This document shows, one piece after another, positions 1 through 64,000 of a stretch of DNA of 64,000 bases. The DNA lies in the sequence record MT478991.1. The stretch is one strand, 5' to 3'. How positions within the stretch are numbered: position 1 is the stretch's first letter; each line of letters opens with the position of its first letter. The stretch comes from Escherichia phage vB_EcoM_011D4. A program made the translations under genes and the position numbers. The notes under the pieces were generated by a model that worked only from the letters and a program-made list of their open reading frames with translations, had not been told where the DNA came from and searched no databases.

Positions 1-419
1 ACGCAATCCATCAAATCAACAATCTCTGATATCTCATCGGTCATGTCTTCTTCCCCTAAGAGAGCACCATTTACCCATTCGTATTGTTCAGACACATAAT
101 CACAGATTGCATTATATTCTGCTGGGGTTATGTTGTTATGTTTGTAATGTTTGAATACATTATCTCCAAAGTCTTCGGAGTGTACTTCATACATCACATT
201 AATGATTTTCTTGACAAATCCATAATCTTGTGTCTCACGCTCAAGGAAGCGGATAACCTTCACATAATCATCAAAGTTAATCTGATCGCTGATCATCTCA
301 GTGATCATGTAACCATTAATCCCCTCAATGTCATATGTTTCGATGTAATTATCCATACGTTCCATCATTGATTCGCGTGATTCTTCTGAAAGACGAAAAT
401 CCTGTAATTTCTTGAACAT
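1..419 (-). CDS. hypothetical protein, N-terminal part only (gene runs off window start); weak Alt/Mod-like motif
   Basis: ATG at 417-419 preceded by GGAGGCTTA RBS; open frame to position 1; not in ORF track because no stop in window; motif YEWVNGALLG resembles Alt region YINMNNFL. Confidence 0.45.
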   Translation of the reverse strand, partial: MFKKLQDFRLSEESRESMMERMDNYIETYDIEGINGYMITEMISDQINFDDYVKVIRFLERETQDYGFVKKIINVMYEVHSEDFGDNVFKHYKHNNITPAEYNAICDYVSEQYEWVNGALLGEEDMTDEISEIVDLMDC

Positions 420-435
420 TTTAAGCCTCCCATAT

Positions 436-471
436 AACAGAAAACGGGGCTAGTATAAAACTAGTCCCCGT
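436..471 (-). terminator. rho-independent terminator downstream of alt
   Basis: Hairpin ACGGGGACTAGTTTTATACTAGCCCCGT then TTTTCTGTT (minus strand). Confidence 0.6.
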
Positions 472-497
472 TTGAGTCAACCATTATTTCTTAAAAA

Positions 498-2549
498 TTA
501 CATTTTAAATTTATCTGGCATTGCGTCTACAGATACCAGATCAGCGATAAGCTGACGTAGAGTTGCCTTATCTGCTTTCTTACGTTCGGTTTTAGCTTCG
601 CTAATGAAGCTGGAGAAAGACAGGTCAGAAGCAGGTTTAACAACACCTTCACGGATGAATGCATCACCGTCCGCGATCATCTCGCCAGATTCTTGTAATG
701 CTGCCAGTTCATTTTTGTTCATAATATGTGCCTCAATGTAATAAGTTTCTTGTGAATCCGTCGATGCCGTAGCACGAGTTACCGTATCAAAGGATAACAC
801 AACACCGCGAGGAAGTAAAATCTCGCATTCTTTGTAAGCAAATGCTTTGTTACCTACTGGCAAGACAGGGATGTTTTCCGCGCCAGCAATGGAGAAAGCA
901 ACATTAGCGCCACCTTCACCGCGAGAGCCAGCCATAGAATCAACACCAGCAACGGCACTAGCCACGTTTGCATTCCAGCCGCCAAAAATGTTAGGTGCAA
1001 GGGAAGTGCTCACATAGTTTTTAAAGTAAAACGCTTTTTGCTTACGTGCAGTTTCCCACATTTGCGACCGGAAGTCCATACCACGATACAGAATAGTACC
1101 CGGATCAAGTTTAACTCCATAGTTGGAGAAGGCATTATCCAGTGCATCACACATCTTGACCAATTCTTCTGGATCTGCGATGCCTTCAAACTCTTCCAGC
1201 TTACGGTCGGTTAGGAAGTTGTTCATATTGATGTATGCTGCATCGGCATATTCGCTCAACACAAAACCTTCCGCGCCAGGCAGATCAAGATCAATATCTG
1301 CCATCATTTCACCCATGTTGCTAGCAATTGCTTCAAACATACCGGAAGCAACATTACGTAGGGCATCGGTTTTAATCTGGGTGATATGACTACGCAACAT
1401 TTCAGCTTTTACATCTGCTGGCATAGACTGGTCTACTCGATCCATTGCCAGAGCGGTGATCTTGTTTTCGAATACTTCCTCGCTCATGATTTCTTTTAAG
1501 CGTTTGATTGATGCTGCGATAACTTCCGCAGACAACGGATCATATTGATCCTGAACTTTTACCAGTTCGCTTACTGCGTATTTTGCATCGGCTTCGCTTT
1601 CAAAAATAGTACGCATGAAACCATAGCGAGTGATAATATCACTTGTCCAGTCATTCAGAGAACGGGCGGTTGAACGTTCTAAGGCTTGACGATCAATCAG
1701 AGTATTAAACTGTTTCTTAGGTTCGGCTTCGGTGATATCTTCTTCCGGTTTAAGATTAATTTTTTCTGGATGATTCACATAGTCGCTGTTATAGGTCGCT
1801 TGAGTTTTCAGCATTTCTTCTTTAGTCAAACGAGATTTAGCCGCTACGCGTTGTTCCGCTTCCGCGTTTCGTTCTTCTTCTGACACAAGACTAGCCGCAT
1901 ACGCCTCATCTTTAGTCAGAGATTCACCAGTAGCCTTAGATACCCAGCGATCACCTAAATCACTTTCTACTTTAGTGAACAAGGATTCATCAAGTTTAAT
2001 CCCTTTAATCTTATCAATCGCCATACCGCGACGCTTGACAACAACTAAAGCGATCTTTTTGCTGGTCATTACTTCCTGCTGGAATACTTCAAACTTCGGT
2101 GTACGACGCACCAAACGCTCTATAACGCGCTTAACCAGTTCGGTCTTACCTTTCATGCGGGATACGTTAAAACGGAACATAACAGCGTCTAACTGCGCTT
2201 TACGGGCTGTTTCCATAACCACATCAAAAGCACTTGCCATAACTGCAATCGGGTTATCGCCTAGACCATTTTTAAGCTGTACAATACGACCGCTTTTGTT
2301 CATTTCGCACAGTACAACATGTGCGGTCTTGTCACCCATACGAATGATTTTAGGTGTTTTGTTGGTGAAGTTACAAAGACGGACAATCACATCTTTATCG
2401 CGTGTCTGTACTGCAAAAAGCTGTTTAGGATTCTGCTTAGGCTTTAAGCACTGTACCGGGGCAATACTACCAAAGTTTTCTTCCTCTTCCGTCAACAGCC
2501 ATTTCTCGAAAGATTCAATCATTAGATCGTCGATTTCTAAGTTAAACAT
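498..2549 (-). CDS. alt: ADP-ribosyltransferase Alt (packaged head protein)
   Basis: 683 aa; recalled T4 Alt similarity incl. FYFKNYVSTSLAPNIFG vs T4 FYFRNFVSTSLYPNIFG, LYRG and ExE-type motifs; ATG with GAGGATATAAA RBS. Confidence 0.85.
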   Translation of the reverse strand: MFNLEIDDLMIESFEKWLLTEEEENFGSIAPVQCLKPKQNPKQLFAVQTRDKDVIVRLCNFTNKTPKIIRMGDKTAHVVLCEMNKSGRIVQLKNGLGDNPIAVMASAFDVVMETARKAQLDAVMFRFNVSRMKGKTELVKRVIERLVRRTPKFEVFQQEVMTSKKIALVVVKRRGMAIDKIKGIKLDESLFTKVESDLGDRWVSKATGESLTKDEAYAASLVSEEERNAEAEQRVAAKSRLTKEEMLKTQATYNSDYVNHPEKINLKPEEDITEAEPKKQFNTLIDRQALERSTARSLNDWTSDIITRYGFMRTIFESEADAKYAVSELVKVQDQYDPLSAEVIAASIKRLKEIMSEEVFENKITALAMDRVDQSMPADVKAEMLRSHITQIKTDALRNVASGMFEAIASNMGEMMADIDLDLPGAEGFVLSEYADAAYINMNNFLTDRKLEEFEGIADPEELVKMCDALDNAFSNYGVKLDPGTILYRGMDFRSQMWETARKQKAFYFKNYVSTSLAPNIFGGWNANVASAVAGVDSMAGSRGEGGANVAFSIAGAENIPVLPVGNKAFAYKECEILLPRGVVLSFDTVTRATASTDSQETYYIEAHIMNKNELAALQESGEMIADGDAFIREGVVKPASDLSFSSFISEAKTERKKADKATLRQLIADLVSVDAMPDKFKM

Positions 2550-2588
2550 TTTATATCCTCTAGTTGATAACCTATAAACCTATATTTA

Positions 2589-2610
2589 TGAAAACGGGGC
2601 TTAACGCCCC
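2589..2610 (-). terminator. rho-independent terminator
   Basis: GGGGCGTTAAGCCCC then GTTTTC. Confidence 0.55.
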
Positions 2611-2615
2611 ATTTA

Positions 2616-2828
2616 TTATAATGCACCATCGAGCAATTGCTCTAAGGTGTATCCTGAATAGTCTTTTTCAATCAGGATATATTTTCCTACTCGTTTAATA
2701 CAACCACGCATTTCAACGTATTCTGCGTAGTTGATGGTACGAGTTGTTCCATCTTCCAGTAATGCAGTACCGATTTCGTTAATGCGGTCATAAGTTACGT
2801 CGGTAATGATGATTTCGATGTTAGCCAT
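2616..2828 (-). CDS. hypothetical protein (70 aa)
   Basis: ORF with ATG, RBS AAGGAG, upstream promoter cassette. Confidence 0.55.
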   Translation of the reverse strand: MANIEIIITDVTYDRINEIGTALLEDGTTRTINYAEYVEMRGCIKRVGKYILIEKDYSGYTLEQLLDGAL

Positions 2829-2864
2829 TTGATACTCCTTAGTAGTTCGTTTCGGTATGGGTGT

Positions 2865-2893
2865 ATTATGATATACACCCTCTGTTATGTCAA
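2865..2893 (-). promoter_or_regulatory. early promoter cassette (TTGACA-17-CATAAT) with conserved leader
   Basis: Hexamers read on minus strand; leader ACACCCATACCGAAACGA then AAGGAG RBS. Confidence 0.55.
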
Positions 2894-2899
2894 CAACTT

Positions 2900-3079
2900 T
2901 TAGAACATTTTTGAAATTAATTCTGCTTTGATTTCGCAGAGAACATCTAAAGATTTCTCGTCACCTGCTTTTGCGGCTTCTGCTTGCATTTTTGAAATGG
3001 CTTCAATGTCAGTGCAATTATAAGCCGCTTGAACTTTAGCGATTGCGATGATTGCCGATTCGATGGTTAATTGTTTCAT
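2900..3079 (-). CDS. hypothetical small protein (59 aa), below ORF-track cutoff
   Basis: Hand translation MKQLTIESAIIAIAKVQAAYNCTDIEAISKMQAEAAKAGDEKSLDVLCEIKAELISKMF; RBS AGGAGAATCAAAC-ATG; own promoter cassette. Confidence 0.45.
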   Translation of the reverse strand: MKQLTIESAIIAIAKVQAAYNCTDIEAISKMQAEAAKAGDEKSLDVLCEIKAELISKMF

Positions 3080-3111
3080 GTTTGATTCTCCTTTCGTTTC
3101 GGTATGGGTGT

Positions 3112-3140
3112 ATTATAGGGGATCGATGATCCCCTGTCAA
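3112..3140 (-). promoter_or_regulatory. early promoter cassette; palindromic spacer GGGGATCATCGATCCCC
   Basis: TTGACA-17-TATAAT on minus strand. Confidence 0.55.
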
Positions 3141-3148
3141 CAAATTTT

Positions 3149-3667
3149 TTAGTTATTTTTTAATTGCTCATCTTGCAATAGGGCAATCACATGCTGGCGA
3201 TGTTCTTCCGATTGAGGCACACCGAAAAAGTTTGTTTTGTAGAAATACTCTAATCGGTCTTCTCGTGTGCTCTCTTCCATCATGATCGCGGGTAGTCCGA
3301 GATTTCGGAAACGTCGCTTTTCTGCTGGCGTAAAATCACTGTAATACAACATAGAATCATCATTACAAGCAATGCTAAACTCATCCTTCATAAAGGAGAA
3401 TATTGCGTTTAAACGCTGTTTACCGTCCACGATTTCGATCTCATAGCGAGAGCCATCATCAATCTTAGCCATTGCGATAGCACCAACCGGAAAATCATTA
3501 ATCAGGTTTTCGATAAACATACGTTTGTTTTCGGTGTCCCATACTAAAGGACGCTGATAATCTGGGTTCATGTTGATATAGCCATCTTCTAACCATGCAT
3601 CATAAACAGAGATGACAAAGTTTTTAGTATTGGTATAGTAACGGCGTTTAGGCGTTAAACGGTTCAT
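3149..3667 (-). CDS. DUF262 / ParB-Srx-like domain protein
   Basis: Motifs NPDYQRPLVW and IVDGKQRL typical of DUF262 (GmrSD N-terminal / ParB-like); start moved to ATG at 3667 with AGGAGA RBS; coupled to upstream gene (TAAcATG). Confidence 0.55.
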   Translation of the reverse strand: MNRLTPKRRYYTNTKNFVISVYDAWLEDGYINMNPDYQRPLVWDTENKRMFIENLINDFPVGAIAMAKIDDGSRYEIEIVDGKQRLNAIFSFMKDEFSIACNDDSMLYYSDFTPAEKRRFRNLGLPAIMMEESTREDRLEYFYKTNFFGVPQSEEHRQHVIALLQDEQLKNN

Positions 3668-3668
3668 G

Positions 3669-3998
3669 TTATAGTCTCCTGAATGGATCATCACGTAAAT
3701 CAATATCTTTTAAGAACTCATCCCATGAATGGCGGATGTTGTTCTTAATTCTCCAGATAAGAGCAGGGATTGAACGCTCTCCCATCTGGAAGTATGGATC
3801 ATATGATCCGTATGCCCAATATGCTACTACAATTCCACAATCAGCGCAATAGTATTCTATTTCACTTGCTGGCGACCAAAGTCCATCAATATGATCGGTG
3901 ATCTTGCTTTCGATGTTATGGCTATGACAATCAGGGCAACGGATGCAATGACCTTGTTTATCGTAATTTGACGTTAGCGAATACTTAAACAATCTCAT
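3669..3998 (-). CDS. Cys-rich zinc-ribbon protein (109 aa)
   Basis: CxxC...CxxC pattern (CIRCPDC ... CADCG); start overlaps stop of upstream gene (TAATG). Confidence 0.55.
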   Translation of the reverse strand: MRLFKYSLTSNYDKQGHCIRCPDCHSHNIESKITDHIDGLWSPASEIEYYCADCGIVVAYWAYGSYDPYFQMGERSIPALIWRIKNNIRHSWDEFLKDIDLRDDPFRRL

Positions 3999-4714
3999 TA
4001 TAGATCCTTATTTGCTTCAAATACTGCCTTTGCGAATCCTCGCGGGGTAAGTGACCTTATAGTCTTTGTTTTCGTTCCTTTCCCGCCTAGCTTAGAATGC
4101 TGTTTACTGTACCCTTTATTAATCTGCAACGGTTTCTTTTCTGGCATTATAAAGCCTTGTCCGGTCCATAAGCAAGTCTTTTTCGGGTACATATCACGGG
4201 CGGCAATATACTCAGGAAACGTAGGATGCTTATCATCTTCCGGCAAATAACCGCCATATTCCCACGGATGGAACATGTAATCAGGCTTACGCCACATGCT
4301 AGAGATAACGCTTACAGGATTCTCTATCATGTAGGGAACTCCGAGCCATTCACCCAAATAAGCGGTTATTTTAGCTGCCCGTACATCATGAACTTGAATC
4401 AATGGTCCTTGTTCTCGTTTCTTTCGTTCAAAGTGCGCAGCGCCACTAACAGCTAAATTGGTGCACGGTGGGAATGCAAAGATAATATCCGGTTTCCCCC
4501 ATTCAAGGTCCATTGCTCTTTCCAGCCAGTTCAAATCAATCCAGGTGTTTACATAGGTAATGTTTGGATGTTCAAATCTGGTATTATACTTTTTGTATGT
4601 ACCGTGGTCGGCGTCATCCGCATTAAAGCAGACTACCTTATGACCTGCTTTAGCCCATTCTAGCCCCATTATCCCCGATCCGTCAAAGTTGCAGAATATT
4701 AATTTTTGTTTCAT
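3998..4714 (-). CDS. C5-cytosine methyltransferase-like protein (short, no obvious TRD)
   Basis: FxGxG-type motif I (FCNFDGSGIMGLEWAKAGHKVV), PC motif IV (FAFPPCTNLAVSG), ENV-like motif VI (YMIENPVSV); only 238 aa. Confidence 0.5.
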   Translation of the reverse strand: MKQKLIFCNFDGSGIMGLEWAKAGHKVVCFNADDADHGTYKKYNTRFEHPNITYVNTWIDLNWLERAMDLEWGKPDIIFAFPPCTNLAVSGAAHFERKKREQGPLIQVHDVRAAKITAYLGEWLGVPYMIENPVSVISSMWRKPDYMFHPWEYGGYLPEDDKHPTFPEYIAARDMYPKKTCLWTGQGFIMPEKKPLQINKGYSKQHSKLGGKGTKTKTIRSLTPRGFAKAVFEANKDL

Positions 4715-4956
4715 ATACGACCCTTTAACCCAGCACAGATTTTAGTCGGTTCTTTACCGTGCCACATTAAGTAAATTCCGTTAATGCGTCCTTGTTTTGT
4801 ATATGATTCTTTTCTGATCTTCTTATAGTGTCGTGCTTCCTCCGCCGATTGTTTAGAATGTCGGTCATAAAGGAAGAGGAACAAAGGCCAACCATTAGCG
4901 ACCTTAATGCAGTTATTCAAAAATTCCTTATTTCGTTTAATTAATTTTCTTTTCAC
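4711..4956 (-). CDS. hypothetical basic protein (81 aa)
   Basis: GTG start overlapping upstream stop (GTGA); overlaps downstream start by 4 nt. Confidence 0.45.
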   Translation of the reverse strand: MKRKLIKRNKEFLNNCIKVANGWPLFLFLYDRHSKQSAEEARHYKKIRKESYTKQGRINGIYLMWHGKEPTKICAGLKGRI

Positions 4957-5204
4957 GCTGCCCCCATTGGTTTGATAGTAACCGAATCTAAAAGACCTTT
5001 GTTAGCCAGTTCGCGGCAAGTTTTCAGATCCGCAACTTCCCAGCCAGCCGCAATCAGGTTATCAATGAGGCTGTTAGCAACTTCTTCGCTCATGAAAGAG
5101 CACTGTTTGCCGATGGTGTAGCGCACACGCTGTAATTTCAGTTTACGGAAGCCTTTAACGTTCAGGTCTTTAGCGATTTTCTTTGCGGTTTCGATGTTAG
5201 CCAT
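4953..5204 (-). CDS. hypothetical protein (83 aa)
   Basis: ATG with AGGAGAATCAAACA leader; first gene after promoter cassette at 5245-5273. Confidence 0.55.
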   Translation of the reverse strand: MANIETAKKIAKDLNVKGFRKLKLQRVRYTIGKQCSFMSEEVANSLIDNLIAAGWEVADLKTCRELANKGLLDSVTIKPMGAA

Positions 5205-5244
5205 TGTTTGATTCTCCTAAGTGGTATCTCGTCTTGATGGTTGT

Positions 5245-5273
5245 ATTGTAGGGGAGTTATCCTCCCCTGTCAA
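5245..5273 (-). promoter_or_regulatory. early promoter cassette; palindromic spacer GGGGAGGATAACTCCCC
   Basis: TTGACA-17-TACAAT. Confidence 0.5.
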
Positions 5274-5287
5274 CACTTTTTATAAAA

Positions 5288-5455
5288 TTATTTGTTAATT
5301 TCTGGTGCGTTGCTAGGATAGTAACCTTCTTTAACTCCGAGGTATTTCGCAACCATCCCTACAATCTTCTGTGCTACTACAATGTCAAATTTCAGATAAT
5401 CTTCACCGTAGGTTTCAATGATATATGCTTCACATGCTGCTTTAGTCTCGAACAT
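5288..5455 (-). CDS. hypothetical small protein (55 aa), paralog of 8544-8711
   Basis: Hand translation MFETKAACEAYIIETYGEDYLKFDIVVAQKIVGMVAKYLGVKEGYYPSNAPEINK; about 85 percent nt identity with 8544-8711 by eye. Confidence 0.5.
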   Translation of the reverse strand: MFETKAACEAYIIETYGEDYLKFDIVVAQKIVGMVAKYLGVKEGYYPSNAPEINK

Positions 5456-5488
5456 TTTGATTCTCCTATTTCGTTTCGGTATGTGTGC

Positions 5489-5517
5489 ATTATAGGGGAT
5501 CTCCCGATCCCCGTCAA
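5489..5517 (-). promoter_or_regulatory. early promoter cassette; near-palindromic spacer GGGATCGGGAGATCCCC
   Basis: TTGACG-17-TATAAT. Confidence 0.5.
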
Positions 5518-5530
5518 CAACTTTTTTAAA

Positions 5531-5812
5531 TTATTCGTGATTAGTTTCGATGTTGTGCATTTTGCACCAGTTCAGCCAATCGCCAAGATCTTGATAGTTG
5601 ATGCTTTTATCTGCTGCCATCGTTTTTGTCTTGATACCCATATGTGCGTTATGAGTAAGCATTTTTACAGTGAACTCGATTTTATCGCCTTTAGCTTTAA
5701 CATCAACCAGTTTGGTCCACTGGCTACCAGCGCCGCGAATGTTCATACCAACGATGTTTCCGATGTATGCTTCTTTGTTTTTCAGGATTTCGGTTGCTTT
5801 GATGAATTTCAT
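5531..5812 (-). CDS. hypothetical protein (93 aa)
   Basis: ATG, RBS GGAGAATCAAAA, promoter cassette upstream. Confidence 0.55.
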   Translation of the reverse strand: MKFIKATEILKNKEAYIGNIVGMNIRGAGSQWTKLVDVKAKGDKIEFTVKMLTHNAHMGIKTKTMAADKSINYQDLGDWLNWCKMHNIETNHE

Positions 5813-5844
5813 TTTTGATTCTCCAGTTCGTTTCGGTATGGGTG

Positions 5845-5873
5845 TATTATGCTATGTTCTTACTTTGGTGTCA
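5845..5873 (-). promoter_or_regulatory. early promoter cassette
   Basis: TTGACA-17-CATAAT plus conserved leader. Confidence 0.55.
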
Positions 5874-5881
5874 ACAACTTT

Positions 5882-6151
5882 TTAGATATTTTCAGAAATA
5901 AATTTTAAAACTTGACGTAAATGTTTCTCATCTTTGATAGTCGCCGGAAGTTCTTCTTTTACTTCCTGTGCAAGATAGATATTTCCGTTCCAAGTGAAAG
6001 ATCCGTCTTCGTTTACGAGATAGCTGAACATCCACTCGCAATCATTTTCGATTTCATATACACACAGAAGGGTGTAATCGTTAAAGCTATTGATTTCAAG
6101 GTCGAAGCCGTGACGTTTTGCAAAGTTGGTAGTGGTTTTAGTCAGTGCCAT
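5882..6151 (-). CDS. hypothetical protein (89 aa)
   Basis: ATG, RBS AGGAGAATCAAACA, promoter cassette upstream. Confidence 0.55.
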   Translation of the reverse strand: MALTKTTTNFAKRHGFDLEINSFNDYTLLCVYEIENDCEWMFSYLVNEDGSFTWNGNIYLAQEVKEELPATIKDEKHLRQVLKFISENI

Positions 6152-6191
6152 TGTTTGATTCTCCTAAGTGGTATCTCGTTTCGATGGGTGT

Positions 6192-6220
6192 ATTATGCTA
6201 TAGGCGTGTTCTGGTGTCAA
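6192..6220 (-). promoter_or_regulatory. early promoter cassette
   Basis: TTGACA-17-CATAAT plus conserved leader. Confidence 0.55.
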
Positions 6221-6244
6221 TTCTTTTTTTAAAAAATTTTATGC

Positions 6245-6271
6245 AATAAAAAAGCCGACGCTAAGGTCGGC
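6245..6271 (-). terminator. rho-independent terminator
   Basis: GCCGACCTTAGCGTCGGC then TTTTTTATT. Confidence 0.6.
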
Positions 6272-6279
6272 TAATAAAA

Positions 6280-6591
6280 TCATTTAGACAAATAATCATT
6301 CTGTGCAATCCGGTCGGCGTATGCTGGTGTTACGTCAATCGCAATCACTTTAACGCGTGCTTTCTTGCGACCTGGGTTTTCTCGTAACCAGTGCTCATGA
6401 CCGTGCACATTTTTATACTTTGATGCTTCTTCGAAGGTACGGATCGGACCTGGGTAATCAGCGTAAAGGATCTCTAGATCTTCGGTGATGTAAAAATATA
6501 CATCGTAATTGCTGTTCTCTAGCTTAAGCAGAGACTTTCGGAACATTGGGAGATTTTCGCGGGTAAATTCAAAGATATTATCTTTCATAGT
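6280..6591 (-). CDS. hypothetical protein, paralog family A (HxHW...IAIDV motif)
   Basis: Start moved to ATG at 6591 (RBS GAGGATAATACT); track start 6735 would overlap upstream gene and a terminator. Confidence 0.55.
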   Translation of the reverse strand, partial: TMKDNIFEFTRENLPMFRKSLLKLENSNYDVYFYITEDLEILYADYPGPIRTFEEASKYKNVHGHEHWLRENPGRKKARVKVIAIDVTPAYADRIAQNDYLSK

Positions 6592-6610
6592 ATTATCCTC
6601 AATAGTTGGA

Positions 6611-6632
6611 TGAAAAGGGGGCTTAACGCCCC
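6611..6632 (-). terminator. rho-independent terminator
   Basis: GGGGCGTTAAGCCCCC then TTTTCAT. Confidence 0.55.
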
Positions 6633-6637
6633 ATATA

Positions 6638-6925
6638 TTAAAACAGTCCTTCCTGTACACCGTAATAGAGTTCGTCGCTGATAATTTCATTAATGCGACG
6701 GTGTGCATATTCCTGATTTGCGAAGTTGTCAGCAAGTTCTACTTTAGTTTCTCCGTCATGAGTCCATTTAGTGATAACTTTACCATCTGCAAATTTGAAG
6801 TTGAACTCTTTAGCTACCGCATCGCGTACCAGACGTGCAAACTTATTGTTGCGGATTGCATTGTCGGTTTCGTGTGCAGCGTGAGCGAATTTGTTAACTT
6901 TCAGAGTGATAGTAATGTATGCCAT
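6638..6925 (-). CDS. hypothetical protein, paralog family B
   Basis: 95 aa; weak similarity to 9912-10223 (AKEFN region); promoter cassette upstream; terminator downstream. Confidence 0.55.
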   Translation of the reverse strand: MAYITITLKVNKFAHAAHETDNAIRNNKFARLVRDAVAKEFNFKFADGKVITKWTHDGETKVELADNFANQEYAHRRINEIISDELYYGVQEGLF

Positions 6926-6971
6926 AATTTGATTCTCCTAGTTAGAAAGTGTATCTCGTTTCGATGGGTGT

Positions 6972-7000
6972 ATTATGCTATACACCCGACCTCATGTCAA
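6972..7000 (-). promoter_or_regulatory. early promoter cassette
   Basis: TTGACA-17-CATAAT plus conserved leader. Confidence 0.55.
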
Positions 7001-7006
7001 CACTTT

Positions 7007-7285
7007 TTATAAAATAATTTTTTGATATTTTTCTATGATGTTTGTGTAGGTCACATCAACCGCTAGCACCGTTGCTTCGAATCCACCGTCTAGCCAATGG
7101 CTATGATCTCTTTCATCAAAGAAGCCGAGGCCAATACGAAGACCATCCTTAAACTCTGCGCGTACATTTAGATCATCATCGATAAACAGATAAAACCATG
7201 AATTTTTACTAGGATTGATGATACAACCTTTCAGATTAGGGAGAATATCACGACTAAGAATAAACTTATCACCTACTTTGAACAT
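7007..7285 (-). CDS. hypothetical protein, paralog family A
   Basis: Start moved to ATG at 7285 (RBS GAGGAAAATATT); motif HSHWLDGGFEATVLAVDV. Confidence 0.5.
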   Translation of the reverse strand: MFKVGDKFILSRDILPNLKGCIINPSKNSWFYLFIDDDLNVRAEFKDGLRIGLGFFDERDHSHWLDGGFEATVLAVDVTYTNIIEKYQKIIL

Positions 7286-7299
7286 AATATTTTCCTCAC

Positions 7300-7608
7300 T
7301 TATAAAGTTTGACCGTTGTTTTTCGCGTAATGCTGAATGCGTGCTTGATCTGCTTCCGCTGGTGATAGATTCCATGCGATCACTACAACTTCTGACGCAT
7401 CATGATCATTATCACTTACCCAATGATTGTGATTCATACAGTTATTTGCTATCGCGTGAGAAAATGATTTCATCACTGGAGACGTATAATCATAGTAACG
7501 GATTTTCAGATTTTCATCAACGTACAAATAGATCGTATAAGGTTTATATTCAGTAACCAGTAACAGACAGTTACGCAATTCTGGGAAAATCTTTTTAGTT
7601 AATTTCAT
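7300..7608 (-). CDS. hypothetical protein, paralog family A
   Basis: Motif NHNHW...VVVIAWNL; RBS GGAGAACTAGAAT. Confidence 0.5.
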   Translation of the reverse strand: MKLTKKIFPELRNCLLLVTEYKPYTIYLYVDENLKIRYYDYTSPVMKSFSHAIANNCMNHNHWVSDNDHDASEVVVIAWNLSPAEADQARIQHYAKNNGQTL

Positions 7609-7810
7609 ATTCTAGTTCTCCGTAATACACAGTAATCCATTTTTCTTCATACTTTGTATCTTTCCAGCACACAATCCCGTTTACTGTGCAATCTTTGGAA
7701 TTGACGAATGATTCATATTGTTCTGCATCTTCCATCATTGCATGAGCGGTCTTTTCATCGAATATATCGCAGATCGCTTTATATGCTCGATAATCTTTAA
7801 ATTTGCTCAT
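7595..7810 (-). CDS. hypothetical protein, paralog family C
   Basis: MSKFKDYRAYK... similar to product of 7813-8022. Confidence 0.45.
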   Translation of the reverse strand: MSKFKDYRAYKAICDIFDEKTAHAMMEDAEQYESFVNSKDCTVNGIVCWKDTKYEEKWITVYYGELEYEIN

Positions 7811-7812
7811 AA

Positions 7813-8022
7813 TTAACACCAATCAAGAGTTTTTGAGAAAACCTCTATCCATTGTTGAGTATATGCGGTTTCTTTCCATGACACAATACCAGTCGAATAA
7901 TGGTTTTTGTTTCCAGAAAAGGACGGGCATTTTGATGCATCTTCCATCATCTTTTCGGCGAACTCTGGTGCGTATACTCGCAAAATCTGTTGATATGCTT
8001 TGTATTCTTTAAATTTGCTCAT
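7813..8022 (-). CDS. hypothetical protein, paralog family C
   Basis: MSKFKEYKAYQ...; tandem to 7595-7810. Confidence 0.45.
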   Translation of the reverse strand: MSKFKEYKAYQQILRVYAPEFAEKMMEDASKCPSFSGNKNHYSTGIVSWKETAYTQQWIEVFSKTLDWC

Positions 8023-8287
8023 AATCATTCACTACCTTATCAGCTTCTTTTGTTGTTTTTACATCAACTGCGATAACTCGTAAAGGTTCGTCATGGTTCC
8101 ACCAGTGGTCATGAATATCGGCTTGTGATTTATCACCAAAGGAATCACGAATATCATTTTTACATTTATAGCTAATGTGACCGTCATAGTCAACATAAAG
8201 GTAATTATCGAAAATCGGCGTTTTTAAGATCATACCGAAAAATCTTTCTTTGTGTGTCTTATCCAGCGTTGCAGTAATTCGCATCAT
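8009..8287 (-). CDS. hypothetical protein, paralog family A
   Basis: Motif HDHWWNHDEPLRVIAVDV. Confidence 0.5.
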   Translation of the reverse strand: MMRITATLDKTHKERFFGMILKTPIFDNYLYVDYDGHISYKCKNDIRDSFGDKSQADIHDHWWNHDEPLRVIAVDVKTTKEADKVVNDYEQI

Positions 8288-8299
8288 AATATATTCCTC

Positions 8300-8479
8300 T
8301 TAGAAAGGGATGGTCATTTCTTGAGCTTGTACATTCTCGTTAGGATTAAACTTCATCCAACCGATATTGTCTACCAGCATATGCACATTTTTATCATATC
8401 CTACGTGGGTAGTCAATACTGTATGTGCTTTACCTTCAATGATGAGTTCCATGTACTTCTGAACTTCGATAGCTTTCAT
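8300..8479 (-). CDS. hypothetical small protein (59 aa), below ORF-track cutoff
   Basis: Hand translation MKAIEVQKYMELIIEGKAHTVLTTHVGYDKNVHMLVDNIGWMKFNPNENVQAQEMTIPF; RBS GGAGAATCAAA; promoter cassette upstream. Confidence 0.45.
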   Translation of the reverse strand: MKAIEVQKYMELIIEGKAHTVLTTHVGYDKNVHMLVDNIGWMKFNPNENVQAQEMTIPF

Positions 8480-8511
8480 TTTGATTCTCCGTTTGTTGTC
8501 TTTATGGGAGT

Positions 8512-8540
8512 ATCTTACTACTCCCTTTAATCATTGTCAA
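8512..8540 (-). promoter_or_regulatory. early promoter cassette; hairpin GGGAGTAGTAAGATACTCCC across -10
   Basis: TTGACA-17-TAAGAT. Confidence 0.5.
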
Positions 8541-8543
8541 CTA

Positions 8544-8711
8544 TTATTTGTTAATTTCTGGTGCGTTGCTTGGATAGTAACCTTCTTTAACACCCAGATA
8601 TTTTGCAACCATTCCGGTGATCTTCTGTGCTACTACGATATCGAATTTCAGGTAGTCTTCACCGTGGTTTGCTACAATGTATGCTTCGCATTCTGCTTTA
8701 GTCTGGAACAT
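8544..8711 (-). CDS. hypothetical small protein (55 aa), paralog of 5288-5455
   Basis: MFQTKAECEAYIVANHGEDYLKFDIVVAQKITGMVAKYLGVKEGYYPSNAPEINK; start moved to ATG at 8711. Confidence 0.5.
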   Translation of the reverse strand: MFQTKAECEAYIVANHGEDYLKFDIVVAQKITGMVAKYLGVKEGYYPSNAPEINK

Positions 8712-8745
8712 TTTTGATTCTCCTATATCTCGTTGGTATGTGTGC

Positions 8746-8774
8746 ATTATAGGGGATCACAGATCCCCTGTCAA
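8746..8774 (-). promoter_or_regulatory. early promoter cassette; palindromic spacer GGGGATCTGTGATCCCC
   Basis: TTGACA-17-TATAAT. Confidence 0.55.
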
Positions 8775-8779
8775 CAACT

Positions 8780-9073
8780 TTATAATGCTTTATATGCGTA
8801 TTTCATAAATTTGTCTGCCACTTCATTGGCATGTTCAGATTCTACGCCTGATTCGAGAACAATAGCTAGGTCGGTTTCGTCATTCCCGCCGTACCAATGA
8901 TTTGATGTTCGATTTTTTTCAATTGGAAATTGGTCACTTTTATCTGTGCGACAAAATACATCTAAATGCTCGTCTATGTAAAAGATCCAATCCTCATAAA
9001 GAATAACGGTATTAGCCAGATTTTTATTGCCTTCAACGAAAGGTTCAGCTACAAATAGCTTAGTTTGTTCCAT
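8780..9073 (-). CDS. hypothetical protein, paralog family A-like
   Basis: Start moved to ATG at 9073 (RBS GAGGAAATTACT); motif NHWYGGNDETDLAIVLE. Confidence 0.5.
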   Translation of the reverse strand: MEQTKLFVAEPFVEGNKNLANTVILYEDWIFYIDEHLDVFCRTDKSDQFPIEKNRTSNHWYGGNDETDLAIVLESGVESEHANEVADKFMKYAYKAL

Positions 9074-9089
9074 AGTAATTTCCTCAAAA

Positions 9090-9281
9090 TTATACAGCTT
9101 CGTAAACTTCCCAATGTCCAACACCAGCACGCTTAACGAAAAGGTTTTCTTTGATGTTATTCATAAACGTCTGGATGGATTTAATGCGGTTGGAAGGTTT
9201 CCAGTCTTCGTTAGCATTGCGGCGATACATTATAACATTACCAGATCGCTTATATTCAGCAACCATTTTAAGACCACACAT
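9090..9281 (-). CDS. hypothetical protein (63 aa)
   Basis: ATG with GAGGATAATATT RBS; hairpin TGGGAGGGTAATACTCTCCCA just upstream. Confidence 0.45.
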   Translation of the reverse strand: MCGLKMVAEYKRSGNVIMYRRNANEDWKPSNRIKSIQTFMNNIKENLFVKRAGVGHWEVYEAV

Positions 9282-9337
9282 AATATTATCCTCAATTTGT
9301 GGGAGAGTATTACCCTCCCAATTATTGTTATACTACA

Positions 9338-9640
9338 TTACGCAAAATGGCGTGTCAATGCTTCTTTTGCTGTTCCGCTAAGATTCTCGATCTCTCCTGG
9401 CATAACATCAACCGCCAGAACTTCTACAACATCCTCTGATCCTAACCAGTGAGTATGACCTTTGTAGAACTTGATATCCCATTTAACGCTATCGCTAGCC
9501 CACCACACATCACCGTCGATAAAGTTGATGTAAAGCACACTACGCCACATTGAATTAATTACTTTCAATACTGCGCCTTTCATCTCTTCCACGGTATGGT
9601 CTTCCATTTTGAAGACCTCACCTACCTGAACTTTTGCCAT
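9338..9640 (-). CDS. hypothetical protein, paralog family A
   Basis: Motif HTHWLGSEDVVEVLAVDV; RBS GAGGTGACTAA. Confidence 0.5.
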   Translation of the reverse strand: MAKVQVGEVFKMEDHTVEEMKGAVLKVINSMWRSVLYINFIDGDVWWASDSVKWDIKFYKGHTHWLGSEDVVEVLAVDVMPGEIENLSGTAKEALTRHFA

Positions 9641-9657
9641 TTAGTCACCTCTCTTTA

Positions 9658-9837
9658 TTACATAACAATCACGCCAGCCGTTGAAAGTTGATGTTTCAAC
9701 TGAGCATTTTCTGCTACCGTCAAATCAATGATTTCTTGTGACGCTGCAATCATATAGCCATTGGTGATATTGTTTTGCATCAGTTCAATGGTTTCTTCGT
9801 TGTAGCGGATTTTAGCGATGATTTCGTTGAAGTTCAT
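9658..9837 (-). CDS. hypothetical small protein (59 aa), below ORF-track cutoff
   Basis: Hand translation MNFNEIIAKIRYNEETIELMQNNITNGYMIAASQEIIDLTVAENAQLKHQLSTAGVIVM; promoter cassette upstream. Confidence 0.45.
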   Translation of the reverse strand: MNFNEIIAKIRYNEETIELMQNNITNGYMIAASQEIIDLTVAENAQLKHQLSTAGVIVM

Positions 9838-9871
9838 AATTGATTCTCCTAGTTCGTTTCGGTATGTGTGT

Positions 9872-9901
9872 ATTATAGGGGAGTTTAACCTCCCCTGTCA
9901 A
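9872..9901 (-). promoter_or_regulatory. early promoter cassette; palindromic spacer GGGGAGGTTAAACTCCCC
   Basis: TTGACA-18-TATAAT. Confidence 0.5.
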
Positions 9902-9911
9902 CAACTTTTTT

Positions 9912-10223
9912 TTAAAGTTTTTCCATGATAACGGTCATAATTACATCTTCTGCGCGAGCGGTCAGATTATCAGCGTCAGCATGTGGGCGGTTGGTTGTTA
10001 CAGAGATAACACCGTTGCGCACTGGTTTGATATTGATATCAAGATGATCCGCGAAACGTTCGCCAGTTACAGAATGAATTTTGGTGTTAAATTCTTTTGC
10101 CAGTGCCTTGCGAACTTCACGAATCAGGATAGCGTTTTTCAGTTGGTTCTCTGCGCTCATGGTCTTCTGGGTGTTCATGGTTCCGTCGAAGTCAATCATT
10201 GGCAGCGTTACGATGTATTTCAT
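9912..10223 (-). CDS. hypothetical protein, paralog family B
   Basis: 103 aa; ATG with GGAGAATAAAAA RBS; promoter cassette upstream. Confidence 0.55.
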   Translation of the reverse strand: MKYIVTLPMIDFDGTMNTQKTMSAENQLKNAILIREVRKALAKEFNTKIHSVTGERFADHLDINIKPVRNGVISVTTNRPHADADNLTARAEDVIMTVIMEKL

Positions 10224-10268
10224 TTTTTATTCTCCGTTTAAGAAAGTGTGTTTCGTTTTGATGTGTGT

Positions 10269-10297
10269 AGTATAGGGGATCGGTGATCCCCTGTCAA
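10269..10297 (-). promoter_or_regulatory. early promoter cassette; palindromic spacer GGGGATCACCGATCCCC
   Basis: TTGACA-17-TATACT. Confidence 0.5.
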
Positions 10298-10310
10298 CAA
10301 CTTTTTTGAA

Positions 10311-10655
10311 TTATTTTTTCATGAGCTTAATTGCTTCTTCCATAGCCAACACATTTCGATAGTTAGGGTATCGTGTTAGATCGTCATACATTCGCTTAAG
10401 GGTGGAAACTTCCTCAAACTCTGGGTTTTCTAGATACAGTTGAACAAATTGTTTCTCTACCATCTCTGCTTTTAGCTTGTCTGCTTGTTCCTGTTCATAT
10501 GATTTAGTTGGACCCAACACCAACAAAATGATAAAGGTGATCAACGGGCTAATGATCAATGATAGGATAACATAACCGATAACGCTACGGTTTAAACGGC
10601 TTGCATACATGCCTACCAGGAAAACAAAAAGGATATAGATAAACAGAAAGAACAT
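10311..10655 (-). CDS. small membrane protein (2 predicted TM helices)
   Basis: Hydrophobic N-terminal 50 aa then charged C-terminus. Confidence 0.5.
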   Translation of the reverse strand: MFFLFIYILFVFLVGMYASRLNRSVIGYVILSLIISPLITFIILLVLGPTKSYEQEQADKLKAEMVEKQFVQLYLENPEFEEVSTLKRMYDDLTRYPNYRNVLAMEEAIKLMKK

Positions 10656-10662
10656 ATAATGG

Positions 10663-11136
10663 CTACTCCTTATTTTCGCGCTCGTACTTTTCGAAATAAA
10701 ATTCTACTGGCTGGTCATGAATTGACAGCAAGCCAAAGCGTTTAGCCGCTCGCAATCCCATATTGCGCTGAATGTACTTCTGGAAGTTCTCGCGTATACA
10801 CTTACGCCAGTATTCTAAGCCCATACAACTTTTATAAAGATTGCATTGCACACACGCCGGATTCATGTTATCAAGTATATCATGTTCCGGTTTATGCATT
10901 CCTACAACCTTATACTTCCACGATCCATCATCATTACGGGCAATTCGTCCATTTTCATCATAGACTACCTTTGAGCGTCGCAATACTGGTTTGATGTGGT
11001 CTGCGTGCCAGCGATCCCCTAGTTCCTCGCCACAATAGGCACAACGTCCACCATATTTCATTTTCAGGATCTGGCGTTGCTCTTTCTTTGACAATTTTTT
11101 AGGTTTAGGGGCTTTCGCCCCTTCATTATCACACAT
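10663..11136 (-). CDS. HNH endonuclease (free-standing, homing-endonuclease-like)
   Basis: CAYCGEELGDRWHADHIKP ... NPACVQCN motif; start overlaps ligase 3 prime end by 8 nt. Confidence 0.7.
   Translation of the reverse strand: MCDNEGAKAPKPKKLSKKEQRQILKMKYGGRCAYCGEELGDRWHADHIKPVLRRSKVVYDENGRIARNDDGSWKYKVVGMHKPEHDILDNMNPACVQCNLYKSCMGLEYWRKCIRENFQKYIQRNMGLRAAKRFGLLSIHDQPVEFYFEKYERENKE
11107..11120 (-). repeat. GGGGCGAAAGCCCC hairpin at ligase / HNH junction
   Basis: Lies in first codons of HNH ORF and last codons of ligase. Confidence 0.45.
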
Positions 11137-12625
11137 CGAATACCTCTTTTACTGTATTTGCAGTGGTCTTGTCGTAGCGAATACGTTTGATGATTGGGAG
11201 AAATAAAGAGAACTCCGGTTCATCTTCTTTACGTGATTTGCTGCGGATATACCCGTTGCATGTCATCTCAATGACTTTTCCAATCAGGTTATGACGGTCA
11301 GCCCATAACATTTCTCGGTCGAGTTCATTTCGACGATCGAACGGAATTACACGTTCAATACCAACATCATCTTTTTCGGTTGTGGTGTCTGTCAATCCCG
11401 ATCCGGTGTTAGTCGTCATTCGTCCGCACGCACTACGGACAGTAAAACCGCCTACCTTATTGGGGTCTTTACTATGCGGATATACATCAACAATTTCCGC
11501 GTCGAAGTCAATCACTTCTTTAAATTTAACCTGATCTTTACTACGGCGATCTTCAAATACACCATGTAAATTTTTAAGGATAATACCTTCTAAGCCCATG
11601 TTTACATAACGATGATATACTTCGCGAGCTTCATCGATATTGTTAACTACAGTGTTTTCGATGATCTGAACACGAGGATCGTTAAGTTCTTCAACAATCT
11701 GTTTTAGTTCTTCGAATCGATCTTTATATTGCTTCGTTGCCTTCTCGTTTCCATAATACACATCACGGTCGATAACATCCCAGACAGTGTAAACAATACA
11801 TTGGGCTTCTTCTTTTGGAATAGTTCCTTTAAGTGATTTGTTGAGGATACCATTTCCGGTCTGACGATCTGCAACAACGGATTGTTTCACTGCTTCCGCT
11901 ACTGGCGTTAATGGCATTTCCTCTTCTTCAAATATCCATGACAGAGTACCATCATAAACGCTTTCAACGAAGTTCTGCGCTGGTGTTTGCGAAAGGGTAG
12001 GCATATATACCAATTCGCCATCTAGAACAATTCCACGGCCTCGTAGACGCTCTAAAACCGCAAACAAATCATCAAGTCCTTGATAGGTATTACCTGAGCG
12101 GGTATAGATTGCTAATGTTTCCCCGTCAATATCAGCCATACCACGAGCGCCATCGCTTTTAAGTTGTGCATACGCCGGATACTTGATATTAGCAATAGTC
12201 TTATCAGAACATGACGATGCAAGGTGGCACGGCTGCTGGGGGATCAGTTTCTTCCATACCTTGTTTGCAGTGGTAGCTGAACAGCCGCATTCCAGATCAC
12301 GATTCAGGACCATCATTGCAACTTTAGCATCATCCTCTGACAAGCAAGTCAGAGTATCGGTAACTAGCTGTATTGCTGCATTACCAGTTACTTGACGCGT
12401 GGCAAGTTTATTTTTAAAGACCTGTAATGCACCGGATAAAGACAATACAGACGAATAGCGAGATGGTTTATCGTATTTCTTTACGCCAAACGTAACCTGT
12501 TTGCAATATGCCAGATAAAAGCATTCTTTCAGCGTTTCATTGCTTGCAGATTCTTTCAGGATCTTTTCTTTCAGCGATGTTTTGTCGGTTGCTGCAAGCT
12601 GATTAATGATATTAAGAATTGACAT
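11129..12625 (-). CDS. 30: ATP-dependent DNA ligase
   Basis: About 498 aa; recalled T4 gp30 similarity (LKADGAR, VLDGELVY, EGIILKN, C-terminal IRLREDKT-like); start moved to ATG at 12625 after GAGGTGAAA. Confidence 0.85.
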   Translation of the reverse strand: MSILNIINQLAATDKTSLKEKILKESASNETLKECFYLAYCKQVTFGVKKYDKPSRYSSVLSLSGALQVFKNKLATRQVTGNAAIQLVTDTLTCLSEDDAKVAMMVLNRDLECGCSATTANKVWKKLIPQQPCHLASSCSDKTIANIKYPAYAQLKSDGARGMADIDGETLAIYTRSGNTYQGLDDLFAVLERLRGRGIVLDGELVYMPTLSQTPAQNFVESVYDGTLSWIFEEEEMPLTPVAEAVKQSVVADRQTGNGILNKSLKGTIPKEEAQCIVYTVWDVIDRDVYYGNEKATKQYKDRFEELKQIVEELNDPRVQIIENTVVNNIDEAREVYHRYVNMGLEGIILKNLHGVFEDRRSKDQVKFKEVIDFDAEIVDVYPHSKDPNKVGGFTVRSACGRMTTNTGSGLTDTTTEKDDVGIERVIPFDRRNELDREMLWADRHNLIGKVIEMTCNGYIRSKSRKEDEPEFSLFLPIIKRIRYDKTTANTVKEVFDV

Positions 12626-13091
12626 TTTCACCTCGTTTTGTTAAACGTTCACGAATATCATTGAGGATACTACAAAATTCCGATTCAGTCAATATAGTCT
12701 TTAACGGATCAGTTCCACCTATACTATGACGTAATTTCTTATTTCCGGTAGAGAGTAATGCTTTACAAAATTCTGGGTTATTCTGTGCCATCGTAACAAA
12801 TGCCAGATGTACCAGTCTGTAATAATGCTCACTCATTCGATGAATCGGGCGACCCTGAAAATATAACATGTGATTCTCAATCTTTTCAGTTCTTCCGGTT
12901 CTTTTTGCTTTGCCGCCGTGCATCAAAAAGATTTCTCTTTGTCTCTGAGGGTTCTTAAATCTTAGCCCCTGTAAAAATCCTTCTGTGCTGTTAATATCGC
13001 AACCAAATAGACGGAATGGTCTTTTATTGAAATTACTCAATTCACCCGATGGATAAGGTCCACCCGCATAGATATCAATTTCAGAAGTCAT
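12612..13091 (-). CDS. NADAR/YbiA-like domain protein (putative ADP-ribose-processing hydrolase)
   Basis: SEHYY and LSNFNKRPF motifs resembling NADAR (DUF1768) signatures; 159 aa. Confidence 0.45.
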   Translation of the reverse strand: MTSEIDIYAGGPYPSGELSNFNKRPFRLFGCDINSTEGFLQGLRFKNPQRQREIFLMHGGKAKRTGRTEKIENHMLYFQGRPIHRMSEHYYRLVHLAFVTMAQNNPEFCKALLSTGNKKLRHSIGGTDPLKTILTESEFCSILNDIRERLTKRGENVNS

Positions 13092-13245
13092 TGAAACTAA
13101 TCTCGCTAATCAGAGAGAACGGATCATAATCGTCATTAGGAATATCGATAGTAATCGAATGAGGATTTACCCATACACCAAACTGGTCTTCTTCGGTGAA
13201 TACTTCGGTATGGATTTCGTGGATGTTTACATTCATAGTTTTCAT
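13081..13245 (-). CDS. hypothetical small protein (54 aa), below ORF-track cutoff
   Basis: Hand translation MKTMNVNIHEIHTEVFTEEDQFGVWVNPHSITIDIPNDDYDPFSLISEISFNDF; stop overlaps start of 12612-13091. Confidence 0.4.
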   Translation of the reverse strand: MKTMNVNIHEIHTEVFTEEDQFGVWVNPHSITIDIPNDDYDPFSLISEISFNDF

Positions 13246-13289
13246 AATAAAATTCCTTAATAATCAATAACTTACAAAATCATATAGCC

Positions 13290-13316
13290 AAAATATAGGC
13301 GGGATTATTTCCCGCC
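13290..13316 (-). terminator. rho-independent terminator downstream of gene 31
   Basis: GGCGGGAAATAATCCCGCC then TATATTTTGG. Confidence 0.5.
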
Positions 13317-13327
13317 GTTTAAAATCA

Positions 13328-13651
13328 TTAACCGTAAACTACCACAATATTCTGTTTGTGCGTTACAGTCCATTTCAGGTCGATCTCTTCTTCCTTCTTA
13401 ACGCCGTTAATAACGTCTGGATGAGGAACTTTATTCATCTTGCCATGTGGCAGTAGAACAGTTTTACCCAGCAATTCTTTATCTACCGTTTCACCAATAT
13501 CAATAATCTTACCTACCAGCGGAATCTCACCCATAGTGCGCTTTTGCTCAATAATGATCCCCATAGAGCTTTTTACTTCGGTCCCTGCGCTTTCTGCTTT
13601 AGCTTCGATAATTACATAATCACCAAGTGCTTTAGGAGTTTTAACGGTCAT
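13328..13651 (-). CDS. 31: co-chaperonin GroES-like gp31
   Basis: 107 aa; position between cd and ligase; resembles T4 gp31 (GEYVIL-like N-terminus, NVPHP loop). Confidence 0.7.
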   Translation of the reverse strand: MTVKTPKALGDYVIIEAKAESAGTEVKSSMGIIIEQKRTMGEIPLVGKIIDIGETVDKELLGKTVLLPHGKMNKVPHPDVINGVKKEEEIDLKWTVTHKQNIVVVYG

Positions 13652-13692
13652 AATTTTATTACCTCTTCAAATCAATACAGTTTAATGATGAA

Positions 13693-14013
13693 TTATTTAT
13701 AAATTTCGACGATCTGCTCTGGAGTCAGCCCGTCTACATTAATCAGACTATCAAGCCCAAAACTACGGAAACCTTCAACTGCAATTTCATATACTGGCAA
13801 AGATGTTTCTGATTCTTTACGCGGTTTTTCAACATTCGGAACTAACCACTTTTCGTATGTTTCAAACGGCATCAGTGCCGGATCTCGCGTGGCGATCATC
13901 TCACGGACAGTACCATCTTTCTTAGTAAACTGCAAAGAGTGAGTACCGACCGAAAACATTTTCTTTAGTGCTTCACGAAGTGCGATATTATCAACTTGTT
14001 CAGTCATTATCAA
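13693..14013 (-). CDS. hypothetical protein (106 aa)
   Basis: ORF coupled to cd (overlap). Confidence 0.5.
   Translation of the reverse strand: MIMTEQVDNIALREALKKMFSVGTHSLQFTKKDGTVREMIATRDPALMPFETYEKWLVPNVEKPRKESETSLPVYEIAVEGFRSFGLDSLINVDGLTPEQIVEIYK
13694..13701 (-). promoter_or_regulatory. candidate late promoter TATAAATA upstream of gene 31
   Basis: Exact TATAAATA on minus strand about 40 nt upstream of gp31 ATG. Confidence 0.4.
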
Positions 14014-14506
14014 TACCCTTCAAATCAGTCAATAATGCTTTTGGAATACGCGTGATCGTAATATCTGCATTATTCAGAATATCAGCCCAATCACGCCCAC
14101 CATTTCGATCATATGTGTCGCAATAGTATAAATGTTTAATTCCACTGTTTGCAATTGCTTTAGCGCAATCTGGACACGGTGAAGCAGTACACCACATACT
14201 AGCGCCTTCAATCGATACACCGCTACGGGCAGCAAACAAAATAGCATTTAATTCAGCATGGATCTCGTTTTTCTGTGACCATGCACTATGCTCTGGTCGT
14301 TTTTCTGGGATCATTTTGCCGTCATCATCCAGCCAACCGTTTTTATGTGCATGACAGCTACAATTTACTTGCCCTGCTGGAGTTCCGTTAAATCCAGTAG
14401 AAATGATTCGCCCGTCTTTTTCGATCAGTGCGCCTACCTTCCACGAAACACATTTAGAGTTCTTTGCGATCAGATAGGCGATCTGCATGTAAGTTTGTGA
14501 CAACAT
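14000..14506 (-). CDS. cd: dCMP deaminase
   Basis: Zinc-binding deaminase motifs HAELNAI and PCPDC; ATG with GAGGATTATATT RBS. Confidence 0.85.
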   Translation of the reverse strand: MLSQTYMQIAYLIAKNSKCVSWKVGALIEKDGRIISTGFNGTPAGQVNCSCHAHKNGWLDDDGKMIPEKRPEHSAWSQKNEIHAELNAILFAARSGVSIEGASMWCTASPCPDCAKAIANSGIKHLYYCDTYDRNGGRDWADILNNADITITRIPKALLTDLKGIDND

Positions 14507-14527
14507 AATATAATCCTCACATATTAA

Positions 14528-14731
14528 TTAACCGTATACGCGAAAGTATTCTACTGATCCGTCGCTATACTGTTTTACATTGAATGTATTCACACCATGA
14601 TTATTTCTCATGATGACATATAAACTACGACGTTCATCGCTAAACGGCATAACTGGCGCGGGTTCAATATCAACACTAAAACCACGTTTAGCAAGTGCTT
14701 CGCCTAATTGCTTGATTTTATCGGTAAACAT
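14528..14731 (-). CDS. hypothetical protein (67 aa)
   Basis: ORF between pseT and cd. Confidence 0.5.
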   Translation of the reverse strand: MFTDKIKQLGEALAKRGFSVDIEPAPVMPFSDERRSLYVIMRNNHGVNTFNVKQYSDGSVEYFRVYG

Positions 14732-15609
14732 TAAAAGTCTCCGTAGTTAACCTGAAAACATTCTACACCAATTGAGCGGTACATGTCAACCACTTGATCA
14801 CGATCATCTACTGCCAACACAACATGATAACGCGGTGCAATTTCAGTGAAGAAAATCTCTTTCTTCACTTCATGATCAGGACGACGATCATTAGTTTCAC
14901 GTTGAAAGTGATCACTCGGTTCAATACCCTGTTCACGCAACCATTGCAGAGTATCTTCTTCGCAAACATCCTCACGCCCTGAGCATGTAATGATACGATA
15001 GCCATTATCACGATACAGTTTAAGCATTTCGATCACTTGCGGACGTGGTTTATCTTCTTTGACCTTTGTCCAGTCAAACGGATGACGACCGCCCTTATCC
15101 GCTAATGTTCCATCAATATCAAAGATCACTGCCTTCGGCAGCATGGTATTCGGTTTGTATACTTCTTGACCCATATATTCCTGCATCAGATAAAATTGGT
15201 TACGCAAATGAGAAAGTGGAATTGCTTTCTCACCGCGATAGAAATTACGTTTCTTTAGTGTCTCAAATGATTCATTGAACACTTGTTCAGTATACACCGC
15301 GTTAAATTCTTTTGCAAGTTCTTTGTAGAATACACGATGTTTTTCTTTCAGGTTGGTATCAGAGATAATGATACTCAATCCGCGTGATAGAGTCTCGCGA
15401 GCAATCATTCTCTGAATAGACTCTACCAGCTTTTCCTTTTCCTTAGTATATTTGTATTTCAAAGGTGAGTCAACACCAAACAACATAAGACGAAGATCAT
15501 CACGATTCACATTACGATAATTACTAAACCGTTTACACGTTTCCATAGCCCATGTAGTTTTACCGGACCCAGAACAACCAACGGTTAAAATCACTTCACA
15601 TTTCGGCAT
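14731..15609 (-). CDS. pseT: polynucleotide 5 prime-kinase / 3 prime-phosphatase
   Basis: P-loop GCSGSGKTT; HAD phosphatase motif DIDGTLA; T4 Pnk-like C-terminus VECFQV..GDF. Confidence 0.88.
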   Translation of the reverse strand: MPKCEVILTVGCSGSGKTTWAMETCKRFSNYRNVNRDDLRLMLFGVDSPLKYKYTKEKEKLVESIQRMIARETLSRGLSIIISDTNLKEKHRVFYKELAKEFNAVYTEQVFNESFETLKKRNFYRGEKAIPLSHLRNQFYLMQEYMGQEVYKPNTMLPKAVIFDIDGTLADKGGRHPFDWTKVKEDKPRPQVIEMLKLYRDNGYRIITCSGREDVCEEDTLQWLREQGIEPSDHFQRETNDRRPDHEVKKEIFFTEIAPRYHVVLAVDDRDQVVDMYRSIGVECFQVNYGDF

Positions 15610-16061
15610 TATTTCTCCTTCGGTTTACACCGTTCCTCATTGAGTTCTTTGCGATAATAACACATGATCAACTTACTTTCAAGTGTATATCTCTTAATAT
15701 CAGCCAACCAGACTCTAAATTTTTGGGAGTCCTCCCACGACATAGAAACTCTAGGCTTACCGTCTATTGTATCCACTTTCAGGTTAACGTCAACTTTTTC
15801 TATTGGTGTTGGTAGTGGAGGATGTAATTTCGGTTCCTGTGAATAATGGTCCATTGTACACGAAGAAAGCGCAAATACAATAGGTACAGCAAAAACATGG
15901 ATTATGGCGGTCTGGAAATTCTTATGTGCTTTCTTAAACATCCAATGTATTACGAAAATTGAAAACACCATCAGGATAATAATGCTTGCACCTATCCCCA
16001 GATAATCAACCAGATTAAAATTGCTTATCTGCTCTTGCGTAGGCAACATTTCTATGCTCAT
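15609..16061 (-). CDS. membrane-anchored protein, possible lipoprotein
   Basis: TM segment then LSSC lipobox-like motif. Confidence 0.45.
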   Translation of the reverse strand: MSIEMLPTQEQISNFNLVDYLGIGASIIILMVFSIFVIHWMFKKAHKNFQTAIIHVFAVPIVFALSSCTMDHYSQEPKLHPPLPTPIEKVDVNLKVDTIDGKPRVSMSWEDSQKFRVWLADIKRYTLESKLIMCYYRKELNEERCKPKEK

Positions 16062-16381
16062 TTAGTAGCCTCCTTTAATTCTTCGGTAAACTCCTTAAAT
16101 GAGTCATTAAGCTGTTTCTCTACCAACTTGGGTTTTTGTGCTACTACATAGCCTCGTGTAGCGTCTTTCATTGCTTTGTTTTGTTCTTCGGCAAACTTAG
16201 TTCTTATTCCGTACATCTCCTTTTGTAGTGAGTCTACAATCTTCATCTTCTCATCGGTCTTTTTCTTATACTCTGTAAATTCCTGATTCAGTCGATCTAC
16301 CTCCTTTTTATTTTCCCACCACATATTGCCACCTACCCCCAACAACACAGATATGATAACAATGTATATCAGCTTTGACAT
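16058..16381 (-). CDS. membrane-anchored coiled-coil protein
   Basis: Start moved to ATG at 16381 (RBS GGGGGTAAT) downstream of terminator hairpin; TM then KE-rich helix. Confidence 0.5.
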   Translation of the reverse strand: MSKLIYIVIISVLLGVGGNMWWENKKEVDRLNQEFTEYKKKTDEKMKIVDSLQKEMYGIRTKFAEEQNKAMKDATRGYVVAQKPKLVEKQLNDSFKEFTEELKEATK

Positions 16382-16393
16382 ATTACCCCCAAC

Positions 16394-16420
16394 GACAAAA
16401 GGCGGGGAACTAGCCCCGCT
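16394..16420 (-). terminator. rho-independent terminator downstream of rnlA
   Basis: GCGGGGCTAGTTCCCCGCC then TTTTGT. Confidence 0.55.
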
Positions 16421-16425
16421 TATTA

Positions 16426-17595
16426 TTACCAATCAATCTTATCAGCCGGAATCAGTTTCTTATAATTCCGTAGATAGTAAGTTTTCATTGAATCCAGAAT
16501 ACGGTCATAATCAAGACCATCAAATGCAATCATCAGACACATGAAAATATATGCTTGTGCATCACCATGTTTACGTGATTCGATAGTCGCATTTGATGCA
16601 TATGTCTTTCTGTCTTCTCCCGCGTGTGCGTTATAAAATTCTGTTGCTGTCGTGAAGGCATTGCGAAGAATAGACCTGAATGCTTCCTCGAATAGCTCGA
16701 TTCGTTCCAGTGCTTCCGGTTCGCCTTCATATGCAGCACGCAAATCATCGGTTTCGCTTTCTACGACATAGTAGATCAGGTTATTAGGAAACATCGATGT
16801 GTTTTTAATGTTATGCACACCAATATACCATTCACTCTTCACCTTGAACATTTGACCGTCTTTAGTGCGTGCAACAATTCCTTCGATACCTTCTGCGGTC
16901 CGAACTTCATCAAGAATATTGCTAAACCGCGCTGAATCAACTTGTAACGCATTTACCAGATGAGGACGTAGGATTGCATCAGCGAATAGTATTTGATGCG
17001 GTACATACTCTCCTGTGACGTTATGGCGTACATTCAGAAGTGTTAGCGACGGTTCAGAATATTCTACAACAATTCGGTTGCTTGGTGCTGTATATTCAAA
17101 GTTGAAAGTATAATCAGACCCAATATCAGAGATCTTAGCGCGTAGATCTGCATACTTCTCTGAATACAGAAGACCGTTTGCTCTCTCTGCCTGGCTTGAG
17201 TACAAGGCCGCTTTAGACTTCAACTGAACATAGCCGTTATCAATGTATGTGCTTACTAGACTACCGTCCATTTTGTCCATGACCATTTCCACATCTTCCG
17301 GCTTAAAGCGAGCGCGATCATTCTCACCCAAATTAAAAAACTTCTCCATAGGACGAGATGCGATGCGGACCGGACGACCTTTATCGTCAATTTCAAACAT
17401 GATCCCGCGACACTCTAACGCATCTGGTTTATTCCACATTTCCGGTTTGCTCAAGTACAGATAACTAAAAATGCGCATACGGGTTTGCATCGCCGTAATT
17501 TCATCTTTGTAATAGAACGTATCAGATCCGTCACATAGTGCCATAAGATTTTTGAACAATGCTAAAACTTTTTTGTTGTTTTCTTTTGTTGACAT
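16426..17595 (-). CDS. rnlA: RNA ligase 1
   Basis: PDALECRGIMFE, VRIASRPMEKFFNL, EGIVA.. conserved with recalled T4 Rnl1. Confidence 0.88.
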   Translation of the reverse strand: MSTKENNKKVLALFKNLMALCDGSDTFYYKDEITAMQTRMRIFSYLYLSKPEMWNKPDALECRGIMFEIDDKGRPVRIASRPMEKFFNLGENDRARFKPEDVEMVMDKMDGSLVSTYIDNGYVQLKSKAALYSSQAERANGLLYSEKYADLRAKISDIGSDYTFNFEYTAPSNRIVVEYSEPSLTLLNVRHNVTGEYVPHQILFADAILRPHLVNALQVDSARFSNILDEVRTAEGIEGIVARTKDGQMFKVKSEWYIGVHNIKNTSMFPNNLIYYVVESETDDLRAAYEGEPEALERIELFEEAFRSILRNAFTTATEFYNAHAGEDRKTYASNATIESRKHGDAQAYIFMCLMIAFDGLDYDRILDSMKTYYLRNYKKLIPADKIDW

Positions 17596-17992
17596 AATTT
17601 GTGTTCCATTCTGGTTTAAATTTGGTGATCAAAACAGGTTCTTCGATATCGGCAGTGCTTATAATATCCTTACCCGTTGGATTCTCGATGTACAACTCAA
17701 AGCACTGGCGGTAATAGAATGTTACTGTCTTACCTTCCTCTAGCGCCTTATGAATATTCTTACTCTTTCGAGTATCCGCCGTTGGTGTTTGTCTGTTAAT
17801 GCTCGTCCGGTAATAATTGATCCGCTTTCTGAGATTAACAGTCTGACCAATGTATACCAGTTCACCATCAACCGCAATAGCGTAAAGAACATTTAAACGG
17901 TTCTTCTGAGGCGGTAAAATCACATCACCATCTTTACACTCTAAACATGAATATTTAACGAATCCATAGTTTTCTATTAGCTCATTAATCAT
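17531..17992 (-). CDS. denA: endonuclease II (GIY-YIG)
   Basis: VLYAIAVDGELVYIGQTVNLRKRINYYRT matches recalled T4 DenA; overlaps rnlA start by 65 nt. Confidence 0.8.
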   Translation of the reverse strand: MINELIENYGFVKYSCLECKDGDVILPPQKNRLNVLYAIAVDGELVYIGQTVNLRKRINYYRTSINRQTPTADTRKSKNIHKALEEGKTVTFYYRQCFELYIENPTGKDIISTADIEEPVLITKFKPEWNTNYVNKRKQQKSFSIVQKSYGTM

Positions 17993-18009
17993 TATCCTTT
18001 CCTCACGTC

Positions 18010-18035
18010 ACAACAAAGGCGGGATTTCTCCCGCC
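18010..18035 (-). terminator. rho-independent terminator
   Basis: GGCGGGAGAAATCCCGCC then TTTGTTG. Confidence 0.5.
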
Positions 18036-18042
18036 CACCTTA

Positions 18043-18441
18043 TTAACTTTCCAGAATATCGCGAGCTTCGTTACGCTCCTTGATGATTTTCAGGATAAAT
18101 TCCAGTTTTTCTTTGTTCAGTGTCCCGTTTTCCATTGCCTCTTTGACGGTGAACACTCCGCCACCTTGCCCGTATACAGTGACAGTGATTTCACCTAACA
18201 TCGTGGTATGAAAACCGCCAATTTTCGGTGATTCGAAAGAAACAATTACCTCGCGAACAGTATTACCGTCGTTGATTTCTGAGAGGGTAATGTCGTTTTT
18301 GTAGGCGGTTGCTTTAACCATACGGATCAGCATAGTCTGATCTGGGGAGATGGTCATTTTGTCCATTGCATGTTGCAATGCAGCGTAACCGAAAACTTTA
18401 ACGAAGTCCAGAACATCTTTGCGAGTTTGAAATTTAATCAT
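18043..18441 (-). CDS. hypothetical protein (132 aa)
   Basis: ATG, RBS AAGGAG; promoter cassette upstream; terminator hairpin downstream. Confidence 0.55.
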   Translation of the reverse strand: MIKFQTRKDVLDFVKVFGYAALQHAMDKMTISPDQTMLIRMVKATAYKNDITLSEINDGNTVREVIVSFESPKIGGFHTTMLGEITVTVYGQGGGVFTVKEAMENGTLNKEKLEFILKIIKERNEARDILES

Positions 18442-18474
18442 CTTGATACTCCTTAGTTGTTTTGGTATGGGAGT

Positions 18475-18503
18475 ATCTTACTACTCCCGTGATATACTGT
18501 CAA
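18475..18503 (-). promoter_or_regulatory. early promoter cassette; hairpin across -10
   Basis: TTGACA-17-TAAGAT. Confidence 0.5.
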
Positions 18504-18511
18504 CTGCTTTT

Positions 18512-18661
18512 TTATGCAACCGCAAACATCAACATTTGAACATTCTTGGCTGTATGGCTTTCAAAGTTCTGACATTCTTTGATAATGTCCTCTACTTTCT
18601 CGCCGGAGATCTCCGCGTAAGTTTCGATTGCCATTTTCAGTACCGCGTCAAAGTTGTTCAT
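18512..18661 (-). CDS. hypothetical small protein (49 aa), below ORF-track cutoff
   Basis: Hand translation MNNFDAVLKMAIETYAEISGEKVEDIIKECQNFESHTAKNVQMLMFAVA; promoter cassette upstream. Confidence 0.4.
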   Translation of the reverse strand: MNNFDAVLKMAIETYAEISGEKVEDIIKECQNFESHTAKNVQMLMFAVA

Positions 18662-18699
18662 TTGATTCTCCTTAAAGTGTATTTCGTTTCGATGGGGGT

Positions 18700-18728
18700 A
18701 TATTACTACCCCCGTTTCATGCTGTCAA
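18700..18728 (-). promoter_or_regulatory. early promoter cassette; hairpin GGGGGTAGTAATATACCCCC across -10
   Basis: TTGACA-17-TAATAT. Confidence 0.5.
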
Positions 18729-18947
18729 CTACTTTTTAATGACAAGTTCAAATTTTGCTACTTTGCGTCCGCGTTTATTGAAAGCCACCCACGGACGGTT
18801 TTCAATGTAGAACAACTCTTCACCTATAATGAATACTGGCTGATTGTAAAGGCGACCCATCAGGTCACGCTGGCGAATGGTAGTAGATTCGTATACTTCG
18901 CCTACTACAAAGTGTTTGCTGATAGAGTCGGTGCAAGTAAATTTCAT
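18729..18947 (-). CDS. hypothetical protein (72 aa)
   Basis: Start moved to ATG at 18947 (RBS AGGAGAATCAAA); promoter cassette upstream. Confidence 0.5.
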   Translation of the reverse strand: MKFTCTDSISKHFVVGEVYESTTIRQRDLMGRLYNQPVFIIGEELFYIENRPWVAFNKRGRKVAKFELVIKK

Positions 18948-18980
18948 TTTGATTCTCCTTTGTTTCGTTTCGATGGGAGT

Positions 18981-19009
18981 ATTATGCAATACTCCCTAAT
19001 GTGTGTCAA
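18981..19009 (-). promoter_or_regulatory. early promoter cassette; hairpin across -10
   Basis: TTGACA-17-CATAAT. Confidence 0.5.
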
Positions 19010-19180
19010 CTGCCTTTTTGAAAGTTTTCTGCTTTTCTTAGGTGAAATTTCGAGGAATAAAAATTAAAGTCTTCCTCTTTCACGATACTAATTGACGTTG
19101 CAAGGTTTTCGTCCCAATGGTTGATGATATAGAGATTTCCTTCCGCTCTAAAATACCAACGTTGTTCTTTCATGTTCACC

Positions 19181-19348
19181 TCTTAGCTAAACCAGATTTT
19201 ACCATCGTTAGATACTTCGCAGATCAGGCGATTGCGCCATGTGCAGAAGTAAACACGTCCGAATTTACCTTCACCTGCATCGTGCTCGAAAGTAACGCCT
19301 TTGTTTTTCTTAGCCATGTTGCAAGCCTGACGATAAGTTAAAGTTTTC
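19181..19348 (-). CDS. hypothetical small protein (55 aa), below ORF-track cutoff
   Basis: Hand translation MKTLTYRQACNMAKKNKGVTFEHDAGEGKFGRVYFCTWRNRLICEVSNDGKIWFS; promoter cassette upstream. Confidence 0.4.
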
Positions 19349-19381
19349 ATTTGATTCTCCTTAAAGTGTGTTTCGATGTGC

Positions 19382-19411
19382 GTATTATGCTATGACAAGA
19401 TCCGATTGTCA
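19382..19411 (-). promoter_or_regulatory. early promoter cassette
   Basis: TTGACA-17-CATAAT. Confidence 0.5.
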
Positions 19412-19459
19412 ACAGCCAATAACAAAAAAGTCGCCACTATGGGCGACTTTGAACAAACA

Positions 19460-19936
19460 TTAATCATGACCGTGATTTGCAATATCCGCTCGCGTCTTAT
19501 CTTTGTGATTTCCTACGTCAAAGACACGATAACCATTTTCACGCAAAACTTTAATCACTTCTGGGTTATCCTCAAAGACTCCGACAACTTCATCTTTATC
19601 AAAGGATTTAATTACCTCTAATTTGATGTGATAGTCTTTACGGGAATCGGTACGGCCTCTCATAAAGATTTTATCAAAACACACCCCGTTAGAAATTAAC
19701 CAATCAATTGTTTCCATGTAAGCATGTGAACTTCGTCCGGTGAGGATGTAAATCAAATGCCCGTTGTCGGAAAGAGCATTAATAACACGAATTACATCGT
19801 AAATGGGGGAATCTCCCCCACATGCCTTGTTATATTCGACCCATGACTCGACTTTATCAAGATTTTCGGTTGGCATCTTTGCTAGTCGATGTGTTGGATC
19901 TGTGATCGTAAAATCTAAATCGACAAAATATATCAT
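19460..19936 (-). CDS. HAD-superfamily phosphatase, paralog of the PseT 3 prime-phosphatase domain
   Basis: DLDFT, YILTGRS, FEDNPE motifs parallel DIDGT, ITCSGRE, VDDRDQ of the pseT product in this window. Confidence 0.55.
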   Translation of the reverse strand: MIYFVDLDFTITDPTHRLAKMPTENLDKVESWVEYNKACGGDSPIYDVIRVINALSDNGHLIYILTGRSSHAYMETIDWLISNGVCFDKIFMRGRTDSRKDYHIKLEVIKSFDKDEVVGVFEDNPEVIKVLRENGYRVFDVGNHKDKTRADIANHGHD

Positions 19937-21093
19937 AGATATTTCCCGAATCGGTTGTAGTCATTGTCTGTTAAATCGGTATTAACCTGAGATACCAGAT
20001 ACATAATCTCTACTTCCTGCGCTGCATTCTGTACTTCGTCAGAGTTCAACCATTTACGCATCCACGGTAACGGATGACGACGAACACTAAACGGGCTTTT
20101 CAGTCCGGCAGCACGCATACGGGAATCTGCCAGGTATTCTACATAGGTTTTCAGAATTTCCGGTGACAGGTTAGGAATTGCCCCCATTGCGAATAGGTGG
20201 TCTACCCATTCTTTTTCTTGCTCGACAACATCCAGAAAGATTTTCGTTGCTTCGCCTTCAAGTTCTTCCGCAATCTGTTTCCACTCATCACCATCAACCC
20301 CCGTTTGCCATTGACGAATAATGTATTGTGTGCCTTTTAAGTGAAGTTGTTCATCACGCGCAATAAATTTCATGATCTTCGCGTTACCTTCCAGTAAACC
20401 ACGTTCGGCAAAGCTGAAAGTACATGCAAATGACACATAAAAACGAATTGCTTCCAGTGCATTTACGCAGTGTGCACACAGATAAATCGAAGCCATCAGA
20501 TCTCGTTTTGTGTCTTCAAAAAATCTTCTTGCATCATCTAATGCTGTCTGATCGTCTCGTTCTTCCCAATAGCGGAGTTCTTCTTTTGCATTCTCATACT
20601 TACGAATCCAATAAAGAACATCATCATAATATTGCCCGATAGATTCCGCTCGCTTCATGATAGCAGGGTTATCGATGATCTGGTCGAACTCACTAGCCGG
20701 ATCAATGAAACAGTTACGCATAATGTGTGTATAGCTTCGGCTATGAATCGTTTCGCTGAATGTCCATGTTTGCAACCATGTATCGAGAGTTGGATCAGAT
20801 ACAATTGGACCAAATGCTGCGGACGGTGCGCGACCTTGAATAGAATCAAGTAATGTCTGATACTTCAAGTTTTCAGTAAAGAAACGCTTTTCAACGTCAC
20901 CCATATTAAGATATTGAATGCGGTCGGTTGCAAGTGAAATTTCTTCGGGGCGCCAGAAAAATGACAATTGCTTTTCGATCAGTTCTTCAAATACTTGATG
21001 ACGCTGAATATCATAGCGAGCGATACCCAACCCACTACCCAGAAACATTGGTTCGTTCATAATATCAACATGTTCGCGGTTAAATACGCTCAT
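19933..21093 (-). CDS. nrdB: ribonucleotide reductase small (beta) subunit
   Basis: 386 aa; di-iron ligand regions (EAIRFYVSF, RDEQLH); synteny next to nrdA. Confidence 0.88.
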   Translation of the reverse strand: MSVFNREHVDIMNEPMFLGSGLGIARYDIQRHQVFEELIEKQLSFFWRPEEISLATDRIQYLNMGDVEKRFFTENLKYQTLLDSIQGRAPSAAFGPIVSDPTLDTWLQTWTFSETIHSRSYTHIMRNCFIDPASEFDQIIDNPAIMKRAESIGQYYDDVLYWIRKYENAKEELRYWEERDDQTALDDARRFFEDTKRDLMASIYLCAHCVNALEAIRFYVSFACTFSFAERGLLEGNAKIMKFIARDEQLHLKGTQYIIRQWQTGVDGDEWKQIAEELEGEATKIFLDVVEQEKEWVDHLFAMGAIPNLSPEILKTYVEYLADSRMRAAGLKSPFSVRRHPLPWMRKWLNSDEVQNAAQEVEIMYLVSQVNTDLTDNDYNRFGKYL

Positions 21094-21108
21094 TAATTCA
21101 CCTCACTA

Positions 21109-21276
21109 TCACTTTTTAACACAAAAGAACTTAGTATTTCTGTTAACTTCGCTATCCTGCTGCAATTCCTGCACAGCTTCAAAACAATTTTGATGTGATG
21201 AAAACTCTACGCTGGTAACAGTTCCTTTATTATATGATCCTACGCTAACGGAAAGCAATAACCATAATGTAGCCAT
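21109..21276 (-). CDS. small hydrophobic-N-terminus protein (55 aa), paralog E1
   Basis: Hand translation MATLWLLLSVSVGSYNKGTVTSVEFSSHQNCFEAVQELQQDSEVNRNTKFFCVKK; TAATG coupling to upstream gene. Confidence 0.4.
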   Translation of the reverse strand: MATLWLLLSVSVGSYNKGTVTSVEFSSHQNCFEAVQELQQDSEVNRNTKFFCVKK

Positions 21277-21449
21277 TAGTTCACCTTTTGTTTTTCAACG
21301 CAATATAGATTCATAAAGCGTTTATTGTCTTCACGGATAATCTCGCGAGCTTTAACGCAATCCTGCTTTGTGGAAAATTCAATGCTTGACATATTTCCGT
21401 AATTATACATTGAATTGCTTATTGCAATCAATAACCATACAGTAGCCAT
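21276..21449 (-). CDS. small hydrophobic-N-terminus protein (57 aa), paralog E2
   Basis: Hand translation MATVWLLIAISNSMYNYGNMSSIEFSTKQDCVKAREIIREDNKRFMNLYCVEKQKVN; TAATG coupling. Confidence 0.4.
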   Translation of the reverse strand: MATVWLLIAISNSMYNYGNMSSIEFSTKQDCVKAREIIREDNKRFMNLYCVEKQKVN

Positions 21450-21616
21450 TATCCGACAACCTCAAAACATTTATCATCAGGAAGAATAGCCCATTCTACG
21501 CCGTATTCATCCTTAACGTAGTAGCAAGTCCCATCATGTCGAGCATCATATTCATCACCGACAACAAAGCTATCAGCTAGTTCAAAATCTACAGCAACAC
21601 ATTTTAATTTGGTCAT
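21449..21616 (-). CDS. hypothetical small protein (55 aa)
   Basis: Start moved to ATG at 21616 (RBS GAGGATTTTATT); promoter with palindromic spacer upstream. Confidence 0.45.
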   Translation of the reverse strand: MTKLKCVAVDFELADSFVVGDEYDARHDGTCYYVKDEYGVEWAILPDDKCFEVVG

Positions 21617-21647
21617 AATAAAATCCTCACTTGTTTTTGATGGTTGT

Positions 21648-21676
21648 ATTATAGCGGGGATTTCTCCCCGCGTCAA
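21648..21676 (-). promoter_or_regulatory. early promoter cassette; palindromic spacer CGGGGAGAAATCCCCGC
   Basis: TTGACG-17-TATAAT. Confidence 0.5.
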
Positions 21677-21684
21677 CACTTATT

Positions 21685-23928
21685 TTACAGCTTGCAAGAT
21701 GAGCACTCGCTAGCGTCTTCCGTACCATCAGCACCATCACGCACGTTAGCGTAATACAGGGTTTTCAGACCGTAATATTGAGCAAACAGCATATCATCTA
21801 ACACATCAGCAATATCGACTTTACCAGTCTTATAAGTGCTTGGATCATAGGATGTATTGGAACTAATCGCCTGATCTACAAACTTCTGCATGATCGCTGC
21901 CAGTGTCAGATAGGGCTTGTTACCTTTCTTGATCAGTGTCCAAAGCAGGTCAATAACATCAGCATTATTCTCTACGTTCGGAATAACCTGATTAAATTGC
22001 CCTTCTTTCGATCCTTTAACCGATACAATCCCGCGAGGCGGTTCAATACCATTTGTGCTGTTAGACACCTGAGAGGACGACTCACAAGGCATCAGCGCCG
22101 ACAGTGTACTGTTACGAATGCCATATTTTTTCAGGTCTTCGCGCAGTTCTTCCCAATCCATCTCATACACCGGATCAACCAGTTCATCTACTGTCTTTTT
22201 GTACCAGTCGATAGGAAGTTCACCGCGACCATAGCGTGTTTCGTGCATCAGTTCGCAAGCACCCTTCTCTTTAGCCAGTCGCACACTAGCCTTAATCAGA
22301 GCATATTGCAAGCGTTCAAACGTTTTATGCGTAAACTCGTTAGCGTCTTCATATGTGAAGAAATTATCTGCTAGATATGATGCAAAGTTAGTAACACCAA
22401 CACCCAGAGAGCGACGTTTTTTGGCTGTCAGAGCTTGTTCTACAGGATAATCCTGATAATCTAACAGGTTGTCAAGTGCACGCACCATAACCATAGCAAT
22501 GCGTTCTACTTCTTCCATATTTTCGATATCGAAATTACCTAAAACATATGCTGCCAAAGTACATAGGCTAATTTCTGAATCATCCCGACCCATCGGTTTA
22601 GTAGGCAGTGCAATTTCACAACACAGGTTAGATTGTTTAATCGGTGCTACATTACGAATAAACGCCCCATGATTGTTCATGTTGTCTGTGAACGTTGGGT
22701 AGATTCGACCAGTGTTAAAACGTTCAATTGCCACCGCTAAAAACAGGTCTTCGGCTTTAACACGAGTTTTACGAACACTCGGATCTTTTTCCAGTTTTTC
22801 GTAAAGCTGGCGGAAACCTTCCTCATCTCGGAAGTACAGATCCCACAACAAGCCACCCGCAACATCTGGACTAAACAGAGTAATGTAATCCCGTTTAAGG
22901 AATCGCTCTACCATCAGGTTATTAATCTGTACGCCGTAATCAAGATGACGAATGCGGTTATCTTCCACCCCCTTATTGTTCTTCAACACAATCAGACTTT
23001 CAAACTCTAAATGCCACATTGGGTAATAGAGAGTCGCCGCCCCGCCACGAATACCGCCTTGTGAGCATGACTTAACGGCAGTCTGAAAATGTTTCCAGAA
23101 TGGGATAACGCCAGTATGACGAACTTCACCATGCCCGATCTTAGATCCTTCCGCGCGAATCATACCAGCATTGATACCGATACCAGCACGCTTACTAATA
23201 TACTTGATGATTGCATTTGCTGTTTCGTTGATGCCCTGCAATGAGTCATCACTTTCAATAACCACACACGAACTAAATTGTCGTGTCGGGGTACGCACAC
23301 CCGCCATAATCGGAGTAGGCAGAGAGATTTGCTTATTCGCAACAGCATTATAAAAATCAATCACATGTTCAAGTCGATTTTCTGTCTCTTCTTGATGCAA
23401 GCACATACCGATCAGCATATACGCAAATTGCGGTGTTTCAATGATTTTCTTAGTGCTGCGATCCTGAACAAGATATTTCTCTTTTAACTGCATCGCACCA
23501 GCGTAGGTCATTTTAAAATCAAGTTTATGATCGATGAATTTCTCCAGATATTCCACTTCTTCGCGGGAATACTTTTGCAGAATTTCGCGATCATATTTTC
23601 CGGTTGCAATATTACGCTCAATATGGCTATAAAAATCAATCGGTTGGAATTGACCGTATACTGATTTACGAAGCGCGAACATTGCAAGGTTACTTGCTAC
23701 ATATTGATAATCAGGTGTTTCTACAGTAATGTTATCTGCGGCGACCTTAATCAATACTTTCTGGATATCATTGGTAGACATACCTTCTGTCAGAAGTGGT
23801 TCAACCATATCAAACAATTCATATGGATCAACGTTATGACCTTCGGCTGCCGCTTCCAGAATTTTCATTACTTTTTCTTTTTCAAACGGAACAGTCAGAC
23901 CGGAAGACTTAACAACATTTTTAATCAT
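21685..23928 (-). CDS. nrdA: ribonucleotide reductase large (alpha) subunit
   Basis: 747 aa; ATP-cone N-terminus; catalytic-site regions (NLCCEI, PCESS); synteny. Confidence 0.9.
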   Translation of the reverse strand: MIKNVVKSSGLTVPFEKEKVMKILEAAAEGHNVDPYELFDMVEPLLTEGMSTNDIQKVLIKVAADNITVETPDYQYVASNLAMFALRKSVYGQFQPIDFYSHIERNIATGKYDREILQKYSREEVEYLEKFIDHKLDFKMTYAGAMQLKEKYLVQDRSTKKIIETPQFAYMLIGMCLHQEETENRLEHVIDFYNAVANKQISLPTPIMAGVRTPTRQFSSCVVIESDDSLQGINETANAIIKYISKRAGIGINAGMIRAEGSKIGHGEVRHTGVIPFWKHFQTAVKSCSQGGIRGGAATLYYPMWHLEFESLIVLKNNKGVEDNRIRHLDYGVQINNLMVERFLKRDYITLFSPDVAGGLLWDLYFRDEEGFRQLYEKLEKDPSVRKTRVKAEDLFLAVAIERFNTGRIYPTFTDNMNNHGAFIRNVAPIKQSNLCCEIALPTKPMGRDDSEISLCTLAAYVLGNFDIENMEEVERIAMVMVRALDNLLDYQDYPVEQALTAKKRRSLGVGVTNFASYLADNFFTYEDANEFTHKTFERLQYALIKASVRLAKEKGACELMHETRYGRGELPIDWYKKTVDELVDPVYEMDWEELREDLKKYGIRNSTLSALMPCESSSQVSNSTNGIEPPRGIVSVKGSKEGQFNQVIPNVENNADVIDLLWTLIKKGNKPYLTLAAIMQKFVDQAISSNTSYDPSTYKTGKVDIADVLDDMLFAQYYGLKTLYYANVRDGADGTEDASECSSCKL

Positions 23929-23956
23929 ATTACCTCACTTCATATTTTAGCAGGAA

Positions 23957-23997
23957 CAAGTTTATCCTCCATATTGGGGGCTTTCGCCCCCCTTTGT
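23957..23997 (-). repeat. direct repeat with GGGGGCGAAAGCCCCC hairpin, left flank of methyltransferase pseudogene
   Basis: About 35-bp match to the copy at 24757-24797. Confidence 0.5.
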
Positions 23998-24754
23998 TAC
24001 AAGTCTAACGTATTTTGATGTATTCTGTCAACGGCAATTTGATAATATTTTTCGTCTTTCTCTATGCCGACAAAATTTCGATTTAAGTTTCGACACGCAA
24101 CACCAGTTGTTCCACTTCCCATAGTAAAATCCAGAACAGTTTCCCCCTCGTTGGTGTAAGTTTTTATCAGATATTCCATTAACTCTACTGGTTTCTGTGT
24201 TGGGTGCAATCCTCTTTCTTTACATCGACCGGAATAACTTACAATAGATTCTGGGCATTTGGTATCGTATGTTTTATTATTATAGCTTTGGTTTGTGACT
24301 AAAGGGATCGCCCCACTTTCATTTTTGTTGCTTCCTTTTTTAATTGGCTTGTCTCTTTTCGTCATTTGCGGATAATAAAGTGGCATTTTCCAGTTCTTGA
24401 AAATATGATAACATCTTCATGAATTTTTAACGGTTGTCGTTTTGCTTGAACAAAATTTGCCGCAAATTTTTTATCCCACACCCAAGAATAACAGAATCCG
24501 TTCATATTACTATGAATTAATGCCGTTGTGAATGGTTGAGACGCGGTCATGACAATGGCATTTTTAGGTTTAATTATTCTATTAATCGCCGCCCACATTT
24601 CAGTAAATGGTATAACACTATCCCATTTACACGCTGTTGTTCCATATGGAGGATCACAAAGAATTAAATCTACGCTTTCCGTTTCAATTTCTTTCATCAG
24701 TTCCAGACAATCCCCGTTCATCAACCAGATTTTGTCAGTTCTAACGTCATTCAT
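23997..24754 (-). pseudogene. beta-class DNA methyltransferase (N6A or N4C) split by a +1 frameshift
   Basis: ORF 24362-24754 has DPPY motif IV; ORF 23997-24386 has HPTQKP and DFTMGSGTT (motif I); the two overlap by 25 nt in different frames. Confidence 0.55.
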
Positions 24755-24756
24755 GA

Positions 24757-24797
24757 TATACTATTCCTCATAAATGGGGGCTTTCGCCCCCTTTGTT
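24757..24797 (-). repeat. direct repeat with GGGGGCGAAAGCCCCC hairpin, right flank of methyltransferase pseudogene
   Basis: About 35-bp match to the copy at 23957-23997. Confidence 0.5.
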
Positions 24798-26029
24798 TAT
24801 ACTGCCATTTGAGCGGTGATCGCTGGATGGCTTTGATAGTTGTGGATTTTAAAGTCTTTCGGAGTCTTTGTCAATACCTCATCTAAAGATTTAAATTCCG
24901 GCAACTCAATTGTTGGTTTATCAAACGGAACACGGCTTAACTGTTCCATAACTTGATCAAAATGGTTTTTGTAAATGTGAGTATCTCCACCAGAGAAAAT
25001 CAGTTCTCCTACCTCAAGATCACACATTTTCGCTATGATGTGAGTTAACAGCGCATAGCTGGCAACATTAAAGGGCAAGCCCAAAAAGCTGTCTACGCTT
25101 CGCTGAAACCACATACAAGATAGTTTACCTTCATTGACGTAGAATTGCACGAAAGGATGACATACACCTAATACAGCATTATGTGTTCCTTGTACGTTCC
25201 ATGCGTCAATGATAATACGTCTATTATACGGATCATTCTTGATTAAGTCAATCACGTTTTGTAACTGGTCTTCCCAAATCTTCGGGCGATAGACATATTC
25301 TTCATCGTCTTTAGTGCTTGATGTGTCTACGTCCATACTAACAAAGATCGTGGTATCCGGTGCTATAATATCCCCACCCAGATAATCACTATCAAGCAGA
25401 TAACCGAAATAACCATCATCTACCCATTCCTGGAATCCCCACAAGCAATATGCATCATTAACAAAATTAGATTGGGTCTTCCAGTGATCTGCTACTAAGA
25501 ATTGATTATATTCAGAATCAAACTCTTCATAACGCATACCACGCCAGATAGCACATAAACGGTCTTCTGTTTCATTGGTTGGCGTAAAGTCTTCTACCCA
25601 CGGGTGTTTAAATGTATGTGTATATTTGCTATTAACGCGCTTAATTTTGATTTCACCATGTGGATGAATCGGTTTGCGTCGCCACGCCATACCATACATA
25701 TTGCCGACATTATAACCATTGAATCGCAAAGGATTCTTTTCTTTCATATCAAGACAGTTACCGCGCCAAATGTCAAAGGCTTCTTCGTCAAACTTACCGC
25801 GTGTAATTTCCTGTAAGCGACGGCGGTCAAGTGATCCTTCCATAAACCATAGCAACTCGCCAATTACAGAGGCTGTAGCCATCTTTTTAGTAGTCAGTAA
25901 GGGGAAACCCTTGCTTAAATCAATTCGCATCTCTGCACCGAATTTAGAGAGCGTACCGACCCCCGTGCGGTCTTCACGAGGCCAGCCATTATCAAGAACA
26001 TCACGCAACAGTTTCAAATATTCTTTCAT
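24797..26029 (-). CDS. td: thymidylate synthase with a large internal insertion
   Basis: N-terminal EDRTGVGT, catalytic core LGVCHPFVQFY, C-terminal HPAI..AV; 410 aa vs about 286 aa recalled for T4 Td; no intron (continuous frame). Confidence 0.85.
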   Translation of the reverse strand: MKEYLKLLRDVLDNGWPREDRTGVGTLSKFGAEMRIDLSKGFPLLTTKKMATASVIGELLWFMEGSLDRRRLQEITRGKFDEEAFDIWRGNCLDMKEKNPLRFNGYNVGNMYGMAWRRKPIHPHGEIKIKRVNSKYTHTFKHPWVEDFTPTNETEDRLCAIWRGMRYEEFDSEYNQFLVADHWKTQSNFVNDAYCLWGFQEWVDDGYFGYLLDSDYLGGDIIAPDTTIFVSMDVDTSSTKDDEEYVYRPKIWEDQLQNVIDLIKNDPYNRRIIIDAWNVQGTHNAVLGVCHPFVQFYVNEGKLSCMWFQRSVDSFLGLPFNVASYALLTHIIAKMCDLEVGELIFSGGDTHIYKNHFDQVMEQLSRVPFDKPTIELPEFKSLDEVLTKTPKDFKIHNYQSHPAITAQMAV

Positions 26030-26270
26030 CCCACTTCACCTTTTTCTTGTTCATTGCTTTCTTACGCAGTTTTGCTACTGTCTCATCAATATCGATAAAG
26101 ACAACACCCGGATCGAATACAGTAACAGGTCTTGAAATATCGCTATTTTCCTGTACCGGAAGCCATGATGCTTCCGCTTCAACATAGGCATATTGTAAGC
26201 CGTAATAATCTACGGCTACTGCGTAGTTTTCACTGGTAGCCGACCATAGTTGAATAATGGTGATTTTCAT
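26001..26270 (-). CDS. hypothetical protein (89 aa)
   Basis: Start moved to ATG at 26270; overlaps td start by 29 nt. Confidence 0.45.
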   Translation of the reverse strand: MKITIIQLWSATSENYAVAVDYYGLQYAYVEAEASWLPVQENSDISRPVTVFDPGVVFIDIDETVAKLRKKAMNKKKVKWDERIFETVA

Positions 26271-26362
26271 TATTGTTCCCTTCCGCAATGTAAACACCGA
26301 CCACCAGCAAACATCAAAGATTCACCACAATGTTTGCACTCATAATCTGTCAGAATTTTCAT
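26270..26362 (-). CDS. micro zinc-ribbon peptide (30 aa)
   Basis: Hand translation MKILTDYECKHCGESLMFAGGRCLHCGREQ; start 1 nt after frd stop; TAATG with next gene. Confidence 0.3.
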   Translation of the reverse strand: MKILTDYECKHCGESLMFAGGRCLHCGREQ

Positions 26363-26363
26363 G

Positions 26364-26945
26364 TTACGCCTTCTTACGTTCTAAAATTTGTTCGCTGATC
26401 AGGTAATCATCAAGGAAGTAATTATGTTCTTCTTTTGTTACAAAGTCAAAATATAATTCCTGAATCATTTCCTTAGAGATACCAACATCATATTCAAACG
26501 GATCGTTGATTCCTGAACGTTGAACATACGTTAACACAATACGGTCCGCAAAGTCAACTGCTTTTTCAATCAGGGAAGGTCCACCGATAACGCTTACCAT
26601 ACCTTGCAATTTCTCTATGACTTCCAATAAATCCTTCAAACCACCATCATTAGTAATCGCGGTATACACATCAGGCTGTTCGCCGTTTTTTGCTTTCGGT
26701 GCTGGCTTACTGGTATCGGTACTAACAACCACATTCACACGACCTTCCAGTGCTTTAGGAAGACTTTCAAAGGTATTACGTCCCATTACTACCGCCGCAA
26801 GATCAACATCTCCCATAGTGCGCATTTTAAAGTTTTCCATATCTTTTTTGATTGGACGACCCCACGGTAAGCCGCCTTTAAAACCAAACGCCCAATTTTC
26901 ATCCGACATTTTAGTGTCACCAATCGCAAATACACATTGAATCAT
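26364..26945 (-). CDS. frd: dihydrofolate reductase
   Basis: VIGGPSL glycine motif, LPWGRP-like motif; start moved to ATG at 26945 with AGGAGATTATATT RBS. Confidence 0.8.
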   Translation of the reverse strand: MIQCVFAIGDTKMSDENWAFGFKGGLPWGRPIKKDMENFKMRTMGDVDLAAVVMGRNTFESLPKALEGRVNVVVSTDTSKPAPKAKNGEQPDVYTAITNDGGLKDLLEVIEKLQGMVSVIGGPSLIEKAVDFADRIVLTYVQRSGINDPFEYDVGISKEMIQELYFDFVTKEEHNYFLDDYLISEQILERKKA

Positions 26946-26959
26946 AATATAATCTCCTG

Positions 26960-27289
26960 TCAAATCAGTTTAAAGAAGTTTTCGTTTACATTTTCTTCGG
27001 TGATTGCTGTCTTAAATTCTTGACCGTTATCCGGTGTGATGAAATAACGGTCAGAATAATCACGAAAACGTTTTAAGTGAGATACCCCAACATTAACACC
27101 ATTTTCCCAAAAACGAAAGGTAATCATTTTTGGTTCATATCGATAGTCGCTGGTTAACACAGTACCATCACCGCGACGGGCTTCATAAACCGTAATACAT
27201 TCACGATTAGCGGCTTTAAGGCATTCTTCAATAGTGCCACACGAGATAATACTTACTTTTTCATCTACGATTTGCTCTACAGTCCACAT
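26960..27289 (-). CDS. hypothetical protein (109 aa)
   Basis: ATG, RBS GAGAGGATTATATT; promoter cassette upstream. Confidence 0.55.
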   Translation of the reverse strand: MWTVEQIVDEKVSIISCGTIEECLKAANRECITVYEARRGDGTVLTSDYRYEPKMITFRFWENGVNVGVSHLKRFRDYSDRYFITPDNGQEFKTAITEENVNENFFKLI

Positions 27290-27320
27290 AATATAATCCT
27301 CTCTTCGTTTCGATGTTTGT

Positions 27321-27348
27321 ATTATACATCATCTGTATTCGGTGTCAA
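27321..27348 (-). promoter_or_regulatory. early promoter cassette
   Basis: TTGACA-16-TATAAT. Confidence 0.5.
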
Positions 27349-27674
27349 CCTTTTTGTTCCATGAAAAGCGGTGCTGTTTCTTCTTTCAGTTTAATAACTA
27401 GCGCGGAAACTTCATCAAGAAAATCTTTTTCCATATGAGCAAGCATTGATTTAGAATCTTTGATGACTTTCAAAGAATATTCACTTAGATCTCCTTTTCC
27501 TAACAATAATGCAGGATACACACTATGTGGGATCTCGATTTCATGATATTCGCTCATAGTATAATATTTGTGAATTTTTAAATCTATATTTCTTCGTTGT
27601 ACGTCTACCTCAGCAATGACATACAGAAGTTCGATTTTATCACTTTTCTGGGAAAGGGTAGCATTCAAAAACAT
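27345..27674 (-). CDS. hypothetical protein (109 aa)
   Basis: ATG, RBS GGAGGATTAACA; promoter cassette upstream. Confidence 0.55.
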   Translation of the reverse strand: MFLNATLSQKSDKIELLYVIAEVDVQRRNIDLKIHKYYTMSEYHEIEIPHSVYPALLLGKGDLSEYSLKVIKDSKSMLAHMEKDFLDEVSALVIKLKEETAPLFMEQKG

Positions 27675-27703
27675 TGTTAATCCTCCGTTGTTTCGATGAG
27701 CGC

Positions 27704-27731
27704 ATTATACATTACCACATCAGCATGTCAA
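27704..27731 (-). promoter_or_regulatory. early promoter cassette
   Basis: TTGACA-16-TATAAT. Confidence 0.5.
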
Positions 27732-27758
27732 CACCTTTTTCATAAAATTTTAGGCAAT

Positions 27759-27790
27759 AAAAAAGCCTCCCCGAAGGGAGGCTGTAAAAT
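27759..27790 (-). terminator. rho-independent terminator downstream of gene 32
   Basis: GCCTCCCTTCGGGGAGGC then TTTTTTATT. Confidence 0.65.
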
Positions 27791-27793
27791 TCA

Positions 27794-28735
27794 TTAGAGA
27801 TTCAGAAGAGAATCAAGGTCATCCAGATCCGAAGCGGAGGAAGTACCGCCACCCAGGTCCAGAGATGCCATCAGGTCATCAGCGGAAGAACTCGACGCGG
27901 TGATAGCTGAGGTAGTACCAGCGTCGAATGCATTCATCTGAGCATCGAAATCATCAAGCTGGCTGTTAATCGCTGCCGCAGCACTGGAAGCCGCAGCACC
28001 AGCTACCATAGACACGCCCATAGTTTTCTTAAATTTGGTTTCCAGTTCATCAAACGGTTTAAACTGGCTAGGTGCTACAATCTCACCCAGATCAACCATG
28101 TTTTCCATCAGATATTTCTGATATGCTTCGTCTTCAATTTTCGGAAGCTGTGATTGCTGCATGAAACGAGAATCATCATAGTTCTGGTGTTTATCAACCT
28201 TCTTAGCTTTCAGGAGGAAGTTAGCGCCAGAGAACACACAAGTTACATCGACCGGAACTTCGCCCATATCGGTATTCACGTTCACCATTGCAACGATCTT
28301 ATCATAAATTTTCTGACCGAAGCGGAATTTGAATACCTTACCTTCGTTTTCTGGTGCTTGAGGATCTTTCAGTACCAGAATATTTGCGTAGTAAGACGCT
28401 TTACGTTTAATCAGTTGCCATTCGGTTTTATCGGTATTGTACAGATCTTTTTCGTTAATATATTTGCACACCGGGCAAGAATCAAAATCACCGTGGGTGC
28501 TGGAGCAGTTTTCCCAATACCATTTTCCATTAACTTTGAAGGAATGGTTTACCAGTTTCACAATCGGCAGACCGTCTTCTGTCTTAGACGGCAGGAAGCG
28601 AATCAGGGCTTCACCGTTACCCGCTGCATCAGTCTTAATCTTCCACTCTTTCGGATCTTCTTTGGAAAAACCGTTGCCACCTTTCAGTGCGGCCAGTTGA
28701 GCTTGCAGTTTGGAGCTATCTTGACGTTTAAACAT
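27794..28735 (-). CDS. 32: single-stranded DNA-binding protein gp32
   Basis: Strong similarity to recalled T4 gp32 (FLPSK, CSSTHGD.DSCPVC zinc site, [15 protein letters not shown], acidic C-terminus); start at ATG 28735 (track start is GTG). Confidence 0.9.
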
Positions 28736-28771
28736 ATTCACTATTCCTTCTTTTGATTAATTTACTAGACT

Positions 28772-28799
28772 ATTATACAGATTTAAATTTACTTGTCAA
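28772..28799 (-). promoter_or_regulatory. sigma70-like promoter for gene 32, inside HNH gene 3 prime end
   Basis: TTGACA-16-TATAAT about 36 nt upstream of gp32 ATG. Confidence 0.5.
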
Positions 28800-29382
28800 A
28801 TACTTTATTAATTATATCTAACAACTTTGGTTTTCTATTTTCAAATTCTAACATTTCTTCGGGAGAAATATCAACTACTTCTGTTTTATGAAAGAAATCA
28901 GGATCTATTGCATCGGCAACAAAATTTCTAGCTAACGCAGCGGCCTTTTCGTAATCATAAAGACCTAGATACAAAAGTTTCCCTCTATCAACCTGAATAC
29001 ATGCTTTATATTTACCATCTCGTTTATAAAAACTTACTCCGATATACTCAGACGTCTTACCTTTTTGCTTTCCAACATTTCTTGAGTTTTGTTGGTCAGT
29101 CGCATCTCTCAAGTTTTCAATCCGATTATCGGTTATAACTCGGTTTACATGGTCAACACATTTTGGCATATATCCATGATGCATGAAGAAAATTATTCTA
29201 TGCTCTTTGTGCAATCGACCATCAAACTTAACTACTCTATATCCAATTCTTGGATTTACATAGCCCGCTCTAGATCCGACTTTATGCTTTCGGTTTGTCG
29301 ATATCTTGCGAATCAGCTTACCGTTATCATATTTAAAGAGTTCATGACAACGAGCATACAATTCAGGATCATATGTTTTCAC
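28789..29382 (-). CDS. HNH homing endonuclease with AP2 DNA-binding domain
   Basis: HNH_3-type motif (HHGYMPKCVDHVNRVITDNRIENL) followed by AP2-like YIGVSFYKRDGKYKA; apparent GTG start overlapping gp59 3 prime end. Confidence 0.7.
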   Translation of the reverse strand: MKTYDPELYARCHELFKYDNGKLIRKISTNRKHKVGSRAGYVNPRIGYRVVKFDGRLHKEHRIIFFMHHGYMPKCVDHVNRVITDNRIENLRDATDQQNSRNVGKQKGKTSEYIGVSFYKRDGKYKACIQVDRGKLLYLGLYDYEKAAALARNFVADAIDPDFFHKTEVVDISPEEMLEFENRKPKLLDIINKVFDK

Positions 29383-30046
29383 CTTTTAACCTCGATATTT
29401 CTTTACACTCTTTAACTACTTTAACAAATAATGTTCTTGCTTTTGCGGCGTCAATAACAAGTAGTTTCTTGTACGCCTTCATTTTAACACTATAAGTTTG
29501 CCAAATCAAGTCTTTGGCTACCTTGTCGTGTTCGTCGATTATATTTAGAAAGCTATCTAACAACATAAACGACTCAAACGATATAATCCGATTTTGCAGT
29601 AGTTTAAAGATACCGCTAGTTTCGGTTGCGGGATTGTATGTAATTAGCTCTTTAAGAGTAACCCCGCGTTTCTCTGAGAAGTATACAAGACTTTTAATGT
29701 CATCGTCAAATCGTGTTGCAGCATCAGTGATCTTACCGATATACTCCATGTAAAATCCGTATGCGTCAACATCAGTGATTTCACCTACCCATGCATCGGT
29801 ATTGGCTACCAGATTGCTTAGGAATAGGAAGTATAATTCTCTTAGATTGTACTTTTCCGCTAATTTCGCGAAATAATACTTATCTCTGCGTTTATTGAAT
29901 GCGGCATCAGACAACCGCATCCTCCAATTGTATTTTACGCAATCATAACGCCCGTTCATGTGAGCTTTCATCATGCAATATAACATATACACAGATTTAG
30001 CATTAATTCGCATATCTGGATCTGGAGGAAGACGGTTTCTGATCAT
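29369..30046 (-). CDS. 59: helicase loader gp59
   Basis: KSVYMLYCMMKAHMNGRYDCVKYNWRMRLSDAAFNKRRDKYYF closely matches recalled T4 gp59 N-terminus. Confidence 0.85.
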   Translation of the reverse strand: MIRNRLPPDPDMRINAKSVYMLYCMMKAHMNGRYDCVKYNWRMRLSDAAFNKRRDKYYFAKLAEKYNLRELYFLFLSNLVANTDAWVGEITDVDAYGFYMEYIGKITDAATRFDDDIKSLVYFSEKRGVTLKELITYNPATETSGIFKLLQNRIISFESFMLLDSFLNIIDEHDKVAKDLIWQTYSVKMKAYKKLLVIDAAKARTLFVKVVKECKEISRLKGENI

Positions 30047-30055
30047 ACATACCCC

Positions 30056-30310
30056 TTAAATATCGAGAGTGTTGGTCGGTTCGTCGATCACTCCCTTCCT
30101 GAGCGTTCTATTTACTATACATTCTTGTGTGATCTTGTCAATAATGGACACCGGAATATATTTCTGATAGTGACCATATTCGATAGAGTTTTCCTCTACA
30201 AACTGCGTTGTCGCTTCAAGATAAGTCAATCCCTCTTCAACAACCAGTTTTTCGATTGCAAGACCGTTTGCTGTTTTGTTCGCGGCTTTTACCGCATGTT
30301 CATTAAGCAT
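30056..30310 (-). CDS. hypothetical protein; positional candidate for late-transcription co-activator gp33
   Basis: Synteny only (T4 order 59-33-dsbA-rnh); no motif recognised. Confidence 0.35.
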   Translation of the reverse strand: MLNEHAVKAANKTANGLAIEKLVVEEGLTYLEATTQFVEENSIEYGHYQKYIPVSIIDKITQECIVNRTLRKGVIDEPTNTLDI

Positions 30311-30578
30311 TGAACACCCGATCATAGAGTTCTACTGCTTCGTCGCGTTCTGCTTCGAAGGTTTCGCGCTGTTGCTGGTGATACAGTTTAAACAGAATGC
30401 CCCACATTTTACCATCGACGCCTAATTCTTCTTTAGCACGCTGTTTGATCTCTTTGATCTTATCGCCGTATGCTTCTTGAATGGTTTTCTGATCGCTGGC
30501 TTCTTTAATCAGTTGTGCCAGGGTATTTCCGTGTACATTTTCATCGAATACTACTTTTTCTTTTTTCTGTTCAGTCAT
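30303..30578 (-). CDS. hypothetical protein; positional candidate for DsbA (dsDNA-binding)
   Basis: Synteny and size (91 aa) only. Confidence 0.35.
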   Translation of the reverse strand: MTEQKKEKVVFDENVHGNTLAQLIKEASDQKTIQEAYGDKIKEIKQRAKEELGVDGKMWGILFKLYHQQQRETFEAERDEAVELYDRVFNA

Positions 30579-30583
30579 AATAT

Positions 30584-31180
30584 TTAACCCTCTTTCGTCA
30601 TTAATTGAAAACCACGTTCAGCTTTTGAAATTTCGCTAGGACTTAAATCGTCACCAACATATTCTAGCATCATTTCTCGGATAATGTCAAGTGCTTTTTC
30701 ATCACCTGATTTTAACTCGAACTCAAGTTCATAGTGAGCATCTCCCATTACTTCGCCGACTTTGCAATAATAGAAAGTGTCTTTGCACATTTCCACTATA
30801 GCACCCTCAAGGTCAATTGTCAATGACTTGCGGTATGTCATTACTTGCAATAAAGGAACGATAAGGTCGGAGTTTACGCCTAGACTATCAACATAATGAT
30901 AGAAATCATCCATTGTTGAAAAAGTAATTTCTTCTCGGTTGAAGAGTCCAGATTCACTATCACCTATTTTGACCATGATCAATGATCTATTAACGTCAAG
31001 TCGAGCATAAATTCCTTTTCGACGCAGTGCATGATCTTCGGTATCATAATAAAATTCGTGTTTTAGAGTGTTAGCACGATCTACTAGATTGTACCCGTCA
31101 TACATTGCTACCCACAAATCACAGATTGTTTCGACGCCAATTTGTGAGTGTGCATAGTATTTTAATTCAAGTTCTTTCAT
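30584..31180 (-). CDS. CYTH-domain (triphosphate tunnel metalloenzyme) protein
   Basis: N-terminal ELELKY and C-terminal HYELEFELK acidic beta-strand motifs typical of CYTH/CyaB-like proteins. Confidence 0.45.
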   Translation of the reverse strand: MKELELKYYAHSQIGVETICDLWVAMYDGYNLVDRANTLKHEFYYDTEDHALRRKGIYARLDVNRSLIMVKIGDSESGLFNREEITFSTMDDFYHYVDSLGVNSDLIVPLLQVMTYRKSLTIDLEGAIVEMCKDTFYYCKVGEVMGDAHYELEFELKSGDEKALDIIREMMLEYVGDDLSPSEISKAERGFQLMTKEG

Positions 31181-31190
31181 ATGTCAACCC

Positions 31191-32138
31191 TTAGAACTCA
31201 CCAATTTTCTGCAACATTTTAACTAACGCATTTGTTACAAAATAGTTATAAATTTTACCGCGTGGTGCTGGTTTAGATTTTTCCCATGCTAACAAAATTT
31301 CATACTCAATGTTATCAGGAATAAATTCAAAATCAATAAGTTCGCGGTTTTCGTCAAAGCGTCGTGCTTCTTCCTCTGTCATCAAAGACTTTGGATCTTC
31401 GGCATCGAAAATTTGCTCTAACCATTTGGTTGCAATTGGTTTAGCTCGTTCACCTTCCAGTCGTGAGATAATGAAATCACTACGGCACTTGATAGAAGCT
31501 ACACCGTCTTTTGCGTCGCCCTTAACACATTTTACCATAAGGTCTTTGTAAGGGCTACCATATTTGCATTTCTTCCATGCTTTCTGTACTGGCGCCCACT
31601 GTTTCACGTTTTTGTATTTGTGCAACTGTGTGTAGTCACCATCACCGGAGTTGATCAGCACCTGGCGACCTTCTACAGAAAACTTTTTAGTTAACACAGC
31701 GATTATATCATCTGCTTCAACTTTGTCAACCTTAATAACGTGATAAGGCATGTTCTCTTTAAACTCTTCGGTGATCTTATTGATCGCAGCAAAGATCATC
31801 TCCCAATCACGCGGATCTGCGTCTCGTTTTTCCTTACGGTTGCGTTTATAGTAAGATGCGATATCACGTCGCCAGTAACCTTTGCTTGAATCAAAGGCAA
31901 GTACCGTAATTGGGTATTGCTCTTTGAATTTTGTCATATTATAACGCATGGTGTCAAGGATAAGATGACGGATCATGCCTTCATTAATAGGATCTTCCGG
32001 TTTAAAGGTATGCGAGATAGTAGCAATCATAAGCTGCGACATATCAATCAAATGCACACCTTCCGGCAGTTTATCTTCTGGATCATCGAAGAAATCATTA
32101 AGTGTAGCGGTAGTTTTTGTAAACGGGTTATACGTCAT
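31191..32138 (-). CDS. rnh: RNase H / FEN-type 5 prime-3 prime exonuclease
   Basis: HVIKVDKVEADDIIAVL, SGDGDYTQLHKY.NVKQW, PRGKIYNYF match recalled T4 RNase H. Confidence 0.85.
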   Translation of the reverse strand: MTYNPFTKTTATLNDFFDDPEDKLPEGVHLIDMSQLMIATISHTFKPEDPINEGMIRHLILDTMRYNMTKFKEQYPITVLAFDSSKGYWRRDIASYYKRNRKEKRDADPRDWEMIFAAINKITEEFKENMPYHVIKVDKVEADDIIAVLTKKFSVEGRQVLINSGDGDYTQLHKYKNVKQWAPVQKAWKKCKYGSPYKDLMVKCVKGDAKDGVASIKCRSDFIISRLEGERAKPIATKWLEQIFDAEDPKSLMTEEEARRFDENRELIDFEFIPDNIEYEILLAWEKSKPAPRGKIYNYFVTNALVKMLQKIGEF

Positions 32139-32364
32139 AATTAAGTTCTCTCCACTCTCACAACAACATATTCGCCAAACGAGTTAGATACTTCACGATC
32201 ATACCCGTATTTCTCCATAACTCGCAGAATTGCATTGTTTAATTCGGCACGGAAATAATTATAATCCTTATCAGGGATTCTGTCAACTACCCATTTTGCA
32301 CCTTCTGACAAATCAACTTTAACCATAATATATCATCCTCTTTTGTTTCTATCAAGCCTCATTT

Positions 32365-32372
32365 TATAAATA
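32365..32372 (+). promoter_or_regulatory. T4-type late promoter TATAAATA for gene 34
   Basis: Exact TATAAATA about 30 nt upstream of ATG. Confidence 0.6.
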
Positions 32373-32400
32373 TGAACATACTATAAAAGGAGACCCAATA

Positions 32401-35400
32401 ATGGCAGATTTTTCTCAACATTTCAAGGCCACATTTGGCTTTGACGCTGGTAATGAAAAGGTCGTCAATGTAGCATTGGCTGATAAGAATGTCAACACCG
32501 ATGCGGTCAACGTTGAATTTTTCAATTACCATAATGGTATTACTCAGTATGACACAACTCGCGGTTATGATCAATACGGAACTACAATCTATCAAAACCG
32601 TCCATATTATGCAAAAGAAGATATCACAAAGCCAGCAGGTGATTTTGACCCGACTAAATGGCAAGCACTGCGCACGGACCCACGTTGGGATTATGTTGCA
32701 GCAACTTCCGGTGATACTCCTTTACAGTCTGGTGATTATATCGCAGCAGATGGTCAATTTGCAAACTTGACTTTCTCTATGCCAACTAAACCAGCAGAGG
32801 GAGACACTATAACAGTAAAAGATATCGGTGGCAAGTGTGGTGTTAACGAATTATCGTTCTTGAGTTCAGGACATGAGTTTTACCATAACGGTAATGTGTA
32901 TAACCGAAAATGGTATTGCACTACCCCGTATGCAATGAACTATTTCATCTTTGTTCGTAATCGTTGGCATGTTTATCAGACAGGAACAGAGCCACGCGGT
33001 GTGTATGCACAGCCAGCGATTGATGCTATTCAAATGCAGAATGGTGATCAGGTATTTCGTCGTAGTTCGTTGGGTAATATTACCTTAGTGCTTCCTAAGT
33101 TTGCCAACAATGGCGACATGATCCAGACTACAGACCTTGACGGATTAACCGCAACCAACCACGTTACGGTTAAAGTTCATGAGCACGCAGAAGAACAATC
33201 AATTGGCACGTCCGGTCTAAAAGAGATTATCGGTAAGCGTAGCGGTCATGGTGTATTCATCTTTGACAAGACGGAAAACTTATGGCGTTTGTGGGATGGT
33301 GATCAGTCTGTTCGTCTTAAACCGATCATCGATGACACTCGCTTGCAACCTAATAGCTATGTTGCCGTATTTGGTGATCGTGATGTTACTCTGACGCTGC
33401 CGACCAATGTCGAGCCGGGTGATCGTATTCAAGTTTCTATGCAGTATATGCACGGAAACCAGAATTGCCGTATTATCACCGCCACAGAGGATACAAAAAT
33501 CCTTATGCAGAAAAACATGGTTCAGTTTCCTAAGCGTAGCGAGTACCCATTCAATGGGACCGATACATGGACGGGAGTATCTGAATTGTCTTTCAACGCT
33601 GCAAATGATTATGTACCTTATCTGGAGTTCTCTTATTCAGAAGGTGATGATGGTAAGAAATACTGGTTGGTGGCACATGCTCACCCGATTGTAGAACGAG
33701 TAGATCCGACTCGTAAAGATCGTGTTGGTGTAATTGCACTGGCTACCCAGGATGAAACAAACAAAAACCATGAAGATAATCCTAGCGACGAAGTTGCGGT
33801 GACTCCAAAGGTTCTGGCTAATAAAACAGCCAACGAAACTCGACGCGGTATTGCTCGCATTGCAACTCAAGCGGAAACGCATCAAGATACTGGTTCCAGC
33901 TTCCTGGATGATGTTATCGTTACGCCTAAAAAGTTAAATAATTGTGTTGCTACCGAAGCCCGTCGTGGTGTGATGGAAATTGCAACCCAGCACGAAACCA
34001 ATGAAGGTTTAGACGATACCCGCGCTATTACTCCTAAGAAATTAGAAGAACGTCGCGCTTCCGAAGATCTCGCTGGTATTGCTGAAATTGTTCAGGCTGG
34101 CGGTAGTGCTGCCGCTCGACGTGGCGAAGCTGGTACAGGGATCTATAACATCAACGACCATGCTAAAATTGTTACGCCACAAAACATCAACGAAGTCAAG
34201 GCGACCGAAACTTCCCGTGGTGTTGGCTATCTGGCAACTGACGCGGAAGTGCAAGGGGCTACAGAATCAACCCCGCAAGATGCTTTACTAATCACGACTC
34301 GCACGCTAACGAAACGTACTGCTACCGAATCGCGCACTGGTATCGCTGAAATTGCAACTCAGGAAGAAACAAACTTAGGTCAAAGTGATAACCATATCAT
34401 CACGCCTAAAAAGCTGCATACTCGCCGCGCAACGGAAACTTTACATGGTTTAGCAGAAATTGCAACTCAACCGGAGTTTGACGCAGGTCTTGACGATGCT
34501 CGCATTTCTACCCCATTGAAGATTAAAACCTTCTTTGAGAATGCACAGCGTTTGAAAGTAGATCCGACTCAGGGGCTTAACCTTACTGGTGATTTGTGGC
34601 AAGGTATCATGATTCGCGGTCTGGACGCAACCGAAGACACAAAAGGTGTCGCTAAAGTTGCTACTACTCAGCTTACGGATGCTGGTCAAGATGATACTAC
34701 AATCATCACGCCTAAAAAGCTGCAAGGCAAAAAGGCCACCGAAGGTAAAGAAGGTATTATCCGAGTTGGTACTCAAGCCGAAACCGTGGCTGGTACACTG
34801 GCTAATGTAGCAATTTCTCCGAAGAACTTCAAATATGTTGTTCAGACAGAGGATACATGGAAAGCAACCGAAGCGCGTCGTGGTTTCTTGAAAGTTGCCA
34901 CTCAGGAAAACTGTTTTGTTGGTGATAATCTGCAAGGTTCTACTCAAGAACTAGGAAACTACCAGCATGACGGAATTGCTGTTACTCCGAAAGGATTAAA
35001 CTACGCACTTGCTAATTTCTTACCTAAGATGGCAACCGCTCAGAATAGTTTGAAATTGGGTAACGTAGAGGCCGCTAAATGGGCGCGTAGAGACATTGAC
35101 CAGACCATAGAGAGCAATTACACGTTTAATAAAAACGTTAACGTGAAGGGCGATTTAGGGTGCTTAAAATCTGGTTCCTTTGAAACTCTGTCTGTGACTA
35201 AGAACTCGACCGATGGTCCGAGTAATGGTCATCTGGTGTTGGGTGAGCGTGGAGTTGACGGTCACACCGGAATTACTCTGCATGGCACAACCGCATCGGA
35301 AGGCATGAAAAACTCGTGGTCTATTATCGTTGGTGGTACTGGAACAGCGCAAGTTGTTGATAGTGATGCTATCGCTTTCGGTAAAATCAATGATGGTGGA

Positions 35401-36141
35401 GTCGTCGAGCATTACGCCTTTGCTATGGAACACAATGGCGACGCGACAGCATATAGAGACTTTATTGCAGGTCGTAACCTGTATGCGAAACAAGGCGGTT
35501 TATACATTGTTGATCAGTCTAATCCGGCAATGACTCGTTCCCCAGATGGTATGCTGAATATCGGTCACGGTGGAAGTGTTAACATCAAGGCAGGTTATCA
35601 AACGTTAACTACAGAGATCGCCGGACAGAAATATCAGATCGTACACGCAGGAAACGCTGACGAAGTTCTTAACCGTCAGTTTGTTAAGAATGCTGGCGAT
35701 ACAATGGTCGGTAAGCTGACTATGGATAATGCGCCTATTGTTTCTGTTAAGCATGAAGCTAGCGCGGCAACCGCTCCAGCAATCGGTAACATCGGTTTCT
35801 GGAATATGCGAGTTACTACCCAGAACATCAAAGAAACTTATCCAGAGAAGAAAAACGGTACTCTGATGCAATGGGGTACTGACGCGGACGGGCTTACCCA
35901 GCTTTGGTCCCCTGATGGTACTCATAAACATTATATCCGTTCCGGTACTGGTGGTCAATGGACTGCATGGGGTGAAATTTACACCAAACAGAATAAGCCT
36001 ACCGCTCAGGAAATCGGGGCAGTAGTTGCAGAAGGTGGTTTAATGAACTCTATGACGGTTCGTGATTGGATCAAAGTTGGTAATGTTAAAATCATCGCCA
36101 ATAATCTGACTCGTACCGTAGACTTTATCTGGGAAGACTAA
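32401..36141 (+). CDS. 34: long tail fibre proximal subunit gp34
   Basis: 1246 aa; late promoter TATAAATA at about 32365; AAAGGAGA RBS; internal ITPKKL/IAEIATQ repeats. Confidence 0.8.
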   Translation: MADFSQHFKATFGFDAGNEKVVNVALADKNVNTDAVNVEFFNYHNGITQYDTTRGYDQYGTTIYQNRPYYAKEDITKPAGDFDPTKWQALRTDPRWDYVAATSGDTPLQSGDYIAADGQFANLTFSMPTKPAEGDTITVKDIGGKCGVNELSFLSSGHEFYHNGNVYNRKWYCTTPYAMNYFIFVRNRWHVYQTGTEPRGVYAQPAIDAIQMQNGDQVFRRSSLGNITLVLPKFANNGDMIQTTDLDGLTATNHVTVKVHEHAEEQSIGTSGLKEIIGKRSGHGVFIFDKTENLWRLWDGDQSVRLKPIIDDTRLQPNSYVAVFGDRDVTLTLPTNVEPGDRIQVSMQYMHGNQNCRIITATEDTKILMQKNMVQFPKRSEYPFNGTDTWTGVSELSFNAANDYVPYLEFSYSEGDDGKKYWLVAHAHPIVERVDPTRKDRVGVIALATQDETNKNHEDNPSDEVAVTPKVLANKTANETRRGIARIATQAETHQDTGSSFLDDVIVTPKKLNNCVATEARRGVMEIATQHETNEGLDDTRAITPKKLEERRASEDLAGIAEIVQAGGSAAARRGEAGTGIYNINDHAKIVTPQNINEVKATETSRGVGYLATDAEVQGATESTPQDALLITTRTLTKRTATESRTGIAEIATQEETNLGQSDNHIITPKKLHTRRATETLHGLAEIATQPEFDAGLDDARISTPLKIKTFFENAQRLKVDPTQGLNLTGDLWQGIMIRGLDATEDTKGVAKVATTQLTDAGQDDTTIITPKKLQGKKATEGKEGIIRVGTQAETVAGTLANVAISPKNFKYVVQTEDTWKATEARRGFLKVATQENCFVGDNLQGSTQELGNYQHDGIAVTPKGLNYALANFLPKMATAQNSLKLGNVEAAKWARRDIDQTIESNYTFNKNVNVKGDLGCLKSGSFETLSVTKNSTDGPSNGHLVLGERGVDGHTGITLHGTTASEGMKNSWSIIVGGTGTAQVVDSDAIAFGKINDGGVVEHYAFAMEHNGDATAYRDFIAGRNLYAKQGGLYIVDQSNPAMTRSPDGMLNIGHGGSVNIKAGYQTLTTEIAGQKYQIVHAGNADEVLNRQFVKNAGDTMVGKLTMDNAPIVSVKHEASAATAPAIGNIGFWNMRVTTQNIKETYPEKKNGTLMQWGTDADGLTQLWSPDGTHKHYIRSGTGGQWTAWGEIYTKQNKPTAQEIGAVVAEGGLMNSMTVRDWIKVGNVKIIANNLTRTVDFIWED
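33780..35000 (+). repeat. about 10 tandem degenerate 35-40 codon repeats inside gene 34
   Basis: Recurring peptide unit ATE.R.GIAEIATQ.E ... ITPKKL in gp34 translation. Confidence 0.6.
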
Positions 36142-36146
36142 TTAAA

Positions 36147-36162
36147 GGGGGCGAAAGCCCCC
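36147..36162 (+). repeat. GGGGGCGAAAGCCCCC hairpin between genes 34 and 35
   Basis: Same hairpin as at 23976, 24776 and 11107 (coding-strand sense in each case). Confidence 0.5.
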
Positions 36163-36174
36163 TATGGGGTTATT

Positions 36175-37314
36175 ATGACACAAGATATAGAATTACGCAA
36201 CACTGGAATTAGGTTTGCGCATTTCGACGAAGACTCTGCGACATTTACCAGCATTTCAGAAAATAACTCTGTGATGTATAAGCTGGAAGTGCGCGGATCT
36301 AATGCGGATTCTACCAAACCAGCAAGAATTAGATTTAATGGAGTGGAGATCGTTGGCACTGGCTATGAAAATGGCCTAAATTTTAAAGTTCTTACTCCAA
36401 CTGGACAACTACACGAAGAAAAGGTATTCTATGGTCGCGGTGCTGTTTTGGCAATGCGTGATTATCTTTCTTTGCTGAAAGGTGATTATATCATTGCGAT
36501 GGCAACTCATGGAGAATTGTTTGCAGATCCGATAAGTGATGTTGTATTTTCTAAGCTGGGATCGGTATCATTCCCGAATCACATTTTGTTACAGCAAATG
36601 CCTCGTGTATCATATGCAGCAATTTATTCTACGAAAATGGGTAAAATTGTTTGTGAGGGTATGCAAGCGACCCACGGGGAAGGACAAGATTCATCTATAC
36701 AAATTGAGAAAGTCTATGATACTATAGATGATCTTGCTATAACAGGAACACCACAACGATTTTTAGATTATCCGGTTGAGTATGTTAGCGAAGATGCCGA
36801 ACATTTCGAGCTAATACAATGGCCTCACGATGAGATCAGCGCACCACTTGAAGATTTTAACATAAAGGCAGGTGACAAACTATCAATATCCTTTGAATTG
36901 TTCCGTGATAGTGCCGCAGCCGCAGCCAACGTAACAGCGCGTTTCTATCACAACTACTTCACCGATGGACAATATAAAACTGGTGTTCGATACAATGCCA
37001 GCAAAAAAGACCAATGGGAAAAGTTTGAAGCAGTCTATACAGTACCGGAAGGTGTCGATGGTGTAGTAACTGGTTGTATCAGATATCCAACCAACTCAAA
37101 TGAAGGTATTGTTAAAATTAGAAACATACTAATAACGCCGATCAGTGGAGTCGTTAAAACTACTGGTCCTACTTCATTTGGTGTTAATGGTGTTAGAACA
37201 ACTCATATTCAGGATAACGGTGATTTTACTAACCCTGTAATGAGTCTTCTTAAACTACCCAGAGATAATAAACACATCACATCCAACAACTTTAAAGAGT
37301 TCGATGTTGATTAA
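36175..37314 (+). CDS. 35: long tail fibre hinge protein gp35
   Basis: 379 aa; synteny between 34 and 36; followed by rho-independent terminator. Confidence 0.6.
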   Translation: MTQDIELRNTGIRFAHFDEDSATFTSISENNSVMYKLEVRGSNADSTKPARIRFNGVEIVGTGYENGLNFKVLTPTGQLHEEKVFYGRGAVLAMRDYLSLLKGDYIIAMATHGELFADPISDVVFSKLGSVSFPNHILLQQMPRVSYAAIYSTKMGKIVCEGMQATHGEGQDSSIQIEKVYDTIDDLAITGTPQRFLDYPVEYVSEDAEHFELIQWPHDEISAPLEDFNIKAGDKLSISFELFRDSAAAAANVTARFYHNYFTDGQYKTGVRYNASKKDQWEKFEAVYTVPEGVDGVVTGCIRYPTNSNEGIVKIRNILITPISGVVKTTGPTSFGVNGVRTTHIQDNGDFTNPVMSLLKLPRDNKHITSNNFKEFDVD

Positions 37315-37324
37315 CATTTTTTAC

Positions 37325-37356
37325 AAGCCGATCCATGTGGTCGGCTTTATTTTTAT
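37325..37356 (+). terminator. rho-independent terminator downstream of gene 35
   Basis: GCCGATCCATGTGGTCGGC then TTTATTTTTAT. Confidence 0.6.
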
Positions 37357-37475
37357 ACAGTTGGTTAAAATGTAACCAAAACGAAGAAAGATCTTTAGAA
37401 TAATAGAAAATTTGTTTCGGTTAAAAAATAGTCAGTGCCTACGGCACGTCGCGAAGCGATATTTTGTTAACATTC

Positions 37476-37483
37476 TATAAATA
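37476..37483 (+). promoter_or_regulatory. T4-type late promoter TATAAATA for gene 36
   Basis: Exact TATAAATA about 35 nt upstream of ATG. Confidence 0.6.
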
Positions 37484-37516
37484 ATCGGAACTATAACTAA
37501 TTTTTGAGGTTACTTT

Positions 37517-39007
37517 ATGGCAGATTTGAAATATGGATCTACTGTAGGTGGATCTCCCATTTGGACGCAAGGAAACTTGACGATCCAGCCAGCGGGGGAT
37601 CAGCTTTTCTACAAAGGTCATAAAATCTATACCGCTTTTGATAGACCTTCGGCTACCGATTTTGATGCTGTTAGTGCATCCGAAGGTGGCACATTTCAAA
37701 AGCAAGTTCATTTCGAGGAAGGTTTAAGCGTAGGTAGCGCATCGGCTGGAGAAACCAAAAAGAATGGTATCTTTAAAGGCCAGAGTGATGCCGCTAATTT
37801 TGACGGCGTAAGCTGGGGTTTGCATTCATGGAAGTCAATCGGCTTTGTTAATGCCCGTGATGGCGTTATTATGGCGTATATTGACACCACAACGGGCGAA
37901 TTTAAGTCTAAAGGGACTATCGAAGGGACAACCATTAAAGACACAGGTCAACGCGTCTATAGCCCTGTTAATAAACCAACGAATAATGATTTAGATTTGG
38001 TGTCTCGTCGCGGTGATACTCTCACAGGAACATATAATTTAAACACTGTCACTGTTAAACTATCGGTTGATTCGAAATTAATTGCAAGGGAACGTGATTT
38101 AATTAATTTTGATGCGACTAAGATCTATTATGGTAACGTTCTTGATACGTTGGTATTCCGAAGTAAAGATGAGCCTACCATTTTTGTTAATGGCAGAGAA
38201 GGTCGTTTTTATCACACCAACAATAAACCAACTAAAGCCGATGTTGGGCTAGGCAATGTCACCAATGATGCACAGGTTAAACGTGCTGGTGATATTATGG
38301 AAGGTAACTTGCAAGCGCCTAGAATGTTGGCGACAAACGATCCTGCTGGTCCTAATGAATTGGTTCGTTTGAGCTACTTTGAGAGAAAATCAATGGTAGC
38401 AAATCCAACCATCATTGGAAACGTTGATTGGAACACTCTTATTAATCGCGGTATCTATCGTGTGGAAAATGCTGGGTCGGGTACTAATAAACCGTCTGAT
38501 AGTTATTATAACGGCGTTTTGATGGTATATCGCCCAGAAGATGCGGTCGGTACTCGTCGAATTGTTCAGGTGTATTATCCTGAATCTATTGATCATCCGA
38601 TGTGCTGGCGTTCGTGTTCTAATGAATCATGGACTGCATGGAACTATGTAGATCACCGTAAATTAGCCGATATTCGCTATGTTAACGTAACTGGCGATAC
38701 CATGACAGGACCGTTAACTGTTCCGGCTGCAAACGGTGTTAGAACAGCTAAAACTAACTATAACGGGGATAACTGTTATGCGGCGTTAAGCGGTGCTGAT
38801 GGTACTGCTATGATTCACCGTATTAGTGATATTAAAGGGACCGAAAAGCTGGGGATCACCCACGACTCAAAGGTCGTGTTTTTCCGTTCTAGAAACAATA
38901 CTCAAACCGTGGACCGCTATCAGCTTTATCATGAAGGCAATAAACCTACTCCGGCTGATGTTGGCGCAGTTCCACTTAATGCGGTGATTGATTTTGGTAC
39001 TTTCTAA
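37517..39007 (+). CDS. 36: long tail fibre distal connector gp36
   Basis: 496 aa; late promoter TATAAATA at about 37476; shares NKPT..ADVG motifs with gp37 N-terminus. Confidence 0.6.
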   Translation: MADLKYGSTVGGSPIWTQGNLTIQPAGDQLFYKGHKIYTAFDRPSATDFDAVSASEGGTFQKQVHFEEGLSVGSASAGETKKNGIFKGQSDAANFDGVSWGLHSWKSIGFVNARDGVIMAYIDTTTGEFKSKGTIEGTTIKDTGQRVYSPVNKPTNNDLDLVSRRGDTLTGTYNLNTVTVKLSVDSKLIARERDLINFDATKIYYGNVLDTLVFRSKDEPTIFVNGREGRFYHTNNKPTKADVGLGNVTNDAQVKRAGDIMEGNLQAPRMLATNDPAGPNELVRLSYFERKSMVANPTIIGNVDWNTLINRGIYRVENAGSGTNKPSDSYYNGVLMVYRPEDAVGTRRIVQVYYPESIDHPMCWRSCSNESWTAWNYVDHRKLADIRYVNVTGDTMTGPLTVPAANGVRTAKTNYNGDNCYAALSGADGTAMIHRISDIKGTEKLGITHDSKVVFFRSRNNTQTVDRYQLYHEGNKPTPADVGAVPLNAVIDFGTF

Positions 39008-39010
39008 TTT

Positions 39011-39038
39011 TAGCGGGGAGACAATCCCCGCTTTTCTA
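39011..39038 (+). terminator. rho-independent terminator between genes 36 and 37
   Basis: GCGGGGAGACAATCCCCGC then TTTTCT. Confidence 0.55.
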
Positions 39039-39077
39039 AATAATATTATTCTAATAACCGTTTAAGGATTTTATAAA

Positions 39078-41996
39078 ATGGCAGATTTAAGCAGAATCCA
39101 ATTTAAACGTACTAGCACTAAAGGCCGTCGACCTGATGCTGGTACGATGAATCCGGGGGAATTGGCAATCAACCTTGCGGATCAATATCTTCTTACTAAA
39201 AATGATTCCGGTGCTATTATCAATTTAAGTTGTCCTCCGGTTTATGACCGCGATGTTACAATGGCAGGTAAGGTTAAAGGTAATAATTATATCTTAAGTA
39301 AAACCGCTAACTATTTGGAAGACCAGACAGCGCGAGATCTTAACTACTTTGGTGCTTTCCGTACCAATGGTCTTGATGGTCTTCTCGAACTCACGCTAAA
39401 CGTTCCTCATTCTTCTGGTGTTCAGCATGGTCGAGGATTTACTTTCCAGTATGGACACACTGGATCGCGTGTAGAAACTTATGGCTATAATAAAGAAGGT
39501 CAAAAAGCATTTAGCTATAAAATGTATCATGAAGGTGATAAACCAACTCCAGGAGAATTGAACGTTTATAGCAAACAAGAAGTTGACCGTATGTTTGTTA
39601 AGAACGTTAAACTTTCTACAGGTTCTGGTGATATCGTTGAAGGCTATTTTAAATTAGCAACTGCAATGATTCCACAAAACGGTCTTAGCGTATTTTTCCG
39701 TATTCATGGTGGTAACGGATATAACGTTACTGCATACGACCAAGTTGATATTGTAGAAATTGTTATTCGCAGTGGAAATGGTCGCCCTAAAGGTGTTAAC
39801 GTTATTGCATATCGCCGAAATACAAACAAATCATTTGATGTTTTGGCTGTTAATACTTCTGGTGATAACTATGATATCTATGTGAAATATCAGCGTTACA
39901 CTGATAACGTTATTGTTGAATTTGGTAAAAGTGTTGGTGTTAATCTGGTAGTTCATGACGTTCCAGATTTTGTTGCTGAACGTCCTGCTGGCGATAATGT
40001 TATTGGCGGTCGTGCTGTAACTCTTTTTAACACAGAAAATAAGCGTGGTGTGTTGAGTTTTGACGATAACACACAAAACAGCTATGATATTGTTCATATG
40101 AGTAATGATAAAGGTACTGGTCGGAAATATATTCGTAAATTCCGTAGTAACTATAATGAAATGATCTGGCACGAGACGGTTCAAGGTAATACATATCGAT
40201 TGGCAACCGGAACGACTGATGCATCGGAAGTTTTTAGAATTACTAGCCGCACCATGTTTACTGGTAAAGGTGTATTTGATGCCGGACAAAACGTTCTTAG
40301 ATTAGAGCGTCCTAGTAACCAATCAAACTATATTGAATGGCAAGATCGCCGAAATGGTGCTGATGTTCGTCAAGGTTGGATCGGTTTTGGTGGTGCTGAA
40401 ACAAATGACTTCCAATGGTATAGCGATCACGCAAAAAACTCATTCATGTTGGATGCTAACGGTCAATGCTCTATTATTACTGGTGCGACCAAAATTGTAT
40501 ATACCAACGGACAATATTATTCCGCTAACTCTGATGCATATCGTATGATCTATGGCAATTATGGTGCATTCTGGCGTAATGACGGGACTAAAGTTTATCT
40601 TCTGTCTACGGCTGAAAATGACCGTTTTGGTGGCTGGAACGGAAACCGACCATTCATTTACGATCTTACTTCCGGTAACGTTCAATTAGGCGGTGATGGT
40701 AACGAAGATGCATTAACGTTAGAATGTGCTTCTCGTGCCGCTCGCTTTAGTAATGACGTTTACATTAAGAAAGGGCTTTTGACTTTCGACGCTGGGCGCG
40801 CTGGATCTCGCGATTATATTCGATTTAATCATTGGGGTGATAGTAATAATGCCCGTGATAACGTTTTGTACATAGAAGATAGTCAAGGCCGACATTTTAG
40901 CACAGAACGTGCGATGGGTACTGGTGCTCTTAAAGCATACTTCTTAGGCGATCTTGAAGTCGGTGGTAAGTTTACTTGGGGTAAAAATACAGCTACATCT
41001 AGCTTTAATATTCGTGCATGGGGTAATGATTCCCGTAAACAAGTATTAGAATGCGCGGATGAAAGTGGTTGGCATTGGTATACCCAACGTCCAGGCGGTC
41101 CGGGAACAAATGAGATTATATTCAATGTTAACGGGAAAGTTCAATCTCAGGGTTTTGAGACTTCCGGTAATATTAAGATAACTGGACCAGACATTGAGTT
41201 TCGTCGCACTGGCAATAAGCACATCTGGTTTAGAGATCCTGACGGCTTAGAATTGGGTTTGATTTATTGTGACGACAACGGCGTTATTCGTTTCCGTGGT
41301 CAAAAACAAACTCAAGATTGGATATTTGGCAATAAGACGATCCAATTAGGAACTAGTGCTACTGTTAGTGGATCTGGTAACGGTTTGATTCGCGGACAAG
41401 TTCAAGGTGGTGCTTGGACACAATGGAGAGATCGTGCTGCTGGCTTATTGGTTGATTGTCAGAATACCGAAAACTCTGCACATAACGTGTGGAAAGCGAC
41501 ACATTGGGGCAAATTCCACATTGCAGCTATGGGTATTCACGTTTCAGGTGGAAATATAGCAAACGCATTGGCGCGTCTACATGTTAATGATGCAACTTTT
41601 GACCATAGTGCGAGCGGTGACTTCCAGGCAAGCCGTAATGGTAGCTTTAACGATGTTTATATTCGTTCTGATGCTCGCCTTAAAATCAATAAGGAAGAGT
41701 ATAAGGAGAATGCCACCGATAAAGTTAATCGCTTGACTGTGTACACCTACGATAAGGTTAAGTCTTTGACGGACCGCACTGTTATCGCTCATGAAGTTGG
41801 TATTATTGCTCAGGATCTTGAAAAAGAATTGCCGGAAGCAGTAACAACTTCTAAGATCGGCGATCCTGATAAGCCAGAAGAGATCTTAACAATTTCTAAC
41901 TCTGCTGTCAACGCTCTTTTAATTAAGGCGTTTCAGGAAATGAGCGAAGAACTTAAAGCCGTTAAAGCTGAACTAGCGGAACTTAAAAAGAATTAA
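39078..41996 (+). CDS. 37: long tail fibre distal subunit gp37 with C-terminal intramolecular chaperone
   Basis: 972 aa; N-terminal gp37-like region; C-terminal 110 aa resemble self-cleaving chaperone domain (peptidase S74-like) with coiled-coil tail. Confidence 0.7.
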   Translation: MADLSRIQFKRTSTKGRRPDAGTMNPGELAINLADQYLLTKNDSGAIINLSCPPVYDRDVTMAGKVKGNNYILSKTANYLEDQTARDLNYFGAFRTNGLDGLLELTLNVPHSSGVQHGRGFTFQYGHTGSRVETYGYNKEGQKAFSYKMYHEGDKPTPGELNVYSKQEVDRMFVKNVKLSTGSGDIVEGYFKLATAMIPQNGLSVFFRIHGGNGYNVTAYDQVDIVEIVIRSGNGRPKGVNVIAYRRNTNKSFDVLAVNTSGDNYDIYVKYQRYTDNVIVEFGKSVGVNLVVHDVPDFVAERPAGDNVIGGRAVTLFNTENKRGVLSFDDNTQNSYDIVHMSNDKGTGRKYIRKFRSNYNEMIWHETVQGNTYRLATGTTDASEVFRITSRTMFTGKGVFDAGQNVLRLERPSNQSNYIEWQDRRNGADVRQGWIGFGGAETNDFQWYSDHAKNSFMLDANGQCSIITGATKIVYTNGQYYSANSDAYRMIYGNYGAFWRNDGTKVYLLSTAENDRFGGWNGNRPFIYDLTSGNVQLGGDGNEDALTLECASRAARFSNDVYIKKGLLTFDAGRAGSRDYIRFNHWGDSNNARDNVLYIEDSQGRHFSTERAMGTGALKAYFLGDLEVGGKFTWGKNTATSSFNIRAWGNDSRKQVLECADESGWHWYTQRPGGPGTNEIIFNVNGKVQSQGFETSGNIKITGPDIEFRRTGNKHIWFRDPDGLELGLIYCDDNGVIRFRGQKQTQDWIFGNKTIQLGTSATVSGSGNGLIRGQVQGGAWTQWRDRAAGLLVDCQNTENSAHNVWKATHWGKFHIAAMGIHVSGGNIANALARLHVNDATFDHSASGDFQASRNGSFNDVYIRSDARLKINKEEYKENATDKVNRLTVYTYDKVKSLTDRTVIAHEVGIIAQDLEKELPEAVTTSKIGDPDKPEEILTISNSAVNALLIKAFQEMSEELKAVKAELAELKKN

Positions 41997-42036
41997 GGAA
42001 ACTCCCAGGGAAGGGAACTACTAAGGAGAAACGGCT

Positions 42037-42276
42037 ATGGTCTATAATATCGTCATTGGTGCTTTGTCTAATTTCGGAATGAAATTATTGTCAAAGTTAA
42101 TTAGTGAAAAGATGCTCACTAAAATTTTCTTCTATTGCGCTCGTCGTCTTGCGGCTTATACCAATACGCCAATTGATGATCGTTTTGTGGAAGAACTTTA
42201 TAAGGAGTTTAATAAAGATCAGTCAGAAGATAGCAACGAGCAAAATAAAAATAGTGATAGTCAACTACCTAAATAA
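42037..42276 (+). CDS. small protein with hydrophobic N-terminus (79 aa), in the position of gene 38
   Basis: RBS AAGGAGAAACGGCT; no similarity to recalled T4 gp38. Confidence 0.45.
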   Translation: MVYNIVIGALSNFGMKLLSKLISEKMLTKIFFYCARRLAAYTNTPIDDRFVEELYKEFNKDQSEDSNEQNKNSDSQLPK

Positions 42277-42309
42277 GAGTACACTGTCATAGTTATCTTA
42301 GGGCATTAT

Positions 42310-42966
42310 ATGCAAGTTTCTGAAAAAGGGAAAGACTTTGCTATCTCAAATGTCCTGCGCGCTATTTTCACAACTAAAAGCACGGAGTTGCTCGTACTTC
42401 GTGTTTTTGCTGCCGTCGTGTTGTCCATATTAGCATTTGTCGTTTATAGTAAAAACGAGTTATTTGCGCTTTATAAAGAGACTCGTTATGAGACTTATGC
42501 TCACGTTCTCCAGGTAGAGAAAGACCGCAATTTTGATAATGCAGCACAGGAGCAGTTACAGATAGTTCATGTGTCGGCTGATGCCGATTTTTCTGCTGTT
42601 TTTAGTTTTCGTCCGAAAAACCTAAACTATTTTGTTGATTTGGTGGCATATGAAGGAAAGCTACCGCATACAATCGATGAAAAAAATTTAGGCGGATTCC
42701 CTATCAATAAAACGAGTGAAGAATATCGTAGACATCTTTTAGGTAAATCCTATTTTACCGATAAAGATTTCCAGTATATTCCATCAAGAGAAAAGAAATT
42801 AGAGAGTATCGATATAGGGGTTATGTATTCTTGTCCTATATTCAATCTCGATAATGTCTATTCTGGTAGTATCTCCATTGCATGGAAGAATAAACCGGAT
42901 ATTGACATTGAGAATTTAGATACTCTTTGCAATCAATCTGCCAGAATCCTCGGAAGGATTAGATAA
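42310..42966 (+). CDS. t: holin T
   Basis: 218 aa; LQIVHVSADADFSAVFSFRPKNLNYFVDLVAYEGKLP and ICNQSARILGR closely match recalled T4 holin. Confidence 0.88.
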   Translation: MQVSEKGKDFAISNVLRAIFTTKSTELLVLRVFAAVVLSILAFVVYSKNELFALYKETRYETYAHVLQVEKDRNFDNAAQEQLQIVHVSADADFSAVFSFRPKNLNYFVDLVAYEGKLPHTIDEKNLGGFPINKTSEEYRRHLLGKSYFTDKDFQYIPSREKKLESIDIGVMYSCPIFNLDNVYSGSISIAWKNKPDIDIENLDTLCNQSARILGRIR

Positions 42967-42970
42967 CTTA

Positions 42971-43006
42971 AAGGGGAAGCCTTTCGGCCTCCCCTTCTTT
43001 TTTATT
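42971..43006 (+). terminator. terminator between convergent holin t and minus-strand operon
   Basis: AGGGGAAGCC-TTTC-GGCCTCCCCT (one mismatch) then CTTTTTTATT. Confidence 0.55.
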
Positions 43007-43250
43007 GACGCATAGACGCGCCTGAATCGCATTTTGACGCTGTATGATGAAAACATGTAGCGTACCAGTCATCGGCTTGTTTGTCTTCGTCAGAAAACGC
43101 GTAATTTCGTTGTATGCCGTTTTCTACTTTGACCAGTGCAATAGCTGTTTCTGGAAGATCAATCAATCGGACAAAATCACCATCTTCCCACTCTACACGA
43201 GCAATATCATAGCCCATCTCAAAGTATACAATCGCTTGTTCTAATTTCAT
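43002..43250 (-). CDS. small protein resembling the DUF2829 / Tad2-like phage family
   Basis: N-terminal pattern MKLEQAIVYFEMGYDIARVEW resembles MxFxEAL..GxKVRRxxW family; low confidence. Confidence 0.35.
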   Translation of the reverse strand: MKLEQAIVYFEMGYDIARVEWEDGDFVRLIDLPETAIALVKVENGIQRNYAFSDEDKQADDWYATCFHHTASKCDSGASMRQ

Positions 43251-43576
43251 TCTGGAAACTTCCCGTAAACATTCTCTGCCAACTTACGTGCATCTTTTAC
43301 AATATCTTTCATGTAATGACTATAATTTTTAGCTAGATCAATGATACAATCAACAAAGAAGTAATAGCGTCGCAGTGCTACCAGCTCAACATCTTCAAGA
43401 TGACCATTTTCTCCAATCGATGAAATATATTTAAATTCCTTTCGGATCGCGTCCATCGCTACATTAACTTCTTTTATAATATCTTTAGTATTATATGCAC
43501 CTCGACTAATCAAAATTTTGGTTATGTCTTCTGCTTTTTCGTGAAAGTTGTCAATTTCAAACTCGATCATAATCAC
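43247..43576 (-). CDS. hypothetical protein, paralog family F
   Basis: C-terminus ARKLAENVYGKFPE similar to ARIMTENIFGKF of 43685-44017. Confidence 0.5.
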   Translation of the reverse strand: MIMIEFEIDNFHEKAEDITKILISRGAYNTKDIIKEVNVAMDAIRKEFKYISSIGENGHLEDVELVALRRYYFFVDCIIDLAKNYSHYMKDIVKDARKLAENVYGKFPE

Positions 43577-43684
43577 CTCTCATAATTTCACGCTGTTGTT
43601 TCAACATTTTTTCGTGGTTTGCTAATTCTATACCTTGTAATAGCATAACCAGTGCAATTTTCAATGATTCATCATCTTTCATAA

Positions 43685-44017
43685 TCAAAATTTACCGAAA
43701 ATATTCTCTGTCATAATTCTTGCTTCGTCGATTATTTTCGTCATGTTCATGGTGTAGTTATGATCATTTAGTGCTTTAATAACAACGAGCAAGGAATCTA
43801 AAAACACTCGATACCGGGTATATTCTACGCTATTTGTGAATACCGATGTTTTCTCGACTTTATCGATCAGATAGCCTAAAACCGATAGCGCCTCGTTTAC
43901 TTCCCTTGTTACTTTATCGGCGCTAAACAACACCGGATAAAGACGCGGTGTGATTAACCGCGCTGCCTCTTTCAATTCGGTTGCTTTCCATGATTCATAT
44001 TTGTCATAATTAAACAT
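43685..44017 (-). CDS. hypothetical protein, paralog family F
   Basis: See 43247-43576. Confidence 0.5.
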   Translation of the reverse strand: MFNYDKYESWKATELKEAARLITPRLYPVLFSADKVTREVNEALSVLGYLIDKVEKTSVFTNSVEYTRYRVFLDSLLVVIKALNDHNYTMNMTKIIDEARIMTENIFGKF

Positions 44018-44029
44018 TGTATAATGTCC

Positions 44030-44362
44030 TTACAGATGAAAACCTGTTACAATCACCGCATCGATCATACCGCTAGGAATAAACGGTTCACCCTCTTTTA
44101 TTTCAACTTTGAATTGATGCCATTTCGCTAATACTTCTTCCGGTACACCCAGCGATTCGGCGTCTGCTTTAGTTTCATCCATAATCCAACTAGGCTGCAT
44201 GAGAGCATAGTTTACATAGTCCATTTCTGGGGTCATGTCATCAATGTTAATATATTTGCAGTTGACGCGTTTCAGAATTTCAAATTCTTTATTGTCAACC
44301 TGTACCATGTATAATTCAGTAGTTTCTGGAATCAGTTCCCACACAATCAGTACATTTTTCAT
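44030..44362 (-). CDS. hypothetical protein (110 aa)
   Basis: ORF in minus-strand operon. Confidence 0.5.
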   Translation of the reverse strand: MKNVLIVWELIPETTELYMVQVDNKEFEILKRVNCKYINIDDMTPEMDYVNYALMQPSWIMDETKADAESLGVPEEVLAKWHQFKVEIKEGEPFIPSGMIDAVIVTGFHL

Positions 44363-44370
44363 AGTTCACC

Positions 44371-44739
44371 TCACTTAACAAAGATTTTCTTTAATGCTTT
44401 CAGGATCGTTGCTTCCGGCGCTTCTTCCGGTGGAGGAAGCAATTCTACCACTTCCTCTTCCAACTCGATATAGTCTACCAGATATTCTACATAGAATGCA
44501 AGTGCTTCCATGAAATTAAATGCTACATCCGATTCACCACAAGCGCCCACATGCATTGTATAAACATCACTGCGATCAAGTTTGTGGATGCTTCCCAGAT
44601 AGTTTCGGTTATACCAGACTTCCCACACTTTCAACTTTCCGGTTTTTGTTGATGTTTTATAATCGGTTTCGTAATGATGCAATTGACGTTGCAAATCATT
44701 GATAATAACACATTTTTCGTAATTGTTTTGAATTTCCAT
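44371..44739 (-). CDS. hypothetical protein with acidic C-terminus (122 aa)
   Basis: ORF; acidic tail EEEVVELLPPPEEAPE. Confidence 0.5.
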   Translation of the reverse strand: MEIQNNYEKCVIINDLQRQLHHYETDYKTSTKTGKLKVWEVWYNRNYLGSIHKLDRSDVYTMHVGACGESDVAFNFMEALAFYVEYLVDYIELEEEVVELLPPPEEAPEATILKALKKIFVK

Positions 44740-44749
44740 GATGTAATCC

Positions 44750-44941
44750 TCACTTATCGTTAAGAAGTTCTAAAACTTTCTGTCGTACTTTGTCAATATT
44801 AGTTGATTCAAAAACTGTACGGTATCCCCAGCTTTGACCGTATGATCGCGAGCAATCCCCATATCCCCATTGTTCAACCTGATAGTATTCAAGGAATGGA
44901 TGTTGCCGAACTATGATACCATCGCGATTAAAAATTACCAT
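44750..44941 (-). CDS. hypothetical protein (63 aa)
   Basis: ORF. Confidence 0.45.
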   Translation of the reverse strand: MVIFNRDGIIVRQHPFLEYYQVEQWGYGDCSRSYGQSWGYRTVFESTNIDKVRQKVLELLNDK

Positions 44942-44964
44942 AATATAATCCTCACGTCAACAAC

Positions 44965-45252
44965 TTATTTTCGGTTGTGGTCACGATATGTTTTAAAATA
45001 TCCCTCGTACCACGGTAAAACATCTGGATTTTTACCACTATACAGACCTTTAACCATCATGTCAATAAGACCGTCCGGTGTTTGATAATTACCAGCTTTT
45101 ATAAGCTCTCTGATTAAAATTTCCCTGTATATGTCTTTCGGATCTTCGTAATCAACTTGTATCGTGGTTGTTGTCTCGCTTAATTTGGTTTCTGGAGTAT
45201 CTTGCATCGCCTTCCACCAATCTTTTGTAATCTTCATGTTATTGAATTGCAT
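44965..45252 (-). CDS. hypothetical protein (95 aa)
   Basis: ORF. Confidence 0.45.
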   Translation of the reverse strand: MQFNNMKITKDWWKAMQDTPETKLSETTTTIQVDYEDPKDIYREILIRELIKAGNYQTPDGLIDMMVKGLYSGKNPDVLPWYEGYFKTYRDHNRK

Positions 45253-45263
45253 AATTTAACCTC

Positions 45264-46022
45264 TTACTTGCAAACGTATTGATCTACATCAATTGCGCCA
45301 CCGAATGTAGGATGACGTTTTTCAAATCGAATAGTTCCGTCGTTTGGTTCGAAAACGGAGTATTCATATAGATCTTTCTTGCCAACATTCTTATAAAACC
45401 CGCCTTTAGTCATAACGGTTTCTTGTACGTTTGCTTTGTGTACGTTGTATTCATCAATGTATACAAAATCAACCATCTTCCCATTTTTAATGGTTACTTT
45501 AAGATCTCCTGGTTGATTTCCATATTTGGCATACAGTGGCGCTTCTTTAATTTTTGTGGAAATTCCATCTTTCATACTCCACTCATAACGAACGGTGCAT
45601 TGATAGGTAAAAGTTTCGACCTTCGGTTCTTCCACCACTTTTTCTTCCTGTTTCGGTTGTTCTTCGTCAACCTTCACAGAAGTCTCTGAATCGCTTTCTG
45701 ACGCGGTTTCTTCTTTAGGTAATACATTCATCAAGTTTTGGATTTGAGCGTTGTATACAGCCTCCAGTGGCTGAATCTGCCCGATATTGATCATTGTATC
45801 ACGAATAGTTTTATTCCAGTTGCGTTGCTCTTGTTTAAGAGACGGATCAATCTTAACAGCCTTAACATATACTTCATGAAGTTTCGAATCCAGCGCGGAG
45901 ATAGACTCGTTAGCACAAATAAACTTCTCTGATTTGGTAGTCGCTTTAGCGCAATCAAAGGACGCAGCGTTAGCACCGAAAGCAGTAGCAGAAAGAACGA
46001 TAGCAGCGATAATGTTTTTCAT
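45264..46022 (-). CDS. secreted protein with DUF1311 / LprI-like (lysozyme-inhibitor-like) N-terminal domain
   Basis: Signal peptide MKNIIAAIVLSATAFGANA; SFDCAKATTKSEKFICANESISALDSKLHEVY..QRNW matches DUF1311 pattern; promoter cassette upstream. Confidence 0.5.
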   Translation of the reverse strand: MKNIIAAIVLSATAFGANAASFDCAKATTKSEKFICANESISALDSKLHEVYVKAVKIDPSLKQEQRNWNKTIRDTMINIGQIQPLEAVYNAQIQNLMNVLPKEETASESDSETSVKVDEEQPKQEEKVVEEPKVETFTYQCTVRYEWSMKDGISTKIKEAPLYAKYGNQPGDLKVTIKNGKMVDFVYIDEYNVHKANVQETVMTKGGFYKNVGKKDLYEYSVFEPNDGTIRFEKRHPTFGGAIDVDQYVCK

Positions 46023-46055
46023 AATATATTCCTCAATGTTTTTCTTGATGGGAGT

Positions 46056-46084
46056 ATCTTACTACTCCCTTAATCCGGTGTCAA
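46056..46084 (-). promoter_or_regulatory. early promoter cassette; hairpin across -10
   Basis: TTGACA-17-TAAGAT. Confidence 0.5.
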
Positions 46085-46091
46085 CTACTTT

Positions 46092-46304
46092 TTAATTTTT
46101 ACCCGCTCGTGCATTAATACGCATTTTCTGCATAGCCATGATCTGGTTTACTGCTTCTTCTTTACGTTCTTGCGTGATAACGTGACCAGATTCCGCAAAC
46201 TCTCCAGAGACCTCTTCCACGATCTCGCGAACTTGAGAACGTCCAAAGATGCGGTTTCCTTCGTAGCTCATAAACTCTGTTACTACTTGCTCGATAGATT
46301 TCAT
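46092..46304 (-). CDS. hypothetical protein (70 aa)
   Basis: ATG; promoter cassette upstream. Confidence 0.5.
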   Translation of the reverse strand: MKSIEQVVTEFMSYEGNRIFGRSQVREIVEEVSGEFAESGHVITQERKEEAVNQIMAMQKMRINARAGKN

Positions 46305-46333
46305 GTGATTCTCCTTTCGTTTGGTATGGGAGT

Positions 46334-46362
46334 ATCTTACTACTCCCGTTTCTTTACGTCAA
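46334..46362 (-). promoter_or_regulatory. early promoter cassette; hairpin across -10
   Basis: TTGACG-17-TAAGAT. Confidence 0.5.
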
Positions 46363-46369
46363 CTGGTTT

Positions 46370-46612
46370 TTAGAAATTTTTCGCTTCTTCTTCGGTCATC
46401 ATAACCGCGCATTCGTGCATAACTTTGAAAACCGGATCAATCATGTCGAATGCTTCGCGAGACAGTTTACGAGAAGCGATTTTGATTGCTTCAACGTCTT
46501 CTACTACAGGAACAAAAACAGTTTTCAGTTCATCGAGCACGGCAGCTTCTTTTTCATTCAGGAAGATTCCAGCGTCGTACAGTGCAACTTCGATAACATT
46601 AACTTTAACCAT
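46370..46612 (-). CDS. hypothetical protein (80 aa)
   Basis: Start moved to ATG at 46612 (RBS GGAGGAAATAAAA); promoter cassette upstream. Confidence 0.5.
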   Translation of the reverse strand: MVKVNVIEVALYDAGIFLNEKEAAVLDELKTVFVPVVEDVEAIKIASRKLSREAFDMIDPVFKVMHECAVMMTEEEAKNF

Positions 46613-46646
46613 TTTTATTTCCTCCAGTTCGTTTCGGTATGGGAGT

Positions 46647-46675
46647 ATAATACTACCGATGACCTTTGGCGTCAA
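46647..46675 (-). promoter_or_regulatory. early promoter cassette
   Basis: TTGACG-17-TATTAT. Confidence 0.5.
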
Positions 46676-46871
46676 CTGCTTTTTTATTATTTTCGTGAAA
46701 ATTTTTCGTTGCCTCTAGGTTCTTTTCGACCTTCATCCATTCCGCGTATTCTTGCGCGGCTACTTTCGGATTTAGTCCGTCTTCGTACATTGCATCGAGT
46801 AATTCTTCGTCGGTGGGCTTATACCCTAGATAAGCCTCCACCTGATTTTTCCAAATTTTATACCAGTTCAT
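46653..46871 (-). CDS. hypothetical protein (72 aa)
   Basis: Start moved to internal ATG (MNWYKIW). Confidence 0.4.
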   Translation of the reverse strand: MNWYKIWKNQVEAYLGYKPTDEELLDAMYEDGLNPKVAAQEYAEWMKVEKNLEATKNFHENNKKAVDAKGHR

Positions 46872-46875
46872 ATTA

Positions 46876-47148
46876 TCACCAATCAAGAGCGCGTGTCTCT
46901 GCGTCTTCCCATGCTTGATCCATTACAGCCTTAAAAACATACTCTAGAGTATCATCTTTAGAGAATCCGAAGACTTTAGACGGAATATCTTCGATTGCTA
47001 CTCCCGCAACTTCTGCATTACGCGCTTGGCAATAATGCAACTCTAAGTTATCGAGATAGCGACCGCCTAATTTCTCCATATCATCCCAGCATTTCCAGTA
47101 ACCTACTTTATCTGCAATTGCTAACACTTTGCTGTTTTTGTTGCTCAT
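46876..47148 (-). CDS. hypothetical protein (90 aa)
   Basis: Start moved to ATG at 47148 (RBS AGGAGAATCAAAG); promoter cassette upstream. Confidence 0.5.
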   Translation of the reverse strand: MSNKNSKVLAIADKVGYWKCWDDMEKLGGRYLDNLELHYCQARNAEVAGVAIEDIPSKVFGFSKDDTLEYVFKAVMDQAWEDAETRALDW

Positions 47149-47179
47149 CTTTGATTCTCCTTTTGTTTGGGATGGGTGT

Positions 47180-47208
47180 ATTATGCAATGATGGATTTGT
47201 GAAGTCAA
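47180..47208 (-). promoter_or_regulatory. early promoter cassette
   Basis: TTGACT-17-CATAAT. Confidence 0.5.
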
Positions 47209-47219
47209 CAACTTTTTAA

Positions 47220-47246
47220 AATAAAAAGCCGACCACAAGGATCGGC
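47220..47246 (-). terminator. rho-independent terminator
   Basis: GCCGATCCTTGTGGTCGGC then TTTTTAT. Confidence 0.55.
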
Positions 47247-47257
47247 TTAATAATCAG

Positions 47258-47653
47258 TTACTTACTAAATTTCTTTTTGGCTTCGTCTACTGCATGAGAT
47301 GCCAGTACCGCTGCCGCATGTGCACTTTTATCTGTGTTGCAGAGAACACCCAGATAAACATCACGCCAAAGTTTAATCATCTCGTAGATCATATCAATAT
47401 CATTTTCTTGTTTGTTGGCGATGCTATTCGTTGTTATCTGGTAAGGTAACGGCTTAATCTGTACTGGTTCCGCCATCGGGCTAATCGGTTTCGGATCAGT
47501 CATAATAGGTGCTGTTGTGTGTGGTGTTTTCCATACGCCATTATTCCACGGTTTAATCGTTGTATCGTAAAGTTTATAAGGATTTTTGTCTGGGTCAACC
47601 ATCCATGCATGATGAGTACCCAAACCATTTGAAGTGATGCGTCGTTCAGTCAT
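47258..47653 (-). CDS. hypothetical protein (131 aa)
   Basis: ORF; terminator hairpin downstream. Confidence 0.5.
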   Translation of the reverse strand: MTERRITSNGLGTHHAWMVDPDKNPYKLYDTTIKPWNNGVWKTPHTTAPIMTDPKPISPMAEPVQIKPLPYQITTNSIANKQENDIDMIYEMIKLWRDVYLGVLCNTDKSAHAAAVLASHAVDEAKKKFSK

Positions 47654-47656
47654 AAT

Positions 47657-47860
47657 TTATTTCCTCTCTGATAATTCTTTCATCAAGCTGTCGATCTTTG
47701 CTCTGTGTTCTGGCGTGTTTGTCATCTCTGCTAATTTGCTCAGAGATTCACTGGTGATCCGGTTGGATTCTTCCAGTGTTTCAACGACAATTGGCACAAT
47801 CTTTTTATTGTTGTACAGAAATGCAATATAACCGCCTTCTGGATATTCTTTCATAATCAA
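47657..47860 (-). CDS. hypothetical protein (67 aa)
   Basis: Start overlaps gp52 stop (ATGA). Confidence 0.45.
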   Translation of the reverse strand: MIMKEYPEGGYIAFLYNNKKIVPIVVETLEESNRITSESLSKLAEMTNTPEHRAKIDSLMKELSERK

Positions 47861-49203
47861 CCCTTCTTAAGTTCTTTAAGATCTTTCTTATATTCCTTCA
47901 TTGCGGTCGTCTTTGTCCAATACTCATATTCACTATGATGTTTATCGGCATCTTTGACCAGTCGATCATACTCTTCTTGAGTAACGCTATACAATGGCAT
48001 AGAAACGAGTTTATCGGCGTATGGACGCAGTTTTTCATGTCCATTGATAGATTGCATTACCTCGGCCTTTTTCTTGCCCTGTAGCTCGATTTCGCCCTTA
48101 ATTACAAGGTCGATAAATTCGGCTTTAGCCATTGCATAATTGTATGCTTCCAGCGTTTCCGCTTGCATCAATTCAATGCGTTTATCGACATACCCTAATC
48201 GGATTTCGACGAATCGACGGATCAGATCGCTCGCTTTCTCGAATACTTCAACTAAGCCACGTTCATTAACTACCACGATATTCTGGGCTACTAACTGCGT
48301 TAGTTTAAAATCCTTCATGATTTGCTCATGTCGAGCGTATTCATCTTCGCTTTTGAAATAATCGCGTTTCAGTGTTACTTCAAATCTGAATCCGTCCTTA
48401 GAGCAACGGTCATTATACGATACAATCAGATCTTTTTCTTCCAGCGCATCCAGTACCGCTACATATTCTTCACGGTCGAACTTATAAGGAACTTCTGATA
48501 TTGTCAGTTTAGTCTTGCCGTTTAGTTCATATGTACCCTCAAGAATCACACCATCGCGATCATCTCGCGGGATAACTTTACCCGTGAATTTTGGGAATTG
48601 AACACTAGGTTCTTTATCCAGTTTTCCGGCAAGTGCTAGCTCTGTGCATTCAATGAGGCTTTCCAGTGAATGCGGTAAAATGTCGGTTTTATACCCTGTA
48701 GCAATACCACTAATACCATTTGCCAATACCATTGGCACAACTGGCAAGTAGAACGCTGGCGGGATGTGTTCCAGGTCTTCGTGCTTAGGTGCGCAATTCA
48801 TATCTTTATAGATTTTAAAGAAGTTTTCATGCACACGAGCAAAAATATAACGTGCTGCACCTGCTTTCTGGACTAAACGCGATCCGAAGTTACCTTGACC
48901 GTCAAGCAGTGGAGTATTATTGCTCCATGTATTCGCCATGAGTGATCCGGCTTCTACGGCATTAGTTTCCCCGTGGTGATACCCCAACTCAGCGACACCA
49001 GATCCAATATCTGCCATCTTACGGAATTTCTTACGGTCGCCTTTACTCTTTTGCAAAGCACATTCCATAACAAAGCGTTGCACTGGTTTAAGACCATCAA
49101 CTAATTGAGGAATCCCGCGTTCCTCGGCAGAATAGATCGCATATTCCTTAGCTTCATTATGTACAATGCTTTCAAGGCTGCGGTAAGTAACTGATTTATT
49201 CAT
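47857..49203 (-). CDS. 52: DNA topoisomerase II medium subunit (GyrA-like)
   Basis: KPVQRFV, LLDGQGNFGS, AARYIFARV active-site Tyr region; start moved to ATG at 49203 after GAGGTGAAG. Confidence 0.85.
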   Translation of the reverse strand: MNKSVTYRSLESIVHNEAKEYAIYSAEERGIPQLVDGLKPVQRFVMECALQKSKGDRKKFRKMADIGSGVAELGYHHGETNAVEAGSLMANTWSNNTPLLDGQGNFGSRLVQKAGAARYIFARVHENFFKIYKDMNCAPKHEDLEHIPPAFYLPVVPMVLANGISGIATGYKTDILPHSLESLIECTELALAGKLDKEPSVQFPKFTGKVIPRDDRDGVILEGTYELNGKTKLTISEVPYKFDREEYVAVLDALEEKDLIVSYNDRCSKDGFRFEVTLKRDYFKSEDEYARHEQIMKDFKLTQLVAQNIVVVNERGLVEVFEKASDLIRRFVEIRLGYVDKRIELMQAETLEAYNYAMAKAEFIDLVIKGEIELQGKKKAEVMQSINGHEKLRPYADKLVSMPLYSVTQEEYDRLVKDADKHHSEYEYWTKTTAMKEYKKDLKELKKG

Positions 49204-49210
49204 CTTCACC

Positions 49211-49573
49211 TCATACACGCTTACAAATCACATTCTTTACTTTATCAGATTTATCAGCCCAATCCAATAGCCATTTTAACGGAAGGATTGAAACAATAAA
49301 CGGGGCAGCAATCAAAGCAAACATGATACACCGGATAATCAGGAAAGCGCAAGTAACAAAGCTAGCGATAGCGATCCCGACAAAACAAAATACCATAGAA
49401 AACAGAGTAATGATATAGAAAGGCCAGAATACCCACTCCCGCATCTTAACGCCTTTGTATTCTCTGAATTGCTTAAAATCTACAAACAACTCTCGGATAG
49501 ACGCGTACAGGACCGAAAAATCATCTTTCATTGCTCTGAATGAGCAATCTTCTATTTTAGAATGACCTAGCAT
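49211..49573 (-). CDS. multi-pass membrane protein (120 aa)
   Basis: Three hydrophobic segments. Confidence 0.5.
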   Translation of the reverse strand: MLGHSKIEDCSFRAMKDDFSVLYASIRELFVDFKQFREYKGVKMREWVFWPFYIITLFSMVFCFVGIAIASFVTCAFLIIRCIMFALIAAPFIVSILPLKWLLDWADKSDKVKNVICKRV

Positions 49574-49575
49574 TA

Positions 49576-49869
49576 TTAACCGCCTTTCATCATTGATACT
49601 GGAATTGTTTTCTGATTTGTGTATAATTGTCCTACTTCAATTTTTTCTTGAATCACCACGACGTTACAATATCCACTGTCTTTAAGTTTTCTGATAATGA
49701 CTCGCTTTTGTTCGTCGGTGATAGGATTGACTGTTCTCACCAATTCACCGCAAATAATAGCACCATCTTTACAATTACCAGTAACTTTCATGCTACGACC
49801 GTGAACAACAACCACATCACCGCAAATCACATTTTCGTCGTCGTATTTGGTAATAACCGTGACCGTCAT
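49576..49869 (-). CDS. hypothetical protein (97 aa)
   Basis: ORF; RBS AGAGGGAATACATT. Confidence 0.5.
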   Translation of the reverse strand: MTVTVITKYDDENVICGDVVVVHGRSMKVTGNCKDGAIICGELVRTVNPITDEQKRVIIRKLKDSGYCNVVVIQEKIEVGQLYTNQKTIPVSMMKGG

Positions 49870-49885
49870 AATGTATTCCCTCTAA

Positions 49886-49907
49886 GAAAGGCCGCTTTGC
49901 GCGGCCT
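49886..49907 (-). terminator. hairpin, probable terminator
   Basis: AGGCCGCGCAAAGCGGCCT then TTCTTAG. Confidence 0.4.
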
Positions 49908-49914
49908 ATGTTGA

Positions 49915-50241
49915 TTATTGTTCTACAGTATAACCGTTGTTTTCAAGCCATGCAATAACAATCTTCTCACCAATTTCATCGAGCATTTCATCAGATCCAT
50001 ATTCTTTGATGAAAATCGATGGATCATTATTGCTTACTACGTGCTGAATCACAACATGTTCAGGAATTGCGTCTAGCAGTTCGCTATGATCATACTCATT
50101 AACGATATCTTCAACACTAACATTATTAACCAAATCAACATCATCCATAGTCACAGTAACGCGACCGGACGGACGCAATGAATATTGGCTACTTTCAACT
50201 TCAACATGTGCACTTTCGCAAGTAACTTTCATATCAACCAT
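49915..50241 (-). CDS. acidic hypothetical protein (108 aa)
   Basis: ORF; terminator hairpin downstream. Confidence 0.5.
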   Translation of the reverse strand: MVDMKVTCESAHVEVESSQYSLRPSGRVTVTMDDVDLVNNVSVEDIVNEYDHSELLDAIPEHVVIQHVVSNNDPSIFIKEYGSDEMLDEIGEKIVIAWLENNGYTVEQ

Positions 50242-50255
50242 AATTAATTCCTCTG

Positions 50256-51257
50256 TTAGTAATGGCTAAAACCTTCGGTTACATCTTCAACCACATAGTA
50301 ACGATGACAGCGCATTTTGGCATTCGCATAATCTTTCGGAATACTTACAACGTGACGAGGATCAACTTTGCATTTAATGATTCGGCCTCGTCCACCGCCA
50401 TAGTGTGGAATATAGTGTTTCGCTGCAACGTGGAGGCCATTAGAGCAAGTGCGATCATCATCTGGGTCAACGTCTTTACGCTTCATTTTAACCGTGCGCC
50501 CTGGGCTATTATCAAACGTATGAGTAAAGAAATCTTTATAATCAACATCAACACGTTTCCATGCATAGAAACAACCATCTTCCCCGATCTCAATGTCGTT
50601 GTGTTCTAAGAAGTCAAACAGACGATCTACCGCCTTACGGCTAGGGTTTTTCTTGCACTTCTCAAAGAAGTTCAGATAGTGCGTATATGGCTTATTCTCT
50701 TTAATAGACTCAACAACTCGACGAGTCAGATTATTATCAAGAACAATATTATGATAATACACAATACCATTTTCGATACGGAAAGCGCCGTGATAATATA
50801 CTTCAACCGCTTTCTTAATGTCAATCAGCGTAATTGCTTTAATAAAATCATTCTGCTTAACTGCTTCCAGTGCTTCCTTAAAGTTAACATGTGATGGATC
50901 AGCAGTATAAACAATGTCACCGCATGTAATAGTAATAAACTTAGTTGAGGCTATGGCTACGATTTTTGAGGTAGTAGTCACGGGCTTTTTTGCGCGTTCA
51001 CCACCTTTTCCTTTACTTGTTTTACGGCGTGCTTTACGTTTTTCTAGTGCCTTGCGACCTTCCGCTACTGCGTCTTTCTGAATCAGTAATACACGGGAGG
51101 CAGTACGACGAGATACCCCAAATGCTGCCGCAAGTGCTTCGCGGGTAGTAAACTTACCTTCGCCCCACTGTTTAGCCAGTTTGATTTGTTTTTCAGAATC
51201 CAGGCATTGAACGTTACGGTCAGAGACGGTGATTTTTGCTTTAGTCATAGTATTCAT
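50256..51257 (-). CDS. rIIB: rIIB protein
   Basis: PSRKAVDRLFDFLEHNDIEIGEDGCFYAWK, TFDNSPGRTVKM, HPRHVVSIPKDYANAKMR, YVVEDVTE match recalled T4 rIIB. Confidence 0.85.
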   Translation of the reverse strand: MNTMTKAKITVSDRNVQCLDSEKQIKLAKQWGEGKFTTREALAAAFGVSRRTASRVLLIQKDAVAEGRKALEKRKARRKTSKGKGGERAKKPVTTTSKIVAIASTKFITITCGDIVYTADPSHVNFKEALEAVKQNDFIKAITLIDIKKAVEVYYHGAFRIENGIVYYHNIVLDNNLTRRVVESIKENKPYTHYLNFFEKCKKNPSRKAVDRLFDFLEHNDIEIGEDGCFYAWKRVDVDYKDFFTHTFDNSPGRTVKMKRKDVDPDDDRTCSNGLHVAAKHYIPHYGGGRGRIIKCKVDPRHVVSIPKDYANAKMRCHRYYVVEDVTEGFSHY

Positions 51258-51310
51258 TCCTCTATTAGTTGGGCGACTATCGCCGCCCGATTCACATCAT
51301 TATAACAGAA

Positions 51311-51442
51311 TTATTTTGCTTCGACAACCTTGCGGATTGTGCGGTCTGATACATTATAGATTCGTGCCAGTTCGCCTTTAGTCAAGCCGCGAGCGTATTG
51401 TTTACGGATGGTTTCTTTCTGGATAGCGGTCAGTTTAGTCAT
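51311..51442 (-). CDS. mini helix-turn-helix protein (43 aa) resembling the rIIB N-terminus
   Basis: Hand translation MTKLTAIQKETIRKQYARGLTKGELARIYNVSDRTIRKVVEAK; RBS AAGAGGTGA. Confidence 0.4.
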   Translation of the reverse strand: MTKLTAIQKETIRKQYARGLTKGELARIYNVSDRTIRKVVEAK

Positions 51443-51453
51443 AATATCACCTC

Positions 51454-53562
51454 TTAAAATTTAACATTCTTAACCAGTTTCATAAAGTCTTGTGCGCGTT
51501 TGTCGTTATGCAGAATACGATACCAGTTATCTACAATATCATACAGTAACGGGCTATTCTCTTTAAACTTCGCACAAACTGCTTTAATTCGTTCGTTTGC
51601 TGCCGTGAATTTTTCATCACAGATCTTTTTAGTTTCTTCGTCCATAATCCAACGAGTACGAAGGAGTAACTTGGAAACCTCTTTATTATAATGACGACCG
51701 TACAGTCTGTCAATAAATTCTGGAACACAGCGTTCTAGTTCATCGTCATGAAACAACATAGTGATCACACCCAGATATTCGCCATACCCCAGATGATTGG
51801 TCTTAACCTTCTTAGCCAGACCAGCCAGCTTACCGCGAACAAATTCTAGCGCACATTCCAATTGTTCGTCAACGAGATATTTTTGTGTCTCGTTTCGAGT
51901 AATAATATACTTTGTTACCCCGAAGTAGTCAAGCGCCGTGTGTAATGTATCTTCATTATAGATCGATTGACGGCTACGGCTTTCGAATGCATCACCCACA
52001 CGGAACATATGCAAACCTGATAACTCGCGAATCTCTGCCGCTTTCATGTGATGGCTGGTTTTATGCCAACTGTCACCAATCTTTTCCATGATATACACGT
52101 TAGGCAGCTTGGGAGTAGCTTCACGTTGTGTACGCTCGGTCTTCTCCGGCTTAACTGCTTTAGCACGCAGATCATCGGCCTCTGATACCTTAATCACGGT
52201 CATTTCAGAATCATCATAATACTGTTTGATGTACTCGAAAGTCTCCATATGTTTTTCGTTGTTCTGACGGAACACCAGTACCTTTTTATTGATTCCGTAT
52301 TCCTGGACCATGCCGTTAAGAGTCAGTGCACGCAGTTTCGGTTTATCGGTATCATCAATAAGACACGTAATATCTTCTTTATGCATCCATACAAAATGCG
52401 TAATGTTGTATTGACTGCTAACGAAAGCAGGGCGCAATTTACTGATTGTGTGACGAGTACGATACAGAGTATACACCTGACCTTCTACGTCATTTGGCGA
52501 ATCTTTACCCGCATTCACAAACTTATTATAGATTGCTACCGGATCATCCCACTGCCCGATCTTACCCATCTTGCTAATAATATTGCGTTGAGTCGATGAA
52601 TACTCGCTCATAAATTGCGCAAGTTTACGCTCTGTTTTAATGTTGGCGATCTTCTCTTTAACCTTTTCCAACATCATTTCATTGATTTCTGCAATGCGTT
52701 TTTCGATGTTCGCTTTAGTATCAATTGACAAGTGAACTTCTTCACGCGATGGCATCAGGTCCAGATCACCCAACTCAAAATTAATGTAAATGGTCTGGTG
52801 CTGGCGGTTTACAGCTTCTAACCACGTTCCGCGAACATATTCATACGGGATCGGATACTGGATCTTACCCATGATTGCATATACTACATAGGAATCGTTA
52901 TCACGACCATTGCAAACATAATAATTATCAAAGCTAGGGAAATAATTAATTTCGATTGCATTGATATTAGGTTTGTGTTCCCCAAAATGACGAAGTACAA
53001 ATTGTGCTTCTCGATGCCATGTCTGAATGTCTTTTTCTTTCACCGGAATAGTGATTTTCAGACCATTGTCTTCATAGGTCGGTTCGTCGAAAATCTGCAC
53101 CATTTTCGGCATAGAGTTTTGCACAAATGCCGTAAAGCCATAAGCGCGACCATTGTAATAGTTTACGATTGTAAAGGTGTCAGTGTAGCTATAAGCAGAT
53201 TTCGCACCTAAACCAAAAGATCCGATATAATCATTAGTCTGGTCTTTTGTTGATTCAAAGTAAACCGTAAACAGTTGTTCTAATTCTTTCTTAGACGGAA
53301 TACCAGTACCATAATCACGCACAGAAAAATACGGTTCGATTGCAGTCGGTAAATGAATATCAAACGGACGATCTAAGGTTCCGGCTTCTTTGTGAGTGTC
53401 GGTAGCATTGCACGAATACTCACGGACGCAAGCACGTTCACAATATTGATAGGTATTCTTAGAAAGCACCATAAAAGCCTTGCTACTTGCTTTCAGTGAA
53501 AAATCAACCGCACCGCTCAAGTCACTGCCAAATACTTCTTCATTATCAATATGCATTTTCAT
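51454..53562 (-). CDS. rIIA: rIIA protein (GHKL ATPase-like)
   Basis: 702 aa; DYGTGIP, GSFGLGAKSAYSYTDTFTI match recalled T4 rIIA ATPase region. Confidence 0.85.
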   Translation of the reverse strand: MKMHIDNEEVFGSDLSGAVDFSLKASSKAFMVLSKNTYQYCERACVREYSCNATDTHKEAGTLDRPFDIHLPTAIEPYFSVRDYGTGIPSKKELEQLFTVYFESTKDQTNDYIGSFGLGAKSAYSYTDTFTIVNYYNGRAYGFTAFVQNSMPKMVQIFDEPTYEDNGLKITIPVKEKDIQTWHREAQFVLRHFGEHKPNINAIEINYFPSFDNYYVCNGRDNDSYVVYAIMGKIQYPIPYEYVRGTWLEAVNRQHQTIYINFELGDLDLMPSREEVHLSIDTKANIEKRIAEINEMMLEKVKEKIANIKTERKLAQFMSEYSSTQRNIISKMGKIGQWDDPVAIYNKFVNAGKDSPNDVEGQVYTLYRTRHTISKLRPAFVSSQYNITHFVWMHKEDITCLIDDTDKPKLRALTLNGMVQEYGINKKVLVFRQNNEKHMETFEYIKQYYDDSEMTVIKVSEADDLRAKAVKPEKTERTQREATPKLPNVYIMEKIGDSWHKTSHHMKAAEIRELSGLHMFRVGDAFESRSRQSIYNEDTLHTALDYFGVTKYIITRNETQKYLVDEQLECALEFVRGKLAGLAKKVKTNHLGYGEYLGVITMLFHDDELERCVPEFIDRLYGRHYNKEVSKLLLRTRWIMDEETKKICDEKFTAANERIKAVCAKFKENSPLLYDIVDNWYRILHNDKRAQDFMKLVKNVKF

Positions 53563-53576
53563 AATATAATACTCAC

Positions 53577-53834
53577 TTAATTAAAATCTTCTTTGTCCAT
53601 CTCTGCGTAGATTACATCCCACGCCCATAAATCAATAAACGCATTATATGTCACGGTGCAATCGTTGTCAATCACTTCTTTCGCATATTTCTTGATGTTT
53701 TCGTAGGAAACTTGCGGATCAATTTTGTGTTTACGAAGATGCGCATATTCATACCTCAAACACTCCATAAACAGGTCCATCGATTTCTTTTCTCGATGAC
53801 ACTTGGCGATCAGAAAATCAAAACTTCGACTCAT
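53577..53834 (-). CDS. hypothetical protein (85 aa)
   Basis: ORF. Confidence 0.5.
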   Translation of the reverse strand: MSRSFDFLIAKCHREKKSMDLFMECLRYEYAHLRKHKIDPQVSYENIKKYAKEVIDNDCTVTYNAFIDLWAWDVIYAEMDKEDFN

Positions 53835-53844
53835 TTTCTACTCC

Positions 53845-54039
53845 TTATACATTTTCAATCACCCATTGCAGATGGGCTTCTGCGTCAACCAGTTCAGCGC
53901 GGCTTTTCTCTAAGCACTTGCTGTATTCTTTACGTTCCCAATCAGCAATTTCGTTTTTCAAGACTTCTTCATAGTAAGCAATTACGCCTTTCAGATCGGA
54001 AACTCTACGGCTTGCCAGTTCGATGTAATGGTTACGCAT
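53845..54039 (-). CDS. hypothetical protein (64 aa)
   Basis: ORF. Confidence 0.45.
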   Translation of the reverse strand: MRNHYIELASRRVSDLKGVIAYYEEVLKNEIADWERKEYSKCLEKSRAELVDAEAHLQWVIENV

Positions 54040-54226
54040 TTTGATTCTCCTTTGTTACTAGATAACGAATTTGGTCTTGCATTGCGATCAGTTCCCAGCG
54101 TGCTACTTTCATCATGGAAACTGACTCTTTGAACATAATATTAGCTTTTTCCTTCTCCCCTGTCAAGTAGATTTCTGCAATTTTTTCACAAAATTTTTGA
54201 GTTTCTTCATTCTTAAACGGTTTCAT
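54032..54226 (-). CDS. hypothetical protein (64 aa)
   Basis: Start moved to ATG (track start is TTG); promoter cassette upstream. Confidence 0.45.
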   Translation of the reverse strand: MKPFKNEETQKFCEKIAEIYLTGEKEKANIMFKESVSMMKVARWELIAMQDQIRYLVTKENQNA

Positions 54227-54256
54227 ATAAGTCAACCTTTTGTTTTCGATGGGGAC

Positions 54257-54285
54257 ATTATGATATATCCCCTATCTGGTGTCAA
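54257..54285 (-). promoter_or_regulatory. early promoter cassette
   Basis: TTGACA-17-CATAAT. Confidence 0.5.
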
Positions 54286-54293
54286 CAACTTTT

Positions 54294-54593
54294 TTAATCT
54301 TTTTTCAGTGCGTCCATTACTCGCTCTGCGATCAGTTCTCGTAAGCACTGATAACCATGATATTTGATGGCAATGTCACGCAGATCATTAACCAGTTCTC
54401 GCACTTCATGGTCTTTCAGATCGTCTCTGTATTTCGATTTAACCGTGTCTTTAGGTGGATTGCGGATAACCTGAAAACCTTGTTCTGCAATCACTGCGGC
54501 TTCTCGCTGGCGTTCATGTTGTACGGTGTTTTTGATCAGGTCCGCTTCCATGAACTTTGCCATGCTCATCATCATGTTATTCTTTTTGCTCAT
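54294..54593 (-). CDS. hypothetical protein (99 aa)
   Basis: Start moved to ATG at 54593; hairpin-containing promoter upstream. Confidence 0.5.
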   Translation of the reverse strand: MSKKNNMMMSMAKFMEADLIKNTVQHERQREAAVIAEQGFQVIRNPPKDTVKSKYRDDLKDHEVRELVNDLRDIAIKYHGYQCLRELIAERVMDALKKD

Positions 54594-54627
54594 TATTAAA
54601 TCCTCATAAAAGAAAAGGGAGACTCCC

Positions 54628-54655
54628 ATTATAGAGAATCTCCCTTTTATGTCAA
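54628..54655 (-). promoter_or_regulatory. early promoter overlapping a 10-bp-stem hairpin that could also terminate gene 39 transcripts
   Basis: TTGACA-16-TATAAT; AAAAGGGAGA ... TCTCCCTTTT inverted repeat then T-run. Confidence 0.45.
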
Positions 54656-54658
54656 GTG

Positions 54659-56482
54659 TTATGATTGCATCCAAATTTTGCGCTGATCTGCATCTTCACT
54701 ATAGAGCAAATCGAATAGCTCTTTATAGTTTTCCGGCAACGTGATGATTTCCATTACAGGATCGTTGATCACGCGATGATAATCTGATTCTGTAAGCGAT
54801 GCTAACCCTTTGATATATCGAATGCTATAACCTTTGATATTATCTCGGTCGTTCTCAAAATCTTCTAGGTCATAATACCATCGAACATCATTACCTTTCT
54901 TTTGTTCCGCAATGATAATAGGTGTTTTGATAAACCGGATTCGTCCATCTTCGAACAATTCAGGCCAACGAGCAAAGAAAGAAATCAGACTAGGTTTAAT
55001 AGACCCGATCCCGTCAGTATCAGCGTCTGTCATAATCGCAATATTTTTGTATTGCATAACTTCCAGCGCATCAACACCAAATTGCAAACCAGTGATCGCC
55101 ATGATGTTAAAAATTTCGGCGTTCTTAACGATCTTTGCCTCTGGTTGTTCCCACGTTGTAAGAGTTTTACCTCGCAACGGGAAACCGCCATGTAAATCTT
55201 GATCACGTACAGAGATCAGATAGTTGATCGCGGAATCACCTTCCGTCAAAAACAGGGTAGTTTCTGCGTCAGTTCCAATAAGGTTAGCTTTAACGTGTTT
55301 TGCTACCTTAGCCCGTTTTGCTGCCTTTGCTGCCTTAGTCGCTGCCGCTTTATCTGCTGCCTCTTTGCGTGCCAGGACTACAGCAATAATAGGCATGATA
55401 ATGTTTTCTTTCTTCGCAATGACTTTAGCCAGCTTTTTAAAATCAAGATCAATATGACGCTTGATATCACCAGTTGGATTAGTCAATCGTTCTTTTGTCT
55501 GTGAATCAAAACGGAGGTTTGGCAATTCACGAACAATAAGAATACAGGTCAATCCAGACTTAACCGCAGCTTTAGTAACATCAACCTTATATTCTTTCTT
55601 GATTCGTTTTACAATCTCTTCACAAAGATCATCTGTCACGTAGTCTACGTGTGTTCCCCCGTTTTTGGTAAACAGACCATTAGCAAATGATACTGATTTA
55701 AAACCTTCACCTTCAACCGCAGGAACTAGGGCAAGTGAAAAGTTTTTATCTTCAATGACAAACGGATCATCATTGTATAGTTTAGCATAATCCTTGAACT
55801 TACTAACAATACGTTTACCATTAAACTTAAACGTGATCTTAGGAAATATTACGCTCAATGATTGCAGACGATCATGAACAATATCTAAAACAGAGTTGTC
55901 CATCATATAACCTTCGAAGTGGTCGAAGTCTGGGCAAAATGTAACCTTTGTTCCCTTCAATTTTGATGGTTTCGATGACCATGTGATATTTTCAGCACCG
56001 TTTGTACATTGAACGGTCATTTCTGTTTCGCCGTCACAGGTCACACCAGTAAACCAATCGCTAAAGAAATTTGACAACGACGACCCCACACCGTTCATCC
56101 CTTGCGTTAGTCGATTTGTATCATCAAAGTTAGACCCTGCTTTTGTTCGTGTCCATGCGGCTACAGGTTGCGGAATCTGCGTGCCCTCTGGGGTAGTAAC
56201 CATATGTTGAGGAATACCGCGACCATTGTCTGTTACCGTAACAATATTGTTTTGGATATCGACGCTAATCACATTGGCAAATTCAAAGTTAGTGCGGATC
56301 GCCTCGTCTACAGAGTTGTCGATGATCTCATCAATGATTTTAACCAGTCCTGGAACATATGAAATTTTTGTCCATTTACCGAACAGGAAACGTTGATGTT
56401 CTTCGTAAGTTGTTGATCCTATATACATTCCTGCACGCTTAAGGACATGTTCACGATCAGATAAAATGCGAAACTCACTCAT
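54659..56482 (-). CDS. 39: DNA topoisomerase II large subunit (GyrB-like), single ORF covering T4 39 plus 60
   Basis: 607 aa; GHKL ATPase and Toprim regions; C-terminal part in-frame with no bypass element. Confidence 0.85.
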   Translation of the reverse strand: MSEFRILSDREHVLKRAGMYIGSTTYEEHQRFLFGKWTKISYVPGLVKIIDEIIDNSVDEAIRTNFEFANVISVDIQNNIVTVTDNGRGIPQHMVTTPEGTQIPQPVAAWTRTKAGSNFDDTNRLTQGMNGVGSSLSNFFSDWFTGVTCDGETEMTVQCTNGAENITWSSKPSKLKGTKVTFCPDFDHFEGYMMDNSVLDIVHDRLQSLSVIFPKITFKFNGKRIVSKFKDYAKLYNDDPFVIEDKNFSLALVPAVEGEGFKSVSFANGLFTKNGGTHVDYVTDDLCEEIVKRIKKEYKVDVTKAAVKSGLTCILIVRELPNLRFDSQTKERLTNPTGDIKRHIDLDFKKLAKVIAKKENIIMPIIAVVLARKEAADKAAATKAAKAAKRAKVAKHVKANLIGTDAETTLFLTEGDSAINYLISVRDQDLHGGFPLRGKTLTTWEQPEAKIVKNAEIFNIMAITGLQFGVDALEVMQYKNIAIMTDADTDGIGSIKPSLISFFARWPELFEDGRIRFIKTPIIIAEQKKGNDVRWYYDLEDFENDRDNIKGYSIRYIKGLASLTESDYHRVINDPVMEIITLPENYKELFDLLYSEDADQRKIWMQS

Positions 56483-56585
56483 TATTAAACCTCTTCATAA
56501 CATAACCATAACTTACTGCAACCGCCACAAAGACGGCTGCAACAATCATATTAAAAATTGAGTGATTGTCAAGTATATGACTCAT
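56475..56585 (-). CDS. hydrophobic micro-protein (36 aa)
   Basis: Hand translation MSHILDNHSIFNMIVAAVFVAVAVSYGYVMKRFNNE; ATGA coupling to upstream gene; overlaps gp39 start. Confidence 0.3.
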   Translation of the reverse strand: MSHILDNHSIFNMIVAAVFVAVAVSYGYVMKRFNNE

Positions 56586-56755
56586 GATACGCGCACATTT
56601 TTATCATAGTACCCGCCATTAATCCCGCGCGGGGCAGTCAATCCCTGTTTGCATTCTTTACCACATTCAGGGCATTCTGCCTTTTCACGCTCGGAAATTT
56701 TGCGGATTTTCTGAAATTGACCGTGTTCTTCACAAGAATAATCGTATAATGGCAT
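56582..56755 (-). CDS. FmdB-family zinc-ribbon protein (57 aa)
   Basis: MPLYDYSCEEHGQFQ...CPECGK pattern; start moved to ATG at 56755 (RBS AAGGGGATAAT). Confidence 0.45.
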   Translation of the reverse strand: MPLYDYSCEEHGQFQKIRKISEREKAECPECGKECKQGLTAPRGINGGYYDKNVRVS

Positions 56756-56756
56756 A

Positions 56757-57425
56757 TTATCCCCTTTGTTTCTTAACTGAATTTGGATCTGGATTTTCTG
56801 GTAGGTCTTCCAGACCCATAGCATAACGTTGTGCATAGATTAGCATAAGAATATCGCGAGCGCAATCATGAATTGCATCATGTGCGATAAAACCATCTAG
56901 CGTACCCATTGGTAACGGACACTCACACATCCCGCGATGCATCAATGTACGCTCAATGGCGGTGCGAACATCTCGGATATTCCAGAATCGCACAGGTTCA
57001 AGGCTGAACGTCTCTCGTGTATTGTGTGCACGGCGGATCATATCAACTAGCAACGGAATATCAAACGCATTACCGCGTGACCACATTACTGATTTAACCG
57101 GATCTACTCCTACGGCTTCACAGAATGCGTTAAAACGAGCTAAACCTTCTTTAGTTGATACTTCCGTACCATTTGTGATTAATTGCTTTCTCATGCCTTC
57201 TGAGGCGGTATTCTTCCACCATTCAACCACACCATGATCAAACACCCTTACACCTTTCTGGGAAGGAATATCAAATTTTACCAGAAAGGAATTGTCAACC
57301 AGTTCTTTAAATGTAGGTGGATTGTGCGGATCTTCTTTAAATCCGATTGCCGCCATATTGATCACCGCCCCATCAGGCGGATAACCTAAACTTTCAAAGT
57401 CAATCATTAAATCCACTGGAAGCAT
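56757..57425 (-). CDS. dexA: exonuclease A
   Basis: DFESLG, FDHGVVEWWKN, FDIPLLVDMIR, CPLPMGTLDGFIAHDAIHDCA, RYAMGLEDLP match recalled T4 DexA; start moved to ATG at 57425. Confidence 0.85.
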   Translation of the reverse strand: MLPVDLMIDFESLGYPPDGAVINMAAIGFKEDPHNPPTFKELVDNSFLVKFDIPSQKGVRVFDHGVVEWWKNTASEGMRKQLITNGTEVSTKEGLARFNAFCEAVGVDPVKSVMWSRGNAFDIPLLVDMIRRAHNTRETFSLEPVRFWNIRDVRTAIERTLMHRGMCECPLPMGTLDGFIAHDAIHDCARDILMLIYAQRYAMGLEDLPENPDPNSVKKQRG

Positions 57426-57426
57426 T

Positions 57427-57669
57427 TTAAATATCCTCCGCGATGTGCCGGAATAACTCCAGATCATTTTTATCAAGAATGAAACCGCTACAATCAATAA
57501 TTCCTTTACCGTAATTATCGGTTAACAGTCGGTCCGTTGCCATGTATTCGCGTACTTTGTTGTTAAAATTCATTACATGTTGTGCATAGTCACAATGAAT
57601 CTTTTGACGGTTCCACGCGACAATTGATTGTAGATGTATTACATTAGCCATATCATTAATAACAACCAT
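57427..57669 (-). CDS. hypothetical protein (80 aa)
   Basis: ORF downstream of dexA. Confidence 0.45.
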   Translation of the reverse strand: MVVINDMANVIHLQSIVAWNRQKIHCDYAQHVMNFNNKVREYMATDRLLTDNYGKGIIDCSGFILDKNDLELFRHIAEDI

Positions 57670-57683
57670 ATCAAAAACCTCGC

Positions 57684-57848
57684 TTAGTGGAATGTTCTGG
57701 CATTTTTATTGATACATTCAGCTTGGTAGTCACGAGATTTTTTTGACGAATTAAGAGCTACAGCCAAAAAATCCTGTAACTGCTCGTTTGTCATTTTTGG
57801 CTTACGACGCGTATCTAAACTCTTCGTTCTTCTAACTTCATTAGCCAT
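57684..57848 (-). CDS. hypothetical small protein (54 aa), below ORF-track cutoff
   Basis: Hand translation MANEVRRTKSLDTRRKPKMTNEQLQDFLAVALNSSKKSRDYQAECINKNARTFH. Confidence 0.4.
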   Translation of the reverse strand: MANEVRRTKSLDTRRKPKMTNEQLQDFLAVALNSSKKSRDYQAECINKNARTFH

Positions 57849-57849
57849 A

Positions 57850-58017
57850 TCAAAAACCTCGCTTAGTGAAATGCTCGATCATTTTATTGATACATGCAGC
57901 TTCACTATCGCCGGACACGTTCCAGCCGTATAGACCCCATCTAAAGCACATGGTAACAGTTCCATTGTGACGGCTTACCGTCACATCATTAAATTCTGGG
58001 ATACTTCGCATAATCAT
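57850..58017 (-). CDS. hypothetical small protein (55 aa), below ORF-track cutoff
   Basis: Hand translation MIMRSIPEFNDVTVSRHNGTVTMCFRWGLYGWNVSGDSEAACINKMIEHFTKRGF; RBS GAGGAAATTATT. Confidence 0.4.
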   Translation of the reverse strand: MIMRSIPEFNDVTVSRHNGTVTMCFRWGLYGWNVSGDSEAACINKMIEHFTKRGF

Positions 58018-58027
58018 AATAATTTCC

Positions 58028-59419
58028 TCAAATATAGTCTACTCGATACCGCGCACGGGTAACACCCACATATAATAACTGCATTGCCAATTCAAAGTCA
58101 ACATTGTCTGTACACATACAAGGAGTATACAGGAACACGCGGTCTACGCTGATCCCTTGTGACTTATGAATGGTGCAAGCTGGTAATGCTTTTACATTCA
58201 AGAACATACGTTTCATCGTCCAGAAGGAATCCCAATCTGGTTTAAATTTTGGATTCTCTTTCTTCATTTCGCGATATTGTCCGGCGACCGTATTCAGATA
58301 GATAGAGAAAATGTTCTTCTGACGTTGTTCTGTCAGAATGTTGATTTCTACTAAATCCGGTTTATCTGTAGTGATTCCGACTGCATCTAAACCGACTTTC
58401 TGATTTAGGATTTCTTTGTCTTCGTCATCATCGACGCTTTCCACTTTCAGAGTATAGCCTAAAACTGGTTGCGGATCTACCCCCGTGCAACGTAATGTAA
58501 ATTCACGCGGTATAACCTCTTTAACCCGGATCATCTCACCATTGTTAAAAATAACATTGGGAATTTTCTTCCCGCGTTCATCTCGCAGATATTCGATCAA
58601 CGGTTCCTGAGTAACCAGAATTTCATCTACAATCACTGGTTCATCGGTGTTATAAACGCGCTTGCGCACAATTTCATTGAGTTTTTCGACGCTCTTGTTA
58701 GTGTAAGCCAGAATACGGTTTTCTAGAAGGTCTTCCGGCGTTTTAACGGTTTCGAAATAATGCTTCATAAACTCCGGCAGAGTTGAGCTATGGAATACAC
58801 CCTCGTTACCGCACTGCTTTTCGAATACCCATTTACCGTTACGGACAGCGGTCGCCACATCAATGATCGGTGCATTAGATCGTTTAATTTCTGTCAACTC
58901 CACGTTTTGAAAATTTTCATCCGTGAAGAAAGGAGAAATTGACGTTGCACCGCTCGGATCAACTGGTCGTAACTGGTGCGGATCGCCAACTGCAATAACA
59001 ACAATTCGACCGTTGATACTCTTCATGAGAATATCAAATAGTTTCTTATCGACCATACTCGCTTCATCAACAATGATGATCTGAACATCATCTAGCTTAG
59101 GAGTATCTTTTTGCTCAAATACTTGAGTATCTTCATAGTTGGTCGGGTTTAGTCGCAGTAGTGCATGTAAAGTAAATGCTTGACGACCTACCGCTTTACT
59201 CAAAACTTTTTTAGCCTGGTGGGTAGGCGTTGCCAAAACCACACCAGTTACACCACGGCGGACCATTTCCTGAACAATGAATTTCATCATTGCGGTTTTA
59301 CCAGTACCCGCCGCACCACGGACAGTTGTATGCTTCTTTTGTTCAATGCGTTTCATTAGAACATCAAAAGCATGTTTTTGCCCGTCTGTTAACATATCGA
59401 AAGTTAATACTCTGCTCAT
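58028..59419 (-). CDS. dda: Dda DNA helicase (SF1B)
   Basis: GAAGTGKT Walker A, PTHQAKK, VDEASM, RSNAPIIDVATAVRNGKW, LYVGVTR match recalled T4 Dda. Confidence 0.88.
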   Translation of the reverse strand: MSRVLTFDMLTDGQKHAFDVLMKRIEQKKHTTVRGAAGTGKTAMMKFIVQEMVRRGVTGVVLATPTHQAKKVLSKAVGRQAFTLHALLRLNPTNYEDTQVFEQKDTPKLDDVQIIIVDEASMVDKKLFDILMKSINGRIVVIAVGDPHQLRPVDPSGATSISPFFTDENFQNVELTEIKRSNAPIIDVATAVRNGKWVFEKQCGNEGVFHSSTLPEFMKHYFETVKTPEDLLENRILAYTNKSVEKLNEIVRKRVYNTDEPVIVDEILVTQEPLIEYLRDERGKKIPNVIFNNGEMIRVKEVIPREFTLRCTGVDPQPVLGYTLKVESVDDDEDKEILNQKVGLDAVGITTDKPDLVEINILTEQRQKNIFSIYLNTVAGQYREMKKENPKFKPDWDSFWTMKRMFLNVKALPACTIHKSQGISVDRVFLYTPCMCTDNVDFELAMQLLYVGVTRARYRVDYI

Positions 59420-59733
59420 TATCCTAAAATCCTCACCTTGCGAACACAGATAGTATTGAGTTCTCGCCGTACCCGTTCTTTTTCATATTCAGGAATTTTA
59501 TATTCGATACCATCCCGAACAATTTCAGAAGACCGGATTATGCCAAATTTTCGTTTAGGTACAACCTTGTATTTCGGTTCACCCGCCAATAGACTCTCAC
59601 AATAATCTATCTGATCACACATTGACGCTAACGCAGCATCATGTGTTTCGCAAGTTAGGACGCGACCCTTCGCGTCCACTGAGTATTGAAAGAATCCGTC
59701 TTTATCACGATAACATACAGCAAATACATGCAT
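59419..59733 (-). CDS. hypothetical protein (104 aa)
   Basis: ORF coupled to dda. Confidence 0.5.
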   Translation of the reverse strand: MHVFAVCYRDKDGFFQYSVDAKGRVLTCETHDAALASMCDQIDYCESLLAGEPKYKVVPKRKFGIIRSSEIVRDGIEYKIPEYEKERVRRELNTICVRKVRILG

Positions 59734-60488
59734 TATAAACCTACCTTCGCTTTCATCAATTCAATCCACGACGCATCAATCGGAAGCCCGTATTTCACGC
59801 GTTCTTTTTGTGCTGGCGTTAAGTTCTCATACTTAGAAAGAGATTCAATCAAAACGCTGGTATATTTTAGCACGATTTCGGTATTGTTTGCAATAGCCTT
59901 AAGTTTTTCCTCTTTCTTGTTGATTTCGCTAAGGGCTTGCTTGAGATCTGCAATTTTCTGATAACGTTCTTCCATACGGAAGAGAGTATTTTTAATCGCT
60001 CGCTCGGCTGCCTCTGCTTTCTCCGGTTCGTTGTGCTTTTTATGGCGCTCGATTGCTAATTTCTTTTCTTCGATTGCCATTTCCTGATTTTTGATGCGAT
60101 TCTCGTTAAGTTCGATCCACTCGATGTACTTCGCACGTAGGGCAATTTCATCATCAGAAAGTTTACCGTTAGTTCCTAGTTCCTGGATCTCTTTAAGAGA
60201 TTCGATAGTGTGATTGCCACGGAAAGAATTGTATTTCAGTTTAACCGGAATTACATTGCCATCAACATATCCCAGATTGCAATCAATGCGCTCTAAGGAG
60301 AGTCCGTCATCACCTTCACCGAAAGCCTCACCTGAATATGCGCAATGAGTCTGACGGTAAATGTTACGCACAGTGACTAAGCTCATAGAGAAGTCTTTGT
60401 TGCGACGTGAAGCGCCAGCCATGATAGAGTTCAGACGGAAAACAACCAGCGCCAATTCTTCGTTAGATTTAAAAGCAAACAGTTTCAT
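59733..60488 (-). CDS. hypothetical protein with coiled-coil C-terminal half (251 aa)
   Basis: Promoter cassette upstream; KE-rich helical C-terminus. Confidence 0.5.
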   Translation of the reverse strand: MKLFAFKSNEELALVVFRLNSIMAGASRRNKDFSMSLVTVRNIYRQTHCAYSGEAFGEGDDGLSLERIDCNLGYVDGNVIPVKLKYNSFRGNHTIESLKEIQELGTNGKLSDDEIALRAKYIEWIELNENRIKNQEMAIEEKKLAIERHKKHNEPEKAEAAERAIKNTLFRMEERYQKIADLKQALSEINKKEEKLKAIANNTEIVLKYTSVLIESLSKYENLTPAQKERVKYGLPIDASWIELMKAKVGL

Positions 60489-60517
60489 AATTGATTCTCC
60501 TTAGTTGGTATGTGTGT

Positions 60518-60546
60518 ATTATTGTCTATCTGGTTTGTGCTGTCAA
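60518..60546 (-). promoter_or_regulatory. early promoter cassette
   Basis: TTGACA-17-AATAAT. Confidence 0.45.
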
Positions 60547-60549
60547 CAC

Positions 60550-61053
60550 TTAAATTAAAGAAAATTTGTAAATCTCTATCAGATCGCCATTACACGCGTA
60601 AACTTCCTCGATCTCGTCAAGGATCATGGTCGTCCCTGTCTTGTATATGCACTCGCGCTCATCTGCCAACATAGCATACAAAGACAGTCGAGTAGTCGGA
60701 TTGTCATACTCTTTAGACACCACTCGGTCAATAGCATGTTCGTAATAATTCATGCAAGGCTTGGTAGGTTTTATTGCAATAATCTTTCCTGTTGCATAAA
60801 CATCGGTTGCAAAGTCCTCTGCTGTTGATTGCAGTGGCGTAAAGCTCATAGGACGCTCTACAACGAAAGAATCACCCACAATTAAGGTATCCAGCTTACG
60901 GCCTTCTCTTTTGCTCACACCGCGATACAAGGCTTCATGATGCACTAACCGCTCAGTCTTTTCGATCAATCCATTAAGGGTCGACATATCGATATTTTCT
61001 TTGGAGTTCATAACTTCATCAATGATGTTAAGTTCTTCTGGTGTAAATTGCAT
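60550..61053 (-). CDS. possible Mod-like ADP-ribosyltransferase
   Basis: R (ALYRG), S-x-T (PMSFT) and acidic ERE elements in ART-like order; position between dda and 56 as T4 modA/modB. Confidence 0.4.
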   Translation of the reverse strand: MQFTPEELNIIDEVMNSKENIDMSTLNGLIEKTERLVHHEALYRGVSKREGRKLDTLIVGDSFVVERPMSFTPLQSTAEDFATDVYATGKIIAIKPTKPCMNYYEHAIDRVVSKEYDNPTTRLSLYAMLADERECIYKTGTTMILDEIEEVYACNGDLIEIYKFSLI

Positions 61054-61062
61054 AATAAAAAA

Positions 61063-61086
61063 GCCTCCAATCTTTCGACGGGAGGC
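61063..61086 (-). promoter_or_regulatory. leader hairpin pairing the GGAGG Shine-Dalgarno upstream of 60550-61053
   Basis: GCCTCC-N12-GGAGGC followed by TTTTTTATT and ATG. Confidence 0.45.
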
Positions 61087-61115
61087 ATAATAAAACCATT
61101 ATAGAGTAGTGTCAA
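61087..61115 (-). promoter_or_regulatory. early promoter cassette
   Basis: TTGACA-17-TATTAT. Confidence 0.45.
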
Positions 61116-61122
61116 CTAATTT

Positions 61123-61641
61123 TTAGTAGCCGCGTTCTTGACGGGCGAAATTTTCAGCATTTTTCAGGTAGTACAGAATAAAGAGTTCTTGAGCGTCAAT
61201 ACCAAGCGGGATCATCTTTGACAGAATGAAGTGGACCGCGTCCACAAATTCAAATTTCACTTCAAGCTGATCTTCTGGTGACAGTTCAGAGAATTTACGC
61301 GCTCGCGCTTCCCCGTGGTTCTTTTTCCACATTTTCCAGATTGCACTTGCATCTTTACCATTGGACATTCCACCCAGCGATGTGTAAAGCTCTCGTGTTT
61401 CGTCTGCGATAGCGTCATCCATCCGTTGCATCCAATCCAGCATTTCACCGCAAGTCTCTAGCTTAGTTGGATTTGGGACCCAATCAAATTTTTCGGATAG
61501 TGCAACCTGCAAACCAGTTTGCATTTCTAGCATCACCTGAAACGGATCTTTACCTTCTGCAATCGCGTGATGATATGCGGCAATAGCCGCGTTAATATCT
61601 TTTTCGTTAACCAGACCAGCACAAGAATTAAATTCTGACAT
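61123..61641 (-). CDS. 56: dCTP pyrophosphatase (dCTPase)
   Basis: C-terminal region SPEDQLEVKFEFVDAVHFIL..LYYLKNAENFARQERGY matches recalled T4 gp56; start at ATG 61641. Confidence 0.85.
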   Translation of the reverse strand: MSEFNSCAGLVNEKDINAAIAAYHHAIAEGKDPFQVMLEMQTGLQVALSEKFDWVPNPTKLETCGEMLDWMQRMDDAIADETRELYTSLGGMSNGKDASAIWKMWKKNHGEARARKFSELSPEDQLEVKFEFVDAVHFILSKMIPLGIDAQELFILYYLKNAENFARQERGY

Positions 61642-61655
61642 ATTCACCTCATTAA

Positions 61656-62684
61656 TTAAAATTTACAATATTTCATAAACCGCATTTTAGCCATCAGACC
61701 TTGTACGGTGTTCTCTTTGATATATTCCATGATCTGATCGCGGGTAGCACCCTCATCCTGAATCATGGCGTTAACGTCTTTAGAATGCCACGGGCAACGA
61801 TCCCATAATACAATCTTTTCCCCTGCATTGATAAACTTTTCCAGTCGGTGCATTGTATCGGCTGACCGTGGTTCGGCGTCAAGTACAAACACTCGCTGAT
61901 CAGGGAAAGGAATTTCATCTAATCCCAAAGTACCGCCAGTAATTGCACACCCGTTATCAATAAACAGGGAATCTATCGGACCCTCTAAGAAGTACACTGG
62001 CTTGCTCGGATCAGCACGTTCAAGACCATAGACCTTACTCGCTAACTCATGAGTTTTAATCGTCATATATTTGGTCTTTCCGTAATCCTTTCTCAATGCT
62101 CGCCCCTGAATGGATTCTATCTTGTTTTCGCGGTTAAAGATAGGAATCACTAAACGCGGTTCAGGTTGTGGATTCTTGAAGGTATCAGCTTTAATGTGAT
62201 TTGCTACCTTTTGCCATTCTCTCGTGAAATACAGAAGATCCCATTTATCGTGGGGAATGCAACGATCACTGACATACTTTATTATAGGATGATTAGCCGG
62301 AAGAGTATCTAATCTCTCGCAGAAAGGCAATGTTTGCACTTTCTTAATCTCCGGCTTTTCTACCTTTTTCAGTGGCTTGAACGTGGTGTTCTTGTGATCG
62401 CCTTGTTCCTTCCGTCGTTCCATAAGCCATTCCCTGAATAGGTCCGGCTTATATTGTTTAAGAAATTCACCTAACGGCTGATTGTAGTTACAGTTGAAAC
62501 AACCACAACGCAAACTATCCTTATAGGTATAGATACGGAATCGCGCTTGAGTATGATTTTTCTTTGAGTCACCGCAGATCGGACAACTACAGACCAGCGT
62601 AAATGAGCTAGTATGCAACCGTTTAAAATTTCGTTCGCCATATATGGCTTTTTCCGCTATTTCATAATCTGCGTAGTAAATCAT
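61656..62684 (-). CDS. 61: DNA primase
   Basis: 342 aa; CPICGDSK zinc motif, PRLVIPI, LEGPIDSLFIDNGCAITGG, KDVNAMI, EGATRDQIMEYIKENTVQGLMAKMR match recalled T4 gp61. Confidence 0.9.
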   Translation of the reverse strand: MIYYADYEIAEKAIYGERNFKRLHTSSFTLVCSCPICGDSKKNHTQARFRIYTYKDSLRCGCFNCNYNQPLGEFLKQYKPDLFREWLMERRKEQGDHKNTTFKPLKKVEKPEIKKVQTLPFCERLDTLPANHPIIKYVSDRCIPHDKWDLLYFTREWQKVANHIKADTFKNPQPEPRLVIPIFNRENKIESIQGRALRKDYGKTKYMTIKTHELASKVYGLERADPSKPVYFLEGPIDSLFIDNGCAITGGTLGLDEIPFPDQRVFVLDAEPRSADTMHRLEKFINAGEKIVLWDRCPWHSKDVNAMIQDEGATRDQIMEYIKENTVQGLMAKMRFMKYCKF

Positions 62685-62693
62685 ATTAACCTC

Positions 62694-62897
62694 TTATAGC
62701 TCAAATTTCATGAAAGTTCCTACACTTTCATTTTCATTCTCTCCGTTTTCATCTAAGCCAAATTTGTAGACACTACCATCTGGCGATGTGTAAGAGAATA
62801 CACGAAAACGGCCTACCGGGTCAAGTTCTGTAAATTCATATTCTTTTCCGGCTTCAAAAAGTGCATATGTGCTTTTAAGACATTTCATCGTAATCAT
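62694..62897 (-). CDS. hypothetical protein (67 aa)
   Basis: ORF coupled to gene 61. Confidence 0.45.
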   Translation of the reverse strand: MITMKCLKSTYALFEAGKEYEFTELDPVGRFRVFSYTSPDGSVYKFGLDENGENENESVGTFMKFEL

Positions 62898-63049
62898 TTA
62901 AGCGCCACCGACAACAGAATGAGAACTACACCAACATACATTGTGATCTCGGATAACTTTTCTGTTTTTGTTTTGTGTCCAGATAATCCGAAAACAACAA
63001 CACCGACAATAGCGGACAGCAAGCCAACGATAAACATGATGATACTAAG
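62894..63049 (-). CDS. small membrane protein (about 51 aa, 2 TM), probable GTG start
   Basis: Hand translation (V)LSIIMFIVGLLSAIVGVVVFGLSGHKTKTEKLSEITMYVGVVLILLSVALK; AAGGAG RBS before GTG. Confidence 0.35.
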   Translation of the reverse strand, partial: LSIIMFIVGLLSAIVGVVVFGLSGHKTKTEKLSEITMYVGVVLILLSVALK

Positions 63050-63221
63050 CACCGTCTTTCTCCTTTTTGCGTTTTTCTTTACCCGCTACACTAGGTCCAC
63101 GATTGGTAATAGATCCGCTCGTTTCACCTGCTGCGATCTTCTCAGGATTGCCGCCAGCATCGCCAGCGGTCATATCTTCTTTGAGTTTATTTTCTTCAAC
63201 AAACTGTTTAAAGCCAATCAT
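63045..63221 (-). CDS. hypothetical small protein (58 aa), below ORF-track cutoff
   Basis: Hand translation MIGFKQFVEENKLKEDMTAGDAGGNPEKIAAGETSGSITNRGPSVAGKEKRKKEKDGA; ATGA coupling to upstream gene. Confidence 0.4.
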   Translation of the reverse strand: MIGFKQFVEENKLKEDMTAGDAGGNPEKIAAGETSGSITNRGPSVAGKEKRKKEKDGA

Positions 63222-63595
63222 AGAATAATCTCTTTCAGTAAGTCAACAATCTGGTCTTTCGTCAGTTTATCCTGATTCTCTACAATCTTGATAACACAAG
63301 CGTTAACATCTTTTCGAGTCACGCGGGAGATCGTTTTAATCCGGTTAAATGGTTCGTAGAAATACACTGCTTCATTATAGAGAGCGGATACTTTACGACG
63401 CATTTGATCTTTATCTGACAAGAAAACAATTGCTGTTTTATGACCTTCTACACCCGCCACGTTATATAGTTCAGCAACACCCCAGCGACCGTTAGGTTCA
63501 ATCATTCCGGCGTGTTTACCGTCGATAAAAATAAGAATATCTCCGTTGAATGCGGTTTTGAATGCTACATCTTCCGGCGTAATCATATTTTTCAT
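63218..63595 (-). CDS. hypothetical protein (125 aa)
   Basis: ORF. Confidence 0.5.
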   Translation of the reverse strand: MKNMITPEDVAFKTAFNGDILIFIDGKHAGMIEPNGRWGVAELYNVAGVEGHKTAIVFLSDKDQMRRKVSALYNEAVYFYEPFNRIKTISRVTRKDVNACVIKIVENQDKLTKDQIVDLLKEIIL

Positions 63596-63625
63596 AATAT
63601 AGTCTCCTTAGAGTTTCATTATAGA

Positions 63626-64000
63626 TCAATCGAATGTAGAAAGCAACTGTTTTGTTTCTTTCAGTTGTCGTTCAAGATTTTTGCGTTTCTCTTTAAGTTG
63701 CATTTTAGCATTATTTCGCTCTCTTGTAACCTCTTTATCAATGCTCTTATTCCAGTTATCAATATCAGAATAAGTTGGCATACCCAATTCTAGACCTAAT
63801 GCGGTTGGATGCAGGGTAACAGTCCATAAACCGCTAATCTTCTTAAATAGGTCGGGGTGTAGTGTACTACCTACATCTTCCGGTGTCAACTCTTTTTCTT
63901 CTTTCAGTGGTGGGGTCTCGTCATATGGTTCCAGTGCATTTACTTTAATATCAGATACCTCATCAAAGAATCCGCGTACATCCGCAGGAAATACACAAGC
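63626..64000 (-). CDS. C-terminal part of a protein whose start lies beyond the window end
   Basis: Frame is open from 64000 to stop at 63626 by hand translation; track start at 63889 is a TTG. Confidence 0.4.
   Translation of the reverse strand, partial: ACVFPADVRGFFDEVSDIKVNALEPYDETPPLKEEKELTPEDVGSTLHPDLFKKISGLWTVTLHPTALGLELGMPTYSDIDNWNKSIDKEVTRERNNAKMQLKEKRKNLERQLKETKQLLSTFD

What the first reader, a model, noticed from the sequence alone, without database searches (positions are those of the whole stretch)
21109..21616. Three tightly coupled micro-genes between nrdA and nrdB, two of them hydrophobic-N-terminus paralogs
Seen in sequence: ORFs 21449-21616, 21276-21449 and 21109-21276 are joined by TAATG overlaps. 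The latter two encode MATLWLLLSVSVGSY... and MATVWLLIAISNSMY... peptides with conserved Cys residues, invisible at a 60-aa cutoff. In T4 this interval holds nrdA/nrdB-associated mobile elements rather than such genes, as far as I recall. Inference: small membrane or secreted peptides of unknown role.
Basis: partly seen in the sequence, partly recalled or inferred. Interest (0 to 1): 0.45.

Follow-up and report, generated by a model that had tools for sequence, protein, structure and literature searches.

The report
Three small early phage genes
The three tiny genes between the two ribonucleotide-reductase genes of this RB49-like coliphage are real, conserved and already annotated as hypothetical proteins; two of them belong to a phage-wide family of about 57-residue proteins predicted to be soluble, and their greasy N-terminus is predicted to be a buried beta-strand, not a membrane anchor or export signal.

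Summary
The window is a Krischvirus (97.8% identical to RB49 across this region). The three minus-strand ORFs (21616-21449, 21449-21276, 21276-21109) are joined by TAATG overlaps and correspond to RB49p233/232/231, all annotated 'hypothetical protein'. They are under purifying selection (pN/pS 0.20, 0.04, 0.21). They sit behind a textbook PeSL, an early sigma-70-type promoter with a GGGG..CCCC hairpin in its spacer, and directly ahead of nrdB.

ORF2 and ORF3 are tandem paralogues (40% identity) of phrog_5579. This family has no Pfam or NCBIfam model. Members are 51-76 residues long, every member has exactly two Cys at invariant positions, and W5 and L7 are nearly invariant.

A 42-sequence AlphaFold2 model (pLDDT 88) gives a compact beta-beta-alpha-beta domain in which the hydrophobic N-terminus is a strand. 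No member reaches transmembrane hydropathy, and most lack a basic n-region. The 'membrane or secreted peptide' reading is therefore not supported.

Relatives lie in replication and nucleotide-metabolism modules of unrelated phages, including one with no annotated RNR. Natural isolates lack or disrupt each of the three genes.

The most likely role is as dispensable, soluble early accessory proteins that bind other proteins. The function remains unknown, and the case is ordinary.

The parts
21648..21676 (-). PeSL: an early sigma-70-type promoter, TTGACG (21676-21671), 17-nt spacer, TATAAT (21653-21648). The spacer CGGGGAGAAATCCCCGC forms a hairpin. It begins 9 nt after the nrdA stop codon.
   Evidence: The promoter scan gives 11/12 matches. 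The hairpin folds at -22.4 kcal/mol, z = -3.2. The same architecture is described for RB49 and phi1 in PMC2839356. It is one of 7 spacer-hairpin promoters in the window, all on the minus strand. The identical sequence flanks both sides of a methyltransferase cassette in phage KMB43 and precedes the single family member in L020.
21449..21616 (-). ORF1: 55 aa, acidic (pI 4.2, net charge -8), three Cys; orthologue of RB49p233; phrog_16302; an ORFan restricted to Krischvirus.
   Evidence: (E 1.5e-41). pN/pS is 0.20. No paralogue in the window. No Pfam, NCBIfam or PDB relative above threshold.
21276..21449 (-). ORF2: 57 aa, basic (pI 8.7); orthologue of RB49p232; a phrog_5579 member. Predicted fold: beta1 (4-11), beta2 (20-25), helix (28-41), beta3 (46-53). 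Invariant C31 and C50.
   Evidence: pN/pS is 0.04.
21109..21276 (-). ORF3: 55 aa (pI 6.5); orthologue of RB49p231; a tandem paralogue of ORF2 (40% identity) in phrog_5579, and the faster-evolving copy.
   Evidence: pN/pS is 0.21, with 32 variable sites against 14 in ORF2.
19933..21093 (-). nrdB (RNR small subunit). It starts 15 nt after the ORF3 stop and has its own GAGGTGA Shine-Dalgarno sequence. No promoter-like site was seen between ORF3 and nrdB, so it is inferred to be co-transcribed with ORF1-3.
19460..19936 (-). HAD-type phosphatase related to the PNKP phosphatase domain. It overlaps the nrdB stop and is the last gene of the inferred unit.
   Evidence: PF25109 at E 2.8e-13.
19427..19450 (-). 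Terminator-like hairpin followed by a T run, which would close the unit. The next promoter is at 19412-19384.
21685..23928 (-). nrdA (RNR large subunit), the upstream neighbour.

Best explanation
These are three real accessory genes of an RB49-like T4-type coliphage. They form the leading cistrons of an early operon: PeSL promoter, ORF1, ORF2, ORF3, nrdB, HAD phosphatase. Host sigma-70 RNA polymerase would start at the PeSL about 25 nt before ORF1. Each ORF has its own Shine-Dalgarno sequence, and the TAATG overlaps couple their translation, so they are likely made early in infection at linked levels. ORF2 and ORF3 are tandem duplicates of a phage-wide mini-protein family (phrog_5579) of about 57 residues. 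They are predicted to fold into a soluble beta-beta-alpha-beta domain in which the hydrophobic N-terminus is a strand, inferred to be the central one. A Cys at the start of the helix and a Cys in the last strand are invariant. My inference, which is not shown, has two parts. First, one helix can cover only one face of a strand that is hydrophobic on both faces, so the proteins probably act as homo- or heterodimers, or dock on a partner. Second, they probably bind and modulate a protein of the DNA-replication or nucleotide-supply machinery, or another host protein, as dispensable host-takeover or fitness factors. ORF1 is an unrelated, very acidic ORFan restricted to Krischvirus. What is shown: gene reality, paralogy, family membership, the promoter motif, and the fact that isolates exist without each gene. 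The fold is predicted, not solved. Cytoplasmic location, dimerisation and the binding role are inferred.
For: Real genes: they are annotated in RB49 and Phi1; pN/pS is 0.04-0.21; the frame is kept in a relative whose NrdA, NrdB and Td are only 85%, 81% and 59% identical. Early operon: the PeSL at 21676-21648 matches the published element whose promoter and attenuator activities were measured; all 35 near-consensus promoters in the window are on the coding strand. Family: phrog_5579 at E 5e-24; 56 representative clusters at E<=1e-3 among 1.84 billion proteins; 45 of 52 distant members hit the same PHROG; 82 of 82 distinct members have exactly two Cys. Predicted soluble fold: pLDDT 88.1; hydropathy and n-region statistics. 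Context: relatives sit in replication or nucleotide-metabolism modules. One sits between nrdA and nrdB, others directly after a DnaB-like helicase, between ligase and primase-helicase, or in a cluster with dCMP deaminase, PRPP synthetase and NAMPT. Dispensable: FL15 lacks ORF2 and ORF3; FL20 has a single ORF2/ORF3 chimera and a frameshifted ORF1; FL04 has a frameshifted ORF1. All three phages were isolated on E. coli K-12 MG1655.
Confidence: 0.6

Rival explanations
1. One reading: ORF2 and ORF3 are small membrane-anchored or Sec-exported peptides. The hydrophobic N-terminus would be a signal or anchor, S-x-G a signal-peptidase site, and the two Cys would form a periplasmic disulfide. They might act in superinfection exclusion or envelope modulation.
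Against: A confident AlphaFold2 model puts residues 4-11 in the beta-sheet (pLDDT 86-90 over residues 1-20). Maximum 19-residue hydropathy is 0.56-1.43 in all 52 members, below 1.6. The apolar run (median 13) is shorter than E. coli signal peptides, which typically span 18-30 residues in total by established knowledge. 45 of 52 members have no K or R in the first six residues. W5 and L7 are nearly invariant, unlike signal sequences.
Confidence: 0.12
2. ORF2 and ORF3 are RNR helpers. They would be a mini redox or metal-cofactor protein, with two Cys per chain and four per dimer, that supports NrdAB. This could be by reducing NrdA or by maintaining the NrdB di-iron-tyrosyl cofactor, as thioredoxin, NrdH or YfaE do. 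That would explain the conserved position between nrdA and nrdB.
For: The arrangement nrdA, PeSL, family member, nrdB is kept in a second T4-like lineage that shares only 59-85% identity in flanking enzymes. The genes are translationally linked to nrdB. The Cys pair is invariant, with one Cys in the first turn of the helix. One relative lies in a nucleotide-metabolism cluster.
Against: Family members occur in phages with no RNR nearby, and in a complete 44.6-kb Koutsourovirus genome with no annotated RNR at all. There is no CxxC motif and no hit to glutaredoxin, thioredoxin, Fer2 or NrdI models. FL15 keeps nrdA and nrdB but has lost both paralogues.
Confidence: 0.1
3. ORF1, and possibly ORF2 and ORF3, are anti-defence proteins. 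The very acidic ORF1 could be a DNA mimic that blocks restriction of this phage's DNA. From my own knowledge, not tested here, RB49-type phages carry unmodified cytosine.
For: ORF1 has pI 4.2 and net charge -8 over 55 aa. It is expressed from a strong early promoter. The flanks of nrdA are where DNA-methyltransferase cassettes have landed in two Krischvirus genomes. An anti-CRISPR (AcrIIC3) is among the generic fold matches for ORF2.
Confidence: 0.12
4. The ORFs are non-functional filler: chance or decaying reading frames in a recombination hotspot.
For: Individual isolates lack or disrupt each gene. The interval is a hotspot for homing-endonuclease and methyltransferase insertions.
Against: pN/pS is 0.04-0.21. 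All three ORFs were intact in 8 of the 11 Krischvirus genomes whose interval was read, and about 54-57 records carry the cluster at full length by similarity. The family shows deep conservation with invariant residues across unrelated phages.
Confidence: 0.03

Closest known systems
RB49p231, RB49p232, RB49p233 (also phi1 ORF231-233): annotated hypothetical proteins of Krischvirus
   Same: They are 96-100% identical proteins, in the same order and overlaps, between nrdA and nrdB.
   Different: Nothing of substance differs; this window's copies are orthologues. No function has been assigned in any record.
PHROG family phrog_5579 (unknown function)
   Same: ORF2 and ORF3 match it end to end (E 5.5e-24 and 5.7e-24), as do 45 of 52 distant homologues.
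   Different: In Krischvirus the gene is tandemly duplicated. The nine other contexts examined each hold one copy.
PeSL cassettes of RB49 and phi1 (Arbiol et al. 2010, PMC2839356; Comeau et al. 2014, PMC4122927)
   Same: The nrdA/ORF1 intergenic sequence has the defining layout: a consensus -35 and -10 with a GGGG..CCCC stem-loop in the spacer, a Shine-Dalgarno sequence and a start codon. In KMB43 two identical copies bracket an inserted methyltransferase gene, which is the published shuffling pattern.
   Different: There is no second PeSL downstream of ORF3, so ORF1-3 are not a PeSL-bounded mini-circle module. They share the transcript with the core gene nrdB.
T4 mobE and nrdB.1 in the nrdA-nrdB interval
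   Same: They occupy the same interval. Some Krischvirus genomes (SSG23, phiS, FL15) do carry a homing endonuclease immediately upstream of nrdB. By eye, its C-terminal part resembles T4 NrdB.1; no alignment statistic was computed.
   Different: ORF1-3 are unrelated to these endonucleases and are not mobile elements themselves. This window has no endonuclease in the interval.
DUF1482 (PF07358) and other phage mini-proteins of about 50-70 residues in BFVD
   Same: The predicted fold and size are similar (TM 0.72 to a DUF1482 protein; many uncharacterised phage proteins at TM 0.7-0.8).
   Different: The Foldseek E-value is only 0.17. None of 52 family members hits PF07358 at E<=0.1. DUF1482 also has no known function: no paper in the searchable library mentions it.
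E. coli YfaE, NrdH and NrdI (small RNR accessory proteins encoded with nrd genes)
   Same: They are small proteins encoded next to RNR subunit genes, and ORF2 and ORF3 have conserved Cys.
   Different: There is no sequence match and no CxxC or four-Cys ferredoxin motif. The family also occurs in phages without RNR.

Membership tests
phrog_5579 | Significant full-length match to the family HMM | tested here: met
   ORF2 matches at E 5.5e-24 (residues 2-53 against profile 1-52 of 52) and ORF3 at E 5.7e-24. 45 of 52 distant homologues match.
phrog_16302 | Significant full-length match to the family HMM | tested here: met
   ORF1 matches at E 1.5e-41, residues 1-55 against profile 1-55.
PeSL (promoter-early stem-loop) | Near-consensus sigma-70 -35 and -10 boxes in an intergenic region upstream of an early ORF | tested here: met
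   TTGACG, 17 nt, TATAAT; 11/12 matches, at 21676-21648.
PeSL (promoter-early stem-loop) | Stable G/C-tract stem-loop within or next to the promoter | tested here: met
   CGGGGAGAAATCCCCG lies in the spacer; the region folds at -22.4 kcal/mol, z = -3.2. This is one of the two most common stem-loop placements described in PMC2839356.
PeSL (promoter-early stem-loop) | Measured promoter and attenuator activity, and recombination at the element | not testable with these tools
   Activity was measured for other PeSLs only. Recombination at this element is supported indirectly by the PeSL duplication flanking the KMB43 methyltransferase.
Sec signal peptide or transmembrane anchor | Basic n-region, hydrophobic core of at least 10-15 residues (signal) or about 19 residues (TM helix) | tested here: not met
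   Maximum KD-19 is 0.61 for ORF2, 0.81 for ORF3 and at most 1.43 in 52 members. K or R occurs in the first six residues in only 7 of 52. The median apolar run is 13. The region is modelled as a beta-strand at pLDDT 86-90. No dedicated predictor was available.
Thioredoxin, glutaredoxin or NrdH redoxins | CxxC active site in a thioredoxin fold; match to the Pfam models | tested here: not met
   The Cys are 15-27 residues apart. There is no Pfam hit. The fold is beta-beta-alpha-beta in 57 residues.
YfaE-type [2Fe-2S] ferredoxin | Four-Cys cluster motif and a Fer2 domain | tested here: not met
   There are exactly two Cys per chain and no Fer2 hit. Cluster binding by a dimer cannot be tested here.
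DUF1482 (PF07358) | Match to the Pfam HMM above the gathering score | tested here: not met
   No member of 52 hits it at E<=0.1. There is only a fold-level resemblance (TM 0.72, E 0.17).
DUF7244 (PF23896), considered for ORF1 | Match above the gathering score (27 bits) | tested here: not met
   15.9 bits, E 0.014.
mobE-type or other homing endonuclease (the T4 occupant of the interval) | HNH or GIY-YIG nuclease domain | tested here: not met
   ORF1-3 give no such Pfam hits. Endonucleases are present only in other isolates.

The most novel reading that the evidence does not exclude
phrog_5579 proteins might be a previously unrecognised class of two-Cys mini redox or metal-binding proteins. As dimers they would contribute four Cys to a Zn or Fe-S site, or use a helix-N-terminal Cys as a redox centre. 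They would service nucleotide supply and replication enzymes such as NrdAB. That would explain why one copy is kept between nrdA and nrdB in two diverged T4-like lineages, and next to helicase, ligase or polymerase genes elsewhere. The Krischvirus duplication would then give a heterodimer.
Probability: 0.08. Interest if true: 0.6.

Novelty: already known. Interest (0 to 1): 0.25.

Why it matters
The practical value is small. This work corrects a tempting misreading: a hydrophobic N-terminus plus cysteines does not here mean a membrane or secreted peptide. It also gives an otherwise blank PHROG family a confident predicted fold, a defining signature (W-L-L strand, S-x-G-x-Y-N-x-G loop, two invariant Cys) and a genomic-context profile. 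Natural variants such as FL15 (lacking ORF2 and ORF3), FL20 and the L019 chimera offer ready-made material for a phenotype test. If the Cys pair proved to bind a cofactor or to act on RNR, the family would become more interesting. Nothing here demonstrates that.

Tried and rejected
1. The word-indexed protein search with ORF2 or ORF1 alone returned only near-identical Krischvirus proteins. The exhaustive HMMER search with the two-paralogue profile was needed to find the family.
2. The first AlphaFold2 run, with only the two paralogues, was poor (pLDDT 56). I discarded it in favour of the 42-sequence run.
4. Pfam, NCBIfam and PDB sequence searches gave nothing above threshold for any of the three proteins or for the family profile.
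5. T4 NrdB.1 was checked as a possible counterpart and rejected. By eye it resembles the C-terminal part of the mobE-like endonuclease; no alignment statistic was computed.
6. ORF1 as a third, diverged paralogue was rejected. The family HMM does not hit it at E<=10, and ORF1 has no paralogue in the window.
7. An RNA element in the interval was rejected: no Rfam match at E<=1 in the interval, and none near gathering score anywhere in 19000-25000.
8. Scans of bacterial genomes for prophage copies failed because the alignments have no stretch conserved enough to make a DNA pattern. The IMG/VR scan returned only two Krischvirus loci.
9. Literature searches for Krischvirus transcriptomes and for DUF1482 found nothing useful.
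10. Model coordinates are not exposed, so the C31-C50 distance and the strand order could not be measured.

Full report
**What the window is**

The stretch 20900-21900 is 97.8% identical to Escherichia phage RB49 and 96-98% identical to about 50 other Krischvirus genomes. In RB49 the interval between nrdA and nrdB is annotated with three hypothetical proteins, RB49p233, p232 and p231. Their lengths and overlaps are the same as here. Phi1 lists them as ORF233-231.

**Check of the observation**

- On the minus strand, ORF1 runs 21616-21449 (55 aa), ORF2 21449-21276 (57 aa) and ORF3 21276-21109 (55 aa).
- Both junctions read TAATG.
- Each start is preceded by a purine-rich Shine-Dalgarno sequence: GAGGA 7 nt before ORF1, GAGG before ORF2 and AAGGTGA before ORF3. 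nrdB follows 15 nt after ORF3 with GAGGTGA.
- The mechanical ORF list extends ORF1 to a GTG at 21679. That codon lies inside the promoter described below, so the ATG at 21616 is the credible start.
- ORF2 and ORF3 are paralogues: 40% identity, 73% positives, E 2e-16.

**Are they genes?**

I extracted the interval from ten Krischvirus genomes plus the window. Nei-Gojobori counts give the following.

| ORF | pN/pS | Variable sites | At third codon positions |
|---|---|---|---|
| ORF1 | 0.20 | 15 | 8 |
| ORF2 | 0.04 | 14 | 11 |
| ORF3 | 0.21 | 32 | 18 |

A metagenomic T4-like relative (L020, L021) shares only 85% (NrdA), 81% (NrdB) and 59% (Td) protein identity with this phage. It still carries an intact family member, 47% identical to ORF2, between nrdA and nrdB. 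The genes are real.

**Transcription context**

Nine bases after the nrdA stop lies TTGACG, then the spacer CGGGGAGAAATCCCCGC, then TATAAT, at 21676-21648. The spacer folds into a stable hairpin: the region folds at -22.4 kcal/mol, z = -3.2.

This is the PeSL (promoter-early stem-loop) described for RB49 and phi1. PeSLs are strong sigma-70-like early promoters combined with a stem-loop attenuator. Having the stem-loop between -35 and -10 is one of the commonest placements, and PeSLs also act as recombination points for gene shuffling (PMC2839356).

- The window has 35 promoters with at least 11/12 matches. All are on the minus strand, and seven carry a GGGG..CCCC spacer hairpin.
- In phage KMB43 two identical copies of this PeSL bracket an inserted cytosine-methyltransferase gene between nrdA and ORF1.
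- The same PeSL precedes the single family member in L020.
- I saw no promoter-like site between ORF3 and nrdB. The next terminator-like hairpin is at 19450-19427, after the HAD phosphatase gene.
- The inferred unit is therefore PeSL, ORF1, ORF2, ORF3, nrdB, phosphatase. Transcription itself was not tested.

**The ORF2/ORF3 family**

- Both proteins match phrog_5579 (unknown function) end to end at E about 5e-24.
- They match no Pfam, NCBIfam or PDB sequence above threshold.
- An exhaustive HMMER search of 1.84 billion representative proteins with the two-paralogue profile found 56 clusters at E<=1e-3. Almost all are 42-76 residues long (median about 60), and three long repetitive proteins are evident false positives.
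- In alignments of 52 and 42 members, C31 and C50 are invariant. W5 and L7 are present in 94-100% of members, F25 in 86-96%, and S11, G13, N16 and G18 in 71-88%.
- All 82 distinct sequences contain exactly two Cys, 15-27 residues apart.
- The window holds only these two members. The nine other contexts examined each hold one. The tandem duplication is thus a Krischvirus feature.

**Fold, and the hydrophobic N-terminus**

AlphaFold2 with two sequences was poor (pLDDT 56). With 42 sequences it gave mean pLDDT 88.1 and pTM 0.70. The model has beta1 at 4-11, beta2 at 20-25, a helix at 28-41 and beta3 at 46-53. The MATVWLLIAIS stretch is thus a strand of a compact domain.

Independent sequence statistics agree:

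- The maximum 19-residue Kyte-Doolittle mean is 0.61 for ORF2, 0.81 for ORF3 and at most 1.43 in any of 52 members, against a transmembrane threshold of 1.6.
- The apolar run has a median of 13 residues.
- Only 7 of 52 members have a basic residue in the first six positions.

Near-invariance of W5 and L7 also fits a structural core better than a signal sequence. I therefore rate the membrane or secreted reading as unlikely (about 0.12). No signal-peptide predictor or experiment was available, and an invariant Cys pair is what exported mini-proteins often show.

**Fold comparison**

- Foldseek against BFVD finds the Krischvirus paralogue, then a long list of uncharacterised phage proteins of 50-70 residues. 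One DUF1482 protein appears at TM 0.72 with E 0.17.
- No member hits the DUF1482 Pfam model.
- The fold gives no functional assignment.

**Genomic context of relatives**

| Locus | Context |
|---|---|
| L020, L021 | nrdA, family member, nrdB, in a related T4-like phage |
| L006, L028 | Directly after, and overlapping, a DnaB-like helicase gene |
| L017/L018 (Enterobacter phage SDFMU_EhYP, a Koutsourovirus) | Unannotated ORF between helicase and DNA polymerase; the complete 44.6-kb genome has no annotated RNR |
| L023, L024 | Between a ligase-like gene (faint Pfam hit) and the primase-helicase gene (ligase side seen in L023 only) |
| L008 | Head of an operon with a PD-(D/E)XK nuclease and PolA |
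| L022 | After a protein with a Lar restriction-alleviation-type domain (PF14354) |
| L007 | A nin-like region |
| L025, L026 | A cluster with dCMP deaminase, HU, PRPP synthetase and NAMPT |
| L027 | Small ORFs next to a Dam methylase |

The common theme is the early replication and nucleotide-metabolism part of phage genomes. Small ORFs of every kind gather there, so this is weak evidence. The occurrence without any phage RNR argues against a role specific to RNR.

**Natural variation**

- FL15 has ORF1, no ORF2 or ORF3, and a homing endonuclease before nrdB. The junction sequence suggests the deletion runs from the ORF2 start to the ORF3 end.
- FL20 has a single chimeric copy (MATVW|LLLSVSVG...), as expected from unequal crossing-over between the paralogues, plus a frameshifted ORF1.
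- FL04 has a frameshifted ORF1.
- A metagenomic Krischvirus contig (L019) has a 44-residue ORF2/ORF3 chimera that lacks most of the predicted helix and C31, next to a different HNH endonuclease.
- SSG23 and phiS keep all three ORFs and add the endonuclease.

FL04, FL15 and FL20 were isolated on E. coli K-12 MG1655. All three genes are therefore dispensable for growth on a laboratory host, with the caveat that the frameshifts could be sequencing errors.

**ORF1**

ORF1 matches phrog_16302 (E 1.5e-41) and is restricted to Krischvirus. It is very acidic (pI 4.2, net charge about -8). It has no paralogue in the window and is not detected by the ORF2/ORF3 family profile. It gives only a sub-threshold DUF7244 match (15.9 bits against a cut-off of 27).

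**Most likely mechanism**

What is shown:
- The three genes are real.
- They lie behind a PeSL.
- Their translation is coupled, and they sit directly ahead of nrdB.
- ORF2 and ORF3 belong to a conserved family with a Cys pair; the soluble mini-domain fold is a confident prediction, not a solved structure.
- Each gene is dispensable in some isolates.

What is inferred:
- They are made very early and are cytoplasmic.
- beta1 is hydrophobic on both faces, and a single helix can cover only one side of the sheet. The proteins therefore probably form homo- or heterodimers, or dock on a partner.
- They probably act as small binding modulators of a host or phage protein. This is the usual role of early ORFans in T4-type hyperplastic regions.
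- ORF2 is tightly constrained while ORF3 evolves about five times faster at non-synonymous sites. The helix surface changes from basic (KAREIIRED) to acidic or neutral (EAVQELQQD). This is consistent with divergence in partner specificity after duplication.

Rivals, with my estimates: exported or membrane peptide 0.12; RNR redox or cofactor helper 0.10; anti-restriction or anti-defence, especially acidic ORF1, 0.12; non-functional 0.03.

**Comparison with what is known, and novelty**

The genes are orthologues of ORFs already deposited and annotated, and members of existing PHROG families. The promoter is a published element. T4's interval indeed holds mobE (PMC2988022) plus nrdB.1, which are unrelated to these ORFs. 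The feature is therefore already known as uncharacterised ORFs.

What this analysis adds:
- a confident predicted fold;
- the family signature;
- evidence against the membrane or secreted reading;
- the context survey;
- the catalogue of natural deletion and chimera variants.

Interest is low to moderate (0.25). The most novel reading not excluded is a two-Cys mini redox or metal protein serving nucleotide-supply enzymes. I give it about 8%.

Noticed in passing
window 23975-24793 (minus strand): A DNA methyltransferase cassette sits between td and nrdA. Its C-terminal half matches PF01555 N6_N4_Mtase at E 1e-26, and its N-terminal half carries a DPPY motif. RB49 has only a 69-nt spacer here. 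The cassette is flanked by two copies of a near-identical repeat of about 22 nt, AACAAAGGGGG(G)CGAAAGCCCCCA, which contains a hairpin with a GAAA loop. RB49 has a single copy of this hairpin. Megablast finds the cassette in none of 50,697 phage records; only the flank matches.
   Followed up: partly
window 24362-24386 (minus strand): That methyltransferase is split into two overlapping ORFs, 24754-24362 (130 aa) and 24386-23997 (129 aa), by a frameshift near the A-run in ACTGGAAAATGCC. It could be a pseudogene, a sequencing error or a slippery site.
   Followed up: no
L002 (phage KMB43) 2217-3190: A C5-cytosine methyltransferase gene is inserted between nrdA and ORF1. It is bracketed by two identical copies of the PeSL CTGTTGACGCGGGGAGAAATCCCCGCTATAAT, a clean example of PeSL-mediated cassette insertion. 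Both flanks of nrdA are thus landing sites for methyltransferase genes in Krischvirus.
   Followed up: yes
L009 (SSG23) 701-1375; L010 (FL15) 701-1375; L014 (phiS) 401-1048; L003 (T4) 5717-5968: Some Krischvirus genomes carry a homing endonuclease of about 215-224 aa immediately upstream of nrdB. By eye, its C-terminal part (MRKPKT...NPMFG...CPHCGK..NKGNALRWH.D.CK) resembles T4 NrdB.1. T4 mobE plus nrdB.1 may therefore be a split version of the same element at the same site. No alignment statistic was computed.
   Followed up: partly
L019 1732-2271; L020 3260-3973: Further, different homing endonucleases occur at this locus in metagenomic relatives. An HNH_3/AP2 gene lies between the ORF2/3 chimera and nrdB. 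An I-HmuI/NUMOD-like gene splits nrdA into two ORFs.
   Followed up: no
L016 (FL20) 2501-2668; L019 1587-1721: There are two independent recombinants between the tandem paralogues: a full-length chimera (MATVW|LLLSVSVG...) and a 44-aa in-frame deletion chimera (…EFATKQD|SEVNRNTKFFCVKK). This shows that unequal crossing-over is active at the duplication.
   Followed up: yes
window, whole (minus strand): All 35 sigma-70-like promoters with at least 11/12 matches lie on the minus strand. Seven (3140, 5273, 5517, 8774, 9901, 10297, 21676) have a GGGG..CCCC hairpin filling the 17-18 nt spacer.
   Followed up: partly
L017 2644-2814 (Enterobacter phage SDFMU_EhYP, OQ884031.1): An unannotated 56-aa ORF between the AAA ATPase (helicase) and DNA polymerase genes is a clear phrog_5579 member (HMM E 8e-22). 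It is a missed gene in the deposited annotation.
   Followed up: yes

What the first reader, a model, noticed from the sequence alone, without database searches (positions are those of the whole stretch)
23950..24800. Frameshifted beta-class DNA methyltransferase inserted between nrdA and td, flanked by hairpin-containing direct repeats
Seen in sequence: ORF 24362-24754 carries motif IV DPPY; ORF 23997-24386 carries motif X HPTQKP and motif I DFTMGSGTT. They overlap by 25 nt in different frames, so an intact beta-class N6A/N4C methyltransferase needs a +1 shift. Both flanks (23957-23997 and 24757-24797) contain an approximately 35-bp direct repeat CCTC.ATA..TGGGGGCTTTCGCCCCC.TTTGTT. Established knowledge: T4 carries the td intron and I-TevI in this neighbourhood, not a methyltransferase. 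Inference: a cassette acquired by recombination at hairpin repeats, now a pseudogene, a sequencing error, or a programmed frameshift.
Basis: partly seen in the sequence, partly recalled or inferred. Interest (0 to 1): 0.6.

Follow-up and report, generated by a model that had tools for sequence, protein, structure and literature searches.

The report
Frameshifted methyltransferase cassette in RB49-like phage
An RB49-like coliphage has picked up an 800-bp foreign DNA adenine methyltransferase gene at the small hairpin between its td and nrdA genes, and in this isolate one missing A breaks the gene in two, which is tidy but ordinary phage genome evolution.

Summary
The window is a Krischvirus (RB49-like); both half-ORFs match proteins of Escherichia phage vB_EcoM_011D4 exactly. 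ORFs 24362-24754 and 23997-24386 (minus strand) are the two halves of one 252-aa beta-class N6-adenine-type DNA methyltransferase (PF01555; motif order DPPY, HPTQKP, FTMGSGTT).

Three metagenomic Krischvirus contigs carry the same gene intact at the same td-nrdA site. Their DNA is identical to the window across the gene except for one base: GGAAAAATG there, GGAAAATG here (A run at 24386-24389). A separate assembly of run SRR11793931 shows the same deletion, so it is probably a real, very recent knockout. A sequencing error is not excluded. A programmed frameshift is unlikely: the ribosome would need a -1 shift, not +1, and there is no slippery heptamer, no downstream structure and no conservation.

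RB49 has a single GGGGGC-GAAA-GCCCCC hairpin between td and nrdA, and none of the 102 related GenBank phage records that match the flanks contains the insert. In the window the 800-bp insert lies between two copies of that hairpin, with the crossover inside it. This fits the stem-loop recombination and mini-circle shuffling described for RB49/phi1, but without the promoter part of a PeSL.

It is a new member of known kinds, of low to moderate interest.

The parts
24797..26029 (-). td (thymidylate synthase, 410 aa), the gene upstream of the insert; context
   Evidence: ORF list. PF00303 at 1.1e-83 across residues 2-410. RB49 annotates the same 410-aa td.
24846..24874 (-). Sigma-70-like promoter match TTGACA-17-TAAAAT inside the 3' end of td; possible driver of the methyltransferase-nrdA transcript (inferred)
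   Evidence: 11 of 12 consensus match. Such matches are not enriched over shuffles in this region (37 found, 32 expected), so function is unproven.
24765..24799 (.). td-proximal copy of the 35-nt repeat, with hairpin GGGGGC-GAAA-GCCCCC (mRNA sense) at 24776-24791
   Evidence: Repeat family D1. Folds at -14.8 kcal/mol, z = -3.2. Identical to RB49 from the hairpin towards td.
24755..24775 (-). Cassette leader ATTTATGAGGAATAGTATATC with a GAGG Shine-Dalgarno-like element (24766-24769) before the methyltransferase ATG; absent from RB49
   Evidence: Sequence and alignment with RB49. No exact match in IMG/VR.
24362..24754 (-). N-terminal half-ORF (130 aa) holding the catalytic region with motif IV DPPY. 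The last 8 residues, CHFIIRK*, are out-of-frame read-through
   Evidence: Exact match to QMP82558.1 'DNA methylase' of phage vB_EcoM_011D4.
24386..24389 (-). Frameshift site: a run of 4 A (mRNA sense) where the intact copies have 5 A (GGAAAAATG)
   Evidence: 4-way DNA alignment, the only difference inside the gene. Adding one A reproduces P0001 exactly.
23997..24386 (-). C-terminal half-ORF (129 aa) holding the target-recognition region, motif X HPTQKP and motif I FTMGSGTT (AdoMet binding)
   Evidence: PF01555 at 1.1e-26. Exact match to QMP82557.1.
23965..23999 (.). nrdA-proximal copy of the repeat, with hairpin at 23976-23992 (one extra G/C in the run); overlaps the methyltransferase stop codon (23997-23999)
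   Evidence: Repeat family D1. Folds at -14.7 kcal/mol. Identical to RB49 from the hairpin towards nrdA.
23975..24774 (-). The 800-bp segment absent from RB49. The boundaries can slide within the repeated hairpin
   Evidence: The gap in the RB49 alignment is exactly 800 columns. None of the 102 related GenBank records that match the flanks covers the insert. GC is 36.3% against 40.4% for the window.
21685..23928 (-). nrdA (ribonucleotide reductase large subunit, 747 aa), the gene downstream of the insert; context
   Evidence: ORF list, RB49 annotation and Pfam domains of the homologous gene in L002.
36141..36163 (+). Third copy of the same hairpin (GGGGGCGAAAGCCCCC on the + strand mRNA), between the 1246-aa tail-fibre-like ORF and the next ORF. 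It shows the hairpin is a general intergenic element of this phage

Best explanation
The element is an orphan beta-class DNA methyltransferase gene, probably N6-adenine-specific, with no restriction partner. It entered a Krischvirus genome as an 800-bp cassette of leader, gene and hairpin, by recombination inside the pre-existing td-nrdA intergenic hairpin. The most economical route is a single crossover between the resident hairpin and the hairpin of a circular or linear donor from a related phage, which leaves one hairpin copy on each side. When intact, the 252-aa enzyme would be transcribed with the early nucleotide-metabolism genes and would methylate phage DNA at a short, unknown motif to protect it from host restriction; this step is inferred, not shown. 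In this isolate (vB_EcoM_011D4) loss of one A from an A5 run at codon 122/123 separates the catalytic half (motifs IV-VIII) from the target-recognition and AdoMet-binding half (motifs X, I-III). The gene is therefore most likely a very recent knockout.
For: Shown:
- The fused protein matches PF01555 over the full profile.
- An AlphaFold model (pLDDT 83, pTM 0.82) superposes on the N6-adenine methyltransferases M.BceJIV, CcrM, MboIIA, M1.HpyAVI and RsrI (TM about 0.7). Sequence matches to the same enzymes appear.
- The motif order is DPPY, then HPTQKP, then FxGxG.
- An exactly matching intact 252-aa protein, P0001, is encoded between td and nrdA in three independent metagenome contigs.
- The DNA is identical over the whole cassette except for A5 versus A4, and adding one A regenerates P0001.
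- The junction FS..GKMP.YYPQ is conserved, with G122, P125, Y127 and P129 invariant in 68 homologues.
- The Logan assembly of SRR11793931 is 100% identical to the window over 6393 bp and carries the same A4 allele.
- RB49 has one hairpin and no insert, and none of the 102 related GenBank records that match the flanks has the insert. Each window copy matches RB49 on its outer side only, so the joints lie inside the hairpin.
- The cassette has 0 substitutions in 759 nt between genomes whose flanks differ by 3.3-3.6% (Poisson probability about 3e-12). The window's nrdA is closer to insert-free RB49 (98.2%) than to the insert-bearing contigs.
- Cassette GC is 36.3% and GC3 about 31%, against about 40% and 38.5% for the neighbouring genes.
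- The closest other relatives (70-73% identity) are accessory genes in lambdoid-type prophage regions and in another T4-like phage.
- Published precedent: recombination at GGGG...CCCC stem-loops creates indels and mini-circles in RB49/phi1 (PMC2839356; PMC4122927).
Against: No methylation or expression data exist, and the target motif cannot be derived from 25%-identical solved relatives. N4-cytosine activity is not strictly excluded, because PvuII and the rotifer N4C methyltransferase are also structural matches. I could not confirm that SRR11793931 is this phage's own read set, or which platform produced it, so a systematic homopolymer error remains possible. No donor with the same leader was found, so the mini-circle route is inferred from the architecture alone. 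The direction of change, gain versus loss in most lineages, rests on parsimony and composition. On the mRNA strand the hairpin is followed by only a weak U tract (AUUUAU or AAUAUG), so its role as a terminator is uncertain. The scan calls it a terminator only on the opposite strand.
Confidence: 0.78

Rival explanations
1. The frameshift is a sequencing or assembly error. The phage really carries the intact A5 gene and makes an active methyltransferase.
For: The difference is a single base in a homopolymer, and nothing else differs from the intact copies over 759 nt. Four other sources encode intact alleles.
Against: An independent k-mer assembly (Logan, SRR11793931) is 100% identical to the window over 6.4 kb and gives the same A4 allele. 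Only split products were called from that run. An A5 run is short for a consensus-level error. The eight other A5-A6 runs in the gene are all intact.
Confidence: 0.17
2. The two-ORF form is functional. Possible routes are -1 ribosomal slippage on GGA-AAA-U, two polypeptides that reassemble, or on/off phase variation of the A run.
For: A lysine tRNA could re-pair perfectly after a -1 slip on A-AAA, and this would give exactly the wild-type sequence. The C-terminal half begins with an ATG at the junction. PHROGs holds separate families for N-terminal and C-terminal halves of this enzyme type (phrog_12862, phrog_18293), so split annotations recur in phages.
Against: There is no X XXY YYZ heptamer, since the P-site GGA to UGG re-pairing is poor. 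The 71 nt tested around the site (24330-24400) fold no better than shuffles (z = +1.3). The split is not conserved: relatives at the same locus and all listed homologues are continuous. The spacing of GG to the internal ATG is too short for a good ribosome-binding site (sequence). A 4-5 nt run is far shorter than known phase-variable tracts (established knowledge). Only 1 of the 40 best phage matches was in two pieces.
Confidence: 0.05
3. The cassette is ancestral to Krischvirus and has been lost from most lineages by hairpin-to-hairpin deletion, rather than gained recently.
For: Two direct hairpin copies are exactly the substrate for the mini-circle excision demonstrated in RB49/phi1 (PMC2839356). 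An empty site with one hairpin is also the expected excision product.
Against: The cassette shows zero substitutions while the flanks diverge 3.3-3.6%. Its base composition is foreign. It is absent from all 102 related GenBank records that match the flanks and from IMG/VR. Insert-bearing genomes are not each other's closest relatives in nrdA.
Confidence: 0.1

Closest known systems
Beta-class (group beta) N6-adenine DNA methyltransferases of Pfam PF01555, e.g. M.BceJIV, CcrM, M.MboIIA, M1.HpyAVI (DpnA-like), M.RsrI
   Same: Same fold (Foldseek E about 1e-17, TM about 0.7). Same permuted motif order IV (DPPY), X (HPTQKP), I (FxGxG). Similar size of about 250 aa. Full-length Pfam match.
   Different: Only 22-26% identical to any solved enzyme, so the recognition sequence is unknown. 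It has no restriction partner and is phage-borne. In this isolate it is split by a frameshift.
PeSL (promoter-early stem-loop) mediated modular shuffling in RB49/phi1 (Arbiol et al. 2010, PMC2839356; Comeau et al. 2014, PMC4122927)
   Same: Same phage group. A GGGG...CCCC stem-loop lies at both ends of an accessory gene that is present or absent between close relatives. The crossover maps inside the stem-loop. The architecture is what mini-circle integration predicts.
   Different: No consensus early promoter is fused to the hairpin on the td side. The site lies inside the conserved td-nrdA nucleotide-metabolism block rather than a hyperplastic region. The cargo is an identifiable enzyme, not an ORFan. 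Only 3 copies of this hairpin occur in 64 kb.
Phage-encoded orphan methyltransferases used against host restriction (e.g. T4 Dam, P1 Dam; recalled from established knowledge)
   Same: A solitary methyltransferase in a virulent or temperate phage, expected to self-methylate phage DNA. Homologues sit as accessory genes next to head or terminase genes in many phages.
   Different: I recall T4 Dam as belonging to a different permutation class and sitting at a different locus; this was not tested here. This gene is rare in its genus and inactivated in this isolate.
Mobile insertions of the T4 td/nrd region (td intron with I-TevI, mobE; recalled from established knowledge)
   Same: Same genomic neighbourhood as a hotspot for optional DNA.
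   Different: The insert has no intron structure and no endonuclease gene. It is intergenic, and its joints are homologous hairpins.

Membership tests
Beta-class N6A/N4C DNA methyltransferase (PF01555) | Significant match to the PF01555 profile above the gathering score | tested here: met
   The fused protein scores 119.7 bits against a cut-off of 26.7 and covers profile positions 1-220 of 221. The C-terminal half alone scores 94.6 bits. The N-terminal half alone scores 19.4 bits, below the cut-off.
Beta-class N6A/N4C DNA methyltransferase (PF01555) | Permuted motif order: catalytic motif IV (D/N/S)PP(Y/F) first, then the target-recognition region, then motif X and AdoMet motif I (FxGxG) | tested here: met
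   DPPY lies at residues 34-37, HPTQKP at 184-189 and FTMGSGTT at 210-217 of the repaired protein.
Beta-class N6A/N4C DNA methyltransferase (PF01555) | Rossmann-type methyltransferase fold superposable on solved beta-class enzymes | tested here: met
   The AlphaFold model has pLDDT 83.1 and pTM 0.82. Best PDB matches are M.BceJIV, CcrM, PvuII, MboIIA, M1.HpyAVI and RsrI, all at probability 1.00.
Beta-class N6A/N4C DNA methyltransferase (PF01555) | One continuous reading frame encoding both halves | tested here: not met
   The window has A4 instead of A5 at 24386-24389, so the two ORFs overlap by 25 nt in different frames. The feature is met in contigs L002-L004.
Beta-class N6A/N4C DNA methyltransferase (PF01555) | Demonstrated transfer of methyl groups to adenine N6 (or cytosine N4) in a defined DNA motif | not testable with these tools
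   Needs methylome sequencing or a biochemical assay. DPPY favours N6-adenine only by analogy.
PeSL recombination cassette (Arbiol 2010) | Stable G-run/C-run stem-loop in the intergenic space on both sides of a variable gene | tested here: met
   Hairpins at 23976-23992 and 24776-24791 fold at -14.7 and -14.8 kcal/mol. The insert is absent from relatives.
PeSL recombination cassette (Arbiol 2010) | Consensus sigma-70 early promoter with an AT-rich upstream region, overlapping or abutting the stem-loop | tested here: inconclusive
   On the td side the nearest match, TTGACA-17-TAAAAT, ends 55 nt upstream of the stem. On the nrdA side a 10/12 match, TTGACA-18-TAGACT, ends 10 nt before the stem. 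Promoter-like matches are not enriched over shuffles (37 against 32 +/- 4.7).
PeSL recombination cassette (Arbiol 2010) | Formation of excised mini-circles by recombination between the flanking motifs | not testable with these tools
   Needs inverse PCR on phage DNA, as in PMC2839356.
Programmed -1 ribosomal frameshift | Slippery heptamer X XXY YYZ at the frame junction | tested here: not met
   The sequence is U GGA AAA. Only the A-site lysine codon can re-pair.
Programmed -1 ribosomal frameshift | Stimulatory RNA structure downstream of the site | tested here: not met
   The 71 nt around the site have a minimum free energy of -3.2 kcal/mol, and 189 of 200 shuffles fold at least as well.
Programmed -1 ribosomal frameshift | The frameshift is conserved in relatives | tested here: not met
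   Identical genes at the same locus, and all listed homologues, are single ORFs.
Intrinsic (rho-independent) terminator | GC-rich stem followed directly by a U-rich tract on the transcribed strand | tested here: inconclusive
   The stem is present. On the gene (-) strand the tails are AUUUAUGA and AAUAUGGA. The scan criteria are met only on the + strand (tails TTTGTTTA and CTTTGTTA).

The most novel reading that the evidence does not exclude
A bare G5-C5 hairpin, with no attached promoter and located inside the conserved td-nrdA core block, may be enough to act as an integration and excision site for circular gene cassettes. That would extend the PeSL mini-circle mechanism beyond hyperplastic regions. 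The A4/A5 run might in addition act as a reversible switch that turns phage self-methylation off where m6A-dependent restriction (Mrr-type) is met, and on where classical restriction is met.
Probability: 0.12. Interest if true: 0.55.

Novelty: new member of a known kind. Interest (0 to 1): 0.25.

Why it matters
The locus is a clean natural example of how T4-like phages gain accessory genes. The empty site, the filled intact site and the filled broken site are all available at nucleotide resolution, and the crossover can be placed inside a 16-nt hairpin. This supports the stem-loop recombination model proposed for RB49/phi1 and suggests that the promoter part of a PeSL is not required. In practice, the two 'DNA methylase' CDS annotated in vB_EcoM_011D4 should be treated as one disrupted gene. 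The DNA modification status of Krischvirus phages is still unsettled (PMC13390438) and bears on their sensitivity to restriction and on their use in phage therapy. The intact allele gives a testable adenine-methylation variant within the genus. None of this changes current concepts.

Tried and rejected
- Close DNA copies of the insert were sought in GenBank phages, complete E. coli genomes (only 70-76% identity over short stretches of prophage methyltransferases), IMG/VR and JGI metagenomes. None was found, so no donor could be identified.
- A transposon or target-site-duplication origin was rejected. The insert has no transposase and no terminal inverted repeats beyond the hairpins, and each repeat copy equals the resident hairpin on its outer side only.
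- A homing-endonuclease or intron origin, as in T4 td, was rejected because the insert holds only the methyltransferase frames.
- I tried to trace the isolate's paper and sequencing platform. A full-text search for '011D4' found nothing relevant. The poultry coliphage study I recalled (PMC7494930) contains no Krischvirus, so that attribution was dropped.
- I looked for similar hairpins around the 71%-identical methyltransferase of another T4-like contig (L008) and found none.
- The target motif could not be predicted. The best characterised relatives are only 22-26% identical, and the NCBIfam equivalogs (CcrM, YhdJ-like) score far below their cut-offs.
Full report
**Identity of the window and of the ORFs**

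All genes in this part of the window are on the minus strand, in the order td (24797-26029), ORF 24362-24754, ORF 23997-24386 and nrdA (21685-23928). The flanks match RB49, Phi1, JSE and about 100 other Krischvirus-type phages at 96-97% identity. An exact-sequence look-up shows that the two short ORFs are QMP82558.1 ('DNA methylase') and QMP82557.1 ('DNA methylase family protein') of Escherichia phage vB_EcoM_011D4. The window is therefore that phage or an identical one. The two halves are already annotated in GenBank, but as separate proteins.

**Check of the observation**

The 130-aa ORF contains CDPPYG. The 129-aa ORF contains HPTQKP and DFTMGSGTT. The two overlap by 25 nt. Joining them at the overlap gives a protein that matches Pfam PF01555 (N6_N4_Mtase) at 2.3e-34 over profile positions 1-220 of 221. 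The C-terminal half alone scores 94.6 bits, and the N-terminal half alone falls below the gathering score.

The direct repeat is found by the repeat finder at 23965-23999 and 24765-24799, exactly 800 nt apart. The hairpin core with its flank occurs three times in the window, against none in 100 shuffles.

One correction is needed. The C-terminal half is in the -1 (= +2) frame relative to the N-terminal half. The DNA therefore needs one additional base, and a ribosome would need a -1 shift rather than +1. The +1 frame runs into stop codons.

**What the protein is**

- tblastn against GenBank phages aligns the repaired protein in one piece (residues 6-246) to intact 'DNA methylase' genes of many unrelated phages, at up to 61% identity.
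- The large protein collection gives thousands of PF01555 relatives at up to 73% identity.
- An alignment of 68 relatives shows that the junction FS..GKMP.YYPQ is conserved, with G122, P125, Y127 and P129 invariant. The reconstruction is therefore correct to the residue.
- By sequence, the nearest solved proteins are M1.HpyAVI (DpnA-like), MboIIA, M.BceJIV, CcrM and RsrI.
- An AlphaFold model built on the 68-sequence alignment (pLDDT 83, pTM 0.82) superposes best on M.BceJIV and CcrM, then PvuII, MboIIA, M1.HpyAVI and RsrI.

The motif order IV, X, I defines the beta permutation class. DPPY in motif IV is typical of N6-adenine enzymes (established knowledge), but N4-cytosine activity is not strictly excluded. 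NCBIfam equivalogs (CcrM, the YhdJ-type PRK11524) score far below their cut-offs, so the recognition sequence cannot be assigned. The insert contains no restriction gene, so this is an orphan methyltransferase.

**The frameshift**

It is encoded on three contigs:
- Logan SRR10692239, 20.9 kb (L002)
- ENA ERZ27297797, 8.4 kb (L003)
- ENA ERZ28635246, 0.9 kb (L004)

In the two longer contigs (L002, L003) it lies between td and nrdA in a Krischvirus gene order; the 900-bp L004 aligns from the end of td to just short of nrdA. A fourth intact allele, P0124, has two amino-acid changes and comes from another ENA contig.

A four-way DNA alignment shows that the window differs from these copies inside the gene at a single position. 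They read GGAAAAATG and the window reads GGAAAATG. The run is at window 24386-24389, and inserting one A regenerates P0001.

The frameshifted allele is not confined to the GenBank record. A contig that Logan assembled from run SRR11793931 is 100% identical to the window over 6393 bp and yields the same split products. I infer, but cannot prove, that this run is the isolate's own read set. If so, the deletion is in the reads and not in the submitter's assembly. I put a real mutation at roughly 0.75-0.8 and an artefact at roughly 0.15-0.2.

A programmed frameshift is unlikely for three reasons:
- The site, U GGA AAA, is not an X XXY YYZ heptamer.
- The RNA around and after it (24330-24400) folds no better than shuffles (z = +1.3).
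- Relatives at the same locus, and all listed homologues, have a single ORF.

The break falls in a loop between strands 112-119 and 132-139 of the model. It separates the catalytic half from the target-recognition and AdoMet-binding half. Reassembly of two fragments is conceivable. However, the internal ATG has a poor ribosome-binding context and nothing supports expression of the second half. PHROGs has separate families for N-terminal and C-terminal halves of such enzymes, which shows that split annotations recur. Only 1 of the 40 best phage hits was in two pieces, which looks like sporadic decay or error rather than a system.

**The insert and its repeats**

In RB49, td and nrdA are separated by 68 nt containing one hairpin: TAA-ACAAA-GGGGGCGAAAGCCCCC-AATATGGAGGATAAAC... 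(mRNA sense). The window aligns to RB49 with a gap of exactly 800 nt.

The td-side copy in the window is identical to RB49 from td through the hairpin and then continues with new sequence, ATTTATGAGGAATAGTATATC-ATG. The nrdA-side copy is preceded by the methyltransferase stop (TAA-CAAA-GGGGGG...) and is identical to RB49 from the hairpin onwards. Both joints therefore lie inside the hairpin.

This is the product expected from a single crossover between the resident hairpin and a hairpin carried by the incoming DNA. The few bases next to the hairpin on the cassette side (ATTTATGAGGA, TAACAAAG) resemble the resident ones (AATATGGAGGA, TAAACAAAG) without being identical. That points to a donor with the same kind of intergenic hairpin, probably a related T4-like phage. 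I could not find that donor.

A third copy of the same hairpin lies between the 1246-aa tail-fibre-like ORF and the next ORF on the plus strand, again with the GAAA loop on the mRNA. The hairpin is thus an ordinary intergenic element of this phage. On the mRNA it forms a 6-bp G/C stem with a GNRA tetraloop at about -14.8 kcal/mol and is followed by only a weak U tract. The terminator scan accepts it only on the opposite strand. It may be an attenuator or RNA-end stabiliser, or a terminator for antisense transcription. This remains open.

**Recent and lateral spread**

- The cassette shows no substitution in 759 nt among the window, L002, L003 and L004. The flanks of L002 and L003 differ from the window by 3.3-3.6%. 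The chance of zero differences at that divergence is about 3e-12.
- In nrdA the window is closer to insert-free RB49 (98.2%) than to the insert-bearing contigs.
- Cassette GC is 36.3% and GC3 about 31%, against about 40% and 38.5% in the neighbouring genes.
- None of the 102 GenBank phage records that match the flanks contains the insert. IMG/VR has nothing above 68% protein identity.
- The next-closest relatives (70-73%) sit as accessory genes among tail or head genes of lambdoid-type phage regions (L006; L007, from an E. coli assembly). One lies between nrdG and the rII genes of a different T4-like phage.
- The extra G of the hairpin run is on the nrdA-side copy in the window and L002, but on the td-side copy in L003 and L004. 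This would fit two different crossover points or later exchange between the copies. It could also be homopolymer noise.

Together these points favour a recent gain followed by spread through recombination among co-infecting Krischviruses. Ancient presence with repeated loss is less likely.

**Comparison with what is known**

Arbiol et al. 2010 (PMC2839356) and Comeau et al. 2014 (PMC4122927) described PeSLs in RB49/phi1. These are composite early-promoter plus GGGG...CCCC stem-loop motifs that flank ORFans. They recombine with crossovers mapped in or next to the stem-loop, and they release mini-circles that could reintegrate.

The present locus works like that model and lies in the same phage group. 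It fails or leaves open the promoter criterion: promoter-like matches lie 55 nt upstream of the td-side stem and 10 nt upstream of the nrdA-side stem, and such matches are not enriched over shuffles. It also lies in a conserved gene block and carries a recognisable enzyme. I therefore describe it as stem-loop-mediated cassette insertion of the PeSL type, not as a bona fide PeSL.

The protein is a clear member of the beta-class PF01555 methyltransferases, except that the reading frame is broken in this isolate.

**Likely function (inferred)**

Krischviruses lack the T4-type hydroxymethylcytosine pathway, and at least some of them have canonical cytosines (PMC13390438). An added adenine methyltransferase would therefore be expected to protect against some host restriction systems. 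Loss of the gene could be neutral during propagation on permissive laboratory hosts. It could even be favoured on hosts with methyladenine-dependent restriction. No data bear on this.

**Verdict**

The locus is explained by known mechanisms. It is a new member of known kinds, and interest is low to moderate (0.25).

Noticed in passing
window 24797-26029 (-): The td product is 410 aa but spans a 266-position thymidylate synthase profile end to end, so it carries about 145 extra residues as an internal insertion. RB49 has the same 410-aa td. L002 and L003 have 406 aa, owing to a 12-nt indel at window 25501-25512. The insertion has no Pfam match. Krischvirus cytosine modification is reported as unexplained (PMC13390438), which may make this unusual Td worth a look.
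   Followed up: partly
window 28789-29382 (-): A 197-aa ORF with HNH_3 and AP2 domains, a free-standing homing-endonuclease type, lies next to the gp32 gene (27794-28741) on its upstream side. The corresponding ~590 bp (about 28807-29393) are absent from contig L002, where the gp59 and gp32 genes are adjacent.
   Followed up: partly
L003 7480-8019: Metagenomic relative L003 carries a different 179-aa HNH_3/AP2 gene just upstream of nrdB. The window lacks it. This is another optional endonuclease insertion in the nrd region.
   Followed up: no
window 36141-36163: A third copy of the GGGGGC-GAAA-GCCCCC hairpin lies between the 1246-aa tail-fibre-like ORF (32401-36141, +) and the next ORF (36175-37314, +), in the same orientation relative to the mRNA as the td-nrdA copies.
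   Followed up: partly
window 23976-23992 and 24776-24791; L002-L004: The G-run of the hairpin is 5 or 6 long, and the longer run sits on opposite sides of the cassette in different genomes: nrdA side in the window and L002, td side in L003 and L004. This may reflect different crossover points, exchange between copies, or homopolymer error.
   Followed up: partly
window 24755-24775 and 23940-23975 (-): Directly after each hairpin there is a short upstream ORF. ATGAGGAATAGTATATCATGA (6 codons) overlaps the methyltransferase start by ATGA. ATGGAGGATAAACTTGTTCCTGCTAAAATATGA (10 codons) precedes nrdA and is also present in RB49. These are possibly chance occurrences.
   Followed up: no
PHROGs families phrog_12862 and phrog_18293: The PHROGs phage protein library contains separate families for the N-terminal and the C-terminal halves of this methyltransferase type. 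Split or truncated versions have therefore been annotated repeatedly in phage genomes.
   Followed up: no

Follow-up and report, generated by a model that had tools for sequence, protein, structure and literature searches.

A CYTH/triphosphate-tunnel protein with a hypervariable central cassette, encoded between rnh and dsbA in Krischvirus phages

What is encoded by the additional gene that separates rnh from dsbA in the relatives of phage RB49, and what could its product do during infection? We analyzed this locus in a window of 64,000 nucleotides from Escherichia phage vB_EcoM_011D4 (sequence record MT478991.1), in which the gene occupies positions 30584..31180 of the minus strand as a single ATG-initiated ORF of 198 aa (start MKELELKYYAHSQ). 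The ORF list contains no plus-strand ORFs of at least 40 aa overlapping this interval. All features described below are located on the minus strand unless stated otherwise.

The two neighbors of the gene were identified by Pfam, in agreement with the placement between dsbA and rnh proposed by an earlier, sequence-only reading of the window. The upstream neighbor in the same transcription unit is rnh (RNase H/5'-3' exonuclease, 31191..32138; RNaseH_C, E = 2e-37; 5_3_exonuc_N, E = 1e-17), and the downstream neighbor is dsbA (dsDNA-binding late transcription factor, 30303..30578; Phage_DsbA, E = 5e-22), followed by the genes for gp33 (Trans_coact, E = 2e-26) and gp59. The intergenic gaps are short, 10 nt from rnh to the CYTH gene and 5 nt from the CYTH gene to dsbA. 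The TAA stop codon of rnh overlaps a Shine-Dalgarno-like AAGGG located 7 nt before the CYTH ATG (31188..31193, TCTAAGGGTTGACATATG), which indicates tight coupling of the CYTH gene to rnh. The leftward cluster has the order rnh-CYTH-dsbA-33-59-(HNH)-32-frd-td-nrdA-nrdB...denA-rnlA-pseT, and the surroundings of the gene are a replication and nucleotide-precursor region. In the T4 genome (NC_000866), dsbA (149509-149778) and rnh (149787-150704) are directly adjacent with no annotated gene between them; therefore, the CYTH gene is extra relative to T4, as the sequence-only reading had stated.

A consensus scan of the minus strand between 27 and 37 kb revealed no T4-type late promoter TATAAATA; the plus-strand copy at 32365 belongs to gene 34. 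Sigma70-like sites upstream of the CYTH gene are enriched on the minus strand. As judged from gene packing and these consensus scans, expression of the CYTH gene together with rnh, before or during replication, is likely, since the gene is tightly packed within the cluster and lacks a late promoter.

The product is 100% identical to the RB49 protein NP_891816 (RB49p245, also RB49ORF244c), for which the RefSeq note reads 'similar to P45267, P30871, HI1598, ygiF', and a table in Nolan et al. 2006 (PMC1524935) contains the entry 'RB49ORF244c CYTH domain 0.0026' (E = 0.0026). Thus, the CYTH domain assignment is not new and has been public since the RB49 genome papers. The public labels of the gene are nevertheless inconsistent: most GenBank records call it hypothetical, three use 'adenylate cyclase' and two 'inorganic triphosphatase', and the matching family PHROG 14893 (E = 2e-132) is labeled 'unknown function'. 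In the literature we found no experimental work on RB49p245 or any phage CYTH enzyme and no report of a counter-defense role; the one comment found, a general one, suggests nucleotide degradation as a possible activity of the CYTH triphosphatases that occur sporadically in jumbo phages (PMC7824862). The present analysis adds the rejection of the cyclase label, a residue map with a complete catalytic set, a clade-specific tunnel marked by YxRxD and Lys40, and a hypervariable cassette within the gene.

The encoded protein is a CYTH/triphosphate-tunnel protein, which is what the sequence-only reading had claimed, and the resemblance is far beyond chance. The Pfam CYTH profile (PF01928) matches it with 27.7 bits and E = 2.9e-6 (gathering score 23.2). 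This is the sole significant Pfam match of the 198-aa protein, Baculo_p74 being sub-threshold (E 0.084), and NCBIfam and PADLOC gave no matches. Comparison of the phage clade with 19 cellular CYTH proteins by hhalign yielded a probability of 99.8% and E = 1.8e-28. When 1.84 billion representatives were searched with a profile built from 18 family members, 211 proteins were recovered at E <= 1e-3; three of them are close relatives, and the others are CYTH proteins of ~200 aa or proteins of ~500 aa, a YgiF-like length. A Pfam scan of the 19 nearest cellular matches identified CYTH in every one and CHAD additionally in one.

The predicted structure leads to the same assignment. The AlphaFold2 model (pLDDT 92.1, pTM 0.85) comprises eight long strands and four helices and has the eight-stranded antiparallel beta-barrel, or closed tunnel, of the CYTH superfamily. 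In a Foldseek search against the PDB, YgiF, the inorganic triphosphatase of E. coli, was the best match (E = 2.4e-12, TMq 0.77), and all 49 matches at E <= 1e-3 possess the tunnel fold, nearly all of them being TTM enzymes, plus the Mediator subunits Med18/Med20. The sequence-only reading had made its proposal conditional on an eight-stranded tunnel and on conservation of the acidic motif residues. The former is seen in the model, with structure matches limited to the tunnel fold, and the latter in the homologues, where E3, E5, E151, E153 and E155 are invariant down to 32% identity.

Close homologs of the gene were found in Krischvirus and related T4-like phages. The 1.2-kb region has matches of 90-99% nucleotide identity in 58 phage records, which without exception are Krischvirus (RB49, JSE and Phi1 relatives). 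The CYTH gene is located between rnh and dsbA in 58/58, which shows it to be a genuine, conserved gene, and it is a core gene of this genus. Among 50,697 phage records examined by tblastn, none outside Krischvirus gave a match, and the clade alignment identified only three loci among the IMG/VR viral contigs, all Krischvirus-like. Three more distant metagenomic relatives, P0043, P0044 and P0045 (45%, 39% and 32% identity), are each encoded directly upstream of dsbA-gp33, and the P0043 contig also contains rnh upstream. The next-best match, P0046, is an archaeal CYTH protein encoded beside a PRK-family kinase, i.e. a cellular protein in an unrelated context. Among the relatives, identity is 32-44% for the CYTH proteins but 65-80% for RNase H, DsbA and gp33, so CYTH evolves much faster. 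It is therefore an old accessory gene in Krischvirus and its T4-like relatives that has kept its synteny, evolves fast and has no close cellular donor.

To describe the tunnel we aligned 151 CYTH sequences with MAFFT; residue counts below refer to this alignment, and the YgiF PDB chain numbering equals the YgiF numbering used here plus 2. The N-terminal ExExK motif (E3, E5 and K7, translation ELELK, 31160..31174) lies on strand beta1 and corresponds to E4/E6/K8 of YgiF, with the metal site 2 ligands; E, E and K occur in 147-148 of 151 sequences, and the motif is invariant in the phage homologues. The second acidic motif, HYELEFELK on strand beta8 (residues 149-157, 30710..30736), provides E153, equivalent to YgiF E160 of metal site 1 (150/151), and E155, equivalent to YgiF E162 of metal site 2 (151/151). 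The ExE motif is thus kept as E153-F-E155 and not converted to ExA. The sequence-only reading had correctly placed ELELKY at the N-terminus (the product starts with MKELELKY), but it had taken HYELEFELK for the protein end, which is followed by 41 more residues.

Between these acidic strands lie the basic and additional acidic tunnel residues. The motif Y58-A-R60-L-D62 on strand beta3 (30995..31009) contains the catalytic first Arg (R60, YgiF R56; R in 150/151) and an Asp in place of the second Arg of RxR. K71 (30968..30970) is the counterpart of YgiF K69 (K in 150/151), R82-E-E84 on strand beta5 (30929..30937) forms a basic and acidic tunnel pair (R 148/151, E 149/151), and R117 on strand beta6 (30830..30832) is a tunnel arginine present in all 151 sequences. 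The basic patch typical of CYTH proteins is thus formed by R60, K71, R82 and R117, with Asp62 as the exception. Strand beta7 bears the acidic tunnel residues of E130-M-C132-K-D134 (30779..30793; E130 in 145/151, D134 in 150/151). Close to the C-terminus, SKAERGFQLM (30599..30628) is the counterpart of the TTM 'plug helix' (SKAARGYHLA in YgiF), with K186 in 150/151, R189 in 133/151 and G190 in 141/151 sequences, and it coincides with an AF2 helix at 186-195. Across the phage clade, ExExK, Arg60, Lys71, Arg82/Glu84, Arg117 and Glu151/153/155 are invariant.

Several tunnel positions distinguish the phage proteins from their cellular relatives. In the strand beta2 segment K40-H-E42-F-Y44-Y (31046..31063), Y44 and the nearby D46 are family-wide (150/151), whereas K40 is clade-specific, being invariant in the phage clade, found in 5/151 sequences and usually replaced by Leu. 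Column 62 is R in 142 sequences and D in 4, the Asp being confined to the phage clade, and column 58, which is occupied by the small residues A/S/G/T in 130 of the 151, is Y in 4. Other tunnel-facing clade-specific changes are Met69 (usually Thr), Phe80 (His) and Phe136 (Gly).

These assignments can be compared with the mutational and structural data on YgiF and AtTTM3 (Martinez et al. 2015, PMC4641920). In YgiF, Glu160 binds metal 1, Glu4, Glu6 and Glu162 bind the water-activating metal 2, and K69 binds the substrate and orients the first Glu. Arg56 is the sole catalytically critical arginine: the R56A replacement in YgiF and R52A in AtTTM3 strongly inhibit catalysis, whereas AtTTM3 R54A, which affects the equivalent of the second Arg of RxR, has no strong inhibitory effect. 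All YgiF/AtTTM3 residues shown to be important by mutagenesis or structure (E4, E6, R56, K69, E160, E162) have invariant counterparts in the phage protein (E3, E5, R60, K71, E153, E155).

The register of the catalytic arginine required particular attention. Pairwise phmmer/hmmsearch alignments to YgiF set Tyr58 opposite Arg56, as if the catalytic Arg had been lost in an AC-IV-like or inactive protein; these alignments are shifted by two residues and put Arg60 opposite YgiF Arg58. They were overruled by the 151-sequence MAFFT alignment and hhalign. The AF2 strands 57-62 and 67-76 form a beta3-beta4 hairpin that is two residues shorter than in YgiF. Hairpin pairing, as opposed to coordinates, implies that Arg60 would lie across from position 69, as Arg56 does in YgiF. 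We thus consider the catalytic set to be complete, with the clade signature Y58-x-R60-x-D62 replacing the usual [A/S/G]-x-R-x-R and with a small residual doubt over the Arg register.

The same evidence bears on the idea that the protein is a catalytically dead 'sponge' that sequesters a triphosphate-containing molecule. The pairwise HMMER register would favor it, given that R56A abolishes YgiF activity (PMC4641920), and so would the rapid evolution of the protein surface described below, which is typical of phage counter-defense proteins. However, the multiple alignment, hhalign and the predicted hairpin register all give Arg60 at the catalytic position, and both metal sites are fully conserved down to 32% identity, which is hard to explain in a mere binder. 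We therefore regard a sponge as very unlikely.

A class IV (CyaB-type) adenylate or nucleotide cyclase making a cyclic nucleotide in infection, as the 'adenylate cyclase' label implies, is scarcely credible. Published discriminators of AC-IV (Vogt et al. 2021, PMC8233210) are an HFxxxxExExK motif, replacement of the first Arg by a small residue (Cys, Val, Leu) and ExA instead of ExE. The phage protein fails all three, as only Met-Lys precedes ExExK and leaves no room for the HF motif, R60 is present, and E153/E155 are kept. In addition, the structural match to the cyclases is much poorer than that to YgiF. The cyclase label can thus be rejected by published sequence criteria.

With this residue set, a catalytic cycle can be proposed by homology. 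The triphosphate-bearing substrate would sit at the center of the eight-stranded beta-tunnel, one end of which would be plugged by the C-terminal helix. Glu153 (metal site 1) would hold the Mg2+/Mn2+-triphosphate complex, while Glu3, Glu5 and Glu155 would bind the second metal, which would activate the attacking water. Arg60 would touch the beta-gamma bridging oxygen, the phosphates would be bound by Lys7, Lys71, Arg82 and Arg117, and the terminal phosphate would be removed by hydrolysis. We estimate a probability of roughly 70% that the gene encodes a stand-alone CYTH/triphosphate-tunnel metalloenzyme of this kind, that is, a two-metal triphosphate phosphohydrolase with a preference for a small organic triphosphate over bare PPPi.

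The substrate is the less certain part of this proposal. A nucleoside-triphosphate-like or thiamine-triphosphate-like molecule would be expected in place of bare tripolyphosphate because the tunnel is remodeled (Tyr58, Asp62, Lys40, Phe80, Phe136) and because host pyrophosphatase already removes most PPPi. The preference itself is read only from the clade-specific tunnel substitutions, and a plain tripolyphosphatase would be the simplest default, since the closest solved relative, YgiF, is PPPi-specific. An enzyme of this type, a YgiF-like inorganic tripolyphosphatase or short-chain polyphosphatase, might clear PPPi in infection, e.g. the PPPi produced by host dNTP triphosphohydrolases. It would agree with YgiF being the best match in both sequence and structure, with the presence of all metal and phosphate ligands, with the PPPi specificity of both YgiF and AtTTM3 (PMC4641920, PMC3440374) and with the 'inorganic triphosphatase' label in two GenBank records. 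However, the identity to YgiF is just 22-23%, the second Arg of RxR is Asp, and the added tunnel Tyr and Lys are absent from ~146 of the 151 cellular relatives. Furthermore, YgiF itself contributes a marginal share of E. coli PPPase activity, most of which is due to pyrophosphatase, and PPPi is undetectable (PMC3440374), which makes the benefit for a phage less clear. We consider this activity a possible but less likely alternative.

An RNA 5'-triphosphatase working on the ppp-RNA ends of primers or transcripts, as suggested by the sequence-only reading, would fit the location of the gene beside rnh. Such a function appears clearly improbable on several grounds. The protein has no match to Pfam mRNA_triPase, and Foldseek similarity to capping enzymes (E ~1e-4, TM 0.42-0.50) is far below that to small-molecule TTM enzymes (E = 2e-12, TM 0.77). 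The YgiF-type C-terminal plug helix is conserved, and T4 performs the same replication chemistry without a CYTH gene. The sequence-only reading had proposed such processing alongside the RNA repair enzymes, which is a loose description: pseT and rnlA are 11-13 kb distant, beyond frd, td, nrdA and nrdB. Of the two roles that it suggested, RNA triphosphate processing is less probable than nucleotide-signal manipulation, for which the evidence points neither way.

A new observation concerns the distribution of sequence variation within the gene. The identity profile revealed a hypervariable allelic cassette covering codons 10-149 (30734..31153) that is deeply divergent within flanking genes of 97-100% identity. 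Phage Skers and the metagenomic phage L007 are 97-100% identical to the window at the nucleotide level in rnh, dsbA, 33 and 59, but only ~50% identical in the middle of the CYTH gene. The divergent block extends from ~31153 to 30734, and in each of three allele classes its end lies immediately in front of HYELEFELK. The central regions of Krischvirus form three or more deep groups, between which dS is saturated and amino acid identity is 38-46%, which makes them as distant as P0043, whereas residues 151-198 are 96-100% identical between the same allele groups. Between RB49-type and Phi1-type alleles, dS reaches 0.48 in the center, whereas the 3' part has 0.07 and rnh 0.10, and dN/dS is 0.24 in the center compared with 0.01 in rnh. 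The excess of synonymous divergence in the cassette means that old alleles were moved by recombination, and that constraint was not merely relaxed. The alleles differ by ~50%, with changes at every type of base and with indels, as would be expected of imported alleles and not of targeted mutagenesis by a diversity-generating retroelement. The ends coding for ExExK and ExE are obvious homology anchors for crossovers.

A sigma70-like element embedded in the gene, TTGACA-18-TAGAAT (30690-30661), was considered as a cause of the 3'-end conservation and rejected: in the distant phage L006 the 3' end diverges normally (60-75% nucleotide identity), like its neighbors. The 3' end of the CYTH gene simply belongs to the Krischvirus backbone.

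Among the deep alleles, tunnel-facing strand positions have a conservation of 0.77, compared with 0.53 for outward-facing positions (Mann-Whitney p = 3e-5); inward and outward residues were assigned by strand parity around the known catalytic residues and DSSP, and not from model coordinates. The active site is preserved, and it is the exterior that changes. The pattern is compatible with neutral introgression and equally with balancing or diversifying selection via a host factor.

A sharply bounded island of ancient alleles in a highly conserved replication cluster usually marks genes of host-phage conflict. If this holds for the CYTH gene, a triphosphate metabolite would be expected to influence the outcome of infection. 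It can be speculated that the protein is a host-interaction or counter-defense factor that destroys a defense-generated triphosphate molecule and whose exterior is under balancing or diversifying selection via a host factor. Candidate targets could be PPPi from defense dGTPases/dNTPases or a triphosphorylated antiviral or signaling nucleotide. Such a role would jointly explain the swapped old alleles, the invariant tunnel ligands and the difference at Y58, D62 and K40 from housekeeping PPPases; we regard it as rather doubtful. With its complete catalytic set and distinctive tunnel, the protein is a clean candidate for biochemistry. Isolates under study for food safety and therapy are among the members of Krischvirus.

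Comparison with the known members of the superfamily places the phage protein closest to YgiF (PDB 5a60, 5a61), the best match in both sequence and structure. YgiF is a cellular protein of 433 aa with a CHAD domain at 221-433 (PMC4641920), whereas the phage protein is encoded in a replication gene cluster and ends at residue 198 without CHAD, thus lacking the two-domain architecture. Within the tunnel, Asp62 replaces the second Arg, and Tyr58, Lys40, Met69, Phe80 and Phe136 replace Ala/Ser, Leu, Thr, His and Gly of the YgiF type. Mammalian thiamine triphosphatase (ThTPase; PDB 3bhd, 5a64) is 13-16% identical to the phage protein. Tyr58 sits at the Trp/Tyr position of its W/YxRxR motif, so that the motif is shared as far as the aromatic residue and the first Arg, but the second Arg is missing; in the most distant phage relatives, P0044 and P0045, this position is Val or Ile. 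The class IV adenylate cyclase CyaB of Yersinia pestis (PDB 2fjt/3n0y) carries the three AC-IV signatures, none of which is found in the phage protein. RNA triphosphatases of the Cet1, mimivirus and vaccinia types, some of them virus-encoded, have the tunnel fold and two Glu-rich strands in common with it, but neither a profile match nor the closest structural similarity places it among the Cet1-like enzymes (Pfam PF02940). Finally, RB49ORF244c, represented by PHROG 14893, is the same gene, the one analyzed here being its copy in a close relative of RB49, with no difference between the two.

The gene for the CYTH protein (30584-31180, minus strand; 198 aa) lies between rnh and dsbA and carries an island of ancient alleles with sharp bounds. 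The island covers codons 10-149 (window 30734-31153), and its counterparts lie at L002 4028-4450 and at 6028-6445 of the metagenomic phage locus L007. When the alleles are compared, these codons show only ∼50% nucleotide identity versus 97-100% in the flanks, and synonymous divergence (dS) is 0.48 in the centre and 0.07-0.10 in the flanks. In three allele classes, the right edge of the island falls exactly 5' of the codons for HYELEFELK, which lies on strand β8. A smaller second mosaic stretch adjoins this cassette in the 3' part of rnh (window ∼31260-31380; coordinates 1021-1140 of the identity profile), where the Krischvirus phage Skers has 73-78% nucleotide identity to the window, as opposed to 97-100% in the other parts of rnh.

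Sigma70-like promoter matches are about twofold overrepresented at window positions 29300-32500 (22 matches versus 10.7 ± 3.3 in shuffled sequence). Most of them are on the minus strand, the coding strand holding 17 of the 22, and eight possess a perfect TTGACA; several are located within rnh, the CYTH gene and gp33. Examples on the minus strand are found at 32286-32258, 31729-31702, 31187-31159, 30823-30795, 30690-30661 and 30141-30114. Real early promoters of an internal kind may underlie this excess, or it may stem from sequence composition. From 27 to 37 kb, neither strand has any T4-type late promoter motif other than TATAAATA (32365-32372, plus strand); the start codon of gene 34 (32401) follows 29 nt downstream.

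Upstream of rnh, a conserved 61-aa ORF (32141-32326, minus strand) is labelled hypothetical in RB49 (RB49p247), JSE and Skers, and has no match in Pfam; in T4, the interval from rnh to gene 34 contains no annotated gene. Between genes 59 and 32, a 197-aa homing endonuclease-like ORF with HNH_3 and AP2 domains (28789-29382, minus strand) shares 14 nt with the end of gene 59. Skers also has this ORF (SKERS_102), but the RB49 and JSE references lack it. The same junction in T4 is occupied by a different endonuclease, SegG, of the GIY-YIG type, and the junction looks like a recurrent homing site.

The nearest non-phage match is the CYTH protein P0046, encoded on the archaeal metagenome contig L013, which also carries an RNA ligase gene and a NUDIX gene in its vicinity. 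A PRK-family kinase gene is located immediately upstream of the P0046 gene, and the pair (L013 4797-6606) corresponds, in split-gene form, to the kinase-CYTH fusion of plant TTM1/2.
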